In this document: piece after piece, positions 1 to 64,000 of the stretch
How the letters are laid out: each line of letters starts with the position of its first letter
How positions within the stretch are numbered: the first letter of the stretch is position 1
Source of the DNA: Motiliproteus sp.
GTDB lineage: Bacteria; Pseudomonadota; Gammaproteobacteria; Pseudomonadales; Balneatricaceae
DNA: 64,000 nucleotides
NCBI GenBank assembly: GCA_041586735.1
Contig: JBFGZQ010000013.1
Coordinates: 23,186-87,185, forward strand
Direction of reading: 5' to 3'
Notes under the pieces: model-generated
Databases searched by the model: none
Told to the model about the DNA's origin: nothing
Seen by the model: only the letters and a program-made list of their open reading frames with translations
Program-made: the position numbers and the translations under genes

Positions 1-1085
1 GCTCCACGCGAATATCAGGGACGATGCCCTCGGCCTGAATCGAACGCCCCTTAGGAGTGAAATAACGCGCAGTGGTCAATTTTAAGGCGCGCTCATTGGT
101 CAACGGCAACACCGTTTGCACCGAGCCTTTACCAAAGCTAGGGGTCCCCATGATGATCGCGCGCTTATGGTCCTGCAACGCACCGGCGACAATCTCCGAG
201 GCCGACGCCGAACCGCTGTTGATCAATACCACCACCGGTAAGGTGCCGCTGGCATTGTTGGCGGTCGCACTGTAACGCAACTCCGAGTGCGCCACGCGCC
301 CCTGGGTGTAGACGATCAAGCCGCCGTCCAGAAAGGCATCACTGGTATCCACCGCAGCATTCAATACCCCGCCCGGATTGTTACGCAGGTCCAGTACCAA
401 GCCCTTGAGCGACGCCTGCTGCTTCAAGGACTCGATGGCTTTGTTCAGATCAGTACCCGTATGCACCTGGAATTGCGAGATCCGTAGATAGCCTACACTG
501 CCGTCTATCAACCGACTCTTGACACTGGTCACCTTGATGATCGCTCGAGTCAAGGTTAGCTCCAGGGGTTTTGACTGGCCCTCGCGCACAATAGTGAGCA
601 CGATGTCGGTGCCGGGTTTACCACGCATCTGCCGTACCGCATCGCTCAACGCCATGCCGCGCACCGGGCTGTCATCTAACTTGACAATCAGATCACCGGC
701 GTGAACACCCGCTCGCTGTGCGGGGGTATCATCGATCGGCGCCACCACCCGGATAAGACCCTCTTCCATCTCAACCTCGATACCCAGGCCGCCAAATTCA
801 CCACTGGTACTGGCCTGCAAATTCTTAAACGCCTTAGGATCGAGGTACGCCGAATGGGGATCGAGACCGCTGAGCATGCCCTTGATAGCATTTTCCAGCA
901 GCACGCTGTCCTCTACTGGCTCGACATAGGCGCCCTTGATCCGCTCGAACACTTCGGCAAAGGTGCGCAACTCCTCCAGCGGTAACGGCGGTTTAGCATC
1001 GTTTTCAGTAGCCGCCAGTGCCGCACCACAGACTCCCAGACTCAATATCAAGGAGAGGGTCAAGCTCTTGAATGACTGTTTCATA
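1..1085 (-). CDS. ctpA: C-terminal processing peptidase, S41 family (3' end runs off the window)
   Basis: Not in the ORF track because it runs off the edge. My own minus-strand translation from the ATG at 1085-1083 gives a signal peptide (MKQSFKSLTLSLILSLGVCGAALAATEND), a PDZ-like segment (GIEVEMEEGLIRVVAPIDDTPAQRAGVHAGDLIV), then LDLRNNPGG, SGSASASEIVAGALQD and PSFGKGSVQ motifs typical of Ctp/Prc proteases. It lies next to envC and gpmI, as in other gammaproteobacteria. Confidence 0.85.
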
Positions 1086-1126
1086 GATCGTCCTTCGACA
1101 TATTCAAAAACTTATTCAAAGACATA

Positions 1127-2296
1127 TTAGCCCCGCCTTAGCCAGGCTGTTGGATTGATCGGCTCACCTTTATGGCGAATCGCAAAATAGAGCCCGGTCT
1201 GGCTCTGACCACCGCTATCTCCGGCAGTGGCGATGGGCACTCCGGCAGAGACCCAGTCGCCCAGCTGTTTTAACAGGTGCTGATTGTGGCCGTACAGGCT
1301 CATATAACCATCGCCATGATCGAGGATCAGTAGCATCCCATAGCCACGCATCCAATCAGCAAACACCACACGACCATTATGCACCGCCGTCACCGTAGCG
1401 CCCATCTGCGCGTGGATCAACATCCCATCGCGGCGCACACCCTGCGCGCTGGCACTACCAAAGTGTTGCGCCAGCCGCGTATCCGTTGTCGGCCAAGGCA
1501 GTCGACCCTTAAGCTTAGCAAAGGCCTGGGTGCTGACCTGCAACTCATTGAGTGCCAGTGCCTGCTGGAGTTCCTCAAACATCCGTTTGAGTCGTAACTG
1601 ATCACCCTTTAGCTGCTGCAACGACTGCTTCTGCGTCTGCAGCTGCTGCTCAATCGCCAGCAGTGTCTGCTGGCGCTGTTGTCTTGTTTGCTGCAGCGCA
1701 TCGGAGCGCGACTGCAACTGCCGCTGTTCGCTATCAAGCTGCTGGCGCTGCTGCTGCAACGCTTGCTCAACCTGATCTAGACGCGTCAGGGTCTGCTCCA
1801 CGGCGGTGACTGCCGTGCTCCGGGCATCACTCACATAACGATAGTAGCGCAGCATTCTTGCCAGCTGCTCAGGTTGCTGCTGATTGAGCAACAACCGCAG
1901 CTGATCCTGGCGACCGGTTCGATAGGCGGCCGCAACCTCTAGCGCCAGTGCCTGCAACTGCCGATCACGACGCTGCAGCAGTTGCGAACGCTCGGCACCA
2001 AGCTCCTTAAGCTGCTGCTGCTGCTGGTTAATCTGGCGATTATTAGCGTTGATCTGGCGACTAAGCGCGCCGCCCTGCTTTTCGGTCTCACGCAAGGTTT
2101 GGGTCAGCTGCTGCTGCTCACCCTGGGTCGAGCGCAGCTTGTTCTCCAGCGCGCCGATGCTGGACTGCAGCTGTTTGAGTTGACGTTCGGTCTGCTGCGG
2201 GGAAGCCGAGGACTGCGCCGTAGCAGCCGTTGCCCAGGATGCCCCAAGCAGCAGGCTCCAGAGCAGCACATTCCAGCGCGAGACCGAACATAGCAT
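1127..2296 (-). CDS. envC: EnvC-like murein hydrolase activator (coiled coil plus LytM/M23 domain)
   Basis: The track ORF is 1127..2413. I moved the start to the in-frame ATG at 2296, which opens a signal-like MLCSVSRWNVLLWSLLLGASWATAATAQS. A long Q/L-rich coiled coil is followed by a C-terminal M23 fold (GMLIHAQMGATVTAVHNGRVVFADWMRGYGMLLILDHGDGYMSLYGHN). The start is uncertain. Confidence 0.8.
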   Translation of the reverse strand: MLCSVSRWNVLLWSLLLGASWATAATAQSSASPQQTERQLKQLQSSIGALENKLRSTQGEQQQLTQTLRETEKQGGALSRQINANNRQINQQQQQLKELGAERSQLLQRRDRQLQALALEVAAAYRTGRQDQLRLLLNQQQPEQLARMLRYYRYVSDARSTAVTAVEQTLTRLDQVEQALQQQRQQLDSEQRQLQSRSDALQQTRQQRQQTLLAIEQQLQTQKQSLQQLKGDQLRLKRMFEELQQALALNELQVSTQAFAKLKGRLPWPTTDTRLAQHFGSASAQGVRRDGMLIHAQMGATVTAVHNGRVVFADWMRGYGMLLILDHGDGYMSLYGHNQHLLKQLGDWVSAGVPIATAGDSGGQSQTGLYFAIRHKGEPINPTAWLRRG

Positions 2297-2409
2297 CCAG
2301 GGTGCCCAACAGAGCGCGATCCGGGAGATCAGCAGGGGTGCGATCCGTGACGTCACCAGGCGCACCATCGAGGGCGCCATCCAGAGCCGCAACGGCGCCG
2401 CCGGAAAAA

Positions 2410-3954
2410 TCACTCGAGCAGCAGCGAGTGGCCGCTCATCTCAACGGGGGCCGGCAGCTGCATCAAGGCCAGCAACGTCGGGGCCAGATCGGCCAAACAG
2501 CCATCTGCCAGCGTAATCGCCTGCGGTCCCGCGTAGATCAAGCCCACCGGCAGCAGGGTATGCGCGGTATGCGCCTGGCCGGTGTGCGGATCACGCATCT
2601 GTTCAACGTTGCCATGATCGGCAGAGATCAACGCCTGACCACCCACCCGCTCAAGCGCCTCAAGCACCCGCCCCAGACAGCCATCCACGGCCTCGACCGC
2701 GGCAACCGCCGCGGCAAAGTTACCGGTATGACCCACCATATCGGGGTTGGCAAAGTTGCACACCAGCAGATCAAAGCGCTGCGATTCCAGCGCCTCTATC
2801 AAGCGGTCTGCGACTTCCGGCGCGCTCATCTCCGGCTGCAGGTCGTAGGTCGCGACCTCCGGTGAGGGCACCAGAATACGCTCCTCGCCGACATAAGACT
2901 GCTCACGGCCGCCATTAAAGAAGAAGGTGACATGGGCATACTTTTCGGTCTCGGCAATCCGCAGCTGGGTCTTGCCCAGCGAGGCCATATACTCGCCTAA
3001 ACCATTGCTGATGGTGCTGGGGGGAAAGGCGCAGGAGGCATCGATATTCGAGGCGTATTCGGTCAACATCACGTAATCGACCAACGCCGGTACCGCCACA
3101 CGCGCAAAGCCCGTGAACGCCTTATCGACAAAAGCACGACTGATCTCTCGGGAGCGATCGGGGCGGAAGTTGGCGCAGATCACCGCATCACCATCCTTGA
3201 TAACCCCCTTCGGCTGGCCGGCCTGATCCAGGATCACCGTCGCTGCGACAAACTCATCATTCTCATCCCGAGCATAGGCATCGGCTAGCGCCTGCACCGC
3301 CGAGGTCTGTGAATAGACCCCCTGCCCCAGCGTCATGGCATCGTACGCCAGCTGTACCCGCTCCCAACGGTTGTCACGATCCATGGCGAAATAACGACCA
3401 CTGAGCGAGGCGATAGCACCCACGCCCAGGTCGGCTAGCTTGGCTTCCAGCGCCTCGATGGACGCCAGTGCACTGCGGGGCGGGGTATCCCGGCCATCGA
3501 GGAAGGCGTGCACGTAGACCTGGGTCGCACCACGCTGCACCGCCATCTGACACAGGGCCTGAATATGCAGCTCGTGGCTGTGCACCCCACCCGGCGACAG
3601 CAGCCCCAGTAGATGCACGGCATGACCGCCCGCGATCGCCGCGTCCATCGCTCGCACCAACACCGGATTATCGAACAGCGCCCCCTCCTCGACCGCCTTG
3701 GTGATGCGGGTGAAGTTCTGATAGACCTTGCGGCCGGCACCAATATTCATATGCCCCACTTCAGAATTGCCCATCTGCCCGTCGGGCAAGCCCACCGCCA
3801 GCCCAGAGGTCGCCACCATCGAGCGCGGGTTATTGGCCCAGAGGCGATCCCACACCGGGGTCTTGGCTGCATGAATGGCGTTATCCTGAACACGATCACT
3901 GACGCCCCATCCATCAAGGATGATCAGGGCAGTTGGGGATTTAGGCTGAGACAT
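2410..3954 (-). CDS. gpmI: 2,3-bisphosphoglycerate-independent phosphoglycerate mutase
   Basis: 514 aa with [20 protein letters not shown] and C-terminal ADHGN motifs. The length is typical of iPGM. Confidence 0.95.
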
Positions 3955-4231
3955 AAGAGAGGGAGTTCCTGATCGAATAACTAGTGGCCGATAATTTTAC
4001 GCTGCCATTGATCGTATCGCCAGCCGCAGGGTCGACTAGTGTAACGCGAGCCTAACCGAGCGGCTCGGCCCATTGGTTTTTACCCATCTTAACCCGGATT
4101 CAATCAAACCTGACGTTGCGCGCCACCGACACCGCACACATGGTCTAGCGCCTAGCTTAGGGGTATACTTGCGCTTCTTTTTTGCGCCCTACCAGGGGCA
4201 TCACTATTCACAGACTTCTGGAAATCCTGAA

Positions 4232-4648
4232 ATGGAGCAATTGATCGAATTCGCCACCAATCACTGGGAACTGTTCGCGGCACTGATCGCGACCCTGGCG
4301 CTACTACTATTTAGTGAATCTAAAAAAGGCGGCACCTCACTCTCAACCCACGCGGCTGTGCAACTGATCAATAAAGAAAACGCCGCAGTAGTCGATATTC
4401 GCCCCAAGAAAGAGTTCAAGATCGGCCACATCACCAACGCCATCAACATCCCTTACGCAGATTTAGACCGGCGTATCGGCGAACTGGAAAAATACCGCAA
4501 CCGCCCTATTATTATTGTCTGCAACCTGGGGCAAACGGCTTCGGGTGCTGTCAAAAAGCTCAATGACGCGGCATTTGCCAACGTGGTTCGGCTATCCGGC
4601 GGCATCACTGAATGGAAGACCCAAAACCTTCCGGTACACAAAGGCTAA
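4232..4648 (+). CDS. Membrane-anchored rhodanese-domain protein (YibN-like)
   Basis: The track ORF is 4073..4648. I moved the start to the ATG at 4232 (MEQLIEFATNHWELFAALIATLALLLF, a TM helix). The rhodanese fold has the active-site loop IIVCNLGQTASGA. The rhodanese-grxC-secB order matches enteric yibN-grxC-secB. Confidence 0.8.
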   Translation: MEQLIEFATNHWELFAALIATLALLLFSESKKGGTSLSTHAAVQLINKENAAVVDIRPKKEFKIGHITNAINIPYADLDRRIGELEKYRNRPIIIVCNLGQTASGAVKKLNDAAFANVVRLSGGITEWKTQNLPVHKG

Positions 4649-4650
4649 CC

Positions 4651-4905
4651 ATGGCCCACATCACTATTTACAGCACCGGTTATTGTCCGTATTGCATCCG
4701 CGCTAAGGCACTACTGGATAGCAAAGCGGCCGCTTACGAAGAGATTCGGGTTGACCTTCAACCTTTGTTAAAACGAGAGATGATGGCGCGCAGTGGCCGC
4801 CAAACTGTCCCGCAAATCTTTATCGACGATCTCCATGTCGGTGGCTGTGATGAACTGTTCGCACTGGAACGCCAAGCCCGCCTCGATCCGCTACTCGGCC
4901 ACTAA
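4651..4905 (+). CDS. grxC: Glutaredoxin 3
   Basis: Start at ATG 4651 (MAHITIYSTGYCPYC). It has the CPYC redox motif plus TVPQIFI and GGCDEL. Confidence 0.9.
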   Translation: MAHITIYSTGYCPYCIRAKALLDSKAAAYEEIRVDLQPLLKREMMARSGRQTVPQIFIDDLHVGGCDELFALERQARLDPLLGH

Positions 4906-4941
4906 ACATCTTTCTAGCTTAACCCATAACAAGGAATAACC

Positions 4942-5442
4942 ATGTCTGAAGACCAGAGCAACGCTCAAGCTGCCGACCAGGCACAAGCAACCCCACAGGC
5001 ACAATTCTCCGTGCAACGCATCTACCTTAAAGATGCCTCACTGGAAGCGCCGGGTGCGCCTGAAGCCTTCACTAAGCAGTGGAAGCCGGAGGTCAACCTA
5101 GAGCTCAACTCTCGGACGCGCGTGGTTAACGAAAATCTCTACGAAGTCGTGCTGACGGTGACCGTAACCGCCAAGAACGAGGGTGAAAACGCCTTCCTGA
5201 TCGAAGTGCAACAGGCGGGGTTGTTTGCCATCAGCGGCCTGGAACAGCCACAGATGCAACACACGCTAGGCGCATTCTGCCCCACCATTCTATTCCCTTA
5301 CGCTCGCGAAGCGATCGACAGCCTGGCTAACAAAGGCAGCTTCCCGTCACTGATGCTGGCACCGGTAAACTTCGAAGCCCTGTTTGCCGAACAGCTGCAG
5401 AAGCAGGCTGCGGCTCAGCCCACAGCGGCTGAGACACACTAA
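4942..5442 (+). CDS. secB: Protein-export chaperone SecB
   Basis: 166 aa with [26 protein letters not shown] and an acidic/Q-rich tail. It sits downstream of grxC. Confidence 0.9.
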
Positions 5443-5509
5443 GCCTACAACGACAACCGTCATCGATGCGCTATCGGTGACGGTAACGGTCAACAAGCCG
5501 CTGGTAACC

Positions 5510-5974
5510 ATGCTTCACATCGCCCTGTACGAACCACGCATGCCACAAAACACCGGCAACATCATCCGTCTGGTGTCCAACAACGGCTGCCATCTGCACC
5601 TGATCGAACCCCTGGGGTTTGAGATGGATGAAAAGAAGCTGCGCCGGGCATCGCTGGATTATCGCGATCTGGCACGGGTCACCTTGCACCCAGATTACCC
5701 CGCCTTTCTGAAGGCAATGGCAGAACGGCGTATCTTTGCGCTGACTACCCAAGGCTCCCGGCCGCATACCGAGCCCCGCTACCAGAGCGAAGACGTACTG
5801 CTGTTCGGCTCGGAGACCTCGGGGCTACCCGATGTGGTACGCAACGCCATTCCCGAATCCCAGCGCATCCGCATTCCGATGCAACCCCAGGCACGCAGCA
5901 TGAACCTGTCCAACGCGGTCGCCGTGGTGAGCTATGAAGCCTGGCGCCAGCTTGGCTTTGCCGGCGGCCAATAA
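5510..5974 (+). CDS. trmL: tRNA (cytidine/uridine-2'-O)-methyltransferase TrmL (SpoU family)
   Basis: Start moved to ATG 5510 ([21 protein letters not shown]). It has [11 protein letters not shown] and [23 protein letters not shown] SpoU motifs. Confidence 0.85.
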
Positions 5975-6027
5975 TGAGCATGCATCGATCCAATAGCGGA
6001 CCGACGCACAGCCCGCCAGCCAGCGTA

Positions 6028-7782
6028 TCAATCGCCTTTAGCGATGCCTTCCCGACGCGGATCAGCGCCACCCAGTAACCGCCCCTGCTGCAGTAAAATC
6101 CCCTGTACCCCGGAGTTGAGATCGCGCACCGAGACCTTGAATCCCATCTCGGTCAGCGCCGGCTCAAAATGCTCAGCAACCGTACCCTGCTCTAGATCGT
6201 AGGTACCAAATCGATTCACCAAATTAGGCAGATCGATAGCCTCTTGCACCGACATCCCCCATTCCAGATGGGCGATCAGGGTTTTTACGACATAGCCGAT
6301 AATCCGCGAACCGCCGGGCGAGCCAACCACCAGATAAGGCTTGCCATCTTTCAGTACGATAGTGGGTGACATAGAGGAGCGCGGCCGCTTGCCCGGCTCC
6401 AGGCGATTGGCAATCGGATAACCATCCTTGTGGGTTTCAAAAGAGAAATCCGTCAATTCGTTGTTCAGCAAGAACCCCTGACTCATCAGATTAGAGCCGA
6501 AGCCGTTTTCGATCGTGGTGGTCATCGACAGCGCATTACCGGCACCATCAACAATCGAGATATGACTGGTCGAAGGCAGCTCGATCGATTGATCATCCGC
6601 CTGAGCAACCGCATGCTCCCAAGAGGGTAAACCCGCCTCAACACTCGCCAGTGCCTTGCCCGCCGTAATCAGCTGAGCGCGCTCGGCCAGATATCGGCTA
6701 TCGAGCAAGCCACCGGGCATAGGCACGTAGTCGGTGTCAGCCATATAGCGCCCGCGATCGGTAAATGCCAGTCGTGAGGCATCACCGATAATCTGCCAGG
6801 CGGTAGCCGATTTTGCCCCCAGCCCCGCCAGATCAAAATGCTGGCTGATCCCCATAATCTGCCCCACCGTCAACGCACCTGAGCTTGGGGGTCCCATGCC
6901 GCAGATATCGAACTGTTTATAAGGCAGACAGGTCGCTGGGCGCTCTTTGACCTGGTAGACAGCAAAGTCCTGCAGCGACAACACTCCGGGATTACCTTCG
7001 GCTGACTGCACGGTGGCGACGATATCAGCAGCGATCTTGCCCGAATAAAACGCCTCACCCCCCTTTTCAGCCAGCGTAGCCAGAGTATCGGCATAGGCGC
7101 CATTCTTCAGCTGCACGCCTGCCGCTAGCGGTGCGCCTTCAGCATCAAAGAAATATTGTTTAGAGGCAGGGTAACGCCCTAGACGCTCCGCACTCGCTGC
7201 AATGGCACCCGCCAAGCGAGGCGAAACTTCAAATCCATCGTTAGCCAGTTTCATGGCGGGCTTAAGCAACTGCGCCCAAGGCTGATGTCCATAGCGCCGA
7301 TGCAGCGTAGCCATCAGTTTGACCGTCCCCGGCGTACCGACAGAGCGACCGCCAACGACCGCATCATAAAAGCCTAACGATTTCCCCTGGGAGTCCTGAA
7401 ACAGTTCCGGACGGCTATCGAGAGGCGCTGTTTCTCGACCATCATAGGTCGTCAAACGCCCCTCTTGGGCATCATAATAAACAACAAAGGCACCACCACC
7501 CAGTCCCGATGACTGTGGCTCAACCAAACCTAGCATCGCCTGTACTGCAATCATCGCATCCACCGCCGAGCCACCCTGACGCAGTACCTGATAACCCGCC
7601 TCAACGGCCACCGGATTTGCAGCAGCGACCATAAATTTAGCCGCCTGCACCTGCGCCTTGATCTGCATACCGCTGGACACTTCCGGCGTAATCGCATCCG
7701 TTACTTGCGAAGCAGCCAACGCTTGAAATGAGAGGCCCAGACCGACACACAAACACAGTTTTTTTATTTTATGATTCATCAT
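6028..7782 (-). CDS. ggt: Gamma-glutamyltranspeptidase
   Basis: 584 aa with a signal peptide (KKLCLCVGLGLSFQALAAS). It also has GLGGGAFVVYYD, the autoprocessing region PSTSHISIVD, SSMSPTIV and GSPGGSRII. Confidence 0.9.
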   Translation of the reverse strand: MMNHKIKKLCLCVGLGLSFQALAASQVTDAITPEVSSGMQIKAQVQAAKFMVAAANPVAVEAGYQVLRQGGSAVDAMIAVQAMLGLVEPQSSGLGGGAFVVYYDAQEGRLTTYDGRETAPLDSRPELFQDSQGKSLGFYDAVVGGRSVGTPGTVKLMATLHRRYGHQPWAQLLKPAMKLANDGFEVSPRLAGAIAASAERLGRYPASKQYFFDAEGAPLAAGVQLKNGAYADTLATLAEKGGEAFYSGKIAADIVATVQSAEGNPGVLSLQDFAVYQVKERPATCLPYKQFDICGMGPPSSGALTVGQIMGISQHFDLAGLGAKSATAWQIIGDASRLAFTDRGRYMADTDYVPMPGGLLDSRYLAERAQLITAGKALASVEAGLPSWEHAVAQADDQSIELPSTSHISIVDGAGNALSMTTTIENGFGSNLMSQGFLLNNELTDFSFETHKDGYPIANRLEPGKRPRSSMSPTIVLKDGKPYLVVGSPGGSRIIGYVVKTLIAHLEWGMSVQEAIDLPNLVNRFGTYDLEQGTVAEHFEPALTEMGFKVSVRDLNSGVQGILLQQGRLLGGADPRREGIAKGD

Positions 7783-8038
7783 TTATAACCTTTGTTGTTG
7801 CTCAAAACCGAGACCAGATCAAGCGCAATTAAGGAGCACTCTGTTTCAGCACAGCCATCAATATAGACGAACAACACGCCAGCGCTTGATGAAAATCAAT
7901 TAACGCAATCTTGAAGCCACAAAAGGGGACTATTGGCATTCTAGGGTTGGAATAACCCTCTTCGACAGCAAGGGCGCGATTCCTATTTTGTGCAAAGCTG
8001 ATTGGGTGGTTGCGTGAAGAGCGACCGGTGAGCAAACT

Positions 8039-8051
8039 GGCTGAGGGTTAG
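8039..8051. repeat. 13-bp direct repeat GGCTGAGGGTTAG, copy 1
   Basis: An exact 13-mer is repeated at 8234-8246, 195 bp away, in the noncoding stretch downstream of the toxin gene. Confidence 0.8.
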
Positions 8052-8233
8052 GTATTCGAGCGAAGCCCAAGGAGGCCCTCACCATGACGTCCGCTATCGG
8101 CAGGTGCATCTACAGAATGGACTCGACACCTTGGAATGAGTGATAGGCAAAACGAAAGACCTGACCCTGTTGTTTTCTGCGTACTATCCTGAGTGAAACG
8201 CCCTGTGCGGACCCGCATGCAGGGTGTTGTGGG

Positions 8234-8246
8234 GGCTGAGGGTTAG
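8234..8246. repeat. 13-bp direct repeat GGCTGAGGGTTAG, copy 2
   Basis: Exact copy of 8039-8051. It overlaps a short hairpin (GAGGGT-tagag-ACCCTC) just downstream of the toxin stop codon. Confidence 0.8.
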
Positions 8247-8269
8247 AGACCCTCGGCTACCCGATTATA

Positions 8270-8563
8270 TTAGCTATCTGGTAGCTCAAGTTGCCTCTCA
8301 CTTCTCCAAACTCGAATGAGCACAACGTCGGTTTCTTGTCTCAGGTAAACAACTCGAAATGGCGAATGGATTAACTCTCGAATATGGTTCGAACCAAACT
8401 CGGGGACAATCCGGCCAGCATCAGGGTGGCGCACAAGCATTTCAGCCTGTACCAGAATGGCCGTCACATACTCATCACTGATATGCGGCACGCCCTCTTC
8501 GGTGTAGTGTTCTTGAATTGCTTGTAAATCCTCAAGAGCGGACTGTGCGATGCGCAGTTCCAT
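8270..8563 (-). CDS. Type II toxin, RelE/ParE family
   Basis: 97 aa, immediately following (abutting) an antitoxin-like ORF. The C-terminal part (REL..SPFRVVYLRQETDVVLIRVWRSER) resembles RelE/ParE toxins. GC is visibly lower than in the flanks. Confidence 0.8.
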   Translation of the reverse strand: MELRIAQSALEDLQAIQEHYTEEGVPHISDEYVTAILVQAEMLVRHPDAGRIVPEFGSNHIRELIHSPFRVVYLRQETDVVLIRVWRSERQLELPDS

Positions 8564-8833
8564 TTAGTTAATGCCCAGTGTTTTCTTTGCATCAGCTAGA
8601 GAAACGGTGTTGCCCTCGCGGACATCCATGAGACCTTGAGCCACGGCTTTAACGAACCGAAGTTCCTCAGCAGTTCTCTCATATTCCTCAAGCCCTTGAA
8701 CAACAGCTACTCCACGACCTCGGCTCGTAAGCAAGATTGGGCGATGTGTATCCTGAGTTCGGTTAACCACCTTTCCGGGGTTGATCTTTAAGTCTGAGAG
8801 AGGGACGACGTCTTCTGAAAATTTTACTTGCAT
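8564..8833 (-). CDS. Type II antitoxin, Phd/YefM family
   Basis: Start moved to ATG 8833 (MQVKFSEDVVPLSDLKINPGKVVNRTQDTHRPILLTSRGRGVAVV), with a GGAG Shine-Dalgarno 8-9 nt upstream. The stop abuts the toxin start. Confidence 0.8.
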   Translation of the reverse strand: MQVKFSEDVVPLSDLKINPGKVVNRTQDTHRPILLTSRGRGVAVVQGLEEYERTAEELRFVKAVAQGLMDVREGNTVSLADAKKTLGIN

Positions 8834-8864
8834 GAGGCATTCTCCGAAAAGTAACAATGCGCCA

Positions 8865-8894
8865 TTAATAGCACCGGTTAACAGGTGCGGTCAA
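8865..8894 (-). promoter_or_regulatory. Putative sigma-70 promoter of the TA operon with an operator palindrome in the spacer
   Basis: The minus strand reads TTGACC-(18 nt)-TATTAA. The spacer is the near-palindrome GCACCTGTTAACCGGTGC (16 of 18 symmetric), the expected layout for antitoxin autoregulation. Confidence 0.55.
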
Positions 8895-9048
8895 GAAAAT
8901 ATAACGTTCCCATCAAGCGCCGCAGAATGCGGTCGCTTGGATGGACTTGTGTACGCCCGGCATGGGCATGATCTTACTCAGCAGCCACGTACACGCCAAC
9001 CATTACTCTAGACGAGTGAGCGCCCCTTAACCGTCTTACAAAACAATC

Positions 9049-10473
9049 TTAGTGGCTGTCATCGGCGCCGTCATCATCCACCCCCAGCTCTTTGATCTTG
9101 CGTGTCAGAGTGTTCCGCCCCCAGCCTAGCAGCAGGGAGGCATCACGACGTCGTCCGGCGGTATGCGCCAACGCCACCTCGATCATAATGCGTTCAAACG
9201 CAGGGACCGCCTCACCAAGGATGTCGGTATTCCCCCGGCTCAAGGACTGCTCGGCCCACTGCCGCAAGCCCTGCTGCCAGTCTCCAGGAAGCGGCTGCAC
9301 CGCCTCCTCAGACAACAACTCAGGCGGCAGATCGGCAATCAACACCTCTCGACCGGATGCCATCACCGTGATCCAGCGGCAGGCGTTCTCCAGCTGGCGC
9401 ACATTACCCGGCCACTCCACCGTACACAGATAGCGCTCGGTCTCGGCGGCCAGCGATTTTGGATCAACAGCCAACTCTTCCGCTGCCCGCGCCAGGAAAT
9501 GCTGCATCAGCTTGGGAATATCTTCACGCCGGTCGCTGAGCTTGGGAATATGGATGCGGATAACGTTGAGACGATGGAACAGATCCTCGCGAAAACGCCC
9601 CTCCTTCACCAGCACCTCGAGGTTCTGATGGGTCGCGGCAATGATTCGGACGTTCACCTTGACCGGCGTATGGCCACCGACACGGTAAAACTCACCGTCT
9701 GCCAACACCCGTAGCAAGCGGGTTTGCGCTTCGGCAGGCATATCGCCGATCTCATCCAGAAACAGGGTGCCATCGTCCGCTTGCTCAAAACGACCCTTGC
9801 GCTGACTCCCCGCACCGGTAAACGCGCCTTTCTCGTGCCCGAACAGCTCGGATTCAATCAGGTCGCGCGGTATCGCGGCCATATTGAGTGGAATAAAGGG
9901 CTCCTGGCTACGCGGACTGTGCTTGTGCAACGCATGCGCAACCAGCTCCTTGCCGGTGCCCGATTCACCGTTGATCAGTACCGTAATCTTCGATTGTGAT
10001 AACCGGCCGATCGCCCGAAACACCTCCTGCATCGCCGGCGCTTCGCCGATGATCTCGGTGGCGCTTTCAACCTCCTTCGCCGTGGCATCGGCGCGCTGCT
10101 CCTGCGCATGCGCCACGGCCCGCTTCACCAGCGCCACCGCGTCATCGACATCAAAAGGCTTAGGCAGATACTCAAACGCCCCACCTTGGTAGGAGGCGAC
10201 GGCACTGTCTAGATCCGAATGCGCGGTCATGATGATCACCGGCAGATCGGGATAAGCCGCCTGAATCGTACTCAGCAGCTCTAAACCATCGATGCCAGGC
10301 ATCCTAATATCCGTTACTAGCGCCTCCGGTCGTCCGTGCTCCAGCGCTCTGAGTACCTGATCACCCGATTCAAACGAGCGGCTTTGCACCCCACCCTGCT
10401 CCAGGGCCTTCTCCAGCACCCAGCGAATCGAGCGGTCATCATCCACGATCCAGACATTCGCATCGGTTTTCAT
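9049..10473 (-). CDS. ntrC: Nitrogen regulation response regulator NtrC (sigma-54 activator)
   Basis: Start moved to ATG 10473 ([24 protein letters not shown]). It has a receiver domain (DIRMPGIDG), an AAA+ sigma-54 module ([23 protein letters not shown]) and a C-terminal HTH. A 4-bp ATGA overlap links it to ntrB. Confidence 0.95.
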
Positions 10474-11567
10474 AACTCGGTTTCCTGGCTCGGTTCTAGG
10501 GGAATATAAATCACGAACTCGGTTTGACCTGCCTGACTCTGGCATTCGATCAAGCCGTTATGCTGATTGATAATCGACTGGGCGATAGACAACCCCAACC
10601 CGGTGCCTTCCGCCCGCCCACTGATCATCGGAATGAACAGCGTCTCTTTCAACGCCTCCGGCACACCCGGACCATTATCACTAATCACCAACTGACACAC
10701 CAACCGATGACGCTCGGCCCCCAGGGTAAACTGACGAATAGCCCGGGTTCGCATACAGATCCGTGGTCGCTTCGTCACCGACTCCCGCAACGCCTGAATA
10801 CTATTACGCACGATGTTAAGCACCGCCTGGATCAGCTGCTCCTCATCGCCATTCAGCTCGGGAATACTGGGATCGTAGTCACGCAAAATCTCGATCTCTC
10901 CGGCCGTCTCGGCATTCGTGAGACTGTAGATATGCTCCAGAATCTGATGAATATTGAGTGGCTTTTTATCCAGAATCTGCCGCGGCCCCAGCATCCGATC
11001 GACCAGATTTTGCAGGCGATCCGCCTCGGTGATAATGACCTGGGTATACTCATTAAGACTGGCGTCGGGCAGCGCCCGCTCCAACAACTGCGCCGCCCCA
11101 CGGATACCACCAAGCGGGTTTTTGATCTCGTGCGCCAGACCACGAACCAAGCCTCGGGTGGCCTCCTGCTGCGCTCGTGAATCCTCCTCCCGACCCATCC
11201 GCATCAACCGATCCCGCGGCAAGATCTCCACCAGCAGGTGACCATTTTGCAGCCCCACCAGCGGCGTGACGCTGTAGTCAGCCTCGATCTCCTTACCATG
11301 CGCCAGATACAGATGCGCCTCACGCCGGGTAAAGGAGTGTCCCGTATCCAAGACATCACTAAGCACATCGTAAAATTCAGAGTGGTCCCGTATCAGTGTC
11401 AACACACTTTCGCCGGCAATCCGTTTGGCGCTGACATCAAACAGCATCTCTCCCGCCGGATTGAGATAGCGCAGACAACGATCGGCATCGAGCATCAACA
11501 CCGCACCCGATAGATTATCTAGCAATTGTTTATAGAGATTTTGCACACCAGCCTCGCAGCTCATCAT
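10470..11567 (-). CDS. ntrB: Nitrogen regulation sensor histidine kinase NtrB
   Basis: 365 aa with a PAS-like N-terminus, an H-box (LAHEIKNPLGGIRGAAQLL) and an ATPase domain (DNGPGVP..GTGLGLSIAQ). Confidence 0.9.
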   Translation of the reverse strand: MMSCEAGVQNLYKQLLDNLSGAVLMLDADRCLRYLNPAGEMLFDVSAKRIAGESVLTLIRDHSEFYDVLSDVLDTGHSFTRREAHLYLAHGKEIEADYSVTPLVGLQNGHLLVEILPRDRLMRMGREEDSRAQQEATRGLVRGLAHEIKNPLGGIRGAAQLLERALPDASLNEYTQVIITEADRLQNLVDRMLGPRQILDKKPLNIHQILEHIYSLTNAETAGEIEILRDYDPSIPELNGDEEQLIQAVLNIVRNSIQALRESVTKRPRICMRTRAIRQFTLGAERHRLVCQLVISDNGPGVPEALKETLFIPMISGRAEGTGLGLSIAQSIINQHNGLIECQSQAGQTEFVIYIPLEPSQETEL

Positions 11568-11759
11568 CTAACGGTACAACCATGGCGCGCATCCACAACA
11601 CCCTTGGCACCCAGTATCCGTCCTTATTGATAGAGGGCGCTGCAATAAACAAACCACAATCATCCTTATCAGCAACCCTGAGCCGCATCACTACAGCAGC
11701 GCAACCACGGGGACCAGGCGATGCGGCATGCAGCCCGGCAACAACCCACCAATAGACCG

Positions 11760-11776
11760 AGCACCAAACTGGTGCA
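11760..11776. promoter_or_regulatory. NtrC-type binding box in the glnA-ntrB intergenic region
   Basis: AGCACCAAACTGGTGCA differs from the TGCACCA-N3-TGGTGCA consensus only at the first base. Its position matches the NtrC-repressed glnL promoter known from enterics. Confidence 0.6.
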
Positions 11777-11845
11777 TCCTCTAGTATCCGCCCAATGACG
11801 CACCATAACAACGCGCCAACCAAGGCCCTGCGTTGACATTAAGAC

Positions 11846-11874
11846 AAAAAAAACCGCCCGTAGGCGGTTTTTTC
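11846..11874 (-). terminator. Rho-independent terminator after glnA (bidirectional shape)
   Basis: AAAAAAAA-CCGCCCGTAGGCGG-TTTTTT. The GC stem is flanked by an A-run and a T-run, 13 bp downstream of the glnA stop. Confidence 0.8.
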
Positions 11875-11886
11875 AGCTCGCTAACA

Positions 11887-13293
11887 TTACACGCTGTAGT
11901 AAAGCTCAAACTCAACCGGGTGAGTGGTCATCGCGATACGCTCCACTTCAACCTGCTTGAGCTTGATGTAGGCATCAATCGTATCATCGCTGAACACACC
12001 ACCCGCGGTCAGGAACTCACGATCAGCATCCAGCGCCTCCAGAGCCTCTTCTAGGCTGCTACACACCGTTGGGATCGCCAGCGCCTCTTCAGCGGGCAGG
12101 TCATACAGATCCTTGTCTGCGGCATCGCCAGGGTGGATCTTGTTCTTAATGCCGTCTATAGCACCCATCATCAGCGCGGTGAAGCACAGGTAAGGGTTAG
12201 CCGCTGGATCAGGGAAGCGGAACTCGACCCGACGCGCCTTAGGGTTGGTGACATAAGGAATACGGATAGAAGCAGAACGGTTACGCGCAGAGTACGCCAG
12301 CATAACCGGCGCTTCGTAGCCAGGCACCAGACGCTTGTAGGAGTTAGTGGCTGGGTTAGCAAAGGCGTTGATCGCCTTAGCATGCTTGATAACACCACCG
12401 ATGGCGTACAGCGCCATATCGCTCAGACCGCCGTAGGAATCGCCAGAGAACAGGTTCTGACCATCTTTAGAGATCGACATATGTACGTGCATACCTGAAC
12501 CGTTATCGCCAACCAGCGGCTTAGGCATAAAAGTAGCGGTCTTGCCGTACGAGTGTGCCACGTTGTGGACACAGTACTTCAGCACCTGAACTTCGTCAGC
12601 TTTCTTAACCAGGGTGTTTGGACCCACGCCGATTTCACACTGGCCCGCGGTACCGACTTCATGGTGATGTACTTCGATCGTCAGACCCATGGAGGTCATC
12701 GCATCGCACATGGCGGCACGCAGATCATGCAGCGAGTCGACCGGAGGCACGGGGAAGTAACCGCCCTTAACCACGGGACGGTGGCCGATGTTACCGCTAT
12801 CAAACTCGCGGTTAGATGACCAAGCTGCCTCTTCAGAGGAGATCTGGTAGCCGGCACCCGAGATATCGGCATGCCATTTCACATCGTCAAACACGAAGAA
12901 CTCGGGCTCAGGACCAAACAACGCAGAATCACCAATACCTGAGGACGCCAAATAGGCTTCACAGCGCGCAGCGATGGATCGCGGATCACGCTCGTAGCCC
13001 TGACCCGTGGTCGGCTCAACGATGTTACAACGCACGATAACCGTGGCATCTTCGGTGAATGGATCCAAGCGTGAAGCGGAGTCATCGGGAAGAAGGATCA
13101 TGTCTGATTCGTTGATACCCTTCCAACCCGCAATAGAAGAGCCATCGAACATCTTGCCCTCTTCGAAGAAATCATCGTTCACATCGGAAGACGGGATCGT
13201 AACGTGCTGCTCTTTGCCTTTGGTGTCGGTAAAACGCATATCGACCCAACGCGCTTCACTCTCTTGGATCAACTTCAGAGTATGGCCTAGCAT
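11887..13293 (-). CDS. glnA: Glutamine synthetase type I
   Basis: 468 aa with [15 protein letters not shown], the adenylylation-region NPYL.. and FELYYSV at the C-terminus. Confidence 0.95.
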
Positions 13294-13343
13294 AATGATG
13301 TCTCCGCTCTAACAAACGCACAGATACTGTGCTTTGGATAATT

Positions 13344-13365
13344 CTGTAACCGAATTCGGTTACAG
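13344..13365. promoter_or_regulatory. Perfect 22-bp palindrome in the glnA leader
   Basis: CTGTAACCGAATTCGGTTACAG is its own reverse complement. It lies between the sigma-54 promoter (13398-13413) and the glnA start (13293). Confidence 0.5.
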
Positions 13366-13397
13366 CAAATTGTGGTTATAACGCCTGTCAATGTCAT

Positions 13398-13413
13398 AGC
13401 AAACACTATGCCA
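13398..13413 (-). promoter_or_regulatory. Sigma-54 (-24/-12) promoter of glnA
   Basis: The minus strand reads TGGCATAGTGTTTGCT. The GG and GC dinucleotides have the canonical spacing of TGGCAC-N5-TTGC, about 105 bp upstream of the glnA ATG. Confidence 0.7.
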
Positions 13414-13476
13414 ACGCTCATATACACCTCTGAGCCCCGATATCCAACGATTACTCCCGCTCACCTACCCCAGTAG

Positions 13477-13493
13477 CGCACAAAAATAGTGCA
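13477..13493. promoter_or_regulatory. NtrC-type enhancer box upstream of glnA
   Basis: CGCACAAAAATAGTGCA has a GCAC-N7-GTGC core as in TGCACCA-N3-TGGTGCA, about 80 bp upstream of the sigma-54 promoter. A further strong half-site, TTGGTGCA, sits at 13517-13523. Confidence 0.55.
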
Positions 13494-13676
13494 ATAATGA
13501 TGCAGACGTTGCCTTTTGGTGCACGCAGCAGCGCACTAGCATAGAGGCTTCAGGACTTAGTTCAAGAGGGCGGGCAACTATTTACGCTTAAAAAGCGGTT
13601 TTGTCGCTTCATTGAGCCAGAGCTAAGGTATAATGCCCGATTTTTCCCACGGGCCAGCCTTGGCCGGAGCATTTCT

Positions 13677-15491
13677 GTGATTGAGAACTTACGTAACATC
13701 GCCATTATTGCCCACGTTGACCACGGTAAAACCACCCTGGTAGACAAACTGTTATCGCAATCCGGCACCCTGGATCGCCGCGATGAAGGCGCCGAACGGA
13801 TCATGGACTCCAACGACCAGGAGCGCGAACGCGGCATCACCATCCTCGCCAAAAACACCGCTATCACCTGGAATGGCAACCACATCAACATCGTTGACAC
13901 CCCAGGACACGCCGATTTCGGTGGTGAAGTTGAGCGGGTACTGTCGATGGTCGACTGCGTACTGCTGCTGGTCGATGCGGTTGATGGCCCTATGCCACAA
14001 ACCCGCTTCGTCACCCAGAAAGCGTTCGCCCAGGGCCTGAAGCCGATCGTGGTGATCAACAAGATTGACCGCCCCGGCGCACGCCCTGACTACGTCATGG
14101 ATCAGGTATTTGATCTATTCGACAACCTCGGCGCTACCGACGAACAACTCGACTTCCCGGTAGTCTACGCCTCCGCCCTCAACGGCATCGCCGGACTCGA
14201 CCCCACCGAGATGGCCGAGGATATGACCCCGCTGTTCGAAGCGATTATCAAGCACGTACAGCCACCGGTCATCGACGCCGAAGGCCCGTTCCAGATGCAG
14301 ATCTCGGCGCTGGACTACAACAGCTATTTAGGCGTTATCGGCGTGGGTCGCGTGACCCGCGGCCACATCAATACCAACGCTCCTATCAAGGTGATCGACA
14401 GAGAGGGCAAAGTCCGCTCCGGCAAGATCCTTAAGATCATGGGTTACATGGGTCTAGAGCGCATCGACATTACCACGGCCGAAGCCGGCCACATTGTCTG
14501 CGTGACCGGCATCGACGGGCTGGGCATCTCCGATACCCTGTGCCACCCCGAGACTGTCGAAGCCTTGCCACCACTGAGCGTCGATGAGCCGACCGTTTCT
14601 ATGACCTTCCAGGTCAACAACTCACCGTTCGCCGGCCAAGATGGCAAGTTCGTCACCTCGCGTAACATCATGGAACGCCTGGATCGCGAGCTGATCCACA
14701 ACGTCGCCCTACGGGTACAGCAAGGCGACTCGCCAGAGAAATTCAAGGTATCTGGACGCGGCGAACTACATCTGTCGGTACTGATCGAGACCATGCGTCG
14801 CGAAGGTTTCGAGCTGGGCGTTTCTCGTCCTGAAGTAGTGCAGAAGATCGTCGACGGCGAGATCCAAGAGCCCTACGAGATGGTGATGCTGGATGTTGAA
14901 GAGCAACACCAGGGCTCCATTATCGAAGAGCTGGGCAAGCGTAAGGGCGACATGACCAATATGGAAGTGGATGGCAAGGGCCGCATCCGCCTGAGCTTCA
15001 TCATCCCGTCACGCGGCCTGATCGGCTTCCGCAGTCAGTTCCTGACCATGACCTCGGGCACCGGCATCATGACCTCGATCTTCGATCATTACGGTCCTGT
15101 CAAAGAGGGCGAAGTCACTTCGCGCAGCAACGGCGTCCTGGTTTCCATGGTGTCAGGCAAGGCACTGGGCTACTCACTCTGGAACCTGCAAGAACGCGGC
15201 CGCCTGTGCGTAGAACCCAATATCGAAGTGTACGAAGGGATGATTCTGGGAATCCACAGCCGCTCCAACGATCTCGCCGTCAATCCGATCAAGGGCAAGC
15301 AGCTGACCAACGTTCGTGCCTCAGGCACCGACGAAAACATTCAGCTGACACCCTCCATCAAGTTCACCCTCGAGCAGGCCCTGGACTTTATCGAAGACGA
15401 CGAACTGGTAGAGGTCACCCCTCACGCCATCCGCCTGCGCAAGAAGTTCCTCAAGGAGCACGAGCGTAAGCGCGCCGCACGTGGCGGCTGA
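13677..15491 (+). CDS. typA: Translational GTPase TypA/BipA
   Basis: 604 aa with a GTG start per the track. It has [22 protein letters not shown] and NKIDR GTPase motifs. Confidence 0.95.
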
Positions 15492-15510
15492 TCTCTAAAC
15501 CGGCATCATA

Positions 15511-15539
15511 AAAAACCCCGCAGCCAGCGGGGTTTTTTA
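15511..15539 (+). terminator. Rho-independent terminator after typA
   Basis: AAAAA-CCCCGC-agcca-GCGGGG-TTTTTT. Confidence 0.85.
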
Positions 15540-15623
15540 TGGGTGGCCCACGACTCATGTATCGATAGCCCCCACCCAAGATCTCTTATACTATCAAGTG
15601 ATCTGTCGGCAGGAGCCCTTTCT

Positions 15624-16574
15624 ATGCACACCCTTTTTCCCGAGATCCAACCCTATCTGCAGCAACAGCTGAACGTTGACCCACGGCACAGCCTGTATAT
15701 AGAGGAGAGCGGTAACCCGCGCGGCCAGCCGGTACTGTTTGTCCATGGTGGTCCTGGCGGGGCGACCAGCGAGTTCGGACGACGATTTTTTGATCCGGAA
15801 AAATACCGCATCATCCTGTTTGATCAGCGCGGCTGCGGCAGATCCACCCCGCATGCCGAGCTGCACGACAACAGCACCGCTCACCTACTGGCTGATATGG
15901 AAGCGATCCGCCTGCACCTCGGCATCGATAGCTGGTTGCTGTTCGGCGGCTCTTGGGGCTCGACCCTGAGCCTGCTCTATGCCCAGGCCTATCCCGAGCG
16001 TGTTAATGGTCTAATCCTGCGCGGTATCTTCCTGTGCCGTGATCAGGATATCCGTTGGTTTTACCAGGAGGGTGCCAATCAGATCTTTCCTGACCATTGG
16101 CACGAGTACGCCGCGCAGATCCCCAAATCCGAACAACACGACTTTGTCTCCGCCTATTACAAACGCCTCACCTCGAGCAACGAGATCGCCCGGATGGCGG
16201 CAGCTAAAGCCTGGTCTAGCTGGGAGGCGCGCTGCTCGACCCTGAACCCCAGCAACAGCCTGGTGAACCACTTCAGCGAACCCCATGTAGCACTGGCGAT
16301 GGCTCGCATCGAGGCGCACTACTTCGTTAACAAAGCGTTTATTGAACCCAACCAGATCCTCGATCAGGCTGACAGAATCCGCAGTATTCCTGCTATCATC
16401 GTCCACGGCCGTTACGACATGGTCTGCCCGGTGAATCAGGCGCTATCACTGTATGATTTGTTGCCCGAGGCGGAGCTGCATATTGTCCGCGATGCCGGCC
16501 ATTCTGCACTGGAACCCGGCATCACCGACAACCTGATCAAGGCCACTAACCACTTCGCTATGCGCCTGGCCTAA
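15624..16574 (+). CDS. pip: Prolyl aminopeptidase (proline iminopeptidase)
   Basis: Start moved to ATG 15624 (MHTLFPEIQPY). It has HGGPGG, the nucleophile elbow GGSWGSTL, and a catalytic His near DAGHSA. Confidence 0.85.
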   Translation: MHTLFPEIQPYLQQQLNVDPRHSLYIEESGNPRGQPVLFVHGGPGGATSEFGRRFFDPEKYRIILFDQRGCGRSTPHAELHDNSTAHLLADMEAIRLHLGIDSWLLFGGSWGSTLSLLYAQAYPERVNGLILRGIFLCRDQDIRWFYQEGANQIFPDHWHEYAAQIPKSEQHDFVSAYYKRLTSSNEIARMAAAKAWSSWEARCSTLNPSNSLVNHFSEPHVALAMARIEAHYFVNKAFIEPNQILDQADRIRSIPAIIVHGRYDMVCPVNQALSLYDLLPEAELHIVRDAGHSALEPGITDNLIKATNHFAMRLA

Positions 16575-16613
16575 TCGCTTCAGCTGAGCGCCTATCTTGC
16601 CGCAAGGACCCCT

Positions 16614-17051
16614 ATGCTTGCTTTGATTCAACGCGTTAGCGAAGCCTCGGTGAGGATAGATAATGATATCCATGGCCAGATAGGCCCCGGGATCCTATTA
16701 CTGCTCGGGGTACAAAAAGGTGACGATCGGGCGGCGGCGGACAGGTTACTAAAAAAGGTGCTGGCCTATCGCATCTTCAACGATAGCGATGGCAAGATGA
16801 ACCTGAGCCTGACCCAGACTGGCGGCGGGCTGCTGATTGTCTCCCAGTTCACCCTGGCCGCAGACACCCGCAAAGGTCTACGTCCCGGCTTTTCCACGGC
16901 GGCGCCCCCAGAACAGGGTGAAGCGCTGTACGATTATTTTATCAGCCAGGCACGCAGACAGGCGTTGCAGATAGCCAGCGGTCGGTTTGGTGCGGACATG
17001 CAGGTCGCGCTGATCAATGACGGTCCAGTCACCTTTATGCTCAATAGTTAA
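16614..17051 (+). CDS. dtd: D-aminoacyl-tRNA deacylase
   Basis: 145 aa with MLALIQRV.., VSQFTL and NDGPVTF motifs. Confidence 0.9.
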   Translation: MLALIQRVSEASVRIDNDIHGQIGPGILLLLGVQKGDDRAAADRLLKKVLAYRIFNDSDGKMNLSLTQTGGGLLIVSQFTLAADTRKGLRPGFSTAAPPEQGEALYDYFISQARRQALQIASGRFGADMQVALINDGPVTFMLNS

Positions 17052-17106
17052 CAACAATCTAAATCCTTGAAGATACAAAAACTGAATATGAAATCGTTAT
17101 CCTATT

Positions 17107-18114
17107 TTGATTAATCAAATACGAATCAAAATCAAGCCTTTCGTAAATACTAACTTTCCGGGTCTACTGGCGTGCATCACCATCGGCCTGGCCGCGGGCT
17201 TTCTGGCTGACCATTACGGCGGCCCAACGATGCTCTATGCACTACTATTAGGCATCGCCGTTAATTTCTTGCACGATAATGAGCACACTCAAGCCGGCAT
17301 CGAACTGTCGGTCAAATCTATTCTCAGGATTGGCGTCGCCCTGCTCGGCTTTCGTATATCCGTTGACGCGGTGCTGGCGCTAGGTTGGCCACCGGTGCTA
17401 CTGGTCGTCGGTAGCGTCATTGCCACGATCGGCTTTGGCGCCTTCTGCGCCCGTTTTATTCAACGCGATAGCCATTTCGGGCTACTCACCGGCGGTGCTG
17501 TTGCCATCTGCGGTGCTTCTGCGGCACTGGCAATCTCCGCACTATCGCCCAAGACCCCCGAACACCAACGCGACACCCTGTTTACCGTGATCGCCGTCAC
17601 GGCCATGAGCACCATGGCGATGATATTCTATCCGCTGTTTGCGGCCTTTATCGGCCTCAGTGACACGGCTAGCGGCATCTTCTTCGGAGCCACCATCCAC
17701 GACGTCGCCCAGGTAGTCGGTGCCGGTTACAGCCTGTCGGAAGAATCCGGCGATATAGCCACGGTGATCAAGCTGCTTCGTGTGGCCATGCTGCTACCGA
17801 TCGTGCTGTTATTATCGGTATGGATGCGCCGGCAGCAGCGCGGCAATAGTGCATCCACACCGTTACCGGTCCCCTGGTTCGTGTTTGCGTTTGCGCTGTT
17901 TGTGGCCATCAATAGCAGTGGCTGGATACCTGTTTATCTCACTGAAATTCTGGTCGAGATCTCCAGCAGCTGTATTGTCACCGCGGTGGCGGCCTTGGGG
18001 ATGAAAACTTCATTGGCAGAACTGATCAAGATCGGCCCTCGACCCGTGCTGCTAATCGTCGCCGAAACCCTGTTTTTAGCCGCTATTGTCAGTATCACGC
18101 TGCAGTTTATGTAG
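17107..18114 (+). CDS. YeiH/UPF0324-family inner-membrane protein (putative sulfate exporter family)
   Basis: 335 aa, about 10 predicted TM helices and a YeiH-like N-terminus (FPGLLACITIGLAAGFLA). The only in-frame start upstream of the first helix is a TTG at 17107, so the start is uncertain. Confidence 0.6.
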   Translation: MINQIRIKIKPFVNTNFPGLLACITIGLAAGFLADHYGGPTMLYALLLGIAVNFLHDNEHTQAGIELSVKSILRIGVALLGFRISVDAVLALGWPPVLLVVGSVIATIGFGAFCARFIQRDSHFGLLTGGAVAICGASAALAISALSPKTPEHQRDTLFTVIAVTAMSTMAMIFYPLFAAFIGLSDTASGIFFGATIHDVAQVVGAGYSLSEESGDIATVIKLLRVAMLLPIVLLLSVWMRRQQRGNSASTPLPVPWFVFAFALFVAINSSGWIPVYLTEILVEISSSCIVTAVAALGMKTSLAELIKIGPRPVLLIVAETLFLAAIVSITLQFM

Positions 18115-18168
18115 GGATTCTGCGAAGAACTCCCGTATAGCGGCCGCCATCTACCAAGCCCCTCCGCT

Positions 18169-18192
18169 GACACCCAGAGCGACACCCAGAGC
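18169..18192. repeat. Tandem 12-bp repeat GACACCCAGAGC x2 (plus a partial third)
   Basis: Seen directly in the yeiH-phnA intergenic region. Confidence 0.7.
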
Positions 18193-18287
18193 GACAGAGT
18201 CGTCTTGGGCTGGTAAATATCGTACAATAGCGCACGTTAAAACTACGCGTATCTGTTGTCATCATCCAGAATCAGGCCAGACTATCC

Positions 18288-18866
18288 ATGAATATCGAAC
18301 AAACGCTACTCGAGCGCAGCGGCTCAACATGCGAGCTCTGCTCCTCCGACGCCAACCTGAGCGCCTACTCGGTGCCGCCAGTGACCGATGAGAGTGCCGA
18401 GCGTTCGCTATTGCTCTGTGATACTTGCAGTAACCAGATCGACAATCCTGAAAGTATGGAGGCCAACCATTGGCGCTGCCTGACCGACAGTATGTGGAGC
18501 CAGGAACCGGCGGTGCAGGTGATGGCTTATCGTCTATTAACACGCCTCTCTACTGAACCCTGGGCACAGGATCAGCTGGAGATGCTGTATCTGGACGAAG
18601 AGACCAAGGCCTGGGCCGAAGCCGATAACAACAGCGCCGACAGCGATGCCGAATCCACCACCAAAGACAGCAACGGCGCGATTCTCAATGGCGGCGATAC
18701 CGTGACCCTGATTAAAGATTTGGATGTTAAGGGCGCAGGATTCACCGCCAAACGTGGTACCGCCGTGCGCGGCATCTCGCTAACCAATAATCCCGAGCAG
18801 ATAGAAGGGCGGGTCAACGGCGTACGCATCGTACTGCTGACCAAGTTCCTGAAGAAGTCGGGCTAA
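18288..18866 (+). CDS. phnA: PhnA-family zinc-ribbon protein
   Basis: It has an N-terminal CELC..CDTC zinc ribbon and the C-terminal PhnA domain KDLDVKGAGFTAKRGTAVRGISL..IEGRVNG..IVLLTKFLKK. Confidence 0.85.
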   Translation: MNIEQTLLERSGSTCELCSSDANLSAYSVPPVTDESAERSLLLCDTCSNQIDNPESMEANHWRCLTDSMWSQEPAVQVMAYRLLTRLSTEPWAQDQLEMLYLDEETKAWAEADNNSADSDAESTTKDSNGAILNGGDTVTLIKDLDVKGAGFTAKRGTAVRGISLTNNPEQIEGRVNGVRIVLLTKFLKKSG

Positions 18867-18959
18867 AAGCCCTATCGGAGAGCGCCTGAGTCGTAAACTG
18901 CCGGGTAAAAGCTCGACCCACAAGGAGGTGGATCAAACTCATTCCGACAGCAGGACTGC

Positions 18960-19595
18960 TCAGCCCTTCAGGGCCTGGATTTCGCGCGCCAGCGCCTTGG
19001 CCATCGCCGGACGCGCTAGCAGCCGTTCCCGATAGGCATTAAGATTAACCTGCTCGATCGGCTGCTCAAATTTCACCCCCCACTGCAGCGTATGAGCGAT
19101 CAAAATATCGACCGCCGTAAAGCTATCGCCCAGCAGATAATCCTTATCACCCAGGCCCTGACTGAGAACCTCCAGCGCTTTCTGGTACTCCCAGCTGGCG
19201 GTGGCAAAGATCTCTTGAATCCGCCGCTCTTCAGGCAGGGCAAACCTGTGCTTTGCCATGGTCCAGAGCGGCTGCTCCAACTCACAGACAGCAAAATAGC
19301 TCCACTGCTCAAATAACCCACGCAGGTGGCTGCCGACGACAGGAATCAGTGAACTATCGCCGTACTTGTCCGCCAAGTAGCTGACAATCGCAGCCGATTC
19401 AAACATCACCAGCGCATCGTCCTCAATCACCGGCAACTTACCGGCAGGGTTCAGGGCCAGAAATGTGGGCGTGCGGTTGTCACCTTTGGAGAAATCGATC
19501 AGTTGATACTGATAATCAATCCCCAGCTCTTCCAGCAACCAGGTGATCCGTAATGAGCGGGAGTTGGGGGAACCGTAGACCTTAACCATGAACAC
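18960..19595 (-). CDS. Glutathione S-transferase family protein
   Basis: 211 aa. It has an N-terminal thioredoxin-like GST fold (VYGSPNSRSLRITWLLEELGIDY, KLPVIEDD..MFESAAIVSYL) and a helical C-terminal domain. Confidence 0.75.
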   Translation of the reverse strand: MFMVKVYGSPNSRSLRITWLLEELGIDYQYQLIDFSKGDNRTPTFLALNPAGKLPVIEDDALVMFESAAIVSYLADKYGDSSLIPVVGSHLRGLFEQWSYFAVCELEQPLWTMAKHRFALPEERRIQEIFATASWEYQKALEVLSQGLGDKDYLLGDSFTAVDILIAHTLQWGVKFEQPIEQVNLNAYRERLLARPAMAKALAREIQALKG

Positions 19596-19848
19596 TATCC
19601 TCTGCGTCGATAATAAAAGCTGACCCTCAGGCCCAGTGTCTCAGCTTAGTCATGGCCTGACCGACTGACAACTAAAGACCTCGATTCAGCACTTTGACTA
19701 TTCAATGACAGACGATTCAGCTATGCACGATTCAACTACAGGCCGCCTATAGCGGCCTTTAAAGGCGCTGTAGTAGAGCACCGGAATCACCACCAGCCCG
19801 GCAATGGCAATAAGAGCAGAATAAGAAATAGAACCGCTAGCCGTTGAG

Positions 19849-20802
19849 CTAGAGCCAGCCCTTGCGCTTAAAGTAGACGTAGGGGGCCATGCCCGCCAGC
19901 ACCATCAACCCCAGCGCCCAGGGATAGCCGAGCCTCCACTGCAGCTCGGGCATAAAATCAAAGTTCATGCCATAGATGCTGGCCACCAACGTGGGTGGCA
20001 AAAACACTACGGCGGCGATCGAGAAGGTCTTGATAATCTGATTTTGCTCGATATTGATAAACCCCTGCGTCGAGTCCATCAAGAAATTGATCTTGTCGAA
20101 CAGGAAGGTGTTATGCGACATCAGCGTGTCGACGTCGCGCATCACCACCCGACACTCCTCCTGCCACTGAGGATGCTCGCGCAGGTGGCGCATCAAAAAA
20201 GCCACCGAGCGCTTGGTATCCATTAGGCACAAGCGGATCTTACCGTTGCTGTCTTCCAGCTTGGCGAGCTGATCGATGGCATCATCCAGCGGGGCGTCTT
20301 CATCCTCCAGCACCGAGAAGCTCACCCTCTCGAGTCCCGTATGAATATCCTCGAGCTGGTCGGCCAGATTCTCCACTTTCTGATCAAACAGCGATACCAG
20401 CAGCTCCGAGGGCGAATTTACCTCGATCTGACCGGCTCGGGTACGCAATCGCAGTAGCCGAAAATCGGCAAGATCATCATCGCGAACCGAGATCAGTCGT
20501 TCGGGTTGCAGAATAAAGGCAACCGTCACCGTCTGATGGCGCCCCTCAATCTGGGTCAAAAACAGCGAGTGGATATGCACCCCGCTATGATCGATAAAAT
20601 AGCGTGCGGAGGACTCGATCTCCTCGACCTCATCGGATTCGGGCAGCTCTGCACGCAGAAACGCCTCTAGCTGATCACGCTCCTCTTCGGTCGGCTCATC
20701 GGCATCGATCCAGGCCCCTTCCGCCAGTAAGGGAAGCTGTTCGCCCGTGGCGATAGGCTGCTGCGCCAAGCGGCCATGATGAATACTAAAAACACGAATC
20801 AT
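19849..20802 (-). CDS. corA: Magnesium/cobalt transporter CorA
   Basis: 317 aa with the YGMNF signature followed by the second TM helix and a basic C-terminus. Confidence 0.9.
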   Translation of the reverse strand: MIRVFSIHHGRLAQQPIATGEQLPLLAEGAWIDADEPTEEERDQLEAFLRAELPESDEVEEIESSARYFIDHSGVHIHSLFLTQIEGRHQTVTVAFILQPERLISVRDDDLADFRLLRLRTRAGQIEVNSPSELLVSLFDQKVENLADQLEDIHTGLERVSFSVLEDEDAPLDDAIDQLAKLEDSNGKIRLCLMDTKRSVAFLMRHLREHPQWQEECRVVMRDVDTLMSHNTFLFDKINFLMDSTQGFINIEQNQIIKTFSIAAVVFLPPTLVASIYGMNFDFMPELQWRLGYPWALGLMVLAGMAPYVYFKRKGWL

Positions 20803-21183
20803 GCGAGCCCCTAGGTCTGCCTGCTCGGCAGACGGCTAAAAATGTCGGGCGGCTTGAGCGCCAACCCCTGGATCTCGATCCCATCGAGAGATGGTCGGCA
20901 AGGAGCCGACCAGACTCACCCGCGTTGCGATATCCACCCTATCCCCTGCACGCCGACCTCGACAGCAGAAACACCCTTGGCATGGGTGTTTAGCGATAAA
21001 ACGATCGTCAAGCATAGCAAAAAAACCACCAGACAGACCCTTTAGTCTCAACACAACCACCGGTTTAAGCGGATTTAATTACCGAGCCCGCGTTCCCGCT
21101 TGGCAGCGGCAGCCAGATTGACCCACAGGGGCGGCTCAGGTAGTGTTAACGCTTCATTTTTCCCCCTGCAGATGACTATCCTG

Positions 21184-21432
21184 ATGCCTCGCAAGCCGCA
21201 CACTCCCGATTTTGAAACCAGCCTCTCTGAGCTCGAATCTCTGGTCAAGCAGATGGAGCAGGGCGACCTGTCGCTGGAAGACTCGCTACAGGCTTTTGAA
21301 CAGGGCATCCGCCTGACTCGAGAGTGCCAGCTAACGCTGAATCAGGCGGAACAGAAGGTGCAGGTATTGATCGAGCAAAACGGCACCCTGCAAACAGTCG
21401 ATTTCAACACCGGTGAGTCGCTGGAGCTATAA
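21184..21432 (+). CDS. xseB: Exodeoxyribonuclease VII small subunit
   Basis: Start moved to ATG 21184 (MPRKPHTPDFETSLSELESLVKQMEQGDLSLEDSLQAFEQGIRLTRECQ). ATG 21172 is an alternative start. Confidence 0.85.
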   Translation: MPRKPHTPDFETSLSELESLVKQMEQGDLSLEDSLQAFEQGIRLTRECQLTLNQAEQKVQVLIEQNGTLQTVDFNTGESLEL

Positions 21433-21437
21433 CGCTA

Positions 21438-22397
21438 ATGGATGATCTGCAGCAACGTATCCAACCCCTGTGTCAACGGGTCGAACTGAGACTCGCCCAG
21501 CACTTCGATCAACAGTCGCCATCCACCCCTCCGCAACAGCTCCGCGAAGCGATGCGTTACGGTCTGCTTAACGGTGGCAAGCGCCTGCGACCGGTATTGG
21601 TCTATGCCAGCTGCCTGGCGCTCGGCGGCGAACTCCATCAAGCCGATGCCGCCGCCGCAGCCCTAGAGTGCATCCACGCCTACTCACTGATTCACGATGA
21701 CCTCCCGGCGATGGACGATGATACTCTGCGGCGCGGCAAACCCACCTGTCACATCGCCTTTGATGAAGCCACTGCCATTCTCGCAGGTGATGCGCTACAA
21801 CCCCTGGCTTTCGAACTCTTAAGCCAGCCCTGCGACCTCAGCCCAGCCATTCAGCTGCAGATGATTCAGATTCTAGCGCAGGCCAGCGGCGATGGCGGCA
21901 TGGTCGCGGGGCAGGCACTGGACATCCAAGCTGAAGGCCAGCGCCAGACCCTGACCCAGCTGGAGCAGATGCACCGTCTCAAAACCGGCGCGCTGATCCG
22001 CGCCGCCGTTCAGCTAGGCGCGCTGGCGTCGGGTCACTGCGATCCGAGCCGTCTGGCCACGCTGAGCGACTATGCGGCGGCGATTGGACTGGCGTTTCAG
22101 GTGCAGGACGATATTCTGGATATCGAGAGTGACACCCAGACCCTGGGAAAGACCCAGGGGGCCGATCTGCATAGAAACAAATCGACCTACCCGGCGCTAT
22201 TGGGTCTCGAAGGGGCCAAACACAAAGCCGCCGAACTGCATCGCCAGGCACTAGAGGCGCTGCAACAGCTGCCGTCGACTCAGGCCAGCGTTCAGGCGGC
22301 TTCGGTACAGGCGCTCCCCGCACAGACTGCGTCCCTGCCGACCAGCACCGAACTGCTGGTACAGATTGCCGACTATATTATCGCCCGCAATCATTGA
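21438..22397 (+). CDS. ispA: Farnesyl-diphosphate synthase
   Basis: It has the FARM motif LIHDDLPAMDDD and the SARM motif FQVQDDILD. An unusual Q/A/S/P-rich insert sits near the C-terminus (see findings). Confidence 0.9.
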   Translation: MDDLQQRIQPLCQRVELRLAQHFDQQSPSTPPQQLREAMRYGLLNGGKRLRPVLVYASCLALGGELHQADAAAAALECIHAYSLIHDDLPAMDDDTLRRGKPTCHIAFDEATAILAGDALQPLAFELLSQPCDLSPAIQLQMIQILAQASGDGGMVAGQALDIQAEGQRQTLTQLEQMHRLKTGALIRAAVQLGALASGHCDPSRLATLSDYAAAIGLAFQVQDDILDIESDTQTLGKTQGADLHRNKSTYPALLGLEGAKHKAAELHRQALEALQQLPSTQASVQAASVQALPAQTASLPTSTELLVQIADYIIARNH

Positions 22398-22427
22398 TTG
22401 CCGGCCACCAGGGTTACACTCAAGCCG

Positions 22428-24290
22428 ATGCATAACGCACTACCCGAGACGCGACCCCAGACCCCGCTGCTGGACCGGATCAATGCGCCAGCCGATCTGC
22501 GCCTGCTCGACAGCCACCAGCTCCCCGAGCTGGCCGAACAGTTGCGCAGCTACCTACTCTACAGCGTCGCCCAGAGCGGCGGTCATTTCGGTGCGGGACT
22601 GGGGGTGGTTGAACTCACGGTCGCCCTGCACTACGTGTTTGACACCCCCCGCGACAGCCTGATCTGGGATGTCGGCCATCAATGCTACCCGCATAAACTG
22701 CTGACCGGTCGCCGTGATGCGCTGCTCAAGATTCGTCAAGCCGATGGCCCATCACCGTTTCCTAAGCGTGACGAGAGCCCCTACGACTGCTTCGGCACCG
22801 GTCATTCAAGCACCTCGATCAGCGCCGCGCTGGGCATAGCGTTGGCCCACAAACTCAAACAGCAACCCCAGCGCGCCGTCGCGGTGATCGGTGATGGCGC
22901 GATGACCGGCGGCATGGCGTTCGAAGCCCTCAATCATGCTGCCCACACCGGTGCCGATCTGTTGGTGATTCTGAACGACAACGATATGTCGATCTCCCCC
23001 AACGAGGGTGGATTGGCAACCTATCTGAGCAAACATCTGCGCAGCGCCTTTACCCTTGACGACCATAACAGCGCACGCCCTAGTGAGCGCACCGGCGCCG
23101 GTACCACCGCGGCCCTGTTTGAAGCGCTGGAGTTCAACTATAACGGTCCGATTGATGGTCACGATCTGGCGCTGCTGGTGTCGACGTTACAGCGCCTACG
23201 CCAAGCCCAGGGGCCACAGTTTTTGCATATTGTCACCACCAAAGGCAAAGGTTTTGCGCCCGCCGAACAGGATCCGGTCGGCTACCACGCCATCACCAAG
23301 CTACCCGCACCAAACGAACAGTACAGCAGCCTGCCGGGAACGGCCTACTCTCAGGTCTTTGGCGACTGGCTGTGCGCCACAGCCGAGCAGGATTCACGCC
23401 TGGTAGCCATCACCCCGGCGATGAGCGAGGGCTCGGGCATGGTCGACTATGCCCGCCGCTTCCCGGCACGTTTTTTTGATGTGGCGATCGCCGAGCAGCA
23501 CGCATTGACCTTGGCGGCGGGGCTGGCGTGTCAACAGATGAAACCGGTGGTAGCGATCTACTCCACCTTCCTGCAGCGCGGTTATGATCAACTGATTCAC
23601 GACATCGCCCTGCAACAACTCGATGTCCTCTTGGCGATAGATCGTGCAGGCTTAGTTGGCGAGGATGGTCCGACCCACCATGGCTGTTTCGATCTGAGCT
23701 TCCTGCGCTGCATCCCCAACCTCCTCATTATGGCCCCTGCTGACGAACTCGAGACCCAACGGTTACTGGAGACCGGTTACCGGCACCCGGGACCCGCCTG
23801 TGTCCGCTACCCACGCGGCAAAGGCCCAGGAACGGCGCTGCAGAACAACCCGCAACCGATCCCGCTAGGCCAAAGCCGAACGCTGCGCCACGGCAAAGGC
23901 GCCGCACTGCTGAACTTTGGCAGCCTGCTGAGCGAAGCGCAGGCGGTCGCCGAAGCGCTGGATCTAACCCTCGTGGATATGCGCTTTGTTAAACCACTGG
24001 ATCACACCCGACTCGTTGAGCTGATCCAGCACCACGGGCTACTGATCACCCTGGAAGAGAACAGCATTGCCGGCGGCGCCGGATCAGGGGTACACGAGTG
24101 GCTTGCACAGCAGCAGTCTAGTCCACATCCACATCAAGACCCACGACAGACCATCAGGATCATCAATCTGGGACTGGAGGATCATTTTATCGGCCACGGC
24201 AGTGCGAGACTACTGCGCAGCCAGGCAGGACTGGACCGCACCAGCCTGATAAACAGGATTCAACCACTCCTCGATCCAAATATTAGTTAG
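22428..24290 (+). CDS. dxs: 1-deoxy-D-xylulose-5-phosphate synthase
   Basis: Start moved to ATG 22428 (MHNALPETRPQTPLLDRINAPADLR). It has GHSSTSISAALG and GDGAMTGGMAFEALNHA..NDN. The xseB-ispA-dxs order is conserved. Confidence 0.95.
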   Translation: MHNALPETRPQTPLLDRINAPADLRLLDSHQLPELAEQLRSYLLYSVAQSGGHFGAGLGVVELTVALHYVFDTPRDSLIWDVGHQCYPHKLLTGRRDALLKIRQADGPSPFPKRDESPYDCFGTGHSSTSISAALGIALAHKLKQQPQRAVAVIGDGAMTGGMAFEALNHAAHTGADLLVILNDNDMSISPNEGGLATYLSKHLRSAFTLDDHNSARPSERTGAGTTAALFEALEFNYNGPIDGHDLALLVSTLQRLRQAQGPQFLHIVTTKGKGFAPAEQDPVGYHAITKLPAPNEQYSSLPGTAYSQVFGDWLCATAEQDSRLVAITPAMSEGSGMVDYARRFPARFFDVAIAEQHALTLAAGLACQQMKPVVAIYSTFLQRGYDQLIHDIALQQLDVLLAIDRAGLVGEDGPTHHGCFDLSFLRCIPNLLIMAPADELETQRLLETGYRHPGPACVRYPRGKGPGTALQNNPQPIPLGQSRTLRHGKGAALLNFGSLLSEAQAVAEALDLTLVDMRFVKPLDHTRLVELIQHHGLLITLEENSIAGGAGSGVHEWLAQQQSSPHPHQDPRQTIRIINLGLEDHFIGHGSARLLRSQAGLDRTSLINRIQPLLDPNIS

Positions 24291-24317
24291 CGCGTAGAGA
24301 AGCGGTTTCACCCAACC

Positions 24318-24974
24318 TCAGGAGGAGGCGTCACCCTTAAAATGGTGCTCTGACATCATATGGCCAAGCTTACCGGCCTTGGTCGCCAGGTACTGTTCGT
24401 TATGGCTATTCTTGCCCACCTGCAGCGGCTCGCGTGCCACGACATTGACCCCATATTGAACCAAGGCCGCCACTTTACGCGGGTTGTTGGTCATCAATCT
24501 GACGCTGCTGATGCCCAGGTGCTCAAGCATGGCTTTGCACATACTGTAATCGCGCAGATCTGCAGCAAATCCCAGCCGCTCATTGGCTTCAACGGTATCC
24601 GCCCCTTGATCCTGCAGGTGATACGCGCGGATCTTATTTAGCAGGCCGATACCCCGACCCTCTTGGCGCAAGTACAAAATCGCCCCCGAACCCTGCTCGG
24701 CAATCCGCTTCATCGCTTCTTGTAACTGAAAACCACAATCACAGCGCATGCTAAACAGCGCGTCACCGGTCAGACACTCGGAATGGATACGGGTTAGTAC
24801 CGGCTGGTCAGTATTGACCTCGCCGAGCGTTAACACGAGATGTTCTTTGCCGGTCTTCGGTTCTTCGAAGCCATGCATGGTAAACGTACCCCAAGGGGTA
24901 GGCAGTTTAGATGAGGCAATGTAACTCACAGGCACGTTAAAATTCCCAATAAAAGCGGCGATGCATTCTATCAA
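24318..24974 (-). CDS. ribA: GTP cyclohydrolase II
   Basis: It has the zinc triad in [20 protein letters not shown], plus [11 protein letters not shown] and MTNNPRK. The start codon is uncertain (non-ATG per the track). Confidence 0.85.
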
Positions 24975-25159
24975 TGTCGGATAAGCATTGGCGAATAAAT
25001 CAGCGCCTTGCTATCCCGAGTAATACTCTCTGCTATACAGATTAAAGTCTAACACCAATCACTTGGCCTACAGAAATGGCCGCTCGCCGCTACAAAAGTC
25101 ACAACGGGCCGACGTCCAGCGGACCCACGCAGGCGATCTCTACAGGCCATTCTTACAAA

Positions 25160-25633
25160 CTATCCCCACCACCAGACACAGGCCTGCAGTACCGCCCAGG
25201 CGTAGATACCGGCCAACACATCATCAATCATGATGCCAAAGCCTCCGGCCACTTTCTTGTCCGCCCAGCCTATAGGCTGGGGCTTGGCGATATCGAACAA
25301 CCGAAATAGCACGAATCCCAGCAGCAACCAGCCCCACCCGGGGGGCACCAGAATCAGGGTAATCCAGAGTCCGACAAACTCGTCCCAGACGATACCCCCA
25401 TGGTCGTGCACGCCCAGATCACGCGAGGTGCGTTCGCACAGATAGATACCGAGCAGGAACGCCGCCACAACCACCACCAGATAACCCAGCAACGGCAGTT
25501 CGCGCAACCACAGGTAGGGCAGCACAGCCGCCAGCGTCCCCCAGGTACCCGGCGCCCGTCGGGGCGCCCCGCTGCCAAAGCCAAAGGCGGCGAGGTGAAC
25601 AGGATTGCGCCAGTTAGGTCTTGGCAGTGACAC
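25160..25633 (-). CDS. pgpA: Phosphatidylglycerophosphatase A
   Basis: 157 aa membrane protein with GFGSG..APGTWGT and DIAKP motifs. It sits downstream of thiL, as is usual. Confidence 0.85.
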   Translation of the reverse strand: MSLPRPNWRNPVHLAAFGFGSGAPRRAPGTWGTLAAVLPYLWLRELPLLGYLVVVVAAFLLGIYLCERTSRDLGVHDHGGIVWDEFVGLWITLILVPPGWGWLLLGFVLFRLFDIAKPQPIGWADKKVAGGFGIMIDDVLAGIYAWAVLQACVWWWG

Positions 25634-25687
25634 GCAAGGCTCCGTGGTTAATCGAAATTAGTCGAAAAAAAGTCAGCGGCAAAGGGC

Positions 25688-26656
25688 TTAAAAGTGCTGA
25701 TAACCGCTCGGCTGCAGCGCGACCGAGCCTCCAGCCTGAGTACGCCCGACCAAGCCGGGCTCGGCACGGACCCGACCGATGCGCTGACAACCGACATCCA
25801 GATCGCAGAGCGCTGCGGCTAATGCCGCCTCCTTGGCCGCGGGCACAGTAAAACACAACTCGAAGTCTTCACCCCCGGTCAACGCCCAGTGTTGCGCCCG
25901 CGCCGCATCATACTGCGCCAGCATGGCTGTCGAATAGGGCAGTTGATCCAACTCAATCATCGCCCCCAGATTATCCGCTTTAAGCAGATGCCCGAGATCG
26001 GCCAGCAAACCATCGGAAATATCCAGCGCCGCGCTGGCGATCCCCCGCAGCGCCTGGCCCAGGGCGATCCGTGCACGGGGTTGATAAAACCGTTGCAGCA
26101 GATAGGGATCTGGGGATTGGCGCTCCGACTGCAACGCGTGTTGCAGCTGATCCAGCCCCGCCATCGCATCGCCGAGCGTACCGCTGACCCAGATACCATC
26201 ACCCGGTTTGGCACCGCGCCGCGTCAAAGCTTGCCCCTGAGGCAGCCAGCCATGCACTTGCAGACTCAGGGTCCGATGTCCCCGGGTAGTATCACCGCCC
26301 ACCAGGCTCAGACCGTAGCGCTGCAACGCGGCACCCAAGCCTTGACTGAACAGTCGTAACCAGGCCTCATCCGCCTCGGGCAGCGTCAGCGCCAGAGTCA
26401 ACCAGGCAGGCTTGGCCCCCATCGCCGCCAGATCGCTAACAGCACTGGCCAGTGCCCGGTGCGCCAGCTGATCGGCAGCGATACCCGGCAAGAAATGGGT
26501 ACCCTCGACCAGGGTATCGATCGACACCGCTAACTGCTGGCCAGCGGGGACCGTTAATAGCGCGCAGTCGTCACCGATCCCCAGATCGACACCCTGCCCG
26601 TAGCCTGGCAGCGTCTTAAAGTAGCGATCGATCAACTCAAATTCAGCGACGGCCAT
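25688..26656 (-). CDS. thiL: Thiamine-monophosphate kinase
   Basis: 322 aa with FELI..GIGDDCA, an AIR-synthase-like fold, and GGD.. motifs. Confidence 0.85.
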   Translation of the reverse strand: MAVAEFELIDRYFKTLPGYGQGVDLGIGDDCALLTVPAGQQLAVSIDTLVEGTHFLPGIAADQLAHRALASAVSDLAAMGAKPAWLTLALTLPEADEAWLRLFSQGLGAALQRYGLSLVGGDTTRGHRTLSLQVHGWLPQGQALTRRGAKPGDGIWVSGTLGDAMAGLDQLQHALQSERQSPDPYLLQRFYQPRARIALGQALRGIASAALDISDGLLADLGHLLKADNLGAMIELDQLPYSTAMLAQYDAARAQHWALTGGEDFELCFTVPAAKEAALAAALCDLDVGCQRIGRVRAEPGLVGRTQAGGSVALQPSGYQHF

Positions 26657-26686
26657 ACCCAGCTCTCAGCTCTCAGCTCTCTACTC

Positions 26687-27211
26687 TCAGCGCTTAGCGG
26701 CGCTTATCTCAGGAGCACGTAGATCACGAGCCACCCGATCCAGTACACCATTGACATACTTGTGGCTCTCGGTGGCACCGAAGATTTTGGCCAGATTGAC
26801 CGCTTCATTGATTGCCACCCTGTAGGGCACATCGATCATCGCCGCCAGCTCATAGGAACCCATCCGCAGCACGGTCAGTTCGATGGGATCAAGATCTTCC
26901 AGCTTGCGATCGAGATAGGGGGCGAACACCTGATCCAGCTCAGTAGATCGGGAGGGCACACCGTGCAACAGGCCAGAGAACAGCTTCATATCGGCCCTAC
27001 TCATATCGTTCTCGGCACGAAATTCCGCCTCGATAGCGCCCAGCGTGGAACCCGCCATGTGCCACTGATACAGCGCTTGAAGCGCAAAACTGCGCGCCTC
27101 ACGCTTCATCTCGGTACGCGAAGGCTTGTTACTTTTAACCGGGCTTTTGATCGAGCCTTTAGCCGCGTCCTTAGCTGGGCCTTGAGTTGCACTACCGTCT
27201 GAATCACTCAC
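26687..27211 (-). CDS. nusB: Transcription antitermination factor NusB
   Basis: The NusB core (REARSFALQALYQWHM...INEAVNLAKIFG..SHKYVNGVLD) is preceded by a K/S-rich extension of about 35 aa. The real start may be internal. Confidence 0.85.
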   Translation of the reverse strand: MSDSDGSATQGPAKDAAKGSIKSPVKSNKPSRTEMKREARSFALQALYQWHMAGSTLGAIEAEFRAENDMSRADMKLFSGLLHGVPSRSTELDQVFAPYLDRKLEDLDPIELTVLRMGSYELAAMIDVPYRVAINEAVNLAKIFGATESHKYVNGVLDRVARDLRAPEISAAKR

Positions 27212-27214
27212 GAC

Positions 27215-27691
27215 CTAACCCTCGAGCTGCTTAAGCAGACTGACCATCTCTAGTGACGACAGCGCGGCTTCGGCACCTTTATTGCCGGCCTTGGTGCCGG
27301 AACGCTCGATTGCCTGCTCGATAGAATTGACGGTCAGAATGCCATTCGCTACCGGGATACCAAAGTCCATCGCCACCTGCGCGCAGCCCTTGGCACTCTC
27401 GGCACTGACATATTCAAAATGGGGGGTACCGCCACGGATCACCGCACCCAAGGCGATAATGGCATCTTCACGCTGCTGCTCAGCCACTTTCTTGACTGCC
27501 AGCGGAATCTCGATCGCACCAGGCACCCGGACGATACGGATATTAGCCTCTGCAACGCCATGGCGCCGTAAGGCATCCACGGCACCGGCTACCAGGCTCT
27601 CGACCACAAAGGCATTAAAACGACCTACGATAATAGCGTAGCGGCCTGCGGATGCATCGGTGTAATCGCCTTCGACTATCTGAACTGTCAT
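27215..27691 (-). CDS. ribH: 6,7-dimethyl-8-ribityllumazine synthase
   Basis: 158 aa with [14 protein letters not shown] and HFEYV motifs. Confidence 0.9.
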
Positions 27692-27764
27692 TGCTGTTTC
27701 CTTCTATCTATAAAGTCTGTCGGGTAAATACGGGGCTGTCGCATTTGCGAGCATGACAACCGCA

Positions 27765-28874
27765 TCAGCTATCGCAAGGGATGAACTCGACCACTTCGAG
27801 ATCAAAACCTGACAACGCATTAAATTTAATCGGTGAGCTTAGCAGGCGCATCTTGCTCACTCCCAGATCACGCAAAATCTGCGAGCCGGTGCCGATGGTC
27901 ATATAGGTCCCGGCGCCATCGATATTGGCGGGCCGAACCGGACGCTGATTCAGATGCGCATCCAAACTACTCACCAGATCTTCGGGGGCGCTGTCACCAA
28001 GCAACACCACCACCCCAGCCCCCTCATCGGCAACCCGCTGCAATGACTTACGCAGGGTCCATTTCGGTTCATCGCTATTAACGCCGATCACATCCCGCAG
28101 CGCGTCAGCCATATGCACTCGAACTAGGGTGGGCTGATCCGCCTTAAGCTCACCTTTCACCAGCGCGATATGGCTAGAACCATGGGTCGAATCCCGATAG
28201 CTGATCGCCTGAAACTCACCCTGATCGGTTTGCAGGCTATAGCTGGATTCGCGCTCAACGGTATGCTCATTGAGGATCCGGTAGTGAATCAGGTCGGCAA
28301 TCGTGCCGATCTTCAGCTGATGCTTCTCGGCAAATTTTTCCAGATCGGGACGACGCGCCATGGAACCATCATCATTCATGATCTCAACGATCGCAGCCGC
28401 CGGCATACAACCCGCCAGACGCCCCAGATCACACCCCGCTTCTGTATGGCCGGCCCGGCTCAACACCCCACCCGGCTGCGCCATCAACGGGAAAATATGC
28501 CCCGGCTGGACGATATCCTCAGGCTTGACCTGCGGATCAACGGCGGTACGCACCGTATGGGCACGATCGGCGGCCGATATCCCGGTAGTGACGCCTTTGG
28601 CTGCTTCAATCGACACCGTAAAATTGGTCGCATACTGGGCGCCATTATCCTGCACCATCAGCGGTAACTTCAGCTTCTGGCAATGCTCGCGGGTCAGCGT
28701 CAGGCAGATCAAACCCCGGGCATGGGTCGCCATGAAATTAATATCTTGCGGACGTACCTTCTCGGCGGCGATGACCAGGTCGCCTTCGTTTTCGCGATCT
28801 TCATCATCCATCAGGATGACCATTTTTCCCTGCCGGATATCTTCAATCAGCTCGGCGGTGGAGTTAAGACCCAT
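27765..28874 (-). CDS. ribBA: 3,4-dihydroxy-2-butanone-4-phosphate synthase fused to a degenerate GTP-cyclohydrolase-II-like domain
   Basis: Start moved to ATG 28874 (MGLNSTAELIEDIRQGKMVILMDDEDRENEGDL). The N-terminal half is a typical DHBP synthase. The C-terminal half aligns to GCH II but lacks the C..C.C zinc triad and the QEGRGIG motif. Confidence 0.85.
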   Translation of the reverse strand: MGLNSTAELIEDIRQGKMVILMDDEDRENEGDLVIAAEKVRPQDINFMATHARGLICLTLTREHCQKLKLPLMVQDNGAQYATNFTVSIEAAKGVTTGISAADRAHTVRTAVDPQVKPEDIVQPGHIFPLMAQPGGVLSRAGHTEAGCDLGRLAGCMPAAAIVEIMNDDGSMARRPDLEKFAEKHQLKIGTIADLIHYRILNEHTVERESSYSLQTDQGEFQAISYRDSTHGSSHIALVKGELKADQPTLVRVHMADALRDVIGVNSDEPKWTLRKSLQRVADEGAGVVVLLGDSAPEDLVSSLDAHLNQRPVRPANIDGAGTYMTIGTGSQILRDLGVSKMRLLSSPIKFNALSGFDLEVVEFIPCDS

Positions 28875-28952
28875 AGTGGCTCCTGTTACGCTAGTAGGTA
28901 AATACAATATCAGTTAAAACCGCGCCCCTGGTTGCAGGTCGCAGTACTAAGA

Positions 28953-29621
28953 TTAAAAGCCGTGTTCGGCCAGAAATGCCCTGCTCAGTCCGCTCGGTTT
29001 CGCCGCGCTCGCATCGTCGCTTGGCGCGTCGCTCCCCTGCAGCAACCGCTCCAGATAACGGGCGATCATATCCACTTCCAGGTTCACCCGGCGGCCGGCA
29101 CGGTACGCGCTGATCAGCGTACCCTCCAGGGTATGGGGGACGATATTAAGCTCAAATACCCGGCCAGCCACCGCATTGACGGTTAGACTCACGCCATCAA
29201 CAGTAATCGAGCCCTTGGTGGCGATATAGCGTGCCAACGCCTCGGGGGCCTGGATCCGAAACCGTACCGAACGACCGTCGTCGCGGCGCTCCAATACCTC
29301 ACCAATACCATCGACATGACCGCTGACGATATGACCGCCTAAACGGCTGGTCGGCAGCAGGGCTTTTTCTAGATTGACCTGATCGCCGGCTCCCAACAGT
29401 TCAAATTCGGTATGCGCTAATGTTTCACGGGAAACATCAGCCCAAAAACCGTCACCGGGCAGCTCGACGACGGTCAGGCACACGCCATTAACGGCAATAC
29501 TGTCACCCAGAATCACATCGCCCAGATCCAGCGCTCCGGTACGGATGCGCAGGCGTAAGTCGCCGTCCTGCATCCGACTGTCGGCCACCTCACCCACGGC
29601 TTCGATAATACCCGTAAACAT
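28953..29621 (-). CDS. ribE: Riboflavin synthase alpha chain
   Basis: Start moved to ATG 29621 (MFTGIIEAVGEV). It has two lumazine-binding repeats (GDSIAVNGVCLTV and GSITVDGVSLTV). Confidence 0.9.
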   Translation of the reverse strand: MFTGIIEAVGEVADSRMQDGDLRLRIRTGALDLGDVILGDSIAVNGVCLTVVELPGDGFWADVSRETLAHTEFELLGAGDQVNLEKALLPTSRLGGHIVSGHVDGIGEVLERRDDGRSVRFRIQAPEALARYIATKGSITVDGVSLTVNAVAGRVFELNIVPHTLEGTLISAYRAGRRVNLEVDMIARYLERLLQGSDAPSDDASAAKPSGLSRAFLAEHGF

Positions 29622-29625
29622 CGGT

Positions 29626-30753
29626 CTAATTCCTTTGCGCGAAACGAAAGTTAAAACGCTGATCATCACCCAATTGCCGCTGACCGGCCAGAACTAACCG
29701 ATACTGCTGCGCCATCTGCTCCAGCGGTAGTGTAAACGCCGGGCGTGCACTAGAGCCTAACAGAGTCGGTGCCTGATAGATCACCAGCTCGTCCACCAAC
29801 TGCTCGTGAATAAAAGCCCCGCTGAGGGTCGCCCCGGCTTCGATCAATAGTTCATTACACTCGCGCTCACGAGCCAGCCAGTGCAACACCGCCAGCGGCT
29901 CGACAACCCGCTGCTGAACCAAGGTGGCCTTGCCACTTAACTGCGCCACTCTAGTCGGATCGGCAGCAACATAGAAGATCACCGTTTCACCCGGTTGGGC
30001 CAGCATCGCCGCGTTCGCCGGGGTGCGCAACTGCGAATCAACTATGACTCGCAACGGCTGCCGGCGGATGACCTCGGGCATATCCGCCACCGACACCGCA
30101 GATCCCAGCGGCTCGGCGCGCAGGGTCAACGCCGGATCATCCTTCAGCAGCGTACCTATGCCCGTCAGAATGGCCGAGCTGCGCGCCCGCAAGCGCTGCA
30201 CATCCGCACGCGCTTGCGGGCCGGTAATCCATTTTGATTCGCCCGATGCCATAGCAGTGCGACCATCCAGACTGATCGCCTGTTTGATCCGTACATAGGG
30301 GCGCTGACGCGTCATCCGTGAAATAAAACCGGGATTGAGCGCTTCGGCTTGCGGCTGCAACAACCCCCAGCTGACTTCGATACCCGCCTGCTGCAAGCGG
30401 TTGTGGCCGCGACCAGAGACCAGCGGATTAGGGTCTTGCATCGCCGACACCACTCGAACAATACCGGCTTTCATTAATGCATCGCAGCAGGGCGGCGTCT
30501 TGCCAAAATGGCTGCAAGGCTCGAGCGTCACATACGCCGTCGCACCCTGAGCCGCAGCGCCGGCTTGCGCCAGCGCATTCACCTCGGCATGGCCTTCGCC
30601 CGCGCGGCGATGATAACCTTCGCCCACCACCCGACCCGCGTTGACCAACACGCAACCCACCCGTGGGTTGGGTTCAGTAGTGTAGAGCCCCCGTGCAGCC
30701 AATTGCAGTGCCCTGGCCATATAACCATGATCAGCAGCGTTAAAGTGCATCAA
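29626..30753 (-). CDS. ribD: Bifunctional riboflavin biosynthesis deaminase/reductase
   Basis: It has the deaminase zinc motifs HAEVNAL and [11 protein letters not shown] plus a C-terminal reductase domain. The 375 aa length is typical. Confidence 0.9.
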
Positions 30754-31310
30754 CGATCGACCCCGCTAGCAAGGCCCCTAGGGGTAGGTGGAGTGCTGGA
30801 GAGGGCATTGGAGGGCGCACTGGAGGTCGTATTGGAAGTATTCTGAAGCGAGACAGCGGCGTGCGATGCGAGCTTGTCGATCTCGGCCTGAAATTCACTG
30901 ATATCCTGAAAGCTGCGGTACACCGAAGCGAAACGCACATAGGCGACCTGATCCAGCTGTCGCAGCGCGTCCATCACCGCCTCACCGACCACCATCGACG
31001 CGACTTCGCGCTCACCGGTGGCGCGTAGGCTATGTTTAATCTGGTTGATACAGGCTTCGATCGCCTCGATACCGACCGGACGTTTCTCCAACGAGCGCAG
31101 AATGCCCGCCCGGAGCTTGTCTTCATCGAAAGGCTGCCGAGTTCCATCCTGCTTGACCAGGCGTGGCATCAACAGCTCAGCCACCTCGTAGGTGGTATAG
31201 CGCTCATTGCAGGACAGACATTCACGACGACGGCGAACCTGAACCCCTTCGGCGACCAGACGCGAATCGATCACCTTGGTTTCATGGGCTTTGCAAAACG
31301 GACAGTGCAT
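30750..31310 (-). CDS. nrdR: Transcriptional repressor NrdR
   Basis: It has a CPFC..CLSC zinc ribbon and an ATP-cone, plus an S/T/P-rich C-terminal tail of about 38 aa. A 4-bp overlap links it to ribD. Confidence 0.9.
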
Positions 31311-31428
31311 CGCGTTAAACCTGCCTTAAAGAGCGTATAGCGGCCTGAACCGCTCGTGGGTAGAGACAACGAAGCCCCGATCTAGCGAGATCGAGGCTTC
31401 CGAGGCGCGTTATCGAGGTCGCGCGCCG

Positions 31429-32685
31429 TTATTTACTGTATACCGGGAAGCGCGCACAGAGCTCCAGCACCTGCTGTTTCACCCGCTCAATCACCGCTTC
31501 GTTACTGATATCGTCCAGCACATCGCAGATCCAACCAGTCAGTTCGACCACCTCTTGCTCACCAAAGCCACGTCGTGTCACGGCGGGCGAACCGATCCGC
31601 AGACCGCTGGTGACGAACGGTGAACGCGGATCGTTGGGGACCGAGTTCTTGTTCACGGTGATATTGGCGCGCCCCAAGGCAGCGTCTGCGTCCTTACCGG
31701 TAATATCCTTATTGATCAGATCGACCAAGAACAGATGGTTGTCGGTACCGCCGGAAACGATATCAATACCACGGGCGATAAAGGTCCGCGCCATCGCCTG
31801 GGCATTGATCACTACCTGCTGCTGGTAGCGTTTATACTCATCACTCATCGCCTCTTTAAAGCAGATCGCCTTGGCGGCAATCACATGCATTAAAGGGCCA
31901 CCCTGGCTTTCGGGGAACACCGCAAAGTTAAGCTTCTTCTGCAGCTCTTCATCGCCATTCGACAGAATCAGACCACCACGCGGACCACCCAGCGTCTTGT
32001 GGGTAGTCGTCGTCACCACATCGGCAATGGCGACTGGTGAAGGGTAAACACCCGCCGCCACCAACCCGGCAACATGCGCCATATCAACAAACAGGAAGGC
32101 ACCGACGCTATCAGCAATCTCACGGAACCGTTGCCAGTTCACCACCCGTGAATACGCAGAAAAGCCCGCCACGATCATCTTGGGCTGGTGCTCTTGCGCC
32201 AGGCGCTCCACCTCGGCGTAATCGATCTCGCCAGTTTGCGCATTCAGGCCGTACTGCACTGCATTGTAGATACGGCCGGAAAAGCTCACCGAGGCGCCAT
32301 GCGTCAGGTGACCGCCATGCGCTAGACTCATGCCCAGCACGGTATCGCCCGGCTGGCAGAGTGCCATGTACACCGCCGCATTAGCCTGCGAACCCGAGTG
32401 CGGCTGCACGTTAGCGTAAGCCGCACCATACAGCGCCTTAGCGCGATCGATCGCCAACTGTTCGATGACATCCACGTGCTCACAGCCACCGTAGTAACGC
32501 TTCTCGGGATAGCCTTCCGCATACTTGTTGGTCAAGCAGGAACCCTGCGCTGCCATCGACAATTCGCTGGCATAGTTTTCAGAAGCGATCAGCTCGATAT
32601 GCTGTTCCTGACGCTGTTTCTCGGCAGCAATGGCAGCAGCGATCTCAGGATCAAATTCAGCAATCGTCAAGGCGTTGTTCAACAT
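31429..32685 (-). CDS. glyA: Serine hydroxymethyltransferase
   Basis: Start moved to ATG 32685 ([14 protein letters not shown]). It has the PLP-lysine motif [14 protein letters not shown]. Confidence 0.95.
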
Positions 32686-32940
32686 AGGCACCCCATAAAT
32701 CAAGAAAGTCAGGCCGCAGATCCAGAACGGGAACCGCTACGGCTGCGAGAAAGCGGCGAATTATACCCAAAGAGCCGTTAGATTCACATGAAAGCGATGC
32801 ATAAATGCGCAAATGGTATTCATCAACCTGGCGCCTCATAGCGGCCCACAACAGAGTTCAAGGTCGCTATCGATAAAACGCCCTACAGACCGATAGGCAC
32901 GCACGTCCTGGCACTTGCATCTACCGCACCGCCAAAACAC

Positions 32941-32964
32941 AAAGCCCCCAATCGGGGGCTTTTC
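32941..32964 (-). terminator. Rho-independent terminator downstream of the hsp20 gene
   Basis: AAAGCCCCC-aatc-GGGGGCTTTT hairpin, 27 bp beyond the stop codon. Confidence 0.75.
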
Positions 32965-32990
32965 AGATGGCCCATTTGGGCGCCACAAAC

Positions 32991-33407
32991 TCAGGTAATA
33001 TTGATCTTCACCGTCTTAGGCGACTCCTGCTTAACCTTGGGCAAATTAAGGCTGAGAACACCATTATCAAAGCCGGCCTTTACCGCCTGCGGGTCAACAT
33101 CACCGCCTACCGATAACTGCCGCATAAACTGTCCAAAATGACGTTCCTGACGAATCAAGCGACCGTCTTTTTCCTCTTTTTGCTCACTGGAGGTCTCGGC
33201 CTTGATGGTCAGCACCCCATTCTCCAACCTAACCTCGACATCCTCTTTTTTGACTCCCGGAAGATCCACCTTAATCAGATAGTTGTCATCTGTTTCGTGC
33301 ACATCGATAGCAGGCGACTTATCCGCCCCCGCATGGACGACAGGCCGGTAGAAGTCGTCAAAAAACGTATCCCCAAACAGCCGATTAAAACGTGTTAAAT
33401 TCCCCAT
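32991..33407 (-). CDS. Small heat-shock protein, Hsp20/IbpA family
   Basis: 138 aa with an alpha-crystallin domain (AIDVHETDDNYLIKVDLPGVKKEDVEVRLENGVLTIKAE...GVLSLNLPK). Confidence 0.85.
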   Translation of the reverse strand: MGNLTRFNRLFGDTFFDDFYRPVVHAGADKSPAIDVHETDDNYLIKVDLPGVKKEDVEVRLENGVLTIKAETSSEQKEEKDGRLIRQERHFGQFMRQLSVGGDVDPQAVKAGFDNGVLSLNLPKVKQESPKTVKINIT

Positions 33408-33698
33408 GATATCAGTCTCCTTGCGACCAACCCGCTATGCAAGCACAAGCTAATGTATGCGCTATAATTGTAGCGCCCTCTCGCACAGCTAGACTGAAAA
33501 GAATGCATCAACAGATGTGTTTTCTGTATCTACAATCATGCGCTCCGCGACCTCTCCGCCAGCCACCCTATGGAGACACCGAAGCAAGAGCCGCCCTGGC
33601 AAACACGCCGAGTTATTAGCACGGCCTACCCTGCCCTTCATCGCCGCAATGGGCTAAAATCGGCAACAACGTTCAGTTAACCGAGGTTAAACAGTTCC

Positions 33699-35357
33699 AT
33701 GGCTCAATTCGTCTTTACGATGCATCGGGTGGGCAAGATCGTGCCGCCCAAGCGTGAGATCCTCAAAGATATCTCGCTGTCATTCTTTCCGGGTGCCAAG
33801 ATCGGCGTACTGGGCCTCAACGGTTCTGGTAAATCCACGCTGCTGAAAATCATGGCGGGCATCGATCCGGACTTTAACGGTGAAGCACGCCCGCAACCGG
33901 GTATCAACATCGGCTATCTGGCCCAAGAGCCCCACATGGACGACAACAAAACCGTCCGCGAAGTGGTCGAAGAAGCGGTCGCCGAAGCCAAAGATGCGCT
34001 GACCCGACTCGATGAAGTCTACGCCGCGTACGCCGAGCCGGATGCCGATTTCGACAAACTGGCCGCCGAACAGGCCCGCCTAGAAAACATCATCCAGGCG
34101 GTCGACGCCCACAACATCGAACGCCAGATGGAGGTCGCCGCCGATGCCCTGCGTCTACCGGGCTGGGACGAGAAGGTTGAACACCTCTCTGGGGGCGAGC
34201 GCCGCCGCGTCGCCCTGTGCAGACTGCTGCTGTCCAAGCCCGACATGCTGCTACTCGATGAGCCCACCAACCACCTCGACGCCGAATCGGTGGCCTGGCT
34301 GGAACGCTTCCTGGTGGACTTCAACGGTACGGTGGTAGCGATCACCCACGACCGCTACTTCCTAGACAACGCTGCGGGCTGGATCTTAGAACTCGACCGC
34401 GGTCACGGCATCCCTTACGAGGGCAACTACAGCTCCTGGCTGGAGCAGAAAGACGCGCGCCTGGCGACGGAAGCCAAGCAGGAAGCCGCGCATCAAAAGA
34501 CCATCAAATCAGAACTGGAGTGGGTTCGCCAAGGATCCAAAGGGCGTCAATCCAAGTCCAAGGCGCGTTTAAAGCAGTTCGAGGAGATGAGCTCGCAGAG
34601 CTACCAGAAACGCAATGAAACTCAGGAGATCTATATTCCGCCAGGACCCCGTCTGGGCGAGAAAGTGATCGAGCTGCACAACGTCTGCAAGGCGTTTGGT
34701 GAGAAGATGCTGGTCGACAATATGAGTTTCACCATCCCACAGGGCGCAATCGTTGGCGTTATCGGCGGCAACGGTGCGGGCAAGTCCACGCTGTTCAAGA
34801 TGATCAGCGGCACAGAACAGCCCGATTCAGGCGAGGTGGTGATCGGCCAAACAGTCAAGCTCGCCCACGTAGATCAAATGCGCGAGCTTGATGGATCGAA
34901 AACCGTATTTGACGAAATATCGGACGGTCAGGACATCATTACCGTCGGTAACTATCAGGTACCCGCACGCGCCTACGCCGGTCGTTTTAACTTTAAAGGC
35001 GGCGATCAGCAAAAATTCGTCAAAGACCTGTCCGGTGGTGAGCGCAATCGTCTGCACCTGGCCAAACTGCTGAAAGAGGGTGGCAACGTGCTGCTGCTCG
35101 ACGAGCCGACCAACGACCTCGACGTCGAAACCCTGCGCGCCCTGGAAGAAGCGCTGCTGGCATTCCCCGGCTGCGCCATCGTGATCTCGCACGATCGCTG
35201 GTTCCTGGACCGGATCTCCACCCATATTCTTGCGTATGAGGGCGACTCCAAAGCCGTATTCTTTGAGGGCAACTACAGTGAGTATGAAGCCGACTTTCTA
35301 ACACGAGTCGGCGATGCTACGCCTCACAGAGTTAAGTATAAGAAGATCGATGCTTAA
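33699..35357 (+). CDS. ettA: Energy-dependent translational throttle protein EttA (ABC-F); the last 26 sense codons (35279-35354) lie beyond the shared 8-bp core and are island-derived
   Basis: 552 aa with two ABC cassettes (GLNGSGKST/LSGGERRRVAL and GGNGAGKST/LSGGERNRLHL) and no TM domain. Codon usage switches to AT-rich right after AACTACAG at 35271-35278. Confidence 0.95.
   Translation: MAQFVFTMHRVGKIVPPKREILKDISLSFFPGAKIGVLGLNGSGKSTLLKIMAGIDPDFNGEARPQPGINIGYLAQEPHMDDNKTVREVVEEAVAEAKDALTRLDEVYAAYAEPDADFDKLAAEQARLENIIQAVDAHNIERQMEVAADALRLPGWDEKVEHLSGGERRRVALCRLLLSKPDMLLLDEPTNHLDAESVAWLERFLVDFNGTVVAITHDRYFLDNAAGWILELDRGHGIPYEGNYSSWLEQKDARLATEAKQEAAHQKTIKSELEWVRQGSKGRQSKSKARLKQFEEMSSQSYQKRNETQEIYIPPGPRLGEKVIELHNVCKAFGEKMLVDNMSFTIPQGAIVGVIGGNGAGKSTLFKMISGTEQPDSGEVVIGQTVKLAHVDQMRELDGSKTVFDEISDGQDIITVGNYQVPARAYAGRFNFKGGDQQKFVKDLSGGERNRLHLAKLLKEGGNVLLLDEPTNDLDVETLRALEEALLAFPGCAIVISHDRWFLDRISTHILAYEGDSKAVFFEGNYSEYEADFLTRVGDATPHRVKYKKIDA
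35271..35278 (+). repeat. Left junction core AACTACAG (attL side)
   Basis: This identical 8-mer begins both copies of the duplicated ettA end. The sequence to its left is host, and to its right is island-like. Confidence 0.7.
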
Positions 35358-35380
35358 CGGCTCTAGACACCTGAATGACA

Positions 35381-35404
35381 AAGGGCGCACTTAGCGTCCT
35401 TTTC
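35381..35404 (+). terminator. Island-borne terminator for the chimeric ettA
   Basis: AAGGGCGC-actta-GCGTCCTT (one G-U pair) followed by TTTT, 24 nt after the stop. Confidence 0.55.
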
Positions 35405-35512
35405 TGTGGCTATGCCTGAGTTAATGGCTGCAGGGGATAGTATTTTCATCTACTTCGAATAAGATCGCTCCCATAATAGAAGAGCACTTCAAAAACCCTA
35501 TTAATGTTGATG

Positions 35513-35542
35513 TTGACATACACTTATGCATTGGCATATTTT
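35513..35542 (+). promoter_or_regulatory. Candidate sigma-70 promoter for the island cargo genes
   Basis: TTGACA-(18 nt)-TATTTT, about 70 bp upstream of the 77-aa ORF. Confidence 0.35.
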
Positions 35543-35609
35543 GACAGTGCTACCATCAGGCTGGGATTGACCTCGAAGAGCCGCCAAGGCACTTCACAAA
35601 GGACGAGAA

Positions 35610-35843
35610 ATGGACAGGAATGTTTGCTTTTATTACCGAGAAGAAATCAAGCTTGGGACCATTAAGTACAAGCATTGTGGTTCAATGCTCTCCAATCCTC
35701 AGCTGATCGCTAACGGCACGAAGTCAGAAGGCACTCTCTGGCTTCCCGTTCCAGCCTTTGTTTTATCTCTCTTTGCCTTTATTACGCTGCTTGACCATCC
35801 GCATACTGGGCGGTTTGTATCAAAATTTTTTATTAAAACATAA
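35610..35843 (+). CDS. Small membrane protein with a degenerate zinc-ribbon-like N-terminus (unknown function)
   Basis: 77 aa with an AGGA Shine-Dalgarno upstream. The N-terminus (NVCFYYREEIKLGTIKYKHCGSML) resembles the common C-x2-C..C-x2-C zinc-ribbon peptide, but two Cys positions are Tyr. One TM helix follows (LWLPVPAFVLSLFAFITLL). The gene is AT-rich. Confidence 0.55.
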   Translation: MDRNVCFYYREEIKLGTIKYKHCGSMLSNPQLIANGTKSEGTLWLPVPAFVLSLFAFITLLDHPHTGRFVSKFFIKT

Positions 35844-35861
35844 TTCATCAGGGATGATTAT

Positions 35862-36983
35862 ATGAACTTTCCAGGGAAATATTATATTCTTTGTACTGCG
35901 ATGATTTTCAGTGTCAATGCAACAGCTGCAGCATACAATACTGAAAACTGCAGTTACCTTTCTCGCGCTGATGAAACCCTACAAAAACGCATATTTGATT
36001 GGGTTTACCCGTCAACAGGAATGCGCCCTTCATACGAATCGTTTAGCTCTGTCAGGTATTGCCAAGGATTAATAAGAGAAGCCGCTAATATAGAAAAAAA
36101 TGTGAAATACGTATGCTCTTCGTTCCCAGAAAGTTATTGTAAAGACGAGAAGACCAAGTTAGAAAACAACAATACTCGTATTGATGAGCTCCTCAAAAAG
36201 GCAAGCGAATTAAAAGTAGTCGCCCAAAAAGAAGCCTTGCAAGCGAAGATCAGGAAGGACGAAGAAAAACAAAAAGATGACTTCAATGCAAGGAATACTT
36301 ATTTAGCAGAGCAAGAGCTGAAACAAAAAAAACTTTCCCAGCATAGAGAAGATATGGACCTGGCTCTTAGCGAGCAATGCTTAAGTGAAGTTGAAACCAT
36401 CAAAAGCCATGATGCTTCTATAATTATGCACTGGAATAAAACAATAAGTGATCTTGAATCAGCAGTTAAAAATGAAAACCATCGCTATGCACAACATATA
36501 TACAATAAAGAATTTCCAAAGGTAGCGAATAAGCCAGCTCTTTTAATATATTCAAGTGGTACTGATGAGTGTTTCAAATACACAGAGTACCAGAAACTAG
36601 AATCAGAAATATTTATTGAATTTTCTAGCACAGAAATAAACAAGGATAAGCTAGAGCAGATTATGAAAAATAGTAACAATCAGGCGTCTAGCATTGAATC
36701 AACTAAAAAACATAATGTAACTCCAAAAAATAAAACAGATGCTAAAACAGGTTACTTTGTGGAGTCGGAGGTGCTTTTTTGTAATACAAAGCGTCAGTTT
36801 GATGATCAGATGCTAATGCTAAGTCAGGGCCATAAAAACTATGCTTCTGGTTGTTACTCTACTTTCGGAAATATTGATGTAGTACTTATAGATTTTGGAG
36901 TTCTCGGTGCAACAGAGGTTCGATCGTTATCCAATGGAAAATCCATGTGGATTACGTCTGAGTCTCTATCTAAGTATCAATGA
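35862..36983 (+). CDS. Secreted Lys/Glu-rich coiled-coil protein with Cys-containing terminal domains (unknown function)
   Basis: 373 aa with an AGGGA Shine-Dalgarno and a signal peptide (YYILCTAMIFSVNATAAA). The central region is charged and helical, and the C-terminal part is about 80 aa of beta-rich-looking sequence. I recognise no family. Sampled lines are about 35% GC. Confidence 0.7.
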   Translation: MNFPGKYYILCTAMIFSVNATAAAYNTENCSYLSRADETLQKRIFDWVYPSTGMRPSYESFSSVRYCQGLIREAANIEKNVKYVCSSFPESYCKDEKTKLENNNTRIDELLKKASELKVVAQKEALQAKIRKDEEKQKDDFNARNTYLAEQELKQKKLSQHREDMDLALSEQCLSEVETIKSHDASIIMHWNKTISDLESAVKNENHRYAQHIYNKEFPKVANKPALLIYSSGTDECFKYTEYQKLESEIFIEFSSTEINKDKLEQIMKNSNNQASSIESTKKHNVTPKNKTDAKTGYFVESEVLFCNTKRQFDDQMLMLSQGHKNYASGCYSTFGNIDVVLIDFGVLGATEVRSLSNGKSMWITSESLSKYQ

Positions 36984-37077
36984 TACATTAGGGTACTTCA
37001 GGGCACCTCGAAAAACCCCTCTGGTATCGTCCTATGGTAAAATTCAAAAATTCACAGCCGCCTAAGCCCTAGAATCG

Positions 37078-37224
37078 ATGAAAAAACGAAGCGCTATCAA
37101 GACCGAGCTGTTTGCTGACGCACATCACCGCAAAAAGATCTATTCACTGGGCGATCCGCTGATCGAGATCCAGTCACATATTGATTTTGCGGTATTAGCA
37201 GCTGATTTCAACATAAGCAAATAA
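37078..37224 (+). pseudogene. Possible N-terminal fragment of an IS4/IS5-superfamily transposase (48 codons)
   Basis: My translation is MKKRSAIKTELFADAHHRKKIYSLGDPLIEIQSHIDFAVLAADFNISK*. The L..LGDPL..L...IDF..L pattern recalls the InsH-type transposase N-terminal domain. There is no catalytic part downstream. This is recollection only, with no search done. Confidence 0.3.
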
Positions 37225-37455
37225 GCTCATATACAACATAAAGAGAGCCTAAAAAGAGCGACCCTTTGGGGTTGGGTTGCCTCTTCCTAAAGCAGCCTCT
37301 CTATGCTCCAAAAAGCGGCTTAAAGACCCACTGCTCGGCATGCTGAAAACAGTGATTAATATGTGATAGCCGCTTAGCAACAATGCCCATAAACAAGATC
37401 GCTACTTCATAATTTCGAAATATCTATGCTTGGACAAGACCCGCGTACAGCCTGC

Positions 37456-38001
37456 TCAAGAAGCCTTCAAAAGCCTGTATACACTGGCTTTTGACAATCC
37501 ATACTCGGACATCAACCCCCTTATCAAAACCCCTTCAGAGCGCTTCTGGCGCATCTCAAGTAGCTGCTTATCATCGAGCTTTGCCTTTCTGCCAAATCCC
37601 ACGCCTTTCGCTTTTGCTGACTCAATGCCTTCCATTTGACGCTCTTTTCGCAAGTCAGTTTCGAACTCTGCAATAGCCCCTAGCATGTTGAACATGAGCT
37701 TACCTGTGGGGGTGGTTGTGTCGATGTTCTGATCCAGCACCATAAGCTCCACATTCTTATTTTCCAGTAGCTCACGGATCTGGTTGAGATGGATAGTCGA
37801 TCTAGCCAAACGATCTAGCTTTGTTATGACCAAGACATCGCCATCCCTCACATAATCAAGACACTTTTTCAGCTCAGGCCGATCAGCCGTAGTTCCTGAG
37901 CGTTTCTCCTGATACACCTTGTCACAGCCAACTAGCTTCTCCAGCTGAACATCCAATGACTGACCAACCGTACTCACCCTTGCATATCCTATTCTAGCCA
38001 T
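37456..38001 (-). CDS. Small serine recombinase (resolvase/invertase family)
   Basis: 181 aa with the catalytic-serine motif IGYARVSTVGQ, then DVLVITKLDRLARS, AIAEFE and a C-terminal HTH (GLSKASVYRLLK). Confidence 0.9.
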   Translation of the reverse strand: MARIGYARVSTVGQSLDVQLEKLVGCDKVYQEKRSGTTADRPELKKCLDYVRDGDVLVITKLDRLARSTIHLNQIRELLENKNVELMVLDQNIDTTTPTGKLMFNMLGAIAEFETDLRKERQMEGIESAKAKGVGFGRKAKLDDKQLLEMRQKRSEGVLIRGLMSEYGLSKASVYRLLKAS

Positions 38002-38057
38002 GTCTTACAATCTCTAAGAGCTTAAGATAAACGCATTATAAGACATTGAATAAGACA
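38001..38057. promoter_or_regulatory. Candidate res-like recombinase binding half-sites directly upstream of the small recombinase gene
   Basis: TGTCTTACAAT (38001-38011) faces inverted ATTATAAGACA (38035-38045) and a further TAAGACA (38051-57). A degenerate inverted TAAGATA sits at 38023-29, giving a 29-bp site. Confidence 0.4.
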
Positions 38058-38472
38058 CGCAAGAACAATAGTATCGAAACGTATACTTTTTAAGAATGGC
38101 CCTCTGGCCTTATCCTTAATGACAATTATGCAGCAGTATTAGATTACACACCTATGCTGCATAGGTGTTTAAATCGCCTTAAATCGATGGTAATAACCAC
38201 CCTTAGAGGAGAGTATGGGCTGGTGTAGAAAAGCGATTTAAACATTGTTACGCAAGGCTATAGCATGCCTAGCACAATGACTAATGCTTATCTCCAGCAA
38301 GGAAGAGTCAGTAGCTATACCCTAATAGCGCCAGACTATGAGTGCGTGTCATGGATGTAGCAAGGGGGCTACTTTAGCAATGTATTATTTTATTTGTTAT
38401 GCATTTTGCATTCACTGGTTTGGGTGTTAAGGGAAAGGGTTAGGTGGTGGAGGGTATGTATGTCGATAGCAT

Positions 38473-38605
38473 CTACGTTCCAGTAACTAGCGGAGTAACT
38501 ACCCAAGTAACTACGTTCCAGTAACTAGCAAAATAACCATCAAATTAACCATCAAATTAACCATCAAATTAACCATCAAATTAACTAACAAATTAACTAT
38601 AAAAA
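38473..38605. repeat. Array of ten about 12-bp-phased TAAC units, including TAACCATCAAAT x4 perfect
   Basis: GTAACTA occurs at 38483, 38495, 38507 and 38521 (spacing 12, 12, 14). These are followed by TAACCATCAAAT x4 (38534-38581), then TAACTAACAAAT and TAACTATAAAAA. Confidence 0.9.
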
Positions 38606-38675
38606 CCGAGTGTGGGAGGGGGGTGCGGGTAGCATTAGAGACACTCTACGCGTACATTTTTTGATCAATTTCTTT

Positions 38676-38693
38676 GTAACTTGTTGAAGTTAC
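38676..38693. other. Hairpin GTAACTT-gttg-AAGTTAC followed by a T-run
   Basis: A perfect 7-bp inverted repeat that again contains GTAAC. Confidence 0.5.
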
Positions 38694-38752
38694 TAACTAT
38701 TTTTTAGCAAAGTCCACGTAAATGGCCTACTATAAATCAATGACTTACGAGC

Positions 38753-38848
38753 GTCTCAAAATGGCCTAAAAATCGCCTCAAAAACGACCTCAAAAACGAC
38801 CTCGAAAACGATGATTCTGAGGGGTGTTTTTCGGGCTGTTTTTGTGAG
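38753..38848. repeat. Array of 12-bp CCTCAAAAACGA-type units (3 good plus 2 degenerate direct copies) facing two inverted degenerate copies
   Basis: CCTCAAAAACGA occurs at 38776 and 38788, and CCTCGAAAACGA at 38800. Degenerate copies lie at 38753-64 and 38765-75. Inverted GTGTTTTTCGGG (38824-35) and CTGTTTTTGTGAG (38836-48) face them. Confidence 0.85.
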
Positions 38849-39254
38849 CAAAATACCCTCGTCAGTGACCTCCGTGGTGTGAACTACCTTTTGATATCGG
38901 TGCATGTGCTGTATGGGCGTTTTAAGCACTTTTAAGAGGGGTCTGAGTCGTACCTATACAAACGGGTAGGGTAACGTCAAACCACGGTTTAAATGTCAAC
39001 TGAGGGGCCTTAAAGGCACTTCTACGGTGGTAGATATCACTAGGGTCTTACTCTCTCGTAATTTTAGAGCACGAGTCTTAAACCCACCTTGATTACCACC
39101 ATTATATTTTGGTGTATTAGTCTAGAGTGATCAAGCAAAGAGGTTGTTAAGCGAATAGCTTAGACAGTAATAGCGCTCACCACTAGGCTAGACTGTCATA
39201 TCTAATGATTCCTATCTAATCTGGCAGCAATTACCTTAATGTTTTTGATGCATT

Positions 39255-40919
39255 TCAGGGGGTGAATGATTTGATTGCAACCGAGAGGTCTTTGCTAGCC
39301 AAGCTAATTGCTTTAGCCTCCTCATACAGGTCTTTAGTATCGGCTTCTATTGATGCTGCATCAGCATACCGAGGGCTATCTATCCCTTCATCTTCGCAAA
39401 CATCCTTTCCAACGGAACCGGCATACCAGAAAAACCAGTGACCGTCTTTGAGAGTTATGACGTATGTGTCTGGAGAATGAACTTCCAGCCTACCTAGATA
39501 TGAAAGAACGAACTGCCTTAGCCTTACCCTATCAGACCTAAGATCGTCATAGACGTATCGTGCCTCGCTAAAGCTAAGTAACTGCTTCGACTCAACCTCC
39601 AAGCCTTGCAGCTCGTCTTCTAGCAAGGCTCTTTGATTGGCTGCATCCTCGGCAACTAGCTTAGCTTTTTCACTAAGTGAGGCAGAGGTACTAAAATACT
39701 GTTCCGCCGCTTTATCCTCGCGTTGCTTCAACTCCTCGATCTTAAATTTCAATGATTCAATCGTATCCGCTGTTTCTCCCGTCCAATCGGTTCCCTGATT
39801 GCGTAAAGATCGCAACATTCCTCTAACCACTTCCATTTCTAATCGCAGATACGGTACCCAAGGCAAAGAACACCCATTTTTAGCTAAACGCCCCGAGCAC
39901 ACCACGTAGCACACCCATTTCACACCAGACTTCACCCGCCTATAGTGAAGAGGGCAACCACATTCATTACAGTAAATTTTCCGCTGAAAAACGTTTGCCG
40001 AATCCTGGCTATTACCCGTCCGACCTTTGTTCAGCCTATTCTGCTTTGAGATCTGTTTGATTCTTGAGTGCTGCTCCATAGTTATGATCGCAGGATAGAA
40101 ACCATCTATGGGCGGCAACTCCTTACCCTCTAACCCCCTATGCGGGATGTACTGACCTGCTAGTGACGGGTTAAGCATAATTTTTCGAACAGCCCCTTTA
40201 CTCCAAGAGGTAGGATTGCGCTCACCAGTCTCCCTGTTAATCCTGCCATAACCAAACGTAGGAACACTTTCTGCGTTTAAAACATTAGTGATATGTACAG
40301 CCCCCTTACCCTGATTCAGGTAAAGATCGACCATACGCTCAACCACAGCTTTACGCTCTGGGTTAAAGACCCAGTTGTTCTGTTCGTCCAGATCAAGCCA
40401 CTTAGGAGCTATACCACGATGCTTTTTCTTTCCCTCTCGGATGGCCTTATGAGCCTTCTGAGCACGGTCTGACTTAGTAGCACTCTCATCATATGCTCTT
40501 TGCATCGAGGCTATTGCCATGAAGAGTAAGCCAGGATTTATTGAGATTGTTTCTCTACTGTAACTTGTTGGCTCACCGATCAGAGTGGTGATAATCACTC
40601 CAGCTTGAACGATCTGAGTGAACTGGGAGAATGCATTCAACACCTCCTCACGTGACAACCTATCAAGTGACTCTGATAAAAGGATGCAAGGGGTCTTGAT
40701 CCTCCCAGCGTTCAAGCAATCTAAGAACACCCCTAATCGACCGTTTACACTGTTATCCCCGTGATAACCACTAAGACCTAAGTCAACATAACGCTCGGGA
40801 TCAATCAGGGTAAGGTTATAATTGTCTGCATACTCAACAGCTCGTTCAATTTGACGCTGAATACCGCCACCAAGCCGCTGCTTATCGCTACTGATACGGG
40901 CGTAAAGGTACGCGTCCAT
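39255..40919 (-). CDS. Large serine recombinase (integrase)
   Basis: 554 aa. It has an N-terminal resolvase domain with the catalytic Ser in LYARISSDKQ, a recombinase domain, a Cys-rich zinc-ribbon region (CNECGCPLH..CSGRLAKNGC), a coiled coil (KFKIEELKQREDKAAEQ...) and an acidic C-terminus. Confidence 0.9.
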   Translation of the reverse strand: MDAYLYARISSDKQRLGGGIQRQIERAVEYADNYNLTLIDPERYVDLGLSGYHGDNSVNGRLGVFLDCLNAGRIKTPCILLSESLDRLSREEVLNAFSQFTQIVQAGVIITTLIGEPTSYSRETISINPGLLFMAIASMQRAYDESATKSDRAQKAHKAIREGKKKHRGIAPKWLDLDEQNNWVFNPERKAVVERMVDLYLNQGKGAVHITNVLNAESVPTFGYGRINRETGERNPTSWSKGAVRKIMLNPSLAGQYIPHRGLEGKELPPIDGFYPAIITMEQHSRIKQISKQNRLNKGRTGNSQDSANVFQRKIYCNECGCPLHYRRVKSGVKWVCYVVCSGRLAKNGCSLPWVPYLRLEMEVVRGMLRSLRNQGTDWTGETADTIESLKFKIEELKQREDKAAEQYFSTSASLSEKAKLVAEDAANQRALLEDELQGLEVESKQLLSFSEARYVYDDLRSDRVRLRQFVLSYLGRLEVHSPDTYVITLKDGHWFFWYAGSVGKDVCEDEGIDSPRYADAASIEADTKDLYEEAKAISLASKDLSVAIKSFTP

Positions 40920-40969
40920 AACTCACTCTCCCCAGAAGATGAGATAGACAATAGCATGTTAGAATGTAT

Positions 40970-41056
40970 AACTACAGCGAGTACGAAGCCGACCTCGTGA
41001 CTCGTATCGGCGACACCACGCCACACCGGGTCAAATACAAAAAGATCGACGCGTAA
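40970..41056 (+). pseudogene. ettA: Displaced original 3' end of ettA (attR side)
   Basis: It reads NYSEYEADLVTRIGDTTPHRVKYKKIDA*, with GC3-rich host-like codons. It is collinear with 35271-35357 and followed by the original terminator. No start codon or upstream reading frame exists. Confidence 0.85.
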
Positions 41057-41078
41057 CCACCCGCACATCCGCATCCAC

Positions 41079-41112
41079 AGGGCGCTAACACACTATATAG
41101 CGCCCTTTTTTA
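41079..41112 (+). terminator. Orphaned original ettA terminator
   Basis: AGGGCGCTA-(10 nt)-TAGCGCCCT followed by TTTTTT, 23 nt after the displaced stop codon. Confidence 0.75.
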
Positions 41113-41250
41113 TCTCTGAGCCATCGTCCTGCGTTCTTATGTACCACGACCTATTGCGTACCACCACCTCAAGTTCAGCCACCCCCATCTGAGCCCGCTC
41201 CAGGCATAGGCTGCTATACCTTGAGATAAGGATACAGATGGATTCGAGCA

Positions 41251-42507
41251 ATGGAACACAGCCTGCAGCATCTACTGTTACTAGGATCGGCACTGGCAAT
41301 CGGCCTGCTCATCGGCGTTGAACGCGGCTGGAGCTCTCGCGACCTTGCAGACGGCAAGCGTATGGCAGGACTGCGGACATTTGGGCTGACCGGCTTGCTT
41401 GGCGGACTATCAGGCCTGCTGACCCAGCTGCTCGGTGAGCTTATTCTCGCCACCGGGCTTGCAGCCATCGCCGCGCTAGTCATCACCGCCTATCTGAGTA
41501 ACAGACGTTACAGCGCCAACATTAGCGCCACCACCCATGTCGCCATGCTCACCACATTTTTACTCGGTGCCTTAGCAGGACTGGATCAGGTAATCATCGC
41601 CGCCGCCTGCGCGGTGATCACCACGCTACTACTGCGCTGCAAACGCTTTCTACATCGGCTACTACTGCAATTATCCCAACCCGAACTCAACGCCGGGCTT
41701 CAGCTGCTCATTATCTCTCTGGTGCTATTACCGGTCTTGCCAAATAAGGGCTACGGCCCCTGGCAAGCACTAAACCCCTATGAGATCTGGTGGATGGTAG
41801 TCCTGATCGCAGCAATCTCTTTTATCGGCTACTTTTTGATCAGAATAATGGGCGCCCAGCGTGGTATTTTAATGACCGGGCTCGCAGGCGGGCTGCTTTC
41901 ATCAACCGCATTGACGCTGCAGTTATCAAGGCTCGCATACGCCCATCCTGCCCTACAACGCCCGTGCTCTGTCGGTATATTAACGGCATGCGGAGTGATG
42001 TTTATTCGGGTAACGCTGATAGCGGGACTGATCAATCCAGCACTGATCATTAAACTTTATATCCCAATGATCACCATGTCAGCGGTAGTTTTTAGCTGCG
42101 CCACGCTCATTTTCCTTCAAGAAAAGAGCACAACCAGCGCCAACCCCGCTCCGTCAAGAAACCCCCTGGAGCTCGCACCCGCACTGGTATTTGGCTTGCT
42201 GTTAGCGGCAGTCGCTCTGCTAAGCCAGGCGATGCGCGAATGGATGGGAGACGCTGGTATTCTGCTACTGGCGGCAGCCTCGGGAATCGCCGATGTCGAT
42301 GCAATCAACCTCACCCTCTCCAGAATGGCAAAAAGCGACATCCAACTAGAGACTGCAACTCAGGGAATCATTCTGGCAAGTGCGTCCAACACCCTACTCA
42401 AAGGCGGACTCGCTGTGTTTTCTGGAGGAGTGATCATGATTCGCTGGATAACGCTGCCACTACTGCTAGCAGCGATCAGCGGCTTGCTGTGCATCTGGCT
42501 ACAATGA
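41251..42507 (+). CDS. MgtC/SapB-family N-terminal domain fused to a DUF4010-type membrane domain
   Basis: 418 aa and polytopic. The N-terminus (LLLLGSALAIGLLIGVERGWS...AGLRTFGLTGLLGG) is MgtC-like. Confidence 0.65.
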   Translation: MEHSLQHLLLLGSALAIGLLIGVERGWSSRDLADGKRMAGLRTFGLTGLLGGLSGLLTQLLGELILATGLAAIAALVITAYLSNRRYSANISATTHVAMLTTFLLGALAGLDQVIIAAACAVITTLLLRCKRFLHRLLLQLSQPELNAGLQLLIISLVLLPVLPNKGYGPWQALNPYEIWWMVVLIAAISFIGYFLIRIMGAQRGILMTGLAGGLLSSTALTLQLSRLAYAHPALQRPCSVGILTACGVMFIRVTLIAGLINPALIIKLYIPMITMSAVVFSCATLIFLQEKSTTSANPAPSRNPLELAPALVFGLLLAAVALLSQAMREWMGDAGILLLAAASGIADVDAINLTLSRMAKSDIQLETATQGIILASASNTLLKGGLAVFSGGVIMIRWITLPLLLAAISGLLCIWLQ

Positions 42508-42587
42508 TGCATACAGCATTCGACTGAAGACAGCCAACACCATCGAACAGAAGCCTGCTCTATGAGCCAGACAGCGCCACGCAGAGA

Positions 42588-43445
42588 CTAATCGATCTCA
42601 ACAGCACTGCGAATGCGCTCTTGACGTTCCTGCTCCTCCATAAAGGCTGCCTTGATCTCTTCCAGCACCCCATCCACATCCGCCGTATGCAGATCTTCCT
42701 CAAAGTAACCCGTCAGCTCAACATCGGGATGCAGATCACCACTCTCGTACAGACTCCAGATCTCTTTGGCGTACTGGGTACCGAGCAACTCAGGTGCGTA
42801 CTGAGCGTAATAGGCGGTCATGTTATTGACATCCCGCTCCAGCATCCACTGGGCATGGTTATTCCCAGCCGCATCGACAGCCTGTGGCAGATCGATAATC
42901 ACCGGACCATAAGAATCCACCAGCACGTTAAACTCTGACAGATCACCGTGCACCAAGCCGGCACAAAGCATACGCACCACATCGCCAATGACTGCCGCAT
43001 GATCCTCCACCGCTTGCTCAGCAGACATGGAGACATCATTCAAGCGGGGCGCCACTTGACCCGCATCATCGGTGACCAACTCCATCAGCAACACACCGTC
43101 AAAACAGCCATAGGGCTGAGGGACGCGCACACCCACCTTCGCCAAGCGATACAGCGCATCGACCTCGGCATTGTGCCAGGCGTCTTCCTGCTGACTACGA
43201 CCGAACTTGGAGCCCTTTTCCATCGCCCGAGCCCGCCGACTATTGCGAACCTTGCGGCCTTCTTGGTACTGAACGGCTTGCCTGAAACTGCGCTTATCCG
43301 CTTCCTTATAGACCTTCGCACAGCGAATTTCTGAACCGCAGCGTACGACATAAACCGTCGCTTCTTTACCGCTCATCAGCTGACGAAGAACTTCATCAAT
43401 CACACCCTCTTCAACCAAGGGCTGGATTCGTTTAGGAATTTTCAT
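42588..43445 (-). CDS. RIO1-like atypical protein kinase
   Basis: 285 aa with GKEATVY..AKVYK (ATP lysine), a catalytic LVHGDLSEFNVLV, and IIDLPQAVD. Confidence 0.75.
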   Translation of the reverse strand: MKIPKRIQPLVEEGVIDEVLRQLMSGKEATVYVVRCGSEIRCAKVYKEADKRSFRQAVQYQEGRKVRNSRRARAMEKGSKFGRSQQEDAWHNAEVDALYRLAKVGVRVPQPYGCFDGVLLMELVTDDAGQVAPRLNDVSMSAEQAVEDHAAVIGDVVRMLCAGLVHGDLSEFNVLVDSYGPVIIDLPQAVDAAGNNHAQWMLERDVNNMTAYYAQYAPELLGTQYAKEIWSLYESGDLHPDVELTGYFEEDLHTADVDGVLEEIKAAFMEEQERQERIRSAVEID

Positions 43446-43552
43446 GGTATTTATTGGCTTTCAGGCCACGCATAAGGAGTTTACCGGCATAAGAGAGACT
43501 GACACCTAGATGCGAATACAGACTCAGCACCGGTCCCAATCAACCAACCAAC

Positions 43553-43587
43553 AAAAAAGGGCAAGACTGAAAGTCTTACCCTTTTTT
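43553..43587 (-). terminator. Rho-independent terminator downstream of the csp gene (bidirectional shape)
   Basis: AAAAAA-GGGCAAGACT-gaa-AGTCTTACCC-TTTTTT with one mismatch in the stem. Confidence 0.75.
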
Positions 43588-43655
43588 CGCTCAACCCCTA
43601 ATACGGGGGAGATAGGCTGACCTACAAAATAGGCAAGCCAGATAGCAATCTAAAA

Positions 43656-43862
43656 TTAGATAGCTACGATGTTCTCTGCCTGTGGGCCTTTCTGGCCTTG
43701 AGTCACAGTGAACTGTACTTTCTGGCCTTCAACCAGGGTTTTGAAGCCTGAACCAGAGATAGCGCTGAAGTGAGCGAAAACGTCTGGACCAGACTCTTGC
43801 TCGATGAAACCAAAGCCTTTAGCTTCGTTGAACCACTTAACGGTACCAGTAGTTGTAGACAT
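43656..43862 (-). CDS. Cold-shock domain protein (CspA family)
   Basis: 68 aa with RNP1 (KGFGFI) and RNP2 (VFAHF). A long upstream untranslated region is typical of csp genes. Confidence 0.95.
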
Positions 43863-44251
43863 AGTTATTTCCTATAAATCAAGAGTAATTGGAGCCTCAT
43901 AACAAGGCTTATTTGCTGGAAGTGTTGCGATTACTTATGAAGAACAGGACGAGGCACTAAAGACAGGACTTCGAAAATCTGCGCATAAATATCAGACGTA
44001 CTTTCAAGCTGTTCTAAAGTATATATAGCTCCCCCTCGTTGTCAACACCCATCGCTGTAAATTTCACCTGGCCCGCTGACATAGCCATTATTTCATAAGT
44101 CAACTATCAGCTATGGAGCAACTATAGGCCAACCATAGACTAAGCATCAGTCGCTTGCCGTCCAAGTCACACATGGGTATGGTGCGAACTCTCCATTATC
44201 GCACTCTCGGCCGCACCAACCCCTACAGCCTACTGATCCCGCAAGGAGCAC

Positions 44252-45277
44252 TTGATGCCCAGCTCGCCTTCACGCCATACAACCCTCAAGCGCCCCTTGG
44301 TCTTAGCTGCCGCGCTCATATTCAACTCCGCTGTTGCGGCCGATAGCCCAGTACTTCATTACGACGGCCAGACCTACCAGCAACAGACCCTACCCGCCGC
44401 GGTGCAGACGTCGCTGCATAAGCTGGAGCAACAGCACCATCAACAGCGCCTGGAAGTGTTCAACAACTATGTCGTAAACCGCTACGTTCGCGAGCTGGCA
44501 GAACAACAAAACAAGCCCTTCCTGCAACTACAACAAGAACTACTCAGCGCCCCTGCGCCCAGCAGCCTGCAGATCGAAGCCTTTTACAACGCCAACAGGG
44601 CGCGCATCTCCGGCACACTACAACAGGTACAAGACGGGATAGCTGAATACCTCCAACAACAGACGATGCTAGAACAGCAGCGGGCGCTACTGAGTCAAAT
44701 TGCTGCTGAAAAAGGCTACCTTGTCGAACTACCCGCATTGCCGATACTTCGCCTGCCTATCGAACTGGCGGGCCACCCCAGCAGAGGCAACCCCAATGCC
44801 AAAATCACCCTGGTAGAGTTTGCCGATTACCAATGCCCGCATTGCAAGGATGCCGGCCCGGTGGTTAAAAAACTGCTGGAGCAGTACGGTGAGCAGGTCC
44901 GCTTGGTGTTCCGTGACTTCCCCATCAATCAATCCGGTATCTCCCGCACCATCGCCGAGGCCGCCGTCTGCGCCGATCAGCAAGGGATGTACTGGCCCTT
45001 CCACGAACTGGCATTCTCCCGCCAGGCCTACCTTAAATCGGTGACCGCGGAGATGTTAGCGACCGAGCTAGGCATGAATATCGACGCCCTCAACAGCTGC
45101 CTCAAGACCGGCAAAGCGCAAGCCCAGGTTGCGGCCTCTGCGGACGAAGCCCGAGAGCTCGGCGTCAGCAGCACCCCGACATTTTTTGTTAACGGCCGCC
45201 CGCTACCCCACAGCCACGGGGACCTAGGCACCGATATCAGCGCCTTAATCGATCAAGAGCTCCAAGCCAAGCCCTAG
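44252..45277 (+). CDS. DsbA-family thiol:disulfide oxidoreductase with an N-terminal helical extension
   Basis: It has a signal-like N-terminus, a thioredoxin fold with CPHC (EFADYQCPHCKDAG), and GVSSTPTFFVNG. The start codon is uncertain. Confidence 0.7.
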   Translation: MMPSSPSRHTTLKRPLVLAAALIFNSAVAADSPVLHYDGQTYQQQTLPAAVQTSLHKLEQQHHQQRLEVFNNYVVNRYVRELAEQQNKPFLQLQQELLSAPAPSSLQIEAFYNANRARISGTLQQVQDGIAEYLQQQTMLEQQRALLSQIAAEKGYLVELPALPILRLPIELAGHPSRGNPNAKITLVEFADYQCPHCKDAGPVVKKLLEQYGEQVRLVFRDFPINQSGISRTIAEAAVCADQQGMYWPFHELAFSRQAYLKSVTAEMLATELGMNIDALNSCLKTGKAQAQVAASADEARELGVSSTPTFFVNGRPLPHSHGDLGTDISALIDQELQAKP

Positions 45278-45381
45278 CCCTTAGGATCAGCGCCTCGCCG
45301 AGGCGCTGATCTACCCACCGCAGCCGCACTCTGCGTATTCCAAGCCACCCAAACCACCTAATTGAGAAGAGCCTAAACACC

Positions 45382-45897
45382 ATGACCCCCGAGCAGCTAG
45401 CGTGCATCGAACAGCAATTAGGCCGAACACCCCGCGGACTCGCAGAGATCGCCTTGCAAAGCCCTGACGGCATTCCGATAGTCCTGAGAATGGAGTCGCT
45501 GGTCGATGATGAGCCGTTTCCGACCCTGTACTGGCTCTGCTCTACAGATCTACACCGGGCCATCAGCCGCATCGAAACCGCCGGCTGGGTCAAGCAGATC
45601 GAACAGCAACTGCAGATCGACACCGAGCTTAACGCGCGCTACCAGCAAAATCATCGCGATTACGTGCACAGCCGTGATCACTATATGAGCAGCGCACAGC
45701 GCCAACGCATTGCCGAGCTAGGATTTTCGCACCTGTTTCAGCGCTATGGTATCGGCGGCATCGCCCAATGGGACAAGGTGCGCTGCCTGCATATGCAGTA
45801 CGCCCACTATCTATGCGGAGAGGGTGAAAATAGCAACGTTATTGGCGCACTTATGGAGCAAGAGTTCAGCCTGTCGCGGCTAACCATCACCCGCTAG
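45382..45897 (+). CDS. DUF501-family protein
   Basis: 171 aa. PFPTLYWLC and ..GGI.. regions recall DUF501. This is by recollection only. Confidence 0.5.
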   Translation: MTPEQLACIEQQLGRTPRGLAEIALQSPDGIPIVLRMESLVDDEPFPTLYWLCSTDLHRAISRIETAGWVKQIEQQLQIDTELNARYQQNHRDYVHSRDHYMSSAQRQRIAELGFSHLFQRYGIGGIAQWDKVRCLHMQYAHYLCGEGENSNVIGALMEQEFSLSRLTITR

Positions 45898-45967
45898 TCC
45901 AGCCCCAGCAAGCACTAGCCCTAAACCTGCATGGCCTTAGAGACCGACCCGGCCCAAGAGTTCAGCG

Positions 45968-46029
45968 CTCGATGCATACCGTCCGGGACATCGCCTCTCC
46001 GGCATCCCTGCCTCTCGATGCATACCGTC
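45968..46029. repeat. 17-bp direct repeat CTCGATGCATACCGTCC x2
   Basis: Exact copies at 45968-45984 and 46013-46029 in a convergent intergenic region. Confidence 0.8.
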
Positions 46030-46042
46030 CATCCCTGGACAT

Positions 46043-46069
46043 AAAAACGGCCAGATAATTATCTGGCCG
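46043..46069 (-). terminator. Terminator downstream of the ferredoxin gene
   Basis: A perfect 22-nt palindrome, CGGCCAGATAATTATCTGGCCG, is followed by a T-run on the minus strand. Confidence 0.7.
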
Positions 46070-46093
46070 TCGGACGTACAACAAAGAACACTA

Positions 46094-46345
<252 letters not shown>

Positions 46346-46377
46346 CTACCTCTATTCGCGTATATTCGTGGCGCGGG

Positions 46378-46932
<555 letters not shown>

Positions 46933-46976
46933 CTATACATATACCCGCACAACCCCATAAAAACGGCTGTTTATCG

Positions 46977-48251
46977 ATGATTTTTACTCTACTGACGACC
47001 AACCCCCGGCCACTTGCCGCCCTACTCGGCTGCGTGCTGCTCAGTGGCTGTGAGAGCCTGAAGAGCGTTGATCAGGGGCTGTACCGTATCGCCGAATCCG
47101 TATCAGAACAGGATCGCGTTACCGGACAACGCAGTCTGAGCCTGGCCTCGCGCAGCGAACAGATCAGTCGCGGCAACGCCATCGTAGAACAGCTGCTGGC
47201 CCAGGAGCAACAGCAGGGCAAGCGGGTCAACCAGCAGCTCGACAAAGCCCAGTACTGGCGCATGATCCAGATCTTCGATCGTATCCACCGGATCAGCCAT
47301 CTGCATGATGAACGCTGGCAGCCGGTGCTGATCGATCGAGATAGTTTCAACGCGTTCACCACCGGGGGCACCTACGTGGTGGTGCATTTAGGCCTGATGC
47401 AACAACTGCAAAATGACGATGAGGTCGCTGCCGTGCTGGCCCACGAGATCGCCCACACGGTAGCCAATCACGTCTTCGAAGGGCAGTCCTTGGCACAGGT
47501 CACCGCCCTGGCAAACTCTAACTCAGCCAGCCGGGATGGCTACCAGGCGGCCTTTACCCACGACAACGAACGTGAAGCCGATCGTATCGGGGTGCTCTAT
47601 AGCGCCCTCAGCGGCTATGACCCTCTGGCGGCCAGCCGTATCTGGAAGCGCCAGTTTGAAGCCCAAGGCAATCAACGTGCGCTGTTTTTCCACTCCCATC
47701 CGGTCAACAGTGACCGTGAACAAGAAAACCGCGAGCACGGTGAAAAAGTTAGTACTTACTATCAACCCAGTCAAGTCAACCCCAATCACGCAGCGCTGCT
47801 GGAGGACAACGTCCTCTGGAGCAAGCGCAGTGCTGAGCAGACCCGCGGCGGCGATGGCGGGGGCGTAGCGGCCTTGACCAGCACCCTGTTCGGCGCCTAT
47901 GTTCAGCACCAGCAGGCCAAGCAGGGCGAGCAACAACAAATCCAGCAGATGCAACTGGTTCGTTATGTACAGACCCAGCTGAAGATCACCGGGGACAGCC
48001 GCCCGGCAGCAGACCGTTGGCGGCTACAGCTGACCTATTCCGGAGAGATCAGCTTACGAGGCCTGACGATGGGGGGAAAGATCGACCAGGGCAACGATAA
48101 ACCCGCCCTGATTATGATTGCCCACACGGACAAGGTACTACGCGCGGGAAGCTCGTTCGAACTGGAGTTCAAACACAGCGCGCTGACGGCCGTGCAGCAA
48201 CCACGCAAAGCTGTTCAGCTCTATCTCGACGATGCCTTGCCAGAACAGTAG
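46977..48251 (+). CDS. M48-family zinc metalloprotease lipoprotein
   Basis: It has a lipobox (LLSGC) and an HExxH motif (LAHEIAHTVANH). The C-terminal 150 aa or so have no family I recognise. Confidence 0.7.
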   Translation: MIFTLLTTNPRPLAALLGCVLLSGCESLKSVDQGLYRIAESVSEQDRVTGQRSLSLASRSEQISRGNAIVEQLLAQEQQQGKRVNQQLDKAQYWRMIQIFDRIHRISHLHDERWQPVLIDRDSFNAFTTGGTYVVVHLGLMQQLQNDDEVAAVLAHEIAHTVANHVFEGQSLAQVTALANSNSASRDGYQAAFTHDNEREADRIGVLYSALSGYDPLAASRIWKRQFEAQGNQRALFFHSHPVNSDREQENREHGEKVSTYYQPSQVNPNHAALLEDNVLWSKRSAEQTRGGDGGGVAALTSTLFGAYVQHQQAKQGEQQQIQQMQLVRYVQTQLKITGDSRPAADRWRLQLTYSGEISLRGLTMGGKIDQGNDKPALIMIAHTDKVLRAGSSFELEFKHSALTAVQQPRKAVQLYLDDALPEQ

Positions 48252-48343
48252 CACCGCGGTTGCAAGGCGTTTGATTGAAACAGACTCAGTCGCCACTGTA
48301 TCGTGGTAGCTGGTGGCGGAGCTGCGAGTTATCGACGCGAGTA

Positions 48344-49219
48344 CTATTTAGGCGTGCGTAGCACTTTTTTCTCGTTCAAGCGCAGCGAACGCAGGCTCCG
48401 TCTGATCGCCTTGAGATGATCAATCACTCCCGGCCCCAGCTTCATCGCCAACCCCACCGCCAGGACATCGATCACTACCAGCTGCACTACCCGGGAAGAC
48501 ATCAGTGCACTAAGATCTTTATCTTCTTCAAGGTCGATATGGATCGGAATGGTCGCCAACTCAGACAACGGGGTAGCGCCTGGGCACAGCGCTATCACCT
48601 GTGCTCCTTGCGCCATCGCTAATCGAGCAGAGTGCAACAGATCCTTGGTACGGCCGGTCTGAGACACGGCCACCACCACATCACCCTCCGACAGGGTGAC
48701 GGCGGCGATCGATTGCAGATGCGGGTCGGAGTAAGCCACGGCATTAACGCGCAGGCGGTGAAACTTATGTTGCGCATCGGTGCACACGGCAGCGGATGCG
48801 CCGAAGCCATAAAATTCGACCCGACTCGCCAGGGCCAGCGCTTCTATGGCCTGCTCTAGCCTCTCGGGGTCGAGCGCCTCACGAATATTGATCAGATTAC
48901 CGATGGTCGAATCAAAAATCTTTTGCTTGAAATCGTTAACCGTATCTTTTTTATCGAGAGCAAACTGTTCAAAACTGGAACTAGCCCCCAACACTTGCGC
49001 CAACGTGAGCTTAAAATCTTGAAAGCCATCGTAGTTAAGCGCCCGGCAGAATCGGACCACGGTCGGCTCACTGACCTGCGCCTCAGCAGCCAGATCCACA
49101 ATGCGCATATGGATAATCTCTTTAGGCTGCGCCAATACATAATCGGCGACCTTTTGCTCAGACTTGCGCAATTCAGGCCGAGCATCGGCGATCGCTTTAA
49201 GTACGTTAATCGAATTCAA
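48344..49219 (-). CDS. RpiR/MurR-family transcriptional regulator (HexR-like)
   Basis: It has an N-terminal HTH (SEPTVVRFCRALNYDGFQDFK) and a SIS domain (FYGFGASAAV..SQTGRTKD). Confidence 0.8.
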   Translation of the reverse strand: MNSINVLKAIADARPELRKSEQKVADYVLAQPKEIIHMRIVDLAAEAQVSEPTVVRFCRALNYDGFQDFKLTLAQVLGASSSFEQFALDKKDTVNDFKQKIFDSTIGNLINIREALDPERLEQAIEALALASRVEFYGFGASAAVCTDAQHKFHRLRVNAVAYSDPHLQSIAAVTLSEGDVVVAVSQTGRTKDLLHSARLAMAQGAQVIALCPGATPLSELATIPIHIDLEEDKDLSALMSSRVVQLVVIDVLAVGLAMKLGPGVIDHLKAIRRSLRSLRLNEKKVLRTPK

Positions 49220-49372
49220 ACAGCTATTTCCCTTGTGACGACCGACAAAGCACGACCAGCAAACTACAACAGGCTCTAGGGTATCAAAAAATCGCCGCTG
49301 CTGGGGAACAGCGATACTTTAAAAGCACTCCAAGTTGACAGCCAAAAAACATCAAACCGTTTACCACAGCGC

Positions 49373-52081
49373 TTAAATGCTATTTGATTTATCAAAATCG
49401 TTTTTTATCGCCCAATAGTGCTGCCAGGCCTCGTCCATCTGGTTCTGTTTAACTGCCTGAGAAAAGGCTCGAATTTGAACCTCTAGCTGATCAAGACCGA
49501 CCATAGCAGCGAGTCCGGATAGCTGATGGGCCTGCTCGCGCAGCATCAACATATCAGCCTGCAGCAACGCCTGCTGCAACGCGGCAAACTGCTCTTCAAG
49601 CGCTTGCCGCAACTCCTGCTCTGGAATGCCAAACTGTTGCAAACGCATAGCGACACGACTACCCGCGGCCTTACTAACAAGCCGGCGTTTATCAGGAGCC
49701 AACGCGGCTAATATCTCTTTGACTAACACCAGCTCCTCCACTGGCTTATAGAGCACACCCTGAAGCGCATGAGATTCGATCAACGCCGATTCATCGCTGA
49801 TCACATCCGCGGTAAGAATCAGAATAGGCGTCTGGGCTGCTGCAGAGGACAACTGCCGTATCTGCTGACACGCCTCGGCACCCCCCATGATCGGCATATG
49901 CAGATCCATAAGGATCAGATCAACCGCTTTCTGCTGCGTCAGGGTCACGGCATCACGACCATTAGCGGCAGTCTCCACCTGAGCCCCCTGGGCCTGCAAC
50001 ATCCGCGTCAATAGCAACCGATTAAAACGGTTATCCTCGACCACCAACACCCTCAGCCCCTCTAGTGGCAGGCTGGGTAATGCAACAGGAACACTCGGCA
50101 AAGATACCGAGTCTAAGGCCTTAAATAAGCGGTAGCGCCCCACCGGTATCCGCAACAGCGTAGCCGGAGCGAGCGACTCAACCAACTGATCAATATTCAC
50201 CTCCAGCTCATCATCACCGTGCTCGGTCACCAGGATCAACTCTCCAGAAAAACATTCCCGCACGGGGTTAAGAAAGCGGTTCCACGACAAGGTTTTCAGC
50301 TCTGCCAGCGCCAGATGTATAACCACCCGATCATAGCCATGCTCAGATGCCTGGATGACCGGCACCAATCGCTGCCGGTCATCCAGGCTCTCGACCTGAC
50401 AGTCCCAAGTGCGGAGCTGCTGTTCAAACTGAACCTGACACTGGCGATCATGACAGCAGAGCAACACCCTGAGTGGCGGCAACAACTTCGGCGGCGACGG
50501 CGGTGCGTTATCCAAACACAGGCTAACGGTGAATTGACTGCCCTCATCCACCACACTGGTCAGCATCAACTCACCCTGCATCAGCTCAACCAAGCTCTTG
50601 CAGATCACCAACCCCAAACCACTACCGCCGAAGCGCCGACTGATCGAGGTATCGGCCTGGGAAAAGGGCTGAAACAGTGTCGCCAGCTCGGTCGCCGCAA
50701 TGCCAATTCCGGTGTCTTGGATCTCGATCTGTAGTCGCGTCTGCGCCTGTTGCGACTGACTAGAGAGTCGGATCTGCACGGCTCCCTGTTCGGTAAATTT
50801 AATCGCATTGCTGATGAGGTTACTGATAACCTGCGAAAACCGGGTCGGATCCCCCATCAGTAGCAACGGCCAGGGCACATCAGAGTGCAACGCTAGCCGC
50901 AGACCCTTGTATCCAGCTGCGGGCGCCTGCATCTCCAGCACATCTTCTAGGCACTGCTCCGGACTGAACGGGATTTTTTCCAGTTTAAGATTGTCAGACT
51001 GATATTTAGAAAAATAAAGAATATCGTCAATCAGGCGCAACAACAGTGACGAGGCGCTATAGATGATGCGGCAAGACTCCCGCTGGCTATTACTCAACGG
51101 ACTCTTTTCCAGCAACTGAATAAAACCGATCACCGCGCTAATCGGGGTCCTCAGCTCATGGCTCATGCGCGCCATAAAGTCATCCTTGGCACGTCCCGAT
51201 AACTCGACCTGATCTTTGGAGTACTGCAATTGTTGATGGCTCTGTTCCAACTCCGACAATGCTGTTCGAAGACTGGCAGTGGCTTGGTCCACCTCTCTTT
51301 GCTGCTTCTGCTGCTGCTGCTGAACCTGAGTAATCAGTATCATAATGCCTTGCTGCAGGGCACCGATCTCCTGCGGAGAACTCTGGGTAAGCGCCGGTTG
51401 ATACGCTGAACCGGATTGATAACGGCTTAGCGATTGGCTAAGCGCCTCAATAGGCGTACTGATATTGCGACCGATACGCACGGCCAGCAGTGCCGCCAGC
51501 AGCAAGCCAGCAGCGGATATCAGCAGTCCCCAGAGCACAATCTGTTGCTGTTGCTGCAATAACAATTTGTCGTTGAGGATCAAGATCACCGTGCCGATAT
51601 GACGATCCGGCATCAGGCTCTGGTCAAAATCGTCGACTATCACTGCGCTCATCATCACCGGTTTCACCAGCACCCAACTATTGGCCAAGCCCTGCAGCTC
51701 AAGCCGCTGTCCCGCTGGCTGTAGCCGTCCTGCAGATAGCAGCCGGGCAAAATCCAGGGCCAGCACCTCGCGTTGATAGAGCAACTGCGACTGGGCATTG
51801 AGAAACATAATATTGCTGATTTCAGGGCGTTTTATCGGCCCCCGAGTCAACTGCTCTAGGACATCGATATTTTGGGTCAACAACCCAAACTCTGCCGCTG
51901 CCGAGAGAAAATCCATTAAGGTATCAGCCTGATCGTCGAGCGCCTGTTCCACATCCTGAATCCGCGAGCTGATTAGGTAACTCGACAGCGCCAAGGTCAG
52001 CAGCAACAGAGGCAGCAAGGCCGTTAACATCAGCTGCTGACCGATACTCAGACGCGAAACACCCAAGCGCCACTTCATCAT
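49373..52081 (-). CDS. Hybrid sensor histidine kinase with receiver and Hpt domains
   Basis: 902 aa. It has two TM helices flanking a periplasmic region of about 150 aa. The H-box is ARMSHELRTPISAV and the ATPase domain carries GGSGLGLVICK. A degenerate receiver-like segment and a true receiver (VLVVEDNRFNR..LILMDLHMPIMGG) follow, then an Hpt domain (AHQLSGLAAMVG). Confidence 0.85.
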   Translation of the reverse strand: MMKWRLGVSRLSIGQQLMLTALLPLLLLTLALSSYLISSRIQDVEQALDDQADTLMDFLSAAAEFGLLTQNIDVLEQLTRGPIKRPEISNIMFLNAQSQLLYQREVLALDFARLLSAGRLQPAGQRLELQGLANSWVLVKPVMMSAVIVDDFDQSLMPDRHIGTVILILNDKLLLQQQQQIVLWGLLISAAGLLLAALLAVRIGRNISTPIEALSQSLSRYQSGSAYQPALTQSSPQEIGALQQGIMILITQVQQQQQKQQREVDQATASLRTALSELEQSHQQLQYSKDQVELSGRAKDDFMARMSHELRTPISAVIGFIQLLEKSPLSNSQRESCRIIYSASSLLLRLIDDILYFSKYQSDNLKLEKIPFSPEQCLEDVLEMQAPAAGYKGLRLALHSDVPWPLLLMGDPTRFSQVISNLISNAIKFTEQGAVQIRLSSQSQQAQTRLQIEIQDTGIGIAATELATLFQPFSQADTSISRRFGGSGLGLVICKSLVELMQGELMLTSVVDEGSQFTVSLCLDNAPPSPPKLLPPLRVLLCCHDRQCQVQFEQQLRTWDCQVESLDDRQRLVPVIQASEHGYDRVVIHLALAELKTLSWNRFLNPVRECFSGELILVTEHGDDELEVNIDQLVESLAPATLLRIPVGRYRLFKALDSVSLPSVPVALPSLPLEGLRVLVVEDNRFNRLLLTRMLQAQGAQVETAANGRDAVTLTQQKAVDLILMDLHMPIMGGAEACQQIRQLSSAAAQTPILILTADVISDESALIESHALQGVLYKPVEELVLVKEILAALAPDKRRLVSKAAGSRVAMRLQQFGIPEQELRQALEEQFAALQQALLQADMLMLREQAHQLSGLAAMVGLDQLEVQIRAFSQAVKQNQMDEAWQHYWAIKNDFDKSNSI

Positions 52082-53031
52082 TGAGGCTCCCGAGACATCA
52101 ACACTTCGATCTCATCCTGACCTGGCAGCTGTAAGTCGATACTCTGCGCAGCCTGAAGACTGGTACGAATTTCAAAAAACAAGGGGTACGCCGGAGCTGG
52201 CAGTTTACTGCTCTGCGACCGCCAGCTGGCTAACCAAACCGCGGTATCCTTAGCGATAGTCGCAGGGGTGCTAAACACCGCTGCCGTGGCCCCGGCATCG
52301 ACATAACGGCTGGAAAAGCCGATCAACGGCAGGCGGTGTCTGTAGCTCAGCAACAGCAGCCATTTGGAGATACTGCGATTAAATTCAGCTTTATCAGGCA
52401 CCACCAGAATCGCATCGCTATTCTCGCTCAAGGGTTCCAGTAGCCGAACTGGATTCTCATTATGGCTGAAGCGTACCAGTCGTGACTGCCAGCCCTGCGC
52501 CTCTATGGCCGCCTCTATCGCGGGTAACTGCTCATGACTGCTCGGCCCCACCACCACCCCCATCCGTTTGATGGAGGGGCGGATCAGTTTGGCCAACTGC
52601 AGCTGCCGGGCTATCGGCTGTTCTAGATAGATCGCACTTAACAATCCTTGCTCTAGCCTCGAGAGCAGCAGCGGCTGTTGACTCAGTGCAACGAAGGTCT
52701 GACGTGGAATAAGCACACTCAACACCGGCCAGTGCTGCGGCTGCCGCAACACCTCTCGGGCGGCCTGCGTACCCACGGTCACCAAAAGATCGGCCTGCAC
52801 CGCTGTCGGGCTATAATGCTCGCCAAGCACCTGTTGCACGCTCCACTGCGGTAATTGCCGCGCCAGTAACGCAGCGTAGTCACGGTAGGGCTGGCTATCC
52901 TGACTCAGCACCAACAATACCGTCGGCCGCGCCCAACCACTGGTCGGCAGCAAAACCATCAGCAACAGCAAGACCCGCCATCCAGCGTGGCTGCAAAAAC
53001 GCGACCCTCTGATGCGATTCAAGCCAAACAA
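52078..53031 (-). CDS. Periplasmic ABC-type substrate-binding-like protein (no cognate permease or ATPase nearby)
   Basis: 317 aa with a signal peptide. Its pattern of alternating beta-alpha segments resembles the BMP/ABC_sub_bind fold. A 4-bp ATGA overlap links it to the kinase gene. The family call is by recollection only. Confidence 0.5.
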   Translation of the reverse strand: MFGLNRIRGSRFCSHAGWRVLLLLMVLLPTSGWARPTVLLVLSQDSQPYRDYAALLARQLPQWSVQQVLGEHYSPTAVQADLLVTVGTQAAREVLRQPQHWPVLSVLIPRQTFVALSQQPLLLSRLEQGLLSAIYLEQPIARQLQLAKLIRPSIKRMGVVVGPSSHEQLPAIEAAIEAQGWQSRLVRFSHNENPVRLLEPLSENSDAILVVPDKAEFNRSISKWLLLLSYRHRLPLIGFSSRYVDAGATAAVFSTPATIAKDTAVWLASWRSQSSKLPAPAYPLFFEIRTSLQAAQSIDLQLPGQDEIEVLMSREPQ

Positions 53032-53074
53032 TCCATTGCTTACCGGTCTCTATATCCTAACTAAACCCTGGATA

Positions 53075-55324
53075 TTATAGGAACTCTAAGGTGGCGCGCA
53101 CAAAACCACGCTGATCCACGCTGTTGTTGCGATCAAACTCCGTATAACTGCCGGTGACACTCTGCAGGATCAGCTCCAGCGAGCCCTGCATCCCTGCGGC
53201 TTGAAAGCTTTTCGCCACACGGCCATCGAGGCGATTATAGGGATCCAACCCAGACCCTTGCGGCCATTTAACCGAGGTCTGTCGGTACCAGGCCGCGCTA
53301 ACATCGACGCCATCACCGAAGGCGTGGCTGACCAACAGACTCAGCCCATGGCGAGGGACGCGTATGCCTAAGTTTTGAGGGCCTTCTCTCTCTCCGCTCC
53401 CTCCGTCATATTGGCGCCGATCATACTGGCCCTCGGTATCAATATAGGCATAACCGAGCATCAACCAGCTGTGGTGCCAGGGCTGCAGAGTCCATTGCGC
53501 CTCAAGCCCGCGGTTACGCCAGCGGGCGTTATTCACCAGTTGCAACGCTTGCCCCTTGGCATCAGTGGCAGGGATCTCCGCGCTCACCCAATCAGGATCG
53601 GGATCTGCGCTATAGGCCCATTGCTCTGCCACGCCATCCTCAACCTCCTCAACATAGAGCTTGAGATCAAAGGCCGAGCGGATGGCCGCCACTTCGACCC
53701 TATAGCCCAGCTCCAAGGCATCGACGCGCTCCGGATCGAGGCGCTCGGGAGTGTAGGTATCCAGATCGAGCATCTGAGTATTGCTGGGCAAGACCAGTCC
53801 GGCAAACAGATGCTGCTCCATCGGTGAGGGCATGCGATAGGCGCGACTGGCCGCGGCTCTGAGGGTGTGCTGCTCGCTCAGGTGCCAATTGAGCCCCAGC
53901 CGAGGCGACAATCGCGCCCCCGGATCCGGATTGTGCTCGAGCATGGCACCCAGGTTGGCGGTCCATTCAGAGGCGAACTGCCAGGCCAGATTGCCGAACA
54001 GCCGCGGGCTGGTGCTGGACACCGCGCCGGTAGTACCGAGGTTGACCAGACTGGTGAAACGATCATGGCGTACCCCGGCACCGGCGACCAGTCGCAGTGC
54101 CGGATTCCACTCCTGCTGCAGCTGCAGCTCCAGGTCGTAGCGCTCGGTGATCCCGGTTTCGCTGCCCTCATCTACCAGTTGATCGGGCTGCCCCCCGGTT
54201 GCGCCGTCGATAATAGCTAAGATAGTACCTTTGGCGTCCTCATAGGACGCCCCACCAAATGCTGATTCATTCTCTCGAAAAAACAGCTCCGACAACAGAA
54301 TAGGGCTCTCGTTATGGTACTCGTAGCGATTATGGCTCAGCTGCAGCCGCAGTTGCTGCTCCGGATTGAGGAGCCGCTCCCAACTGAGGTTCTGGTAATG
54401 GGCCTTGACCTCTCGATCTGTAAACTCTGCTGGATTACGGGTATTACCGACACCTACCTGGCCATCGCTGAGCCCGAGCTGCACCACCAGACTGTCAGCC
54501 AGCGTCGGCGTATAGAGGCCATGCAGATGGAGCTGGGTGATCTCGGCGCCATCCTCCATGCGGGCGTAAGAGCCACCATCGTCACTATCAAAGCCGACCC
54601 CGGTGCCTCGGTTTTTATGGTAATTGAGCGACAGTCGATAATTAAAGCCGCCGATGTTGTCGTTATGGCGCAGGGCGTACTCTTGGGTGCCCAGCGCTCC
54701 CAGGGTGGTCCTGACCGCGCTACCACTCTGCTCCAGAGGCGTATAGGTGGTGATGTTGATCGCCCCCAGAAACGCATTCGATCCCTGGGTGGCGACGTTA
54801 GGCCCACGCACCACCTCGATATAGTTGATATCGTCCAGGGACACGCCCAACGCCGACCAATCAACACTCGACAACGCCGGCTGGTAGACCGAACGGCCAT
54901 CAATCGTCACCTCCATGCGTCCCGGGTGGGCATCTCCCTGACCATGGCTGACCACCCCAAACTGATTGGCGCTGACATGATAGGCCTGAAAACCGGGCAC
55001 CAGCTTAAACAGGTCGGCGATATTGACCGCCCCCGAGGCTTCGATCATCCGCCGATCGATCAGGGTCACGGCGGCGGGGGTATCGCTGATCCTCTGCTGG
55101 AGGCGGGTCGCGGACTTGACCGAAGTAAGCCCCCCAAACAGGTCCTCTTCATCCAGCGAATCATGCGACGCGGCTTGGCCAAGCGTAGCCGTTAACAGCG
55201 GTGCTAACAGCCCAACAACGCACACCCCAAACCGACCCGAATAGCGAAATTTCAACAACGGCACTCCTCCTATAACTGCAACCTGGATCGCAAGCATCAT
55301 CAAACTCTGGTAAGAGTCCGACAA
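53075..55324 (-). CDS. TonB-dependent outer-membrane receptor
   Basis: It has a plug domain (VTLIDRRMIEASGAVNIADLFKLVPG), a long beta-barrel and a C-terminal aromatic residue (..ATLEFL). The exact start among several Met codons is uncertain. Confidence 0.85.
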   Translation of the reverse strand: MSDSYQSLMMLAIQVAVIGGVPLLKFRYSGRFGVCVVGLLAPLLTATLGQAASHDSLDEEDLFGGLTSVKSATRLQQRISDTPAAVTLIDRRMIEASGAVNIADLFKLVPGFQAYHVSANQFGVVSHGQGDAHPGRMEVTIDGRSVYQPALSSVDWSALGVSLDDINYIEVVRGPNVATQGSNAFLGAINITTYTPLEQSGSAVRTTLGALGTQEYALRHNDNIGGFNYRLSLNYHKNRGTGVGFDSDDGGSYARMEDGAEITQLHLHGLYTPTLADSLVVQLGLSDGQVGVGNTRNPAEFTDREVKAHYQNLSWERLLNPEQQLRLQLSHNRYEYHNESPILLSELFFRENESAFGGASYEDAKGTILAIIDGATGGQPDQLVDEGSETGITERYDLELQLQQEWNPALRLVAGAGVRHDRFTSLVNLGTTGAVSSTSPRLFGNLAWQFASEWTANLGAMLEHNPDPGARLSPRLGLNWHLSEQHTLRAAASRAYRMPSPMEQHLFAGLVLPSNTQMLDLDTYTPERLDPERVDALELGYRVEVAAIRSAFDLKLYVEEVEDGVAEQWAYSADPDPDWVSAEIPATDAKGQALQLVNNARWRNRGLEAQWTLQPWHHSWLMLGYAYIDTEGQYDRRQYDGGSGEREGPQNLGIRVPRHGLSLLVSHAFGDGVDVSAAWYRQTSVKWPQGSGLDPYNRLDGRVAKSFQAAGMQGSLELILQSVTGSYTEFDRNNSVDQRGFVRATLEFL

Positions 55325-55416
55325 ATCACTCAGTAGATCAAAAAATGATATCAGCTACAAACCGATATCACTTATTGCTGCTTTAGATCACGCTTATACA
55401 GGCTAAGAGGCTGTGT

Positions 55417-56076
55417 CTACTCCGCTAGCAGCAACACCTCCGTCACCAACTTGCCGATTCCGGTTGCCGCTTCGCTGATCGAGCCGGCCAGCATATAGGC
55501 GGGAGTGGTGACCAGTTTATGCTGCGGGTCGATCACCACCTCCTGGACAGCACAGCGTTGATGTTTGCCACCCATCGCCTCGATCGCGGCGGCGGTGTCG
55601 GCATCCGTACCTATCGTACAGGTCACGCCGCGACCCAATAGCCGGGGGGTCATGGCGGGGGCGATACAGATCAGCCCGATCGGTTTGCCGGCCTGGTGGA
55701 TCGCCTGGGTAAACGCCAACACCTGAGGGTTCACCTGACAGTCACTGCCTGCCAGGGCAAAATCGGAGAGGTTTTTAGCGGCGCCGAAGCCACCCGGAAT
55801 GATCAAGGCGTCATACGCCTGGGGATCGGCCTCAGCCAGATCCTTGACATCGCCGCGCGCCAAACGCGCCGCCTCCACCAACACATTGCGCGTTTCACCG
55901 ACCGCCACCTCGCCGCTCAGATGGTTAACCACATGCAACTGCTCGATATTCGGCGCCAGACACTGATACTGCGCGCCCTGCTGCTCGAGGTGATAGAGCG
56001 TCATCACCGTTTCGTAGATCTCCGAGCCATCAAACACCCCACAACCGGATAAAATCACCGCCACCCGTTTCATCAT
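55417..56076 (-). CDS. elbB: ElbB, DJ-1/PfpI-family isoprenoid-biosynthesis/glyoxalase-like protein
   Basis: 219 aa with MKRVAVILSGCGVFDGSEIYE and IPGGFGAAKNL, and the nucleophile-elbow Cys in LICIAPA. Confidence 0.8.
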   Translation of the reverse strand: MMKRVAVILSGCGVFDGSEIYETVMTLYHLEQQGAQYQCLAPNIEQLHVVNHLSGEVAVGETRNVLVEAARLARGDVKDLAEADPQAYDALIIPGGFGAAKNLSDFALAGSDCQVNPQVLAFTQAIHQAGKPIGLICIAPAMTPRLLGRGVTCTIGTDADTAAAIEAMGGKHQRCAVQEVVIDPQHKLVTTPAYMLAGSISEAATGIGKLVTEVLLLAE

Positions 56077-56129
56077 GTTCTCCTGTTCGATTATCGAAAG
56101 CGCTTTACATTAGGTCTTTAACAGTCGCT

Positions 56130-56993
56130 TTAGAGTGTAGACATATCACTGCTGAGCAGCGCTTTAAAGCCGGCCTGATAATCGACATAGCGAAACAGAT
56201 AACCGGCATCGAGCAAGCGCTGTGGCCGGCAGCGCTTGCTGCCGGTACGCAGTGTCTGGCTGAAATCCAGCCGCCGCTGTGGCTCTGGCAAACCCAGCTG
56301 CTGGCGCAACCACTCCAACACCTCATAATAGCTGGCCGGATGGGGATCCGAGGCCAGATAGCAGTCCGCCAGCTGATGTCCGGCCAGATCCTTGTCGATC
56401 AAGAACCGCAACACCCCGACACAGTCATCTCGATGAATACGATTACCATAATGAACCGGTTCGGCCAGCGCACCCTCACCCTGACGCACCCGACTGAGCA
56501 GCCGCTCACGACCGGGGCCGTAGATGCCGCTAAAACGCACCGCAGTGCTCGGCAAGGGACTCTGGCGCAGCAGCGCCTCGGCATCCAACATTGCCTGCCC
56601 CGAAAAGCTGCTCGGCTCGGTCGGGCTCTGGTCGTCGACCCACTCGCCCTGGTGCTGATGGTAGACCGCACTGCTGGAGACATAAAAAATACGCTGAGGA
56701 GCTAACTGTTGCTGCGCTAACGCTTGCAACAGGTTCTTCAGCCCCTCGACATAGGCGCGCTGATAGTCTTGGGCACTGAAGCTGGCTGGCACCAGCGAAT
56801 AGACCAGATAATCATGCGCCGGTAGCTCAGCTAGACTGGCCGGATCGGTGACATCGGCACAGAGCCCTTGGATTGGTGCAGGCAGTTGATTAAGATGGCG
56901 CTTTAAGCCGATGCACTGGTGTCCTGCTTGGCATAACTCCAGCCCCAGCTGGGTTCCGATATCACCACAACCGACCAGTAACACTGTTGCCAT
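56130..56993 (-). CDS. NAD(P)-dependent SDR-family epimerase/dehydratase-like protein
   Basis: Start moved to ATG 56993 (MATVLLVGCGDIGTQLG, a Rossmann motif). Confidence 0.6.
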   Translation of the reverse strand: MATVLLVGCGDIGTQLGLELCQAGHQCIGLKRHLNQLPAPIQGLCADVTDPASLAELPAHDYLVYSLVPASFSAQDYQRAYVEGLKNLLQALAQQQLAPQRIFYVSSSAVYHQHQGEWVDDQSPTEPSSFSGQAMLDAEALLRQSPLPSTAVRFSGIYGPGRERLLSRVRQGEGALAEPVHYGNRIHRDDCVGVLRFLIDKDLAGHQLADCYLASDPHPASYYEVLEWLRQQLGLPEPQRRLDFSQTLRTGSKRCRPQRLLDAGYLFRYVDYQAGFKALLSSDMSTL

Positions 56994-57098
56994 GATGTTG
57001 ACCTCTTTTACGTGCTGGCGACAACCGCCAGCTAGCCATGGAAAAAACCGCAGTGTGGCCCCTGCGTGGCGGCTTGTCACCCCCGCTAGTCCCCAGCC

Positions 57099-59189
57099 AT
57101 GACTGACACCCCGCTGCGCCGTCTGGACCAGCTATCGGTCTCCCGTCTTAAAGGGGTTGGCGCTGCGATGCAGCAAAAGCTGGAAAAGCTGGGCCTGGAA
57201 ACCCTGCAGGACCTGCTGTTCCACCTGCCGCTGCGCTATCAGGACCGTACCCGGGTCGTGGCTATCGGCCGGTTGCGCCCCGGCGATGAAGCGGTGATCG
57301 AGGGCCAGATCAGCAGCTGCGAACTAGTGCAGGGGCGCCGCCGCAGCCTGCGCTGTATCCTCCGCGACAGCAGCGGCAGTGTAGGATTACGGTTTTTTCA
57401 CTTCAGCGCGGCGCAGAAAAACAACCTCAAGCCCGGTACCCCGCTGCGCTGCTTCGGCGAGGTCCGGGTCGGCAGCAGCGGTCTGGAACTCTATCATCCG
57501 GAATACCAAACGCTCGTGGGCGACGAACCTGCTCCGGTCAGCAGCACCCTCACACCGATCTATCCCGCCACCGAAGGACTGACCCAGGCCCGGATTCGCA
57601 GTCTCTGTGCCCAGACCTTGGAGATCATGGAGCAGCAGGGTGGACTGCAGGAGTGGCTACCCGACGCGCTTAGACGCCAACATACCCTCAGCGATCTCAA
57701 CGCCGCGGTGCGCTACCTGCACAACCCGCCGGTCGGCACCGACCTGCTGCAACTGGCCGAAACGCGCCACCCCGCCCAACGCCGACTGGCATTCGAAGAG
57801 CTGCTGGCTCACCATCTCAGCCTGCTGCGGCTGCGCCGCCAACAGCAACAGCACCGCGCCCCGGGACTCAGCACTCGGGGTCGGCTGCTAACGACTTTTC
57901 TGCAGCAGCTACCCTTCGATCTCACCGGCGCCCAGCAACGGGTCTGGCAGGAGGTCAGTCGCGACCTGAGCCAGCCGATGCCGATGCTACGCCTGGTGCA
58001 GGGCGATGTCGGTTCGGGCAAGACCGTGGTGGCCGCGCTCTGTGCCCTGCAAGCGATCGAGTCCGGCTATCAGGCGGCGGTCATGGCGCCCACCGAAATT
58101 CTCGCCGAGCAGCATATGCTCAACTTCAGCAGCTGGTTCGAACCCCTGGGGTTACGGGTCGACTGGCTGTCGGGACGGGTGAAAGGTAAAAAGCGTAGCG
58201 ACACTCTGGAACGGATCGCTTCGGGGGAGGCGCAGGTGGTGATCGGCACCCACGCGCTGTTCCAGGACGAGGTGGCGTTTCACTGTTTGGGCGCGATTGT
58301 GGTCGATGAGCAGCACCGCTTTGGGGTGCACCAGCGCCTGGCGCTGCGCGAAAAAGGACGCGATGGCCAGGTGCCGCACCAGTTGATTATGACCGCCACC
58401 CCGATCCCCCGGACCCTGACCATGAGCGCCTATGCCGATCTGGATTGTTCGGTGATCGACGAGCTGCCGCCCGGCCGCAGCCCGGTCAATACCGTGCTGA
58501 TTTCCGATCAGCGTCGTGATCAGGTGATCGCCCGGGTGCGTGCCGCCTGCGCCGAAGGCCGCCAGGCGTATTGGGTCTGCACCCTGATCGAAGAGTCCGA
58601 CGTGCTCGAATGCCAGGCCGCCGAACTGACTGCCACCCAGCTGGTAGACGCATTACCAGAGCTGCGTATTGGCCTGGTGCACGGGCGGATGAAAGCCGGT
58701 GACAAAGCCGAGGTGATGAGCCGTTTTAAGACCCAGCAACTCGAGCTGCTGGTGGCCACCACGGTGATCGAGGTGGGTGTCGATGTGCCCAATGCCAGCC
58801 TGATGATCATCGAGAATCCCGAGCGTCTCGGACTGGCGCAGCTGCACCAACTGCGCGGTCGGGTGGGACGTGGCTCGGTCGCCAGCCACTGCGTGCTGAT
58901 GTATCACAATCCGCTGTCGCAGCAGGGCCGCGAACGGCTGCAGGTGATGCGCGAAACCAACGATGGCTTTCTAATCGCCGAAAAAGATCTCGAACTGCGC
59001 GGCCCCGGCGAGGTGCTGGGCACCCGTCAGACCGGGATGATGCAGTTTAAAATCGCCGATCTGGAGCGCGACGCCGATCTGCTGGACCAGGTGAAGCGGG
59101 TCGCAACCCAGATCGAGCCGCTGCACGCCAACTGCGAAGGTATTATTCGCCGCTGGCTGGCGCAGGGCGAGCAGTATGGCAATGTCTAG
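57099..59189 (+). CDS. recG: ATP-dependent DNA helicase RecG
   Basis: 696 aa with a wedge/OB N-terminus and helicase motifs (GDVGSGKT, DEQHRFG, MTATPIPRT). The TRG region (QLRGRVGRG) is also present. Confidence 0.95.
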   Translation: MTDTPLRRLDQLSVSRLKGVGAAMQQKLEKLGLETLQDLLFHLPLRYQDRTRVVAIGRLRPGDEAVIEGQISSCELVQGRRRSLRCILRDSSGSVGLRFFHFSAAQKNNLKPGTPLRCFGEVRVGSSGLELYHPEYQTLVGDEPAPVSSTLTPIYPATEGLTQARIRSLCAQTLEIMEQQGGLQEWLPDALRRQHTLSDLNAAVRYLHNPPVGTDLLQLAETRHPAQRRLAFEELLAHHLSLLRLRRQQQQHRAPGLSTRGRLLTTFLQQLPFDLTGAQQRVWQEVSRDLSQPMPMLRLVQGDVGSGKTVVAALCALQAIESGYQAAVMAPTEILAEQHMLNFSSWFEPLGLRVDWLSGRVKGKKRSDTLERIASGEAQVVIGTHALFQDEVAFHCLGAIVVDEQHRFGVHQRLALREKGRDGQVPHQLIMTATPIPRTLTMSAYADLDCSVIDELPPGRSPVNTVLISDQRRDQVIARVRAACAEGRQAYWVCTLIEESDVLECQAAELTATQLVDALPELRIGLVHGRMKAGDKAEVMSRFKTQQLELLVATTVIEVGVDVPNASLMIIENPERLGLAQLHQLRGRVGRGSVASHCVLMYHNPLSQQGRERLQVMRETNDGFLIAEKDLELRGPGEVLGTRQTGMMQFKIADLERDADLLDQVKRVATQIEPLHANCEGIIRRWLAQGEQYGNV

Positions 59190-59243
59190 TTAATCTAGAG
59201 TGACGACCGCACCGCTGTCGGAATGAATGCCGACCACAAAGCG

Positions 59244-61256
59244 CTATTTCAGCAGGTTACGCAGGCTGCTCAGCGTAGCCCGGCCCTGAGCTTGGTTCTC
59301 GACTTCGCAGCCGGGATCGCGCCCAAACCACTCCAGATCCTCTTCGGGTAACTCATCGAGAAAACGGCTCGGCACGGTGTCGATCACCTCGCCATACTGT
59401 TTACGCTGCCGCGTCAGGGTCATGGTCAGGGTCTTGCGCGCCCGGGTAATCCCGACATAGGCCAGGCGGCGCTCCTCCTCGACAAAGTCCTCTTCGATGC
59501 TATTGCGGTGCGGCAGTAGCTCCTCCTCCATGCCGATCAGATAGACATGCGGGTACTCGAGCCCTTTGGAGGCGTGCAGGGTCGATAGCTGGACCCGGTC
59601 ATCGTCATCGTCCTCCTCCTGCTGCTCGAGCATATCGATCAACAGCAACCGGGTCACCGCATCATCAATCTCGGCCTCGGGGTTATCTTCCTGCAAGCGC
59701 TCCAGGGTGCGCTGCAGCGAGTCGACCAGAAAGCCGACGTTGGCCATGCGCCGCTCCGCCTGGAGCTCGGAGTTGCAGTTCTGATAGGTCCAGGTTTCAT
59801 AATCGATATCGCGGATCATCTGTTTGATCACCTCGATCGGTTCACTCTGGTGACAACGCTGGTGCACCCCCTGCAACCAGCTGCTGAATTCATGCAGTTT
59901 GCCCTGGGCGCGCGTCGACAGCACCTGCGCGAGTCCCAGTTCGGTACTGGCCTGGAACATACTGATCTGGCGATCGCTGGCGTAACTCGCCAGCTTCTCC
60001 AGGGTACCGGGGCCGATCTCACGCCGGGGCAGGTTGATGATCCGCAAAAAGGCGTTATCGTCATCGGGATTAATCAGCACCTTGAGGTAACCCATGATGT
60101 CCTTGACCTCGGCGCGCGAGAAAAACGAGGTGCCGCCGCTGAGCTTGTAGGGGATCTGATTGGTCTGCAGCTTCATCTCGATCAGCCGTGACTGATGGTT
60201 GCCGCGATAGAGAATGGCGTAATCCCGATAGTGGTTTTGCAGCCTCAGACGTCGCTCGATGATATCGGCGGCGATCCGCTCGGCCTCGGCATCTTCATTA
60301 CGATTGACGATCACCCGCAACGGCTCGCCCATGCCCATATCACTCCACAGGGTTTTCTCAAACTCGTGGGGGTTATTCATGATCAACTGGTTAGCCGCCT
60401 TGAGGATGCGGCTGGTGGAGCGGTAATTCTGCTCCAGCATCACCACCTTCAACGCCGGAAAGTCACTCTTCAGCAACGCCAGATTCTCCGGTCGGGCACC
60501 GCGCCAGGCGTAGATAGACTGGTCATCATCGCCCACCACCGTCAAGCCGCCACGAATCCCCACCAACAGTTTAACCATCAGGTACTGACTGGTATTGGTA
60601 TCCTGATATTCATCCACCAGCAGATAGCGAATCTTGCGCTGCCAGCGCTCCAGCACATCGTTACGCTGCTGAAACAGCAGCGTGGGGATCAGGATCAGGT
60701 CGTCAAAATCGACCGCATTGTAGGCGCGCAGGCTGCGGTTATAACGGGCATAGACCCGCGCTGCCAGCTCTTCGTTACCATTTTGGGCCTGCTGGTAGGC
60801 GCGCTCAGGACCGACTAGATCATTCTTCCAACTGGAGATCAAATGCTGGACGGTATCGACCAGATCGGTCTCGTCCTGACCATCTTTTTGCATCAAGCTT
60901 TTAATCAGCGCGTTGCCATCCTGGGCATCAAAAATAGAAAACCCCGGCTTAAAACCCAGTAACTTATGCTCACGGCGGATGATCGTCAGCCCCAGATTAT
61001 GAAAGGTGGAGACCGTCAGCCCTCGCGAGGCGGGCCCCTTGACCAGTTTACCGACCCGCTCCTTCATCTCCCTTGAGGCTTTGTTGGTAAAGGTCACGGC
61101 GGCGATATGGTGCGCTTTGATGCCGCAGGCTTCGATCAGATAGGCGATCTTGCGGGTGATCACGCTGGTCTTACCGCTGCCGGCACCGGCCAACACCAAC
61201 AGAGGACCATCAACATATAACACCGCTTCTTTCTGGCGAGGATTGAGATTACTCAC
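59244..61256 (-). CDS. rep: ATP-dependent DNA helicase Rep (UvrD/Rep SF1 family)
   Basis: 670 aa with LNPRQKEAV...VLAGAGSGKTSVIT.KIAYLI, AVTFTNKASREMKERV and VDEYQDTN. The N-terminus closely parallels E. coli Rep as I recall it. Confidence 0.85.
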   Translation of the reverse strand: MSNLNPRQKEAVLYVDGPLLVLAGAGSGKTSVITRKIAYLIEACGIKAHHIAAVTFTNKASREMKERVGKLVKGPASRGLTVSTFHNLGLTIIRREHKLLGFKPGFSIFDAQDGNALIKSLMQKDGQDETDLVDTVQHLISSWKNDLVGPERAYQQAQNGNEELAARVYARYNRSLRAYNAVDFDDLILIPTLLFQQRNDVLERWQRKIRYLLVDEYQDTNTSQYLMVKLLVGIRGGLTVVGDDDQSIYAWRGARPENLALLKSDFPALKVVMLEQNYRSTSRILKAANQLIMNNPHEFEKTLWSDMGMGEPLRVIVNRNEDAEAERIAADIIERRLRLQNHYRDYAILYRGNHQSRLIEMKLQTNQIPYKLSGGTSFFSRAEVKDIMGYLKVLINPDDDNAFLRIINLPRREIGPGTLEKLASYASDRQISMFQASTELGLAQVLSTRAQGKLHEFSSWLQGVHQRCHQSEPIEVIKQMIRDIDYETWTYQNCNSELQAERRMANVGFLVDSLQRTLERLQEDNPEAEIDDAVTRLLLIDMLEQQEEDDDDDRVQLSTLHASKGLEYPHVYLIGMEEELLPHRNSIEEDFVEEERRLAYVGITRARKTLTMTLTRQRKQYGEVIDTVPSRFLDELPEEDLEWFGRDPGCEVENQAQGRATLSSLRNLLK

Positions 61257-61511
61257 AACGACTGGGTCTCTGATTAAATTATGGATAGGTCTGTCGATAG
61301 AACGGCCGGCACACTCTTCTTTGTGGACGCTATAACACTGAAGAGATAGCCAGCAGGGTCGATATTAGATAGATTGAAAATCTCTAGGGAGTGAGAATTC
61401 TACAGTCCAGGGCGTGAAAATCATACTAGCGGGACCTGTCGAGAACGCATGCCAACGGCCAAACCCTGTGAATCGGTGCTCATATCAGATCGATATGGAC
61501 ACCCGCACGGG

Positions 61512-63020
61512 TCAGCGCATCAGGGCACGATCCAGCTTGCGATAGCTCAGAGACTCTAACAGCTGGGATCGCTCCACCAGGCTGGAATCGGCCAGGTCAG
61601 CCAAGGTCCGCGCCACCCGCAGCACCCGATGGTAGGCACGCGCCGACAGTCCCAGCCTATTCAGCGCCTGCTCCATCATCAACCGATCATCCTGATTCAG
61701 CTGGCAGTCCTGCTCTACCTCGCGACCGCTGAGTTGGCAGTTAAGTTTGCCGCGACGCTGCTGTTGGCGCTGACGCGCCTGCTGTACCCGTTGCCGAACC
61801 TGCGCCGAGGTTTCAACGGCTACCACCTCGGCTGTTAACTCGCCCTCGGCTAATGCGGCCACCTCGATGTGCAGATCCAGTCGATCCAGCAAGGGGCCGG
61901 AGATTTTACTCTGATAACGACGCACCAGATCAGGGCTGCAGTGACAGCGCCCCCGAGGGTCACCGTAATAGCCACAGGGGCAGGGATTCATCGCCGCAAT
62001 CAGCTGAAAGCGAGCCGGGAACGTCACCTGGGCACGCGCTCGCGAGATACAGATCTGCCCCGACTCCAGCGGCTGACGCAACACCTCCAGCACCTTGCGA
62101 TCAAATTCGGTGAGCTCATCCAGAAACAACACCCCGTGGTTGGCGAGCGAAATTTCTCCTGGGCGAGGCATACTGCCACCGCCCACCAGCGCCACCCCCG
62201 AGACGGTATGATGGGGTTGCCGAAACGGCCGCTGCTGACTCAATACTGCGTCCGAAGACGGGGACGCCACCGAGCGTATCGATGCCACATCCAGATGCTC
62301 TTGCAGCGTCAACGGCGGTAACAACCCCGGTAGCCTGCTGGCCAGCATGGTTTTGCCGGTTCCTGGCGGCCCCACCATCAACAGACTATGACCACCCGCA
62401 GCCGCCACCTCCAGCGCCCGTTTCGCCTGAAACTGGCCTTTCACCTCAGCCAGGTCCAGATCAAAACAGGGCGCTGGTAGTCTTGGCGCCGGAGTGGGTT
62501 CGATCAGGGTATGGCCGAGCAGATGGGCGCAGACCTGCAGCAGATGGGGGGCGCCGATCACCCGTGCGCTGGTCACCAGTGCCGCCTCTTCGGCGCAGGC
62601 CGCCGGCAGCAGCAATGCTCGCCCGGCCACCGCGGCTTGAATCGCCACCGGTAGCGCCCCCGGAACCGCCCGTAGCTCACCCGACAGCGCCAGCTCTCCA
62701 ATCACCTCATACTGATCCAGCTGCGCTTGGGGAAGCTGCCCGGAGGCACAAAGAATCCCCAGGGCAATAGCCAGATCATAGCGACCGCCCTCTTTCGGCA
62801 GATCAGCCGGGGCCAGATTGACGGTGATCCGCCGCAGTGGATAGTCAAAGCGGGAGTTCAGCAACGCACTGCGCACCCGATCTTTCGACTCTTTGACGGC
62901 GGTCTCAGCCATGCCGACGATCGACAAACCCGGCAGACCATTACTCAGGTGGACTTCGACCGTCACTGCGGGGGCTTCTATGCCCAACAGGGCCCGGCTA
63001 TGGACGATAGCAAGTGACAT
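61512..63020 (-). CDS. comM: YifB/ComM-family Mg-chelatase-like AAA+ ATPase
   Basis: 502 aa with a Lon-protease-like N-domain, Walker A (GPPGTGKT), GVLFLDEL and a C-terminal ChlI-like region. Confidence 0.9.
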   Translation of the reverse strand: MSLAIVHSRALLGIEAPAVTVEVHLSNGLPGLSIVGMAETAVKESKDRVRSALLNSRFDYPLRRITVNLAPADLPKEGGRYDLAIALGILCASGQLPQAQLDQYEVIGELALSGELRAVPGALPVAIQAAVAGRALLLPAACAEEAALVTSARVIGAPHLLQVCAHLLGHTLIEPTPAPRLPAPCFDLDLAEVKGQFQAKRALEVAAAGGHSLLMVGPPGTGKTMLASRLPGLLPPLTLQEHLDVASIRSVASPSSDAVLSQQRPFRQPHHTVSGVALVGGGSMPRPGEISLANHGVLFLDELTEFDRKVLEVLRQPLESGQICISRARAQVTFPARFQLIAAMNPCPCGYYGDPRGRCHCSPDLVRRYQSKISGPLLDRLDLHIEVAALAEGELTAEVVAVETSAQVRQRVQQARQRQQQRRGKLNCQLSGREVEQDCQLNQDDRLMMEQALNRLGLSARAYHRVLRVARTLADLADSSLVERSQLLESLSYRKLDRALMR

Positions 63021-63084
63021 GGTTCTTCCTTGAACGCGCTGACCGATCTAAGCGGCGCGGCTAAGCGATGCTTCTAAATCCATG

Positions 63085-63354
63085 TTATGCCTTGCTGACA
63101 GGCACAGATTTTTCCAGCTCCGCGACCCGCTGCTCCAAAGCATCAACCAGACTACGAGTGCGCATCAACACCTCGTGCTGGGTATCAAACTCCTCCCGGG
63201 TGACCAGTTCCAGCCGGCTAAAGGCGCTCTGCACGACCAAATTAATGCTGTTGCGGATCTCCTGCTGAGTCTTTTTCGGGCCTTCGCCCAGTAGCTGAGT
63301 CAGCTGTTCATTCAGCCCCTCAAGCAATGTGGATGGGATCATCGCATGCTCCAA
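63085..63354 (-). CDS. ubiK: UbiK/YqiC-family (BMFP) coiled-coil protein
   Basis: About 85-89 aa, with a C-terminal leucine-zipper-like VTREEFDTQHEVLMRTRSLVDALEQRVAELE. The start may be the internal ATG at 63342. Confidence 0.6.
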   Translation of the reverse strand: MEHAMIPSTLLEGLNEQLTQLLGEGPKKTQQEIRNSINLVVQSAFSRLELVTREEFDTQHEVLMRTRSLVDALEQRVAELEKSVPVSKA

Positions 63355-63430
63355 TAATAATATGACAGTAGCCGCAGTCTAGCATGCGGACGCACAGCCT
63401 CAGCTATGATAATCGCAGCGGCGCTCATAA

Positions 63431-63447
63431 TGCACAGCATTGGTGCA
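63431..63447. promoter_or_regulatory. NtrC-type enhancer box upstream of glnK
   Basis: TGCACAGCATTGGTGCA is close to TGCACCA-N3-TGGTGCA, about 120 bp upstream of the sigma-54 promoter. Confidence 0.65.
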
Positions 63448-63563
63448 TGCACCGGCCTCGTGCTTAATGATTGTGCCCTGATAGAGACTACGCGGCATTA
63501 ATCGCAGCGTAAATCACCCCTCAAAAAAACCAATCCATTGTTTTATAAATATAAAAACAACAT

Positions 63564-63579
63564 TGGCACAGCTGATGCT
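63564..63579 (+). promoter_or_regulatory. Sigma-54 (-24/-12) promoter of glnK
   Basis: TGGCACAGCTGATGCT has GG and GC at canonical spacing, 117 bp upstream of the glnK ATG. Confidence 0.75.
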
Positions 63580-63584
63580 ATGAC

Positions 63585-63636
63585 CTAAGCAACAAGCCTA
63601 AGCAACAAGCCTATTCAACAAGCCTATTCAACAAGC
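63585..63636 (+). repeat. Four tandem 13-bp units in the glnK leader
   Basis: CTAAGCAACAAGC x2 is followed by CTATTCAACAAGC x2, located between the sigma-54 promoter and the ribosome-binding site. Confidence 0.9.
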
Positions 63637-63677
63637 ACTTGCTGACACTATCGTTCAAGCCGGTGTTTACCACTTAG

Positions 63678-64000
<323 letters not shown>

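Follow-up and report, generated by a model that had tools for sequence, protein, structure and literature searches.

An island very probably integrated by a large serine recombinase at an attB site in ettA, restoring the end of the gene

In the window, a 64-kb stretch of DNA from a marine Motiliproteus bacterium, the 3' end of ettA occurs twice, at the two borders of a low-GC island. Which end belongs to the host, and how did the other come to be in use? We consider it very probable that the locus is an integrative island of a large serine recombinase (LSR) whose attB site lies in ettA and whose insertion restores the gene end. A first-pass annotation had proposed that such a recombinase placed the island in the 3' end of ettA together with a diverged surrogate terminus and terminator, a proposal supported by empty sites in relatives and by an orphan ettA end in a second element (locus L003).

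Two copies of the ettA 3' end

The features at the ettA borders are as follows.

33699..35270, + strand: host-derived ettA body, codons 1-524, up to the presumed crossover; 83-88% nucleotide identity to ettA of Motiliproteus-like relatives; GC3 0.72
35271..35357, + strand: island-borne surrogate ettA terminus, 28 codons and stop, joined in frame to the body and currently in use; GC3 0.46; relatives' ettA ends match at only 64-67 of 87 nt; pS 0.94 and pN 0.06 against the orphan
35380..35408, + strand: island-borne terminator-like hairpin, AAAGGGCGC/GCGUCCUUU and a short U-run, serving the chimeric ettA; 9-bp stem ~25 nt past the stop, spaced as in relatives' ettA terminators
40970..41056, + strand: displaced original host ettA terminus, orphan; relatives' uninterrupted ends match at 75-78 of 87 nt and 27-28 of 28 aa; GC3 0.79; in-frame stop 5 codons upstream
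41079..41112, + strand: original host ettA terminator, GGGCGCUA stem and U6; RNA fold z = -4.6; homologous to the post-ettA terminator in the empty site L090

The product of 33699-35357 is EttA (979 bits to the NF008775 equivalog, whose cutoff is 599), a chimera of 552 aa (P0111). Alignment of 35271-35357 with 40970-41056 gave two collinear, ungapped, in-frame 87-nt ettA ends identical at 66 of 87 positions, each opening with AACTACAG and closing with TAA. They encode NYSEYEADFLTRVGDATPHRVKYKKIDA (left) and NYSEYEADLVTRIGDTTPHRVKYKKIDA (right), which differ at 4 of 28 residues; these first-pass observations were all confirmed by alignment and translation. Differences between the copies fall 5/0/16 at codon positions 1/2/3. 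By the Nei-Gojobori method, 17 synonymous differences over 18.2 sites and 4 non-synonymous over 65.8 separate left from right (pS 0.94, pN 0.06), and synonymous divergence is, on this estimate, saturated. The best other ungapped placement of the 87-mer on either strand of the whole window matches at 43 of 87 positions, and the pair was recovered independently by a repeat search (family D2). The DNA to the left of AACTACAG at 35271 is unrelated to that at 40970.

The island (35271-40977, ~5.7 kb) is the only GC trough in the window, with 43% GC across 35358-40969 against 58% in the ettA body and ~57% in the host. The left copy has the codon usage of the island and the same GC3 as the LSR gene (0.46 for both), as against 0.79 in the right copy and 0.72 in the ettA body, which upholds an earlier description of the right copy as host-like and the left as island-like. 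That the right copy has no upstream reading frame, as first stated, holds for the gene itself, in that in-frame reading at the right junction found no ettA body. It does not hold strictly, since an in-frame ATG 2 codons upstream, with a stop at 5 codons, allows an ORF of at most 30 aa. RNA folding placed a 9-bp hairpin and U-run ~25 nt after the stop of both copies. The host hairpin is cleaner (UUUUUU, z = -4.6) than that of the island (one G-U pair, UUUUCU, z = -1.9), so the impression of a weaker island terminator stands; a simple terminator scan detected neither ettA hairpin.

Polarity of the copies and empty sites

Island-free relatives (L005-L008 and L090) have an intact ettA. Its final 87 nt agree with the orphan copy at 75-78 positions and with the in-use copy at 64-67, and in the closest of these relatives (85-88% identity in the ettA body) the orphan-like end comes together with its terminator. 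Since relatives with an uninterrupted ettA have the right-hand version, it is the right copy that represents the host's own end, now displaced, and the left copy that came with the island. A search for relatives with an ettA ending like 40970-41056, proposed at first pass, thus succeeded, and L090 is a true empty site: ettA is followed by the same terminator and then by the MgtC/DUF4010 gene that forms the right flank of the island in the window (sequence across the site, ttcgagggcAACTACAGCGAGTACGAAGC). The orphan copy is 90% identical to L090 and the gene body 85%, which suggests a recent event. The 15-billion-protein collection did not contain the reconstructed exact EttA, and no same-species empty site was found. 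Preservation of the gene had been linked to an "essential-like" role of ettA; this was an overstatement, since E. coli survives the loss of ettA, at a conditional cost in fitness (PMC11282234).

The recombinase, its attachment sites and the island cargo

The remaining features lie within the island or at its junctions.

35271..35278, + strand: attL core AACTACAG, most probable location of the crossover dinucleotide; first identity block common to both junctions, and the L003 orphan end starts with the same 8 nt
35610..35843, + strand: 77-aa hypothetical ORF from the ORF list, putative cargo
35862..36983, + strand: 373-aa cargo gene, an ORFan; N-terminus hydrophobic and signal-like; ~35% GC; no family match
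37076..37224, + strand: IS5-family transposase gene fragment of a decayed insertion sequence; 79% nucleotide identity to annotated IS5-like transposase genes on plasmids; 48-aa ORF left
37456..38001, - strand: small serine recombinase of resolvase/invertase type, 181 aa, co-oriented with the LSR; Pfam Resolvase (2.9e-43) and HTH_7; phrog_125 DNA invertase (2.6e-62)
38468..38605, no strand: tandem repeats in an ORF-free stretch, 38 nt twice, then TAACCATCAAAT five times (repeat families D1 and D3)
38776-38811, no strand: second tandem array, CCTCAAAAACGA three times, from the repeat search and the sequence itself
39255..40919, - strand: large serine recombinase, 554 aa, presumed integrase; Resolvase, Recombinase and Zn_ribbon_recom domains; phrog_95 integrase (1.7e-58)
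40920..40969, no strand: putative attP left arm, the 50 nt of island DNA from the LSR start codon to the crossover; no relation to ettA; the equivalent spacer is ~62 nt in L003 and L024
40970..40977, + strand: attR core AACTACAG, from the copy alignment

Domains and coordinates bore out the 554-aa LSR gene first placed 50 bp inside the right junction. Its ORF is intact, with the ATG 50 nt inside the junction, and R8, S10 and the four Zn-ribbon Cys are conserved in the family alignment. The family profile matches the solved structures 9dxd/9dxh of the SPbeta prophage LSR SprA (YokA) at 2.7e-18 over the recombinase, zinc-ribbon and coiled-coil region. CcrC and CcrA models matched weakly (3.2e-8 and 2.4e-4), far below cutoff.

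We propose that this LSR catalysed integration by recombining the element attP, directly upstream of the LSR gene, with an attB in the ettA coding sequence 87 nt before the stop. The attP arm far from the LSR gene would be a long-diverged, element-adapted ettA 3' end with its terminator. Integration would then place this surrogate in frame behind the host ettA body, yielding a full-length, presumably functional 552-aa EttA with 4 conservative differences, and would leave the host's last 28 codons and terminator orphaned beside the LSR gene. Use of a conserved coding motif (VFFEG-NYSEYE) as target could make the site available in many hosts, and a surrogate end carried by the element could remove the fitness cost of that site.

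In all serine recombinases, strand exchange proceeds through a 2-nt staggered cut. Here it most probably took place inside AACTACAG. The earlier placement of the crossover in or next to this block is consistent with its presence at both junctions and at the start of the L003 orphan end; restriction to AACTACAG follows from parsimony, with the next identical block, GAGTA, as the alternative. Dyad symmetry in the reconstructed attP and attB is weak (11/24). The best attP dyad, TGTTAGAA...TTCTAACA, has its centre 2 nt rightward of AACTACAG, which makes the assignment of the exact dinucleotide to this block provisional.

The same target recurs in an independent element. The only close LSR homologue (P0002, locus L003), from an unrelated JGI metagenome and a Logan run, is 44% identical over 526 aa, and ~62 nt upstream of its ATG, on the opposite strand, lies NYSEYEEDFQARVGDKNPHRVKYKRLSS, closed by a stop. 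This orphan ettA end opens with AACTACAG and has a stop in front of it. Inspection of the genes next to LSR homologues, another check proposed at first pass, also led to locus L024, where 62 nt separate an LSR 33% identical to that of the window from the orphaned 3' part of a UPF0047 gene. The far end has the UPF0047 gene in complete form, the two 248-nt copies share 83% identity, and island GC is below that of the flanks. In all three independent elements (window, L003 and L024), the junction precedes the start codon of the LSR by 50-62 nt. The notion of ettA as an integration "hot spot" is unsupported: the LSR clade has two members among 1.84 billion cluster representatives (~15 billion proteins), and none of 5,422 E. 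coli genomes contained a diverged second ettA end. Our literature search turned up no paper that describes ettA as an attB.

Alternative explanations and known systems

Could another recombinase have inserted the island, with the LSR as a passenger? The island does contain a second serine recombinase (the 181-aa protein) and an IS5 fragment, a tyrosine integrase might have been lost, and small resolvases accompany LSRs in L003 and L024, downstream of the LSR in both, and in 19 of 80 distant loci. We regard this as very unlikely. The junction keeps its place just upstream of the LSR start in three elements, whereas the small resolvase varies in distance and is only 34% conserved; enzymes of the small resolvase and invertase type recombine sites on the same molecule, and none is known to serve as an integrase. 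Insertion by IS5 would be marked by terminal inverted repeats and a duplicated target rather than by a diverged 87-nt copy of a gene end. Still less credible is a reversed polarity, with the AT-rich copy native and the GC-rich copy foreign, or an in-situ 87-nt duplication with later insertion. A more distant island-free relative (L089) has an ettA end slightly closer to the island copy (73/87 nt, 26/28 aa) than to the orphan (69/87), so that at least one natural allele resembles the surrogate. However, in the closest relatives the gene ends in the orphan-like sequence and terminator, with the same gene downstream; the codon usage of the in-use copy is that of the island; the saturated synonymous divergence rules out a recent in-situ duplication; and the same orphan arrangement stands beside a homologous LSR in L003. 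We give equally little credence to an assembly or binning artefact falsely joining ettA to low-GC foreign DNA. The contig is metagenome-assembled, the attL junction and chimeric EttA occur on one contig only, that of the window's own assembly, and Logan contigs end at 38556. Yet the attR side is present at 99.98-100% identity in two separate Logan assemblies (SRR29257532 and SRR29257533), whose breaks inside the 12-nt tandem array have a trivial cause; the longest exact run common to the copies, 9 nt, is too short to mislead an assembler; and a chimera would not be expected to join ettA in frame to a conserved surrogate end.

Integration by the LSR is thus our preferred reading, and the element may still be able to move. 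That it is instead a stranded remnant, integrated as described and now a fixed, immobile insertion, is a real possibility, if short of an even chance, and one that bears on present mobility only. The cargo looks partly decayed (the IS5 fragment, 1.25 kb without ORFs). Searches of Pfam, NCBIfam, PADLOC and PHROG recognised no directionality factor, transfer or replication genes in the island and matched neither the 77-aa nor the 373-aa ORF, the latter matching only itself among 5.8 billion protein clusters. No circular attP junction was found and, as noted above, no same-species empty site; viral scans gave no match to the element, and metagenome scans gave none either, but the latter also missed L003's own contig and are therefore uninformative. 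Against immobility, the LSR reading frame is unbroken and retains its catalytic residues, and neither the att junctions nor the orphan end show decay; the closer match of the orphan than of the gene body to L090 points the same way, to a recent event.

The arrangement is a known trick rather than a new mechanism, and a clean new example of it with ettA as target. In E. coli, phage 21 and e14 insert in the 3' part of icd, a conserved housekeeping gene; a diverged end restores a full-length functional product and the original end is orphaned at the other junction. The island likewise targets the 3' part of ettA, carries a diverged end and orphans that of the host. Phage 21 and e14 use tyrosine integrases and another target gene, whereas here the enzyme is an LSR and the surrogate comprises 87 nt and a terminator. 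In staphylococci, the LSRs CcrAB insert SCCmec in the 3' end of rlmH (orfX) with the reading frame kept. SCCmec replaces the last few codons within a repeat of ~15-18 nt, has two Ccr subunits in many types and carries large cargo. Both are LSR islands in the 3' end of a conserved translation-related gene left in frame; unlike SCCmec, the window's island replaces 28 codons and a terminator with a long-diverged copy and has a single LSR. SPbeta splits spsM, which is reconstituted only on excision, whereas ettA is restored in the integrated state. Among solved structures, its SprA (YokA) came closest in the profile search (E = 2.7e-18); it has the same domain order, with no pairwise similarity to the window LSR detectable by phmmer.

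Durrant et al. 2022 (PMC10083194) found most LSR clusters to be site-specific for one target gene cluster and showed that a single conserved attB in a coding sequence can serve LSRs that are only distantly related, a pattern that the P0001/P0002 pair, 44% identical at the same ettA site, fits. Target genes are described there as disrupted, whereas here the gene is restored; neither the main text of that paper nor the supplements searched mention ettA or ABC-F. The L024 island, from a Desulfovibrionaceae MAG, resembles that of the window in its homologous LSR, the orphan target end beside the LSR, the surrogate at the far side, the co-oriented small resolvase and the lower island GC. It differs in its target, the UPF0047 gene, and in a surrogate that is longer (248 nt) and less diverged (83%).

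The two ettA ends and island-free relatives

The product of 33699–35357 matches the EttA equivalog NF008775 over its full length (positions 1–550; 978.7 bits, cutoff 599), and TIGR03719 also matches this chimeric EttA at positions 1–550 (967 bits, cutoff 807). The last 87 nt of the gene (the in-use copy, 35271–35357) and an orphan copy at 40970–41056 align without gaps at 66 of 87 nt, and each copy opens with AACTACAG and closes with TAA. When the left copy was slid over both strands of the whole window, its best other placement reached 43/87, and the pair was recovered independently by a repeat search of the window. The junctions and their polarity can be read directly: as in an icd-type island, an in-frame surrogate end stands at one junction and the orphan original end at the other, and the sequences to the left of AACTACAG are unrelated. 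GC content is 43% between the copies compared to 58% in ettA, and the 64 kb contain no other GC trough.

The two encoded 28-residue peptides differ at four positions (F/L, L/V, V/I, and A/T), all of which are variable among natural EttA proteins. Nucleotide differences between the in-use and orphan copies fall 5/0/16 on codon positions 1/2/3. Nearly all synonymous sites have changed (17 of 18.2; pS 0.94) and few non-synonymous ones (4 of 65.8; pN 0.06), indicating that the copies split long ago and that both have been selected for the same peptide. A recent local duplication of the ettA end was rejected because of this synonymous divergence. GC3 in the in-use copy is 0.46, the same as in the gene for the island's large serine recombinase (LSR; 0.46), compared to 0.79 in the orphan copy and 0.72 in the ettA body. 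The surrogate end has thus evolved along with the element, while purifying selection preserved its peptide. RNA folding placed a 9-bp hairpin followed by a U-run ~25 nt past the stop codon of both copies, the host hairpin being the cleaner one; their loop length and a mismatch had caused a simple terminator scan to miss both.

The EttA proteins nearest to that of the window come from Motiliproteus MAGs and isolates. In the loci closest by EttA protein (L005–L008; EttA 97–98% identical, ettA body 87–88% identical at the nucleotide level), the gene is uninterrupted, as it is in the NCBI MAG GCA_004195305.1 (L090; ettA body 85% identical). The last 87 nt of these genes match the orphan copy at 75–78 positions versus 64–67 for the in-use copy, and their C-termini read LV[ET]RIGDTT, which is the orphan-copy type. 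In L090, ettA is followed by a terminator homologous to 41079–41112 and then by the start of the MgtC/DUF4010 gene, the right neighbor of the island in the window. Across the site L090 reads ttcgagggcAACTACAGCGAGTACGAAGC, corresponding to the window's left flank joined to the right copy. L090 is a true empty site, though of another species; all empty-site comparisons are cross-species, at 83–88% nucleotide identity. A same-species empty site was not found, and the exact reconstructed EttA was absent from a collection of 15 billion proteins. The uninterrupted ettA with an orphan-type 3′ end that the first-pass annotation anticipated in related genomes is therefore present, across species, in L005–L008 and L090.

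Between ettA and the MgtC/DUF4010 gene, L005–L008 have an additional gene of 258 aa, encoded on the opposite strand. At L006:5016–5792 this gene has no Pfam match, and it is absent from the window (41057–41250 compared) and from L090.

Although ettA had been described as essential-like, this description was not borne out: the E. coli gene is non-essential, and its loss causes a conditional fitness defect, with a phenotype in high-salt amino-acid medium (PMC11282234). Such a defect is enough to account for a surrogate end having been selected. Each chromosome in a set of 5,422 E. coli genomes has a single ettA end, extra copies being plasmid-borne fragments, and ettA is not a general integration hot spot. 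About 37 E. coli plasmids bear an ettA copy that is 80–90% identical to the chromosomal gene. In pfosA3 (L092, NZ_CP047005.1, 73523–75115), the copy lies in a foreign chromosomal segment with DMSO reductase genes and its 3′ end is cut by IS1; it is unrelated to serine-recombinase integration.

Attachment sites and the recombinase clade

As established for the family, LSRs recombine an attP of ~50 bp with an attB of ~40 bp by cutting with a 2-nt stagger; long homology is not required, and excision depends on a separate directionality factor (PMC12286644, PMC3783163). The attP of the island would consist of its joined ends, 40930–40969 + AACTACAG + 35279–35320, and can be reconstructed as ...GCATGTTAGAATGTAT-AACTACAG-TGAGTATGAAGCCGACTTTCTAACA.... 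The putative attB is the ettA segment for VFFEG-NYSEYEAD, reconstructed as ...GTATTCTTTGAGGGC-AACTACAG-CGAGTACGAAGCCGACCTCGTGAC.... As is typical of LSR sites, attP is short and adjoins the integrase gene, the core common to attP and attB is AACTACAG, and the left arms are unrelated. The right arms owe their likeness solely to the ettA end encoded in the attP arm.

A crossover left of AACTACAG is excluded. Position 9 is T in attL (the left junction) and C in attR (the right junction); codon usage and all relatives (AGC) point to an island origin of the former base and a host origin of the latter, in which case the crossover falls inside the 8 nt of AACTACAG. It could instead have taken place in the next identical block, GAGTA, given a private synonymous T in the host. 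The only notable dyad of the reconstructed attP, TGTTAGAA ... TTCTAACA, is centered 2 nt to the right of AACTACAG and is weakly symmetric. Overall, dyad symmetry in the reconstructed attP and attB is likewise weak (11/24), too weak to pin down the crossover.

In the proposed mechanism, the LSR would recombine attP of the island with attB in ettA. The ettA transcript would then run into the surrogate end and stop at the island hairpin, while the original ettA end and its terminator would stay silent beside the LSR gene. We infer that the LSR of the window catalyzed this integration and that the chimeric EttA is functional; the element may still be mobile today. The attL junction is present in the window's own assembly only, and two Logan assemblies (SRR29257532 and SRR29257533) also contain the attR side. 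No circle junction or repaired ettA site was detected in the 15-billion-protein collection, in viral scans, or in metagenome scans, the last of which were uninformative.

The LSR (P0001; 39255–40919, minus strand; 554 aa), which begins 50 nt inside the right junction, has Resolvase, Recombinase, and Zn_ribbon_recom domains. Within the catalytic domain (PF00239, 7e-11, residues 3–157), an alignment of 13 homologues shows Arg8 to be nearly invariant, and likewise Ser10, which lies within YARISSDKQ. The Recombinase domain follows (PF07508, 1.6e-10, residues 187–293). The zinc ribbon match is marginal (PF13408, 1.4e-5, 25.8 bits versus a cutoff of 25.3), and Cys317, Cys320, Cys341, and Cys350 are invariant in the family alignment. 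Positions 163–493 of the family profile align to residues 162–512 of SPbeta LSR structures, a span that covers their coiled coil. The SPbeta integrase is the closest solved relative, with a similarity detectable by profile search only.

Besides the LSR itself, a word-indexed search of 5.8 billion clusters returned a single homologue at 44% identity (P0002); all remaining proteins were ≤37% identical. In an exhaustive HMMER search of 1.84 billion representatives, P0002 scored 464 bits and the next match 211 bits. The clade is rare and very divergent, with two members in ~15 billion proteins and next relatives that score less than half. The sources of P0002 are an unrelated JGI metagenome (3300037587) and a Logan run (SRR12613195). 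The sequence NYSEYEEDFQARVGDKNPHRVKYKRLSS* is found ~62 nt upstream of the P0002 start codon, on the opposite strand, and is an orphan ettA end in the same position as the orphan of the window. This ettA end begins with AACTACAG, and a stop lies two codons upstream of it. Members of site-specific LSR clusters share one target (Durrant et al., PMC10083194), and P0001 and P0002, at 44% identity and with one common target site, show the behavior described there. With the two copies, the empty site, and the recurrence beside P0002, the first-pass reading of an LSR island in the 3′ end of ettA, carrying its own diverged terminus and terminator, proved essentially right.

A scan of genome contigs yielded 80 more distant LSR loci (28–37% identical), which were taken with 10-kb flanks. 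None of these 80 loci has its LSR next to an orphan ettA end, and ettA specificity is therefore limited to the small P0001/P0002 clade. At a single locus of the 80 (L035), an intact ettA lies 7.6 kb from the LSR in the wrong orientation, and we judged it coincidental. The clade alignment and the pattern GAATNNNNAACTACAGYGAGTAYGAAG gave no match in metagenome and viral collections. The metagenome set also failed to return the contig of L003, the locus of P0002, although that contig matches the DNA pattern exactly, and the metagenome negatives therefore carry no weight.

Origin of the surrogate end and known systems

The more distant, Motiliproteus-like and island-free locus L089 (Logan SRR29495060; ettA end at 2545–2631) encodes an EttA 92% identical to that of the window, with the natural end ...YLTRVGDATPHRVKYKKIDA. 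This end matches the island surrogate at 26/28 residues and 73/87 nt, using GC-rich codons, and matches the window host's own end at 23/28 residues and 69/87 nt. The surrogate is thus farther from the end of its present host (24/28 residues, 66/87 nt) than from that of L089. Given the closeness of this natural end to the island copy, the surrogate probably descends from the ettA of a related lineage. The L089 end may mark the lineage in which the surrogate was captured or, alternatively, a past allelic replacement. Loss of an island by deletion rather than by precise excision would leave the foreign end in the host. We regard it as improbable that element-borne surrogate ends serve as vehicles of allelic replacement, such that mobile elements would turn EttA C-termini, and likewise the ends of other genes targeted by LSRs, into mosaics. 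Downstream synteny differs in L089, with DUF5610 instead of MgtC and RIO1.

Phage 21 and e14 integrate at icd by means of tyrosine integrases and replace the end of their target gene. The arrangement of the window island is the same, but with a serine instead of a tyrosine integrase. Ccr recombinases act at the end of rlmH; compared to theirs, the end replacement in the window is longer and more diverged. We found no literature linking ettA or yjjK to serine-recombinase integration, and ettA is unmentioned in the accessible portions of the supplements of the Durrant et al. and Integrase-On-Demand surveys. An island in one 2026 preprint is called 12.DUF756|ettA, which from the naming style we take to be an intergenic site next to ettA. 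ettA is a previously unreported LSR target, whereas this type of gene-end replacement is itself already known.

Serine-integrase elements, like the tyrosine-integrase icd cases, can therefore bring a long-diverged gene end, here together with a terminator. The island is a clear example of mobile elements exploiting conserved coding motifs without the cost of gene loss. It also gives a rare and very divergent LSR clade a natural pair of well-resolved attB and attP sites, with potential use in integrase mining. Our understanding of EttA and of LSR mechanism is unchanged by it.

Island cargo and a parallel at UPF0047

Besides the LSR gene, the following features were recognized in the island.

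Features of the island cargo
35610–35843: 77-aa ORF
35862–36983: 373-aa ORFan; very AT-rich (GC3 0.33), hydrophobic N-terminus, K/E-rich middle
37076–37224: IS5-family transposase remnant; first 48 codons only, 79% nucleotide identity to ISAzo41-like elements
37456–38001: resolvase/invertase-type small serine recombinase, 181 aa; downstream of and co-oriented with the LSR gene
38468–38605: tandem array of 38 nt x2, then TAACCATCAAAT x5; in the ORF-free 1.25 kb between the small resolvase and LSR genes
38776–38811: tandem array of CCTCAAAAACGA x3; in the same ORF-free 1.25 kb

The 373-aa ORF has no family match and no homologue but itself in 5.8 billion protein clusters. PADLOC gave no match on the island cargo, and Rfam gave none over 33000–42000. 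Since no replication, transfer, phage, or defense genes were recognized in the island, the element is a minimal one. It may also be decaying, and the IS5 remnant is a sign of decay within it. The two tandem arrays look like iterons or protein-binding sites, although no rep or par gene was found in the island. Both independent Logan contigs end at 38556. We rejected this position as a biological boundary because it lies in the first array, within its 12-nt tandem repeats.

A small resolvase gene downstream of and co-oriented with the LSR gene is also found at L003:4647–5210 and at L024:12051–12719, the latter in a Desulfovibrionaceae MAG. The window and L003 resolvases are only 34% identical. 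Among the 80 distant loci, 19 have a small resolvase-type gene within 10 kb of the LSR, in variable position and orientation. On a speculative reading, this recurrence (the window, L003, L024, and roughly one in four of the distant loci) could mean that LSR and small serine recombinase work as a functional module of two recombinases.

The search for homologues of the 554-aa protein and their target genes, advised in the first-pass annotation, led not only to P0002 beside its orphan ettA end but also to the LSR of L024 beside a UPF0047 gene. There (CAXXNS010000016.1; L024:9662–18028), an island of ~7.7 kb lies in the UPF0047 gene. Its LSR gene (9980–11737; product 33% identical to the window LSR) starts 62 nt from an orphan UPF0047 3′ part, and a complete UPF0047 gene with a surrogate end is located 7.7 kb away at the far end of the island. 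With this same architecture at another target, the gene-end replacement strategy extends beyond the ettA-specific clade. The two 248-nt UPF0047 copies are 83% identical, and the GC content of the island is 0.60 versus 0.67–0.69 in its flanks.

Follow-up and report, generated by a model that had tools for sequence, protein, structure and literature searches.

Several described systems build nucleoprotein complexes on short repeats of the kind considered here. In iteron-type replication origins, such as those of plasmids pPS10, pSC101, R6K and F, phased core repeats (usually 17-22 bp per iteron) have AT-rich flanks and an IHF site, and are accompanied by an inverted repeat built from the same core, which is the operator of rep; the rep gene, a DnaA box and a cluster of GATC sites lie close by. 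Replicons that contain no ORF and are driven by RNA also exist (ColE1 type). The res sites of Tn3/gamma-delta-type elements lie directly upstream of the resolvase gene, measure about 95 bp, comprise several half-site subsites (TGTCYNNTA in gamma-delta) and overlap the promoter of that gene. Clostridial mobilisable transposons of the Tn4451 type are about 6 kb long and carry a resolvase-like gene and an oriT. The centromeres parC and tubC (recognised by ParR and TubR) are split blocks of short repeats with a period near the helical turn, situated upstream of the par operon that they regulate; at tubC a small protein binds split blocks of direct repeats cooperatively (PMC6009700). Finally, helper-dependent IMEs – MGIs with an SXT-like oriT, and SGI1 – are small, encode their own integrase and lack genes for replication and transfer: SGI1 hijacks the IncC parABS system (PMC10954446).

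The window (the whole 64-kb stretch of DNA that was analysed) contains an integrated element with these principal parts:

About 35271-40969, no strand: low-GC integrated element of 5.7 kb, in the 3' end of an ABC-F gene
37456-38001, minus strand: small serine recombinase (resolvase), 181 aa; Pfam Resolvase (2.9e-43) and a C-terminal HTH_7
38002-38095, minus strand: predicted res site with resolvase promoter, abutting the resolvase start codon at 38001
38062-38057 and 38040-38035, minus strand: putative resolvase promoter, recognised by eye (TTGCGT, 16 nt, TATAAT)
39255-40919, minus strand: large serine recombinase (LSR) of 554 aa, which is the element's integrase; Pfam domains Resolvase, Recombinase and Zn_ribbon_recom; PHROG 95 integrase (1.7e-58)

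The GC content of the element (36-47%) is below that of its flanks (51-64%, mostly 55-60%), and the 88-bp end of the ABC-F gene is duplicated (35271-35358 vs 40970-41057; 76% nucleotide identity, with 25 of 28 residues identical when the two copies are read by eye). The nearest relative of the LSR, in locus L005, adjoins the same ABC-F end (L005 483-557). The LSR put the 5.7-kb element into the 3' end of the ABC-F gene of its gammaproteobacterial host. The reconstructed attP junction would read ...GTTAGAATGTATAACTACAGTGAGTATGAAGCC... and the empty attB ...TTCTTTGAGGGCAACTACAGCGAGTACGAAGCC...; the att sites of the LSR belong to the ends of the element and lie outside the segment under study (38002-39254), which is flanked by the two recombinase ORFs, both intact.

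This segment contains no long ORF, as originally predicted: the longest in any frame is 57 aa, and the segment is non-coding. It is the only stretch of at least 500 bp in the 64-kb window without an ORF of 60 aa or more, but ORFs of this length are also absent from 28% of composition-matched shuffles of the segment, so that the lack of ORFs shows non-coding DNA only. The accompanying statement that all other gaps are shorter than 0.5 kb holds for the six-frame track, but not necessarily for real genes, since a second stretch of 1.27 kb (7783-9048) contains only ORFs of 97 aa or less. Frameshifted remnants of genes, which the original prediction considered incompatible with its view, were not detected in the segment by six-frame comparison with Pfam (E≤1) and PHROGs (E≤0.1), although the same search did recover a 25-aa resolvase stub in the flank. 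Comparison with related loci by tblastx was likewise negative, except for one marginal match (44 aa, E = 0.002), which fell in the non-coding terminal DNA of L005. An assembly artefact is ruled out by independent Logan unitigs (three sequencing runs), which match at 99.98-100%; the unitigs break within a run of perfect 12-mers (38556-38563), and the exact number of units in the first of the two arrays described below is therefore less certain. We tentatively read the segment as the non-coding, cis-acting backbone of the LSR-integrated element, consisting of a res site and a plasmid-type protein-binding region.

Of the three roles proposed at the outset, between which no choice was made, one was that of accessory sites for one of the recombinases. 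This applies to the first ~95 bp, a conserved res, but not to the remainder, in which no second res-like site was found: alignment scores of res against the rest are no higher than those of shuffles. In the first part, an inverted pair lies where the gene starts, and there are also two TGTCTTA half-sites in direct orientation, one CGATAC half-site and a AAAAGTATAC box. Three of the four copies of TGTCTTA in the 64 kb are located here, at 38001 (plus strand), 38039 and 38051 (both minus strand). DNA homology to six orthologous resolvase loci extends from the gene start to 38090-38095 and then ends, and in the resulting seven-locus alignment the res half-site blocks are conserved upstream of the orthologous resolvases. 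Judged from its sequence, the stretch 38002-~38095 is res for the neighbouring resolvase, and it is like the Tn3/gamma-delta-type res in position, in length, in possessing several half-sites (here TGTCTYA, cf. gamma-delta) and in overlapping the promoter of the gene, an arrangement conserved across the orthologous loci. Bound as dimers to half-sites of the TGTCTTA type, the resolvase would break up multimers of the excised circle and would also repress its own gene, whose promoter is located within res. Unlike the resolvase modules of Tn3 and of plasmids, this predicted res sits in an LSR-integrated island. A candidate second res or invertible segment, formed through GTCTTA at 39045 and 39075, was rejected, with alignment scores at the level of shuffles.

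Beyond res, the segment contains the following:

38106-38259, no strand: palindrome cluster, with an outer stem (38106-38112/38253-38259), a hairpin (38127-38135/38155-38163), a near-perfect 21-bp palindrome (38148-38168) and a 15-bp inverted repeat (38166-38180/38230-38244)
38370-38414, no strand: AT-rich tract upstream of array 1 (sequence reading)
38417-38455, plus strand: G-run tract GGGTGTTAAGGGAAAGGGTTAGGTGGTGGAGGG flanking array 1 (sequence reading)
38473-38605, plus strand: array 1, whose ten units follow one another every 12 bp, apart from a single step of 14 bp (TRF period 12, 94% matches)
38610-38630, plus strand: G-run tract GTGTGGGAGGGGGGTGCGGG, the second of the two, beyond array 1 (sequence reading)
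38673-38696, no strand: inverted repeat of TTTGTAACTT and AAGTTACTAA, 4 nt apart, with a GTAACT core as in array 1
38735-38747, plus strand: perfect IHF consensus AATCAATGACTTA, between the GTAACT inverted repeat and array 2
38753-38848, no strand: array 2, five direct units of 11-12 bp of the CCTCAAAAACGA type (38753-38811), then two inverted units (38819-38848) (TRF period 12)
38849-39254, no strand: ~400 bp, featureless, no repeats above chance

Repeat searches of 38002-39254 recovered all five structures that had been listed for the segment, each where it had been placed. Palindromes were also recorded across 38122-38172. The further short repeats claimed past 38850 did not hold up, being weak (10-17 nt, 75-91% complementary) and indistinguishable from chance. 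At 38938, GGGGTCTGAG... is similar to the terminal repeats of the Tn3 family at their outer end; searches for a partner came up empty, and this candidate was dropped. Two other resemblances were set aside: CtrA sites (TTAACCAT, four copies), because the spacing is N8 rather than N7 and a Rep helicase and BarA mark the host as gammaproteobacterial, and the lambda O iteron (CCTCAAAA(A)CGA; PMC7466680), which is similar only superficially, the units here having no dyad.

Analysis of array 1 shows that its TAAC units (38484-38605; TRF scores 112-126) are of three kinds: four GTAACTA, four perfect TTAACCATCAAA and two TTAACTA. The core T-A-A-C-Y-A is invariant (positions 2-5 and 7 are fixed across eight distinct units), while each of the spacer positions 8-12 takes two to four states in a column analysis of the same units: this is what is expected of binding sites, and not of neutral decay. 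The core returns about 70 bp downstream as the GTAACT inverted repeat, within a stretch that is 66-72% AT (38650-38749), and six of the 21 copies of GTAACT in the window fall within 210 bp – a clustering far beyond chance. The IHF consensus at 38735-38747 is the sole match to WATCAANNNNTTR in the 64 kb, where 1.0 match is expected per window.

The stretch 38096-39254, and mainly 38370-38850, may well be a region of plasmid-type nucleoprotein assembly, for which we infer protein binding and a role in replication or partition. According to this hypothesis, a sequence-specific DNA-binding protein would occupy each of the ten TAAC-A iterons, with one protein to every 12 bp, and the same protein would bind the GTAACT inverted repeat as a dimer; IHF would bend the adjacent AT-rich DNA, and a second protein would coat the A-tract array (array 2). 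The layout would be that of an iteron-type replication origin or of a parC/tubC-type centromere. Like the iteron origins, the locus has phased core repeats (ten in array 1, an oriV needing at least three direct repeats in phase around a conserved core), AT-rich flanks, a perfect IHF consensus and an inverted repeat built from the core. Unlike them, its units measure 12 bp rather than 17-22 bp, no cognate rep gene is adjacent, no DnaA box with one mismatch or less occurs in the segment, and GATC is found there only twice, though the host is GATC-rich; blastn against PLSDB gave no homology of the region to any known origin. Like the ParR and TubR centromeres, it consists of split blocks of short repeats with a period near the helical turn, array 2 combining direct and inverted units with an AA/TT periodicity that peaks at 11.75 bp; unlike them, it lies upstream of no par operon.

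The genes that might act on such sites are not found in the element. Searches of 35271-40969 (Pfam, NCBIfam and PHROGs) yielded no rep, par or relaxase/mob gene, and nothing resembling ParA, ParM or TubZ, or ParR or TubR. A protein of 373 aa (the cargo) and ORFs of 53 aa and 77 aa have no match in Pfam or PADLOC; the 373-aa protein is also without match in NCBIfam and PHROGs, and has remote homologs only, all uncharacterised. Reading it as a hidden Rep was rejected, given an N-terminus that looks by eye like a signal peptide and the lack of a Pfam match. The original suggestion of an ori, a centromere or an oriT is the best fit to the anatomy of 38370-38850, but falls short in that the partner genes and the DnaA box are absent. 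Because no candidate binding protein is encoded in the element, the region would be either the relic of a plasmid ancestor whose rep/par gene was lost, or dependent in trans on a co-resident replicon. Relatives of the resolvase (62-81% identity) come from plasmids and metagenomes, and the closest are on cyanobacterial and roseobacter plasmids, one of them beside a rolling-circle Rep (L093), which argues that the module came from a plasmid. The proteins encoded next to the closest resolvase (L090) bear no relation to those of the 5.7-kb element. Among 80 fetched loci with relatives of the LSR, identity never exceeds 37%, and none of the 80 has a long gap without ORFs next to its LSR.

The region 38096-39254 is a singleton in the collections searched: no relatives were found among PLSDB plasmids, phages and E. 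coli genomes (blastn), in IMG/VR or in JGI metagenomes, and comparison with 215 fetched loci (blastn and nhmmer) matched nothing but arrays for which the array pattern had itself been the means of retrieval. In IMG/VR, the patterns for the exact iteron and palindrome had zero matches; a degenerate pattern (four TAACYA at 12 bp) had at least 120, mostly tandem repeats on giant-virus contigs, and was too unspecific to be informative. The exact two-unit iteron matched four contigs in the JGI metagenomes. Three of these (L214, L215 and L217) represent one chromosomal intergenic region, between genes for an AMP-ligase and an aldolase, with a similar 12-bp CAAATTAAC array, and the remaining contig has a two-unit match only; these matches were judged to be products of chance or slippage. 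The existence of such an array in ordinary intergenic DNA shows that arrays of this kind can arise by slippage. Conservation in homologous islands, whose absence the original prediction had named as a refutation, is not seen either: the closest related element, L005, has protein-coding cargo at the corresponding position.

A further possibility is that everything beyond res is decaying filler left by gene loss in an ageing island, with two AT-rich 12-bp minisatellites grown by slippage. In keeping with this are the singleton status of the region, the near-identical short array in an unrelated intergenic region, and the four perfectly identical 12-mers in array 1, which are typical of recent slippage; the element also contains an IS5 stub (37076-37224) and orphan cargo, about 600 bp of the segment (38260-38370 and 38850-39254) bear no feature, and promoter, terminator, Rfam and DnaA-box signals are all absent. 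Neutral decay is, however, difficult to reconcile with an invariant core among varying spacers in eight distinct units, with recurrence of that core as an inverted repeat, or with a stretch of 750 bp in which a strong palindrome cluster, an IHF consensus and two arrays unrelated to each other occur together; nor is there any trace of a pseudogene in six frames. We consider filler, the main rival, unlikely, if far from negligible. Our tentative preference, to which we give slightly less than an even chance, is for a res site joined to an orphan plasmid-type protein-binding region that is a relic or else relies on a protein provided in trans. The AT-rich tracts that flank the arrays, and the direct and inverted units of array 2 with their A-tract phasing of ~11.75 bp, support this reading; the missing rep, par, relaxase and DnaA box, the two GATC, the singleton status, the cargo of L005, the decay evident in the IS5 remnant and the slippage precedent of CAAATTAAC count against it.

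Dependence on a helper may take more than one form. In the helper-dependent IMEs non-coding sites recruit helper proteins, and the sites described here could do the same; the MGIs and SGI1 differ from this element in using tyrosine integrases and cis sites that resemble those of the helper, whereas no helper or similar sequence was found here. The element might be a minimal integrative satellite replicon, whose iteron arrays capture in trans an initiator or partition protein made by a plasmid or phage in the same cell: the excised circle would replicate or segregate at the expense of its helper (possibly interfering by titration), res and resolvase would maintain the copies as monomers, and the ABC-F gene would be where the LSR lodges the element. 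We regard this more specific scheme as decidedly unlikely. Alternatively, the palindromes and arrays could be an oriT at which the relaxase and accessory proteins of a helper bind, so that the excised 5.7-kb circle is mobilised as a relaxase-less IME. IMEs with an oriT and no relaxase are known (e.g., MGIs that mimic the SXT oriT, and MTnSag1; PMC5704250), and the element resembles them in being small, with an integrase and without transfer genes; stable palindromes (38106-38259) and an IHF consensus are common ingredients of an oriT. Yet the known mimics share at least 60% identity with the oriT of the helper (PMC5704250), while here blastn gave no similarity to plasmid or ICE sequence (PLSDB, E. 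coli genomes). A relaxase is missing from the element, and oriT sites do not usually contain an iteron array of ten units. An oriT is, in our estimation, very unlikely. The Tn4451-type transposons are alike in being integrated and excised by an LSR, and unlike in having their own MobV relaxase and low-specificity integration (PMC5704250); here there is no relaxase, and the ABC-F site is specific.

A different prediction concerns the recombinases themselves. The arrays lie between both recombinase genes and could provide extra binding sites for one of the two enzymes, serving the LSR as a sink, as a topological filter or in regulation. The crossover in the attP of the LSR contains TAACTAC: this motif is present at the attR junction (40969) and in two units of array 1. 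However, the window has 54 copies of TAACYA, and chance alone would be expected to place one at a junction, and in the reconstructed attP the sole clear dyad is GTTAGAA/TTCTAAC, TAACTAC being unmirrored in the other half-site. The resolvase half-site TGTCTYA is absent from the arrays, which also fail, like the rest of the remainder, to align with res above shuffle level. LSRs, moreover, need only two sites of ~40-50 bp (PMC12286644). Recombinase sites in the arrays are thus extremely improbable.

Structured noncoding RNA, the last of the roles first put forward, would take the form of a regulator of the recombinases, or of a primer and antisense pair at a protein-independent origin, for which the ORF-free replicons of the ColE1 type are a precedent. 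As minus-strand RNA – the strand of both recombinase genes – 38105-38260 folds better than shuffles (z = -3.6). For the palindrome cluster (38106-38259) z is -2.5 as plus-strand DNA, -3.6 as minus-strand RNA and -2.1 as plus-strand RNA, and sliding windows across 38070-38279 reach -3 to -3.8 on both strands; elsewhere there are three isolated minus-strand windows near z = -3, including 39000-39119 and 39090-39209. Folding of single strands beyond chance is confined to the palindrome cluster. Since the signal there is equally strong on both strands, it is as expected of DNA palindromes; in addition, the segment has no Rfam match, either at the gathering threshold or at E≤10, it has fewer promoter-like sites than shuffles and no terminator-like site, and no homolog of 38096-39254 was found in the collections searched. 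The suggestion found no backing, and we rate it as highly improbable.

At present the locus yields a conserved res site, a cleanly delimited island of 5.7 kb and a singleton repeat region, and its practical value is limited. If the arrays work, the element would be a very small LSR-borne element maintained entirely through cis sites, with a defined LSR attP/attB pair in the conserved end of an ABC-F gene; until now, the documented cases of such parasitism on helpers have mainly been larger islands with tyrosine integrases.

The segment at 38002-39254 (1.25 kb) is bordered by two serine recombinase genes:

37456-38001, minus strand, resolvase gene (181 aa)
39255-40919, minus strand, large serine recombinase (LSR) gene (554 aa), on the other side

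As originally noted, it is free of sizeable ORFs: the longest, in all frames, is 57 aa, and no other stretch of at least 500 bp in the window is devoid of ORFs of at least 60 aa. Because 28% of composition-matched shuffles likewise lack such an ORF, the absence is weak evidence and says merely that the DNA is non-coding. The sequence itself is real, since three sequencing runs yielded independent Logan unitigs that match it at 99.98-100%; the unit count of the first repeat array (array 1, 38473-38605) is less certain, because the unitigs end within its perfect 12-mer run. All repeats previously listed were found.

Judged by homology, the first 95 bp (38002 to ~38095) are the putative res site of the adjacent resolvase. 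DNA homology with the loci of the closest resolvases (L090, L092 and L093; 81-69% protein identity) extends from the gene start to 38090-38095, with none beyond, and alignment of these loci with three cyanobacterial plasmid loci gives a layout common to all:

AAAAGTATAC box
CGAGAC-type half-site
two TGTCTYA half-sites, direct
inverted pair at the start codon

TGTCTTA occurs four times in the 64 kb, three of them in this site, where a putative promoter (TTGCGT-16-TATAAT, read by eye) also lies; other res sites likewise have a promoter inside. At L093 1302-2878 a resolvase 75% identical to that of the window adjoins a rolling-circle Rep gene (PF23343), which fits a plasmid origin of the resolvase/res module. 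The proposal that the segment holds recombinase sites thus stands for these 95 bp, on their res homology; extra recombinase sites in the rest are highly improbable.

In array 1, ten units follow one another with 12-bp phasing. Eight distinct unit types are present, and among them the core T-A-A-C-Y-A changes only at Y, whereas each of the five spacer positions shows two to four states. Bordering the array are AT-rich stretches and two tracts of G runs. Its GTAACT core recurs ~70 bp downstream as an inverted repeat (38673-38696) – six of the 21 GTAACT copies in the window lie within 210 bp – and just past this repeat is the sole perfect IHF consensus in 64 kb, after which comes array 2 (38753-38848), in which five A-tract units are direct and two inverted, the period being close to 11.75 bp. 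GATC occurs 551 times in the 64 kb (~2× random expectation) and just twice in the segment.

By analogy, the layout of the arrays suggests an iteron-type origin or a parC/tubC-type centromere, the latter having, like the window arrays, split repeat blocks (PMC6009700). Several observations count against this: no cognate gene was found in the element and no DnaA box in the segment, the genome is GATC-rich and yet the segment has only two such sites, and the element shows decay. Presence in related islands was not borne out either: the closest related element (locus L005) holds coding cargo at the segment's position. Iterons of plasmid origins are usually 17-22 bp, whereas the window units are shorter (12 bp). 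Slippage, moreover, can make such repeats, since a similar array exists elsewhere: in three related JGI contigs a short 12-bp array (L214 3392-3452, L215 8069-8129, L217 3211-3271) has a CAAATTAA core and two exact copies of TAACCATCAAAT; the ordinary genes on either side converge towards it, and an AMP-binding enzyme and an aldolase are encoded nearby. Such arrays therefore arise outside mobile elements, and in a single scan of JGI metagenomes with a two-unit iteron the matches were short arrays in ordinary chromosomal DNA only. That the segment beyond the res site is decaying filler, its arrays made by slippage as that chromosomal array would allow, is a real if somewhat unlikely alternative.

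The 1.16 kb beyond the res site is a singleton among the collections searched: DNA relatives were found neither in PLSDB plasmids, GenBank phages and E. coli genomes, nor in IMG/VR pattern scans, nor among all retrieved loci. Six-frame Pfam and PHROGs searches for decayed genes in the segment, at a sensitivity that detected a 25-aa resolvase stub in the flank, returned nothing. The idea of a structured RNA fared poorly: Rfam gave no match in the segment, and promoter-like or terminator-like sites are not enriched there. Above-chance folding is concentrated in a palindrome cluster (38106-38259) with equal strength on both strands, a pattern that suits palindromic DNA better than an RNA; outside this cluster and the res site just three isolated minus-strand windows lie near z = -3. 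A non-coding RNA is very unlikely. The stretch at 38938-38976, which starts GGGGTCTGAGTCG, agrees with the Tn3 terminal inverted repeat in its first nine bases and, over the full length, at ~20 of 38 positions; it has no inverted partner in the window. A second gene-poor stretch (7783-9048; 1.27 kb, all ORFs 97 aa or shorter) contains the following match, which may mark an intron that is truncated or lacks an ORF:

8196-8265, plus strand, group II intron domain V/VI (Rfam match, 48.5 bits)

The island holding the segment is low in GC (36-47%); its flanks have 51-64%, mostly 55-60%. Gene content places the host among the gammaproteobacteria. Because an 88-bp ABC-F gene end is present twice, at 35271-35358 and 40970-41057 (76% nucleotide identity; 25 of 28 residues identical, read by eye), the element extends over ~35271-40969. 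As read from this duplication, it is inserted in the 3' end of the gene, bringing an 88-bp replacement end. According to a review (PMC5704250), disruption of the target gene is usual for IMEs with serine recombinases; the present element instead repairs it. Among 5.8 billion protein clusters the LSR has a single close relative (P0002, 44% identity), and this too adjoins an ABC-F gene end (L005 483-557); target choice is thus conserved. Besides the segment, resolvase and LSR, the element contains two small ORFs and:

35862-36983, 373-aa cargo protein, 36% GC
37076-37224, stub of an IS5-family insertion sequence (its left end; 79% identity to ISAzo41-type copies)

The cargo protein has a putative N-terminal signal peptide (read by eye), no word-based homologs and no family match in Pfam, PHROG or PADLOC. 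HMMER gave 37 remote, uncharacterised relatives, most sharing just its C-terminal domain of ~80 aa (residues ~290-370), which also exists as stand-alone proteins of 93-150 aa. The IS5-family stub, with its 48-aa transposase N-terminus, is a sign of decay in the element; Logan unitigs break there, so other copies are present in the sample.

No rep, par, relaxase or DNA-binding genes were found in the element. Relaxase-less IMEs, described in the same review (PMC5704250), are a precedent for an oriT used by a helper conjugative element, which is here decidedly unlikely. The best reading, which we favour tentatively, is a res site joined to an orphan plasmid-type protein-binding region: this region would either be left from a plasmid ancestor or depend on a protein supplied in trans. 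On the model of SGI1 and IncC parABS (PMC10954446), the element might also, though this is unlikely, be a minimal satellite replicon capturing its helper's initiator or partition protein.

Follow-up and report, generated by a model that had tools for sequence, protein, structure and literature searches.

The window analysed here is a 64-kb (64,000-nucleotide) stretch of Motiliproteus sp. DNA, and it contains a genomic island of 5.7 kb in the 3' end of ettA, a gene of the ABC-F type. The island differs from its host in base composition, with a GC content of 34-48% against 53-63% in the host, and its two ends are marked by an imperfect direct repeat of 80 nt (35271-35350 and 40970-41049) that begins with AACTACAG. 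The island brings substitutes for the last 29 codons of ettA, and the EttA protein of the window is 91% identical to EttA of a Motiliproteus MAG, which makes the host a marine member of the Oceanospirillales. The attachment sites, the recombinase genes and the resolution site of the island are the following.

35271-35350, plus strand: attL side; AACTACAG, then the island-supplied replacement 3' end of ettA, with 76% identity to the displaced host copy.
37456-38001, minus strand: tnpR, encoding a 181-aa small serine resolvase with Resolvase and HTH_7 domains; a transposase is absent.
38002-38110, minus strand: Tn3-family res site of the small resolvase, with TGTCTTA-type half-sites.
39255-40919, minus strand: gene of the 554-aa large serine recombinase, the island integrase, with Resolvase, Recombinase and Zn_ribbon_recom domains; located beside attR.
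40970-41049, plus strand: attR side; AACTACAG, then the original, displaced 3' end of ettA.

Read from the left, the gene order is a 77-aa ORF, a 373-aa ORF, the resolvase gene, an ORF-free stretch that holds the repeat array studied here, and the large serine recombinase gene. Neither of the two cargo ORFs (77 and 373 aa) matched Pfam, PHROG, PADLOC or NCBIfam, and the 373-aa protein had zero homologues among 5.8 billion proteins. A 48-aa ORF at 37078-37224 was considered as the N-terminus of an IS5-type transposase and dropped, being without Pfam or PHROG support. One third of the island is non-coding. The interval from 38002 to 39254 (1,253 bp) has no ORF of at least 60 aa, and the array sits in a 1.15-kb ORF-free part of it, between the large serine recombinase gene and the orphan Tn3-type tnpR-res module. 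A six-frame Pfam scan of the non-coding region revealed no pseudogene traces. Genes for Rep, primase, helicase, Par and terminase proteins are absent from the island, as is any Rep-like pseudogene, and apart from its two recombinases the island encodes no candidate binder for the array.

The element was present in only four sequencing runs, all from one marine metagenome study, and zero RNA runs contained its sequence. In three samples, the island-internal contig had depths of 16.2, 25 and 5.75, against 22.4, 34 and 7.22, respectively, for the contig that runs into the host flank; because the island-internal depth is slightly the lower of the two, nothing points to extrachromosomal amplification. 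Of 80 ettA loci from GTDB species, not one had a serine recombinase close by, and no same-species empty site was found among them either.

The array consists of two sub-arrays that follow one another directly on the plus strand.

38469-38533, plus strand: sub-array A1; four AGTAACTA cores (38482, 38494, 38506 and 38520) at 12-, 12- and 14-bp spacing, preceded by a degenerate unit.
38534-38605, plus strand: sub-array A2; TAACCATCAAAT four times, perfectly repeated, then TAACTAACAAAT and TAACTATAAAAA, giving six AT-rich 12-mers.

The anatomy first described for this array was confirmed in nearly every detail. GTAACTA starts at 38483, 38495, 38507 and 38521, exactly as the original prediction had placed it; the island has no further copies, and the rest of the 64-kb window has a single one, at 34948. 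Directly after the GTAACTA units come the predicted perfect fourfold repeat (38534-38581, no mismatch) and its two variants, which begin at 38582 and 38594. The tenfold recurrence of TAAC at about 12-bp intervals likewise stands, with in-phase starts at 38484, 38496, 38508, 38522, 38534, 38546, 38558, 38570, 38582 and 38594, and it can now be refined in two respects: the steps between units are 12, 12, 14, 12, 12, 12, 12, 12 and 12 bp, thus including a single 14-bp step, and the shared core is longer, TAAC(C/T)A, present in 10/10 units and extended to AGTAACTA in the first four. One further TAAC, at 38586, is out of phase. An eleventh, degenerate unit (GCATCTACGTTCCA) lies ahead of the array at about 38469. 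The 19-bp sequence CTACGTTCCAGTAACTAGC is present in two identical copies, at 38473-38491 and 38511-38529; because it is duplicated exactly, the 12-bp unit is overlain by a 38-bp duplication. Sub-array A2 is about 75-80% A+T and poor in G on the plus strand, and Logan contigs end within its perfect repeat.

The periodicity was compared with 500 first-order Markov simulations of the island. The longest run of the same 4-mer at exact 12-bp spacing was seven in the island, against a simulated maximum of three, and at all other periods from 8 to 16 bp the 4-mer runs of the island never exceeded three. TRF scores of 112-126 place the array at the top of the 64-kb window. The ten-unit, 12-bp array is real, lies far beyond chance expectation and is the strongest tandem repeat of the window.

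Conservation within the array is concentrated in the cores. Across all ten units the core is conserved at 6/6 nucleotides, with one position being a pyrimidine (Y), and in the four A1 units it is invariant at 8/8 nucleotides, whereas the A1 spacers (GCGG, CCCA, CGTTCC and GCAAA) are mutually unrelated and of unequal lengths. This combination of invariant 8-nt cores with diverged, unequal spacers appears to be the signature of protein recognition rather than of neutral slippage. The view that the array has the form of a cooperative protein-binding array, as originally proposed, is thus consistent with its anatomy: a constant core, diverged spacers, a nearby palindrome and a 12-bp period.

Within a non-coding module of about 420 bp (38422-38843), for which we propose a cis-acting role, the TAAC array stands out most. 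The other parts of the module are listed here.

38422-38456, plus strand: left G-rich flank; four GGG runs, GGGTGTTAAGGGAAAGGGTTAGGTGGTGGAGGG.
38611-38633, plus strand: right G-rich flank, GTGTGGGAGGGGGGTGCGGGTAG; abuts the AT-rich half of the array.
38657-38737, no strand assigned: AT-rich spacer of low duplex stability, with the palindrome GTAACTTgttgAAGTTAC, a TAACTA and one IHF-consensus match.
38745-38843, plus strand: array B, a second array of 12-bp period; CCTCAAAAACGA-type units about five times (38755-38811), then two inverted T5 units (38821-38843).

The palindrome GTAACTTgttgAAGTTAC (38676-38693) pairs GTAACTT with AAGTTAC in 7-bp arms and lies 70-90 bp downstream of the array; together with an additional direct copy of TAACTA at 38694, immediately beside it, it spans 38676-38699. 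That a copy of the motif recurs nearby as a palindrome also points, at the level of sequence, to a site recognized by a protein. The single IHF-consensus match is at 38735. Array B lies 140 bp away, has its units in both orientations and contains a core, ACC(A)TCAAA, similar to the A2 unit. Among the 80-bp windows of the island, 38525-38605 has the second-lowest duplex stability and 38657-38737 the fifth-lowest. A sequence at 38938 (GGGGTCTGA) that could pass for a Tn3-type terminal repeat was taken as a chance occurrence, since it has no partner copy and bears little likeness to real inverted repeats.

The original prediction had also connected the array with integration, noting that two units share TAACTAC with the reconstructed attP and suggesting that the integrase, or an accessory factor, might recognize both. 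The sharing itself is correct, the start coordinate given for it being one base off: TAACTAC occurs only three times on the plus strand of the window, at 38496 and 38508 in the array and at 40969 at attR. A model in which the 554-aa integrase, the 181-aa resolvase or a directionality factor binds the array and tunes excision or integration through this heptamer could draw on that rarity, on the position of the array between the two recombinase genes, and on a phage contig (L058) in which a GTAAC array and the gene of a large serine recombinase are about 1 kb apart. Against its background, however, the heptamer carries no evidential weight. At least one 7-mer in common with the array, on either strand, is found in 179/529 of the 60-bp windows of the island (34%) and in 22% of host windows, and the array and attP have no 8-mer in common; the caution that the match might be chance, voiced when it was first reported, was well placed.

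Comparison with related islands weakens the recombinase model further. A first integrase search of genome contigs gave no match. The nearest integrase relative, at 44% identity, is likewise inserted in ettA, at AACTACAGCGAGTA, and because it has gAAACTACAG at the corresponding place, the T of TAACTAC is specific to the present island. Nor were the unit sequence and its phasing found in these related islands, whose contigs are partly incomplete: the 5.5-kb contig of this nearest relative has no tandem repeats whatsoever, and the more distant comM-targeting relatives, which carry methyltransferase-type cargo, have no comparable array. The symmetric elements of attP are TGTTAGAA (40957-40964) and TTCTAACA (35296-35303), which differ from the array core, and the centre of this symmetry is probably the GA at 35280-35281, which lies two bases right of AACTACAG. 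The recombinase of L058 is unrelated to that of the island. To our knowledge, att sites of 40-50 bp suffice for large serine recombinases, with no accessory arm arrays; what such enzymes need is minimal att sites and a protein directionality factor, which also speaks against a role for the array in their reaction.

The resolvase, for its part, has a site of its own. It shows 63-81% identity to Tn3-type and plasmid resolvases, and its nearest plasmid homologues (62-65%) include TnpR of minimal Tn3-family transposons. The res segment, the 110 bp upstream of the gene, aligns with the tnpA-tnpR intergenic regions of Tn3 elements from Sulfitobacter and Ruegeria and with pSYSG, and TGTCT-type half-sites are common to it and the intergenic regions. 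At loci with resolvases up to 81% identical, DNA similarity begins inside tnpR and reaches only to about 38090-38095; because similarity to related loci stops at about 38095, tnpR and res form a self-contained module that ends some 380 bp before the array. The array was rejected as a Tn3-family res site in its own right. A Tn3 res is built of inverted half-sites no more than about 120 bp upstream of tnpR, a description that fits the 38002-38110 segment, whereas the array, located in the same intergenic region, is built of direct repeats, lies 360 bp beyond res and is outside the conserved module. We consider it very improbable that the array is a target of the island's recombinases or of a directionality factor. 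The array is independent of the att and res sites, and the idea that ties it to the integration core is best abandoned: att sites, res site and array are three separate features.

A transcriptional or architectural element would be a different explanation, in which phased A-tracts shape the DNA upstream of a leftward tnpR promoter, a nucleoid or silencing protein of the host nucleates on the array as foreign AT-rich DNA, or the array forms part of a non-coding RNA. A-tracts do recur every 12 bp in both the TAAC array and array B, and the sole sigma-70-like match of the region is a weak one immediately to the left of the array (38430-38403, minus strand) that is directed toward tnpR. The 12-bp phasing, however, gives no planar curvature, promoter-like sites in the array region are fewer than expected by chance and terminator-like sites are zero, and the sequence occurs in no RNA runs. 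As for RNA structure, the fold of 38110-38470 on the minus strand is slightly better than those of shuffled sequences (z = -2.7), but the other flank folds are unremarkable (z -0.7 to -1.3) and the island had zero Rfam matches at E<=1; with no such match and z values between -0.7 and -2.7, a structured non-coding RNA was rejected. Overall, we regard a transcriptional or architectural function as improbable.

We then compared the array with known phased-repeat systems, beginning with replication origins. The oriV of RK2 has the order direct repeats, AT-rich repeated 12-13-mers, G+C-rich tract, and the parts of the present module follow the same order, with direct repeats, AT-rich 12-mers and a G-rich tract. 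Classical iterons are 17-22 bp long, are spaced at about 22 bp and are accompanied by DnaA boxes and a rep gene in cis. Relative to such iteron-type theta origins, the array does have an adjacent AT-rich region of the kind that serves for unwinding, but its period is 12 bp and its core 6-8 nt, no DnaA box within one mismatch exists in 38100-39254, and a rep gene is lacking.

Partition sites offer the closest likeness in repeat geometry. Centromere arrays are expected to seed filaments or rings of cooperatively binding protein (PMC6009700). The tubC site of pBtoxis has seven 12-bp repeats in two sets, along which TubR is proposed to spiral, and stbS of R388 has ten repeats, five in each of two sets, with an 11-bp cycle, for which binding on one face of the DNA has been suggested (bioRxiv 10.1101/2022.04.29.490116). 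R1 parC, tubC and stbS share 7-10 direct repeats with an 11-12-bp period arranged in two sets, and the TAAC array, with 4 + 6 units at 12 bp, is organized in the same manner. In contrast to the array, which adjoins no ORF, these three sites lie directly upstream of the gene for their own binding protein, which they autoregulate. Partition centromeres also act together with an NTPase partner or else only with StbA, and no protein family was matched in the six frames here.

Small integrative islands provide a third point of reference. In SaPI origins, an AT-rich centre is surrounded by 6-12 iterons of five or six nucleotides (PMC9371898), and PLE integrates by means of a large serine recombinase, as the present island does, and has its ori in a repeat-bearing non-coding region of 2.7 kb (PMC7145576). 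Like these origins, the array places multiple copies of a short core beside an AT-rich stretch suited to melting, in non-coding DNA of a small integrative island. The layouts differ: SaPI iterons flank the AT-rich centre in opposed fashion, whereas the TAAC array has ten short-core units in one orientation and an asymmetric arrangement, with the AT-rich stretch, the GTAACTT/AAGTTAC palindrome, one TAACTA and array B all beyond its G-rich tract. The gene context differs as well. SaPI and PLE encode their own initiator beside the ori, whereas the island encodes none; the SaPI/PICI origin lies directly downstream of a rep or pri-rep gene, whereas the neighbours of the array are a serine integrase and a resolvase. 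No sequence similarity of the array to SaPI or PLE origins was found. PICMIs require int, alpA and a primase beside fis (PMC10803314), and the island was rejected as a PICMI, with alpA, primase and the fis context all absent. By analogy, the array resembles iteron and centromere arrays but falls short of membership in every specific family compared; it is an unconserved addition to the phased short-repeat arrays of mobile elements.

Database searches are consistent with this isolated position. The 38002-39254 segment had no blastn match among plasmids and phages, exact 24-mers of the TAAC array and of array B occurred zero times in IMG/VR, and neither the array nor the 1.15 kb around it had a homologue in the plasmid, phage, IMG/VR or JGI metagenome collections. 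The A2 24-mer had four matches in JGI metagenomes, all in unrelated contexts and attributable to convergent simple repeats; in three of the four, the match is a short AAATTAA-type repeat that a different organism has between two convergent genes. Because the A2 24-mer recurs at unrelated places, AT-rich 12-mers of this kind can arise independently. Degenerate phased patterns gave 55 and 12 matches in IMG/VR, the 55 being those of the phased GTAACTA pattern, and nearly all were coding 4-aa repeats or low-complexity DNA of giant viruses. Two were non-coding. The viral contig L054 has GTAACTAGC five times with an AT-rich stretch, directly after a gene for an 802-aa primase/helicase-like protein, and in L058, introduced above, five units flanked by G-rich DNA lie about 1 kb from the unrelated serine integrase and an HNH gene. 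Both appear useful solely as analogies for the array.

These results leave two main explanations. The first, which we favour tentatively, is that the array is an origin-like or centromere-like, cis-acting assembly site for a protein supplied in trans, most likely origin-like. The second is that the array has no present function, being either a minisatellite produced by replication slippage and unequal exchange in non-coding DNA rich in AT, or the decayed relic of a plasmid or phage origin or partition site; in the relic version, the source plasmid or phage would be the past donor of the tnpR-res module. Taken jointly, minisatellite and relic are a serious possibility, although short of an even chance, and nearly as likely as the assembly site.

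Several observations point toward absence of function. The four perfect A2 12-mers and the exact 19-bp duplicate suggest recent duplication, and the perfect units look like recent slippage, which also counts against an assembly site. Comparable repeats form elsewhere: near-identical AAATTAACCATC 12-mer repeats arose between genes in an unrelated contig of freshwater type, and the host chromosome has another intergenic repeat, a perfect 13-bp unit in four copies. The element is in effect a singleton that lacks any conserved counterpart, and erosion is suggested by its large non-coding share, by a resolvase without a transposase and by ORFan cargo. The missing gene for a cognate binder, absent from the island and seen nowhere else, weighs in the same direction and against an assembly site, as do the lack of DnaA boxes and homologues and read depths that give no hint of episomal replication or amplification.

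Other features of the locus speak against an inert repeat. Neutral decay of a slippage array would not be expected to leave the cores invariant while the spacers next to them are saturated and vary in length, and the motif is also present beyond the array, as a palindrome. The second organized array and the layout of G-rich and AT-rich tracts around the first likewise argue against a functionless repeat, and the region is free of pseudogene traces. By analogy, the succession of direct repeats, AT-rich 12-mers, G-rich tract, AT-rich spacer and second array most closely resembles a replication origin. We would nevertheless call the specific replication-origin version of the assembly-site explanation possible rather than probable.

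Under the assembly-site explanation, in which the binding of a protein, its identity and the role of the array are all inferred from this anatomy, a sequence-specific DNA-binding protein would read the TAAC(C/T)A core and polymerize along the 12-bp-phased sites, so that a nucleoprotein complex would form on the circle of 5.7 kb after excision. Because there are 12 rather than 10.5 bp per site, a helical wrap would be expected instead of binding to one face: successive sites would turn by about 50 degrees per unit, and the bound protein would spiral round the DNA. The most likely purpose of such a complex would be replication initiation, with segregation, packaging or transfer less likely. In that case the conserved-core sites would correspond to iterons, the AT-rich 12-mers and the adjacent AT-rich stretch to an unwinding element, and the G-rich tract to a boundary, while the neighbouring res/resolvase pair would resolve multimers of the replicating circle. 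Because the island encodes no candidate except its two recombinases, the binder would come in trans, from a helper phage, a plasmid or the host, and the island would be a minimal hitcher.

The strongest form of this proposal is an initiator-less hitcher, a 5.7-kb large-serine-recombinase cassette whose cis sites would capture a protein for replication, segregation or packaging from a helper phage or plasmid, as yet unseen, in Motiliproteus-like bacteria. We consider this form rather unlikely, and equally so its corollary that, besides integration, the mobility functions of the element would consist of the TAAC array, the unwinding element, the second array, and res with its resolvase. It is, if true, the only surprising reading of the array.

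The consequences for the biology of the element depend on which explanation applies. If the array is inert, it is another AT-rich minisatellite in a decaying island and has no wider consequence. If it is functional, a very small serine-recombinase island would exploit the replication or segregation machinery of a helper through cis sites alone, and the 12-mer could be used as bait for the helper in marine Oceanospirillales. Should the initiator-less hitcher prove true, the island would be one step more reduced than SaPI, PLE and PICMI, all of which have an initiator or primase of their own.

The TAAC array lies in an interval of the island that carries further repeats, palindromes and an orphan resolution module, with the following features (window coordinates):

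37456-38110, Tn3-type tnpR and res module, orphan, without a transposase
38144-38172, near-perfect palindrome with 14-bp arms, TTACACACCTATGC t GCATAGGTGTTTAA
38166-38244, 15-nt inverted repeat, arms 49 nt apart
38422-38456 and 38611-38633, + strand, G-rich tracts with four GGG runs in each
38745-38843, second array with a period of 12 bp, 140 bp beyond the right end of the TAAC array

The res region could be aligned to the sequence between tnpA and tnpR in Tn3 elements from Sulfitobacter and Ruegeria, and also to Synechocystis pSYSG. A small resolvase, 34% identical, is likewise encoded by the nearest ettA island (L001), where it is oriented like that island's own integrase. Between res and the TAAC array lie both the palindrome and the inverted repeat, the former overlapping one arm of the latter. 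A candidate Tn3-family terminal repeat at 38938-38946 was rejected: GGGGTCTGA resembles the outer end of such repeats, a likeness that is probably due to chance, since a partner copy is lacking and the remainder matches poorly.

The TAAC array itself is G-poor and is bracketed by the two G-rich tracts, which could form G-quadruplexes or could be mere boundaries. The second array, which is not part of the earlier note, consists of about five CCTCAAAAACGA-type units followed by two T5 units in inverted orientation, and its core, ACC(A)TCAAA, is similar to the unit of A2, the last six units of the TAAC array. In all samples, the Logan short-read assemblies of marine metagenome runs holding the island (X1-X3) break at 38544-38585, within the four perfect 12-mers, so these assemblies do not fix the unit number in the population.

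A useful analogue of the TAAC array was found in the viral contig L054. Positions 4434-4692 of this contig hold five GTAACTAGC copies, two more in inverted orientation and an AT-rich stretch, all located between a gene for an 802-aa primase/helicase-like protein and a VRR-NUC-like gene; this region is probably a phage origin. A short tandem repeat also occurs in the host DNA of the window, where a 13-bp unit is repeated four times, perfectly or near-perfectly (CCTAAGCAACAAG / CCTATTCAACAAG), at 63584-63636. This repeat comes directly after a sigma-54-like TGGCAC-N5-ATGCT and is followed, at a distance of about 60 bp, by a P-II (glnB/glnK-like) gene.

At the island ends, the reconstructed attP contains the symmetric motifs TGTTAGAA and TTCTAACA (40957-40964 and 35296-35303), which are centred on the GA at 35280-35281 (40979-40980 in the other copy). 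This position points to GA as the probable crossover dinucleotide, which would place the crossover outside the 8-bp AACTACAG identity, two bases to its right. The last 29 codons of ettA are replaced by an island copy (35271-35357 versus the displaced 40970-41056; 76% DNA identity), and ettA is therefore still intact after integration.

The cargo comprises two ORFs, neither of which matched Pfam, PHROG, PADLOC or NCBIfam. For the 373-aa ORF (35862-36983), with a signal-peptide-like N-terminus and a middle rich in lysine and glutamate, a set of 5.8 billion proteins contained no homologue; the 77-aa ORF (35610-35843) encodes one hydrophobic helix and a Cys pair. The integrase also has more distant relatives, which share about 30% identity with it over the full length and are located in split comM (Mg-chelatase-like) genes on three contigs (L087 10001-19700; L012, L089), with cargo of the DNA methyltransferase type. 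The large serine recombinase family to which the integrase belongs apparently transfers small cargo islands into either comM or ettA.
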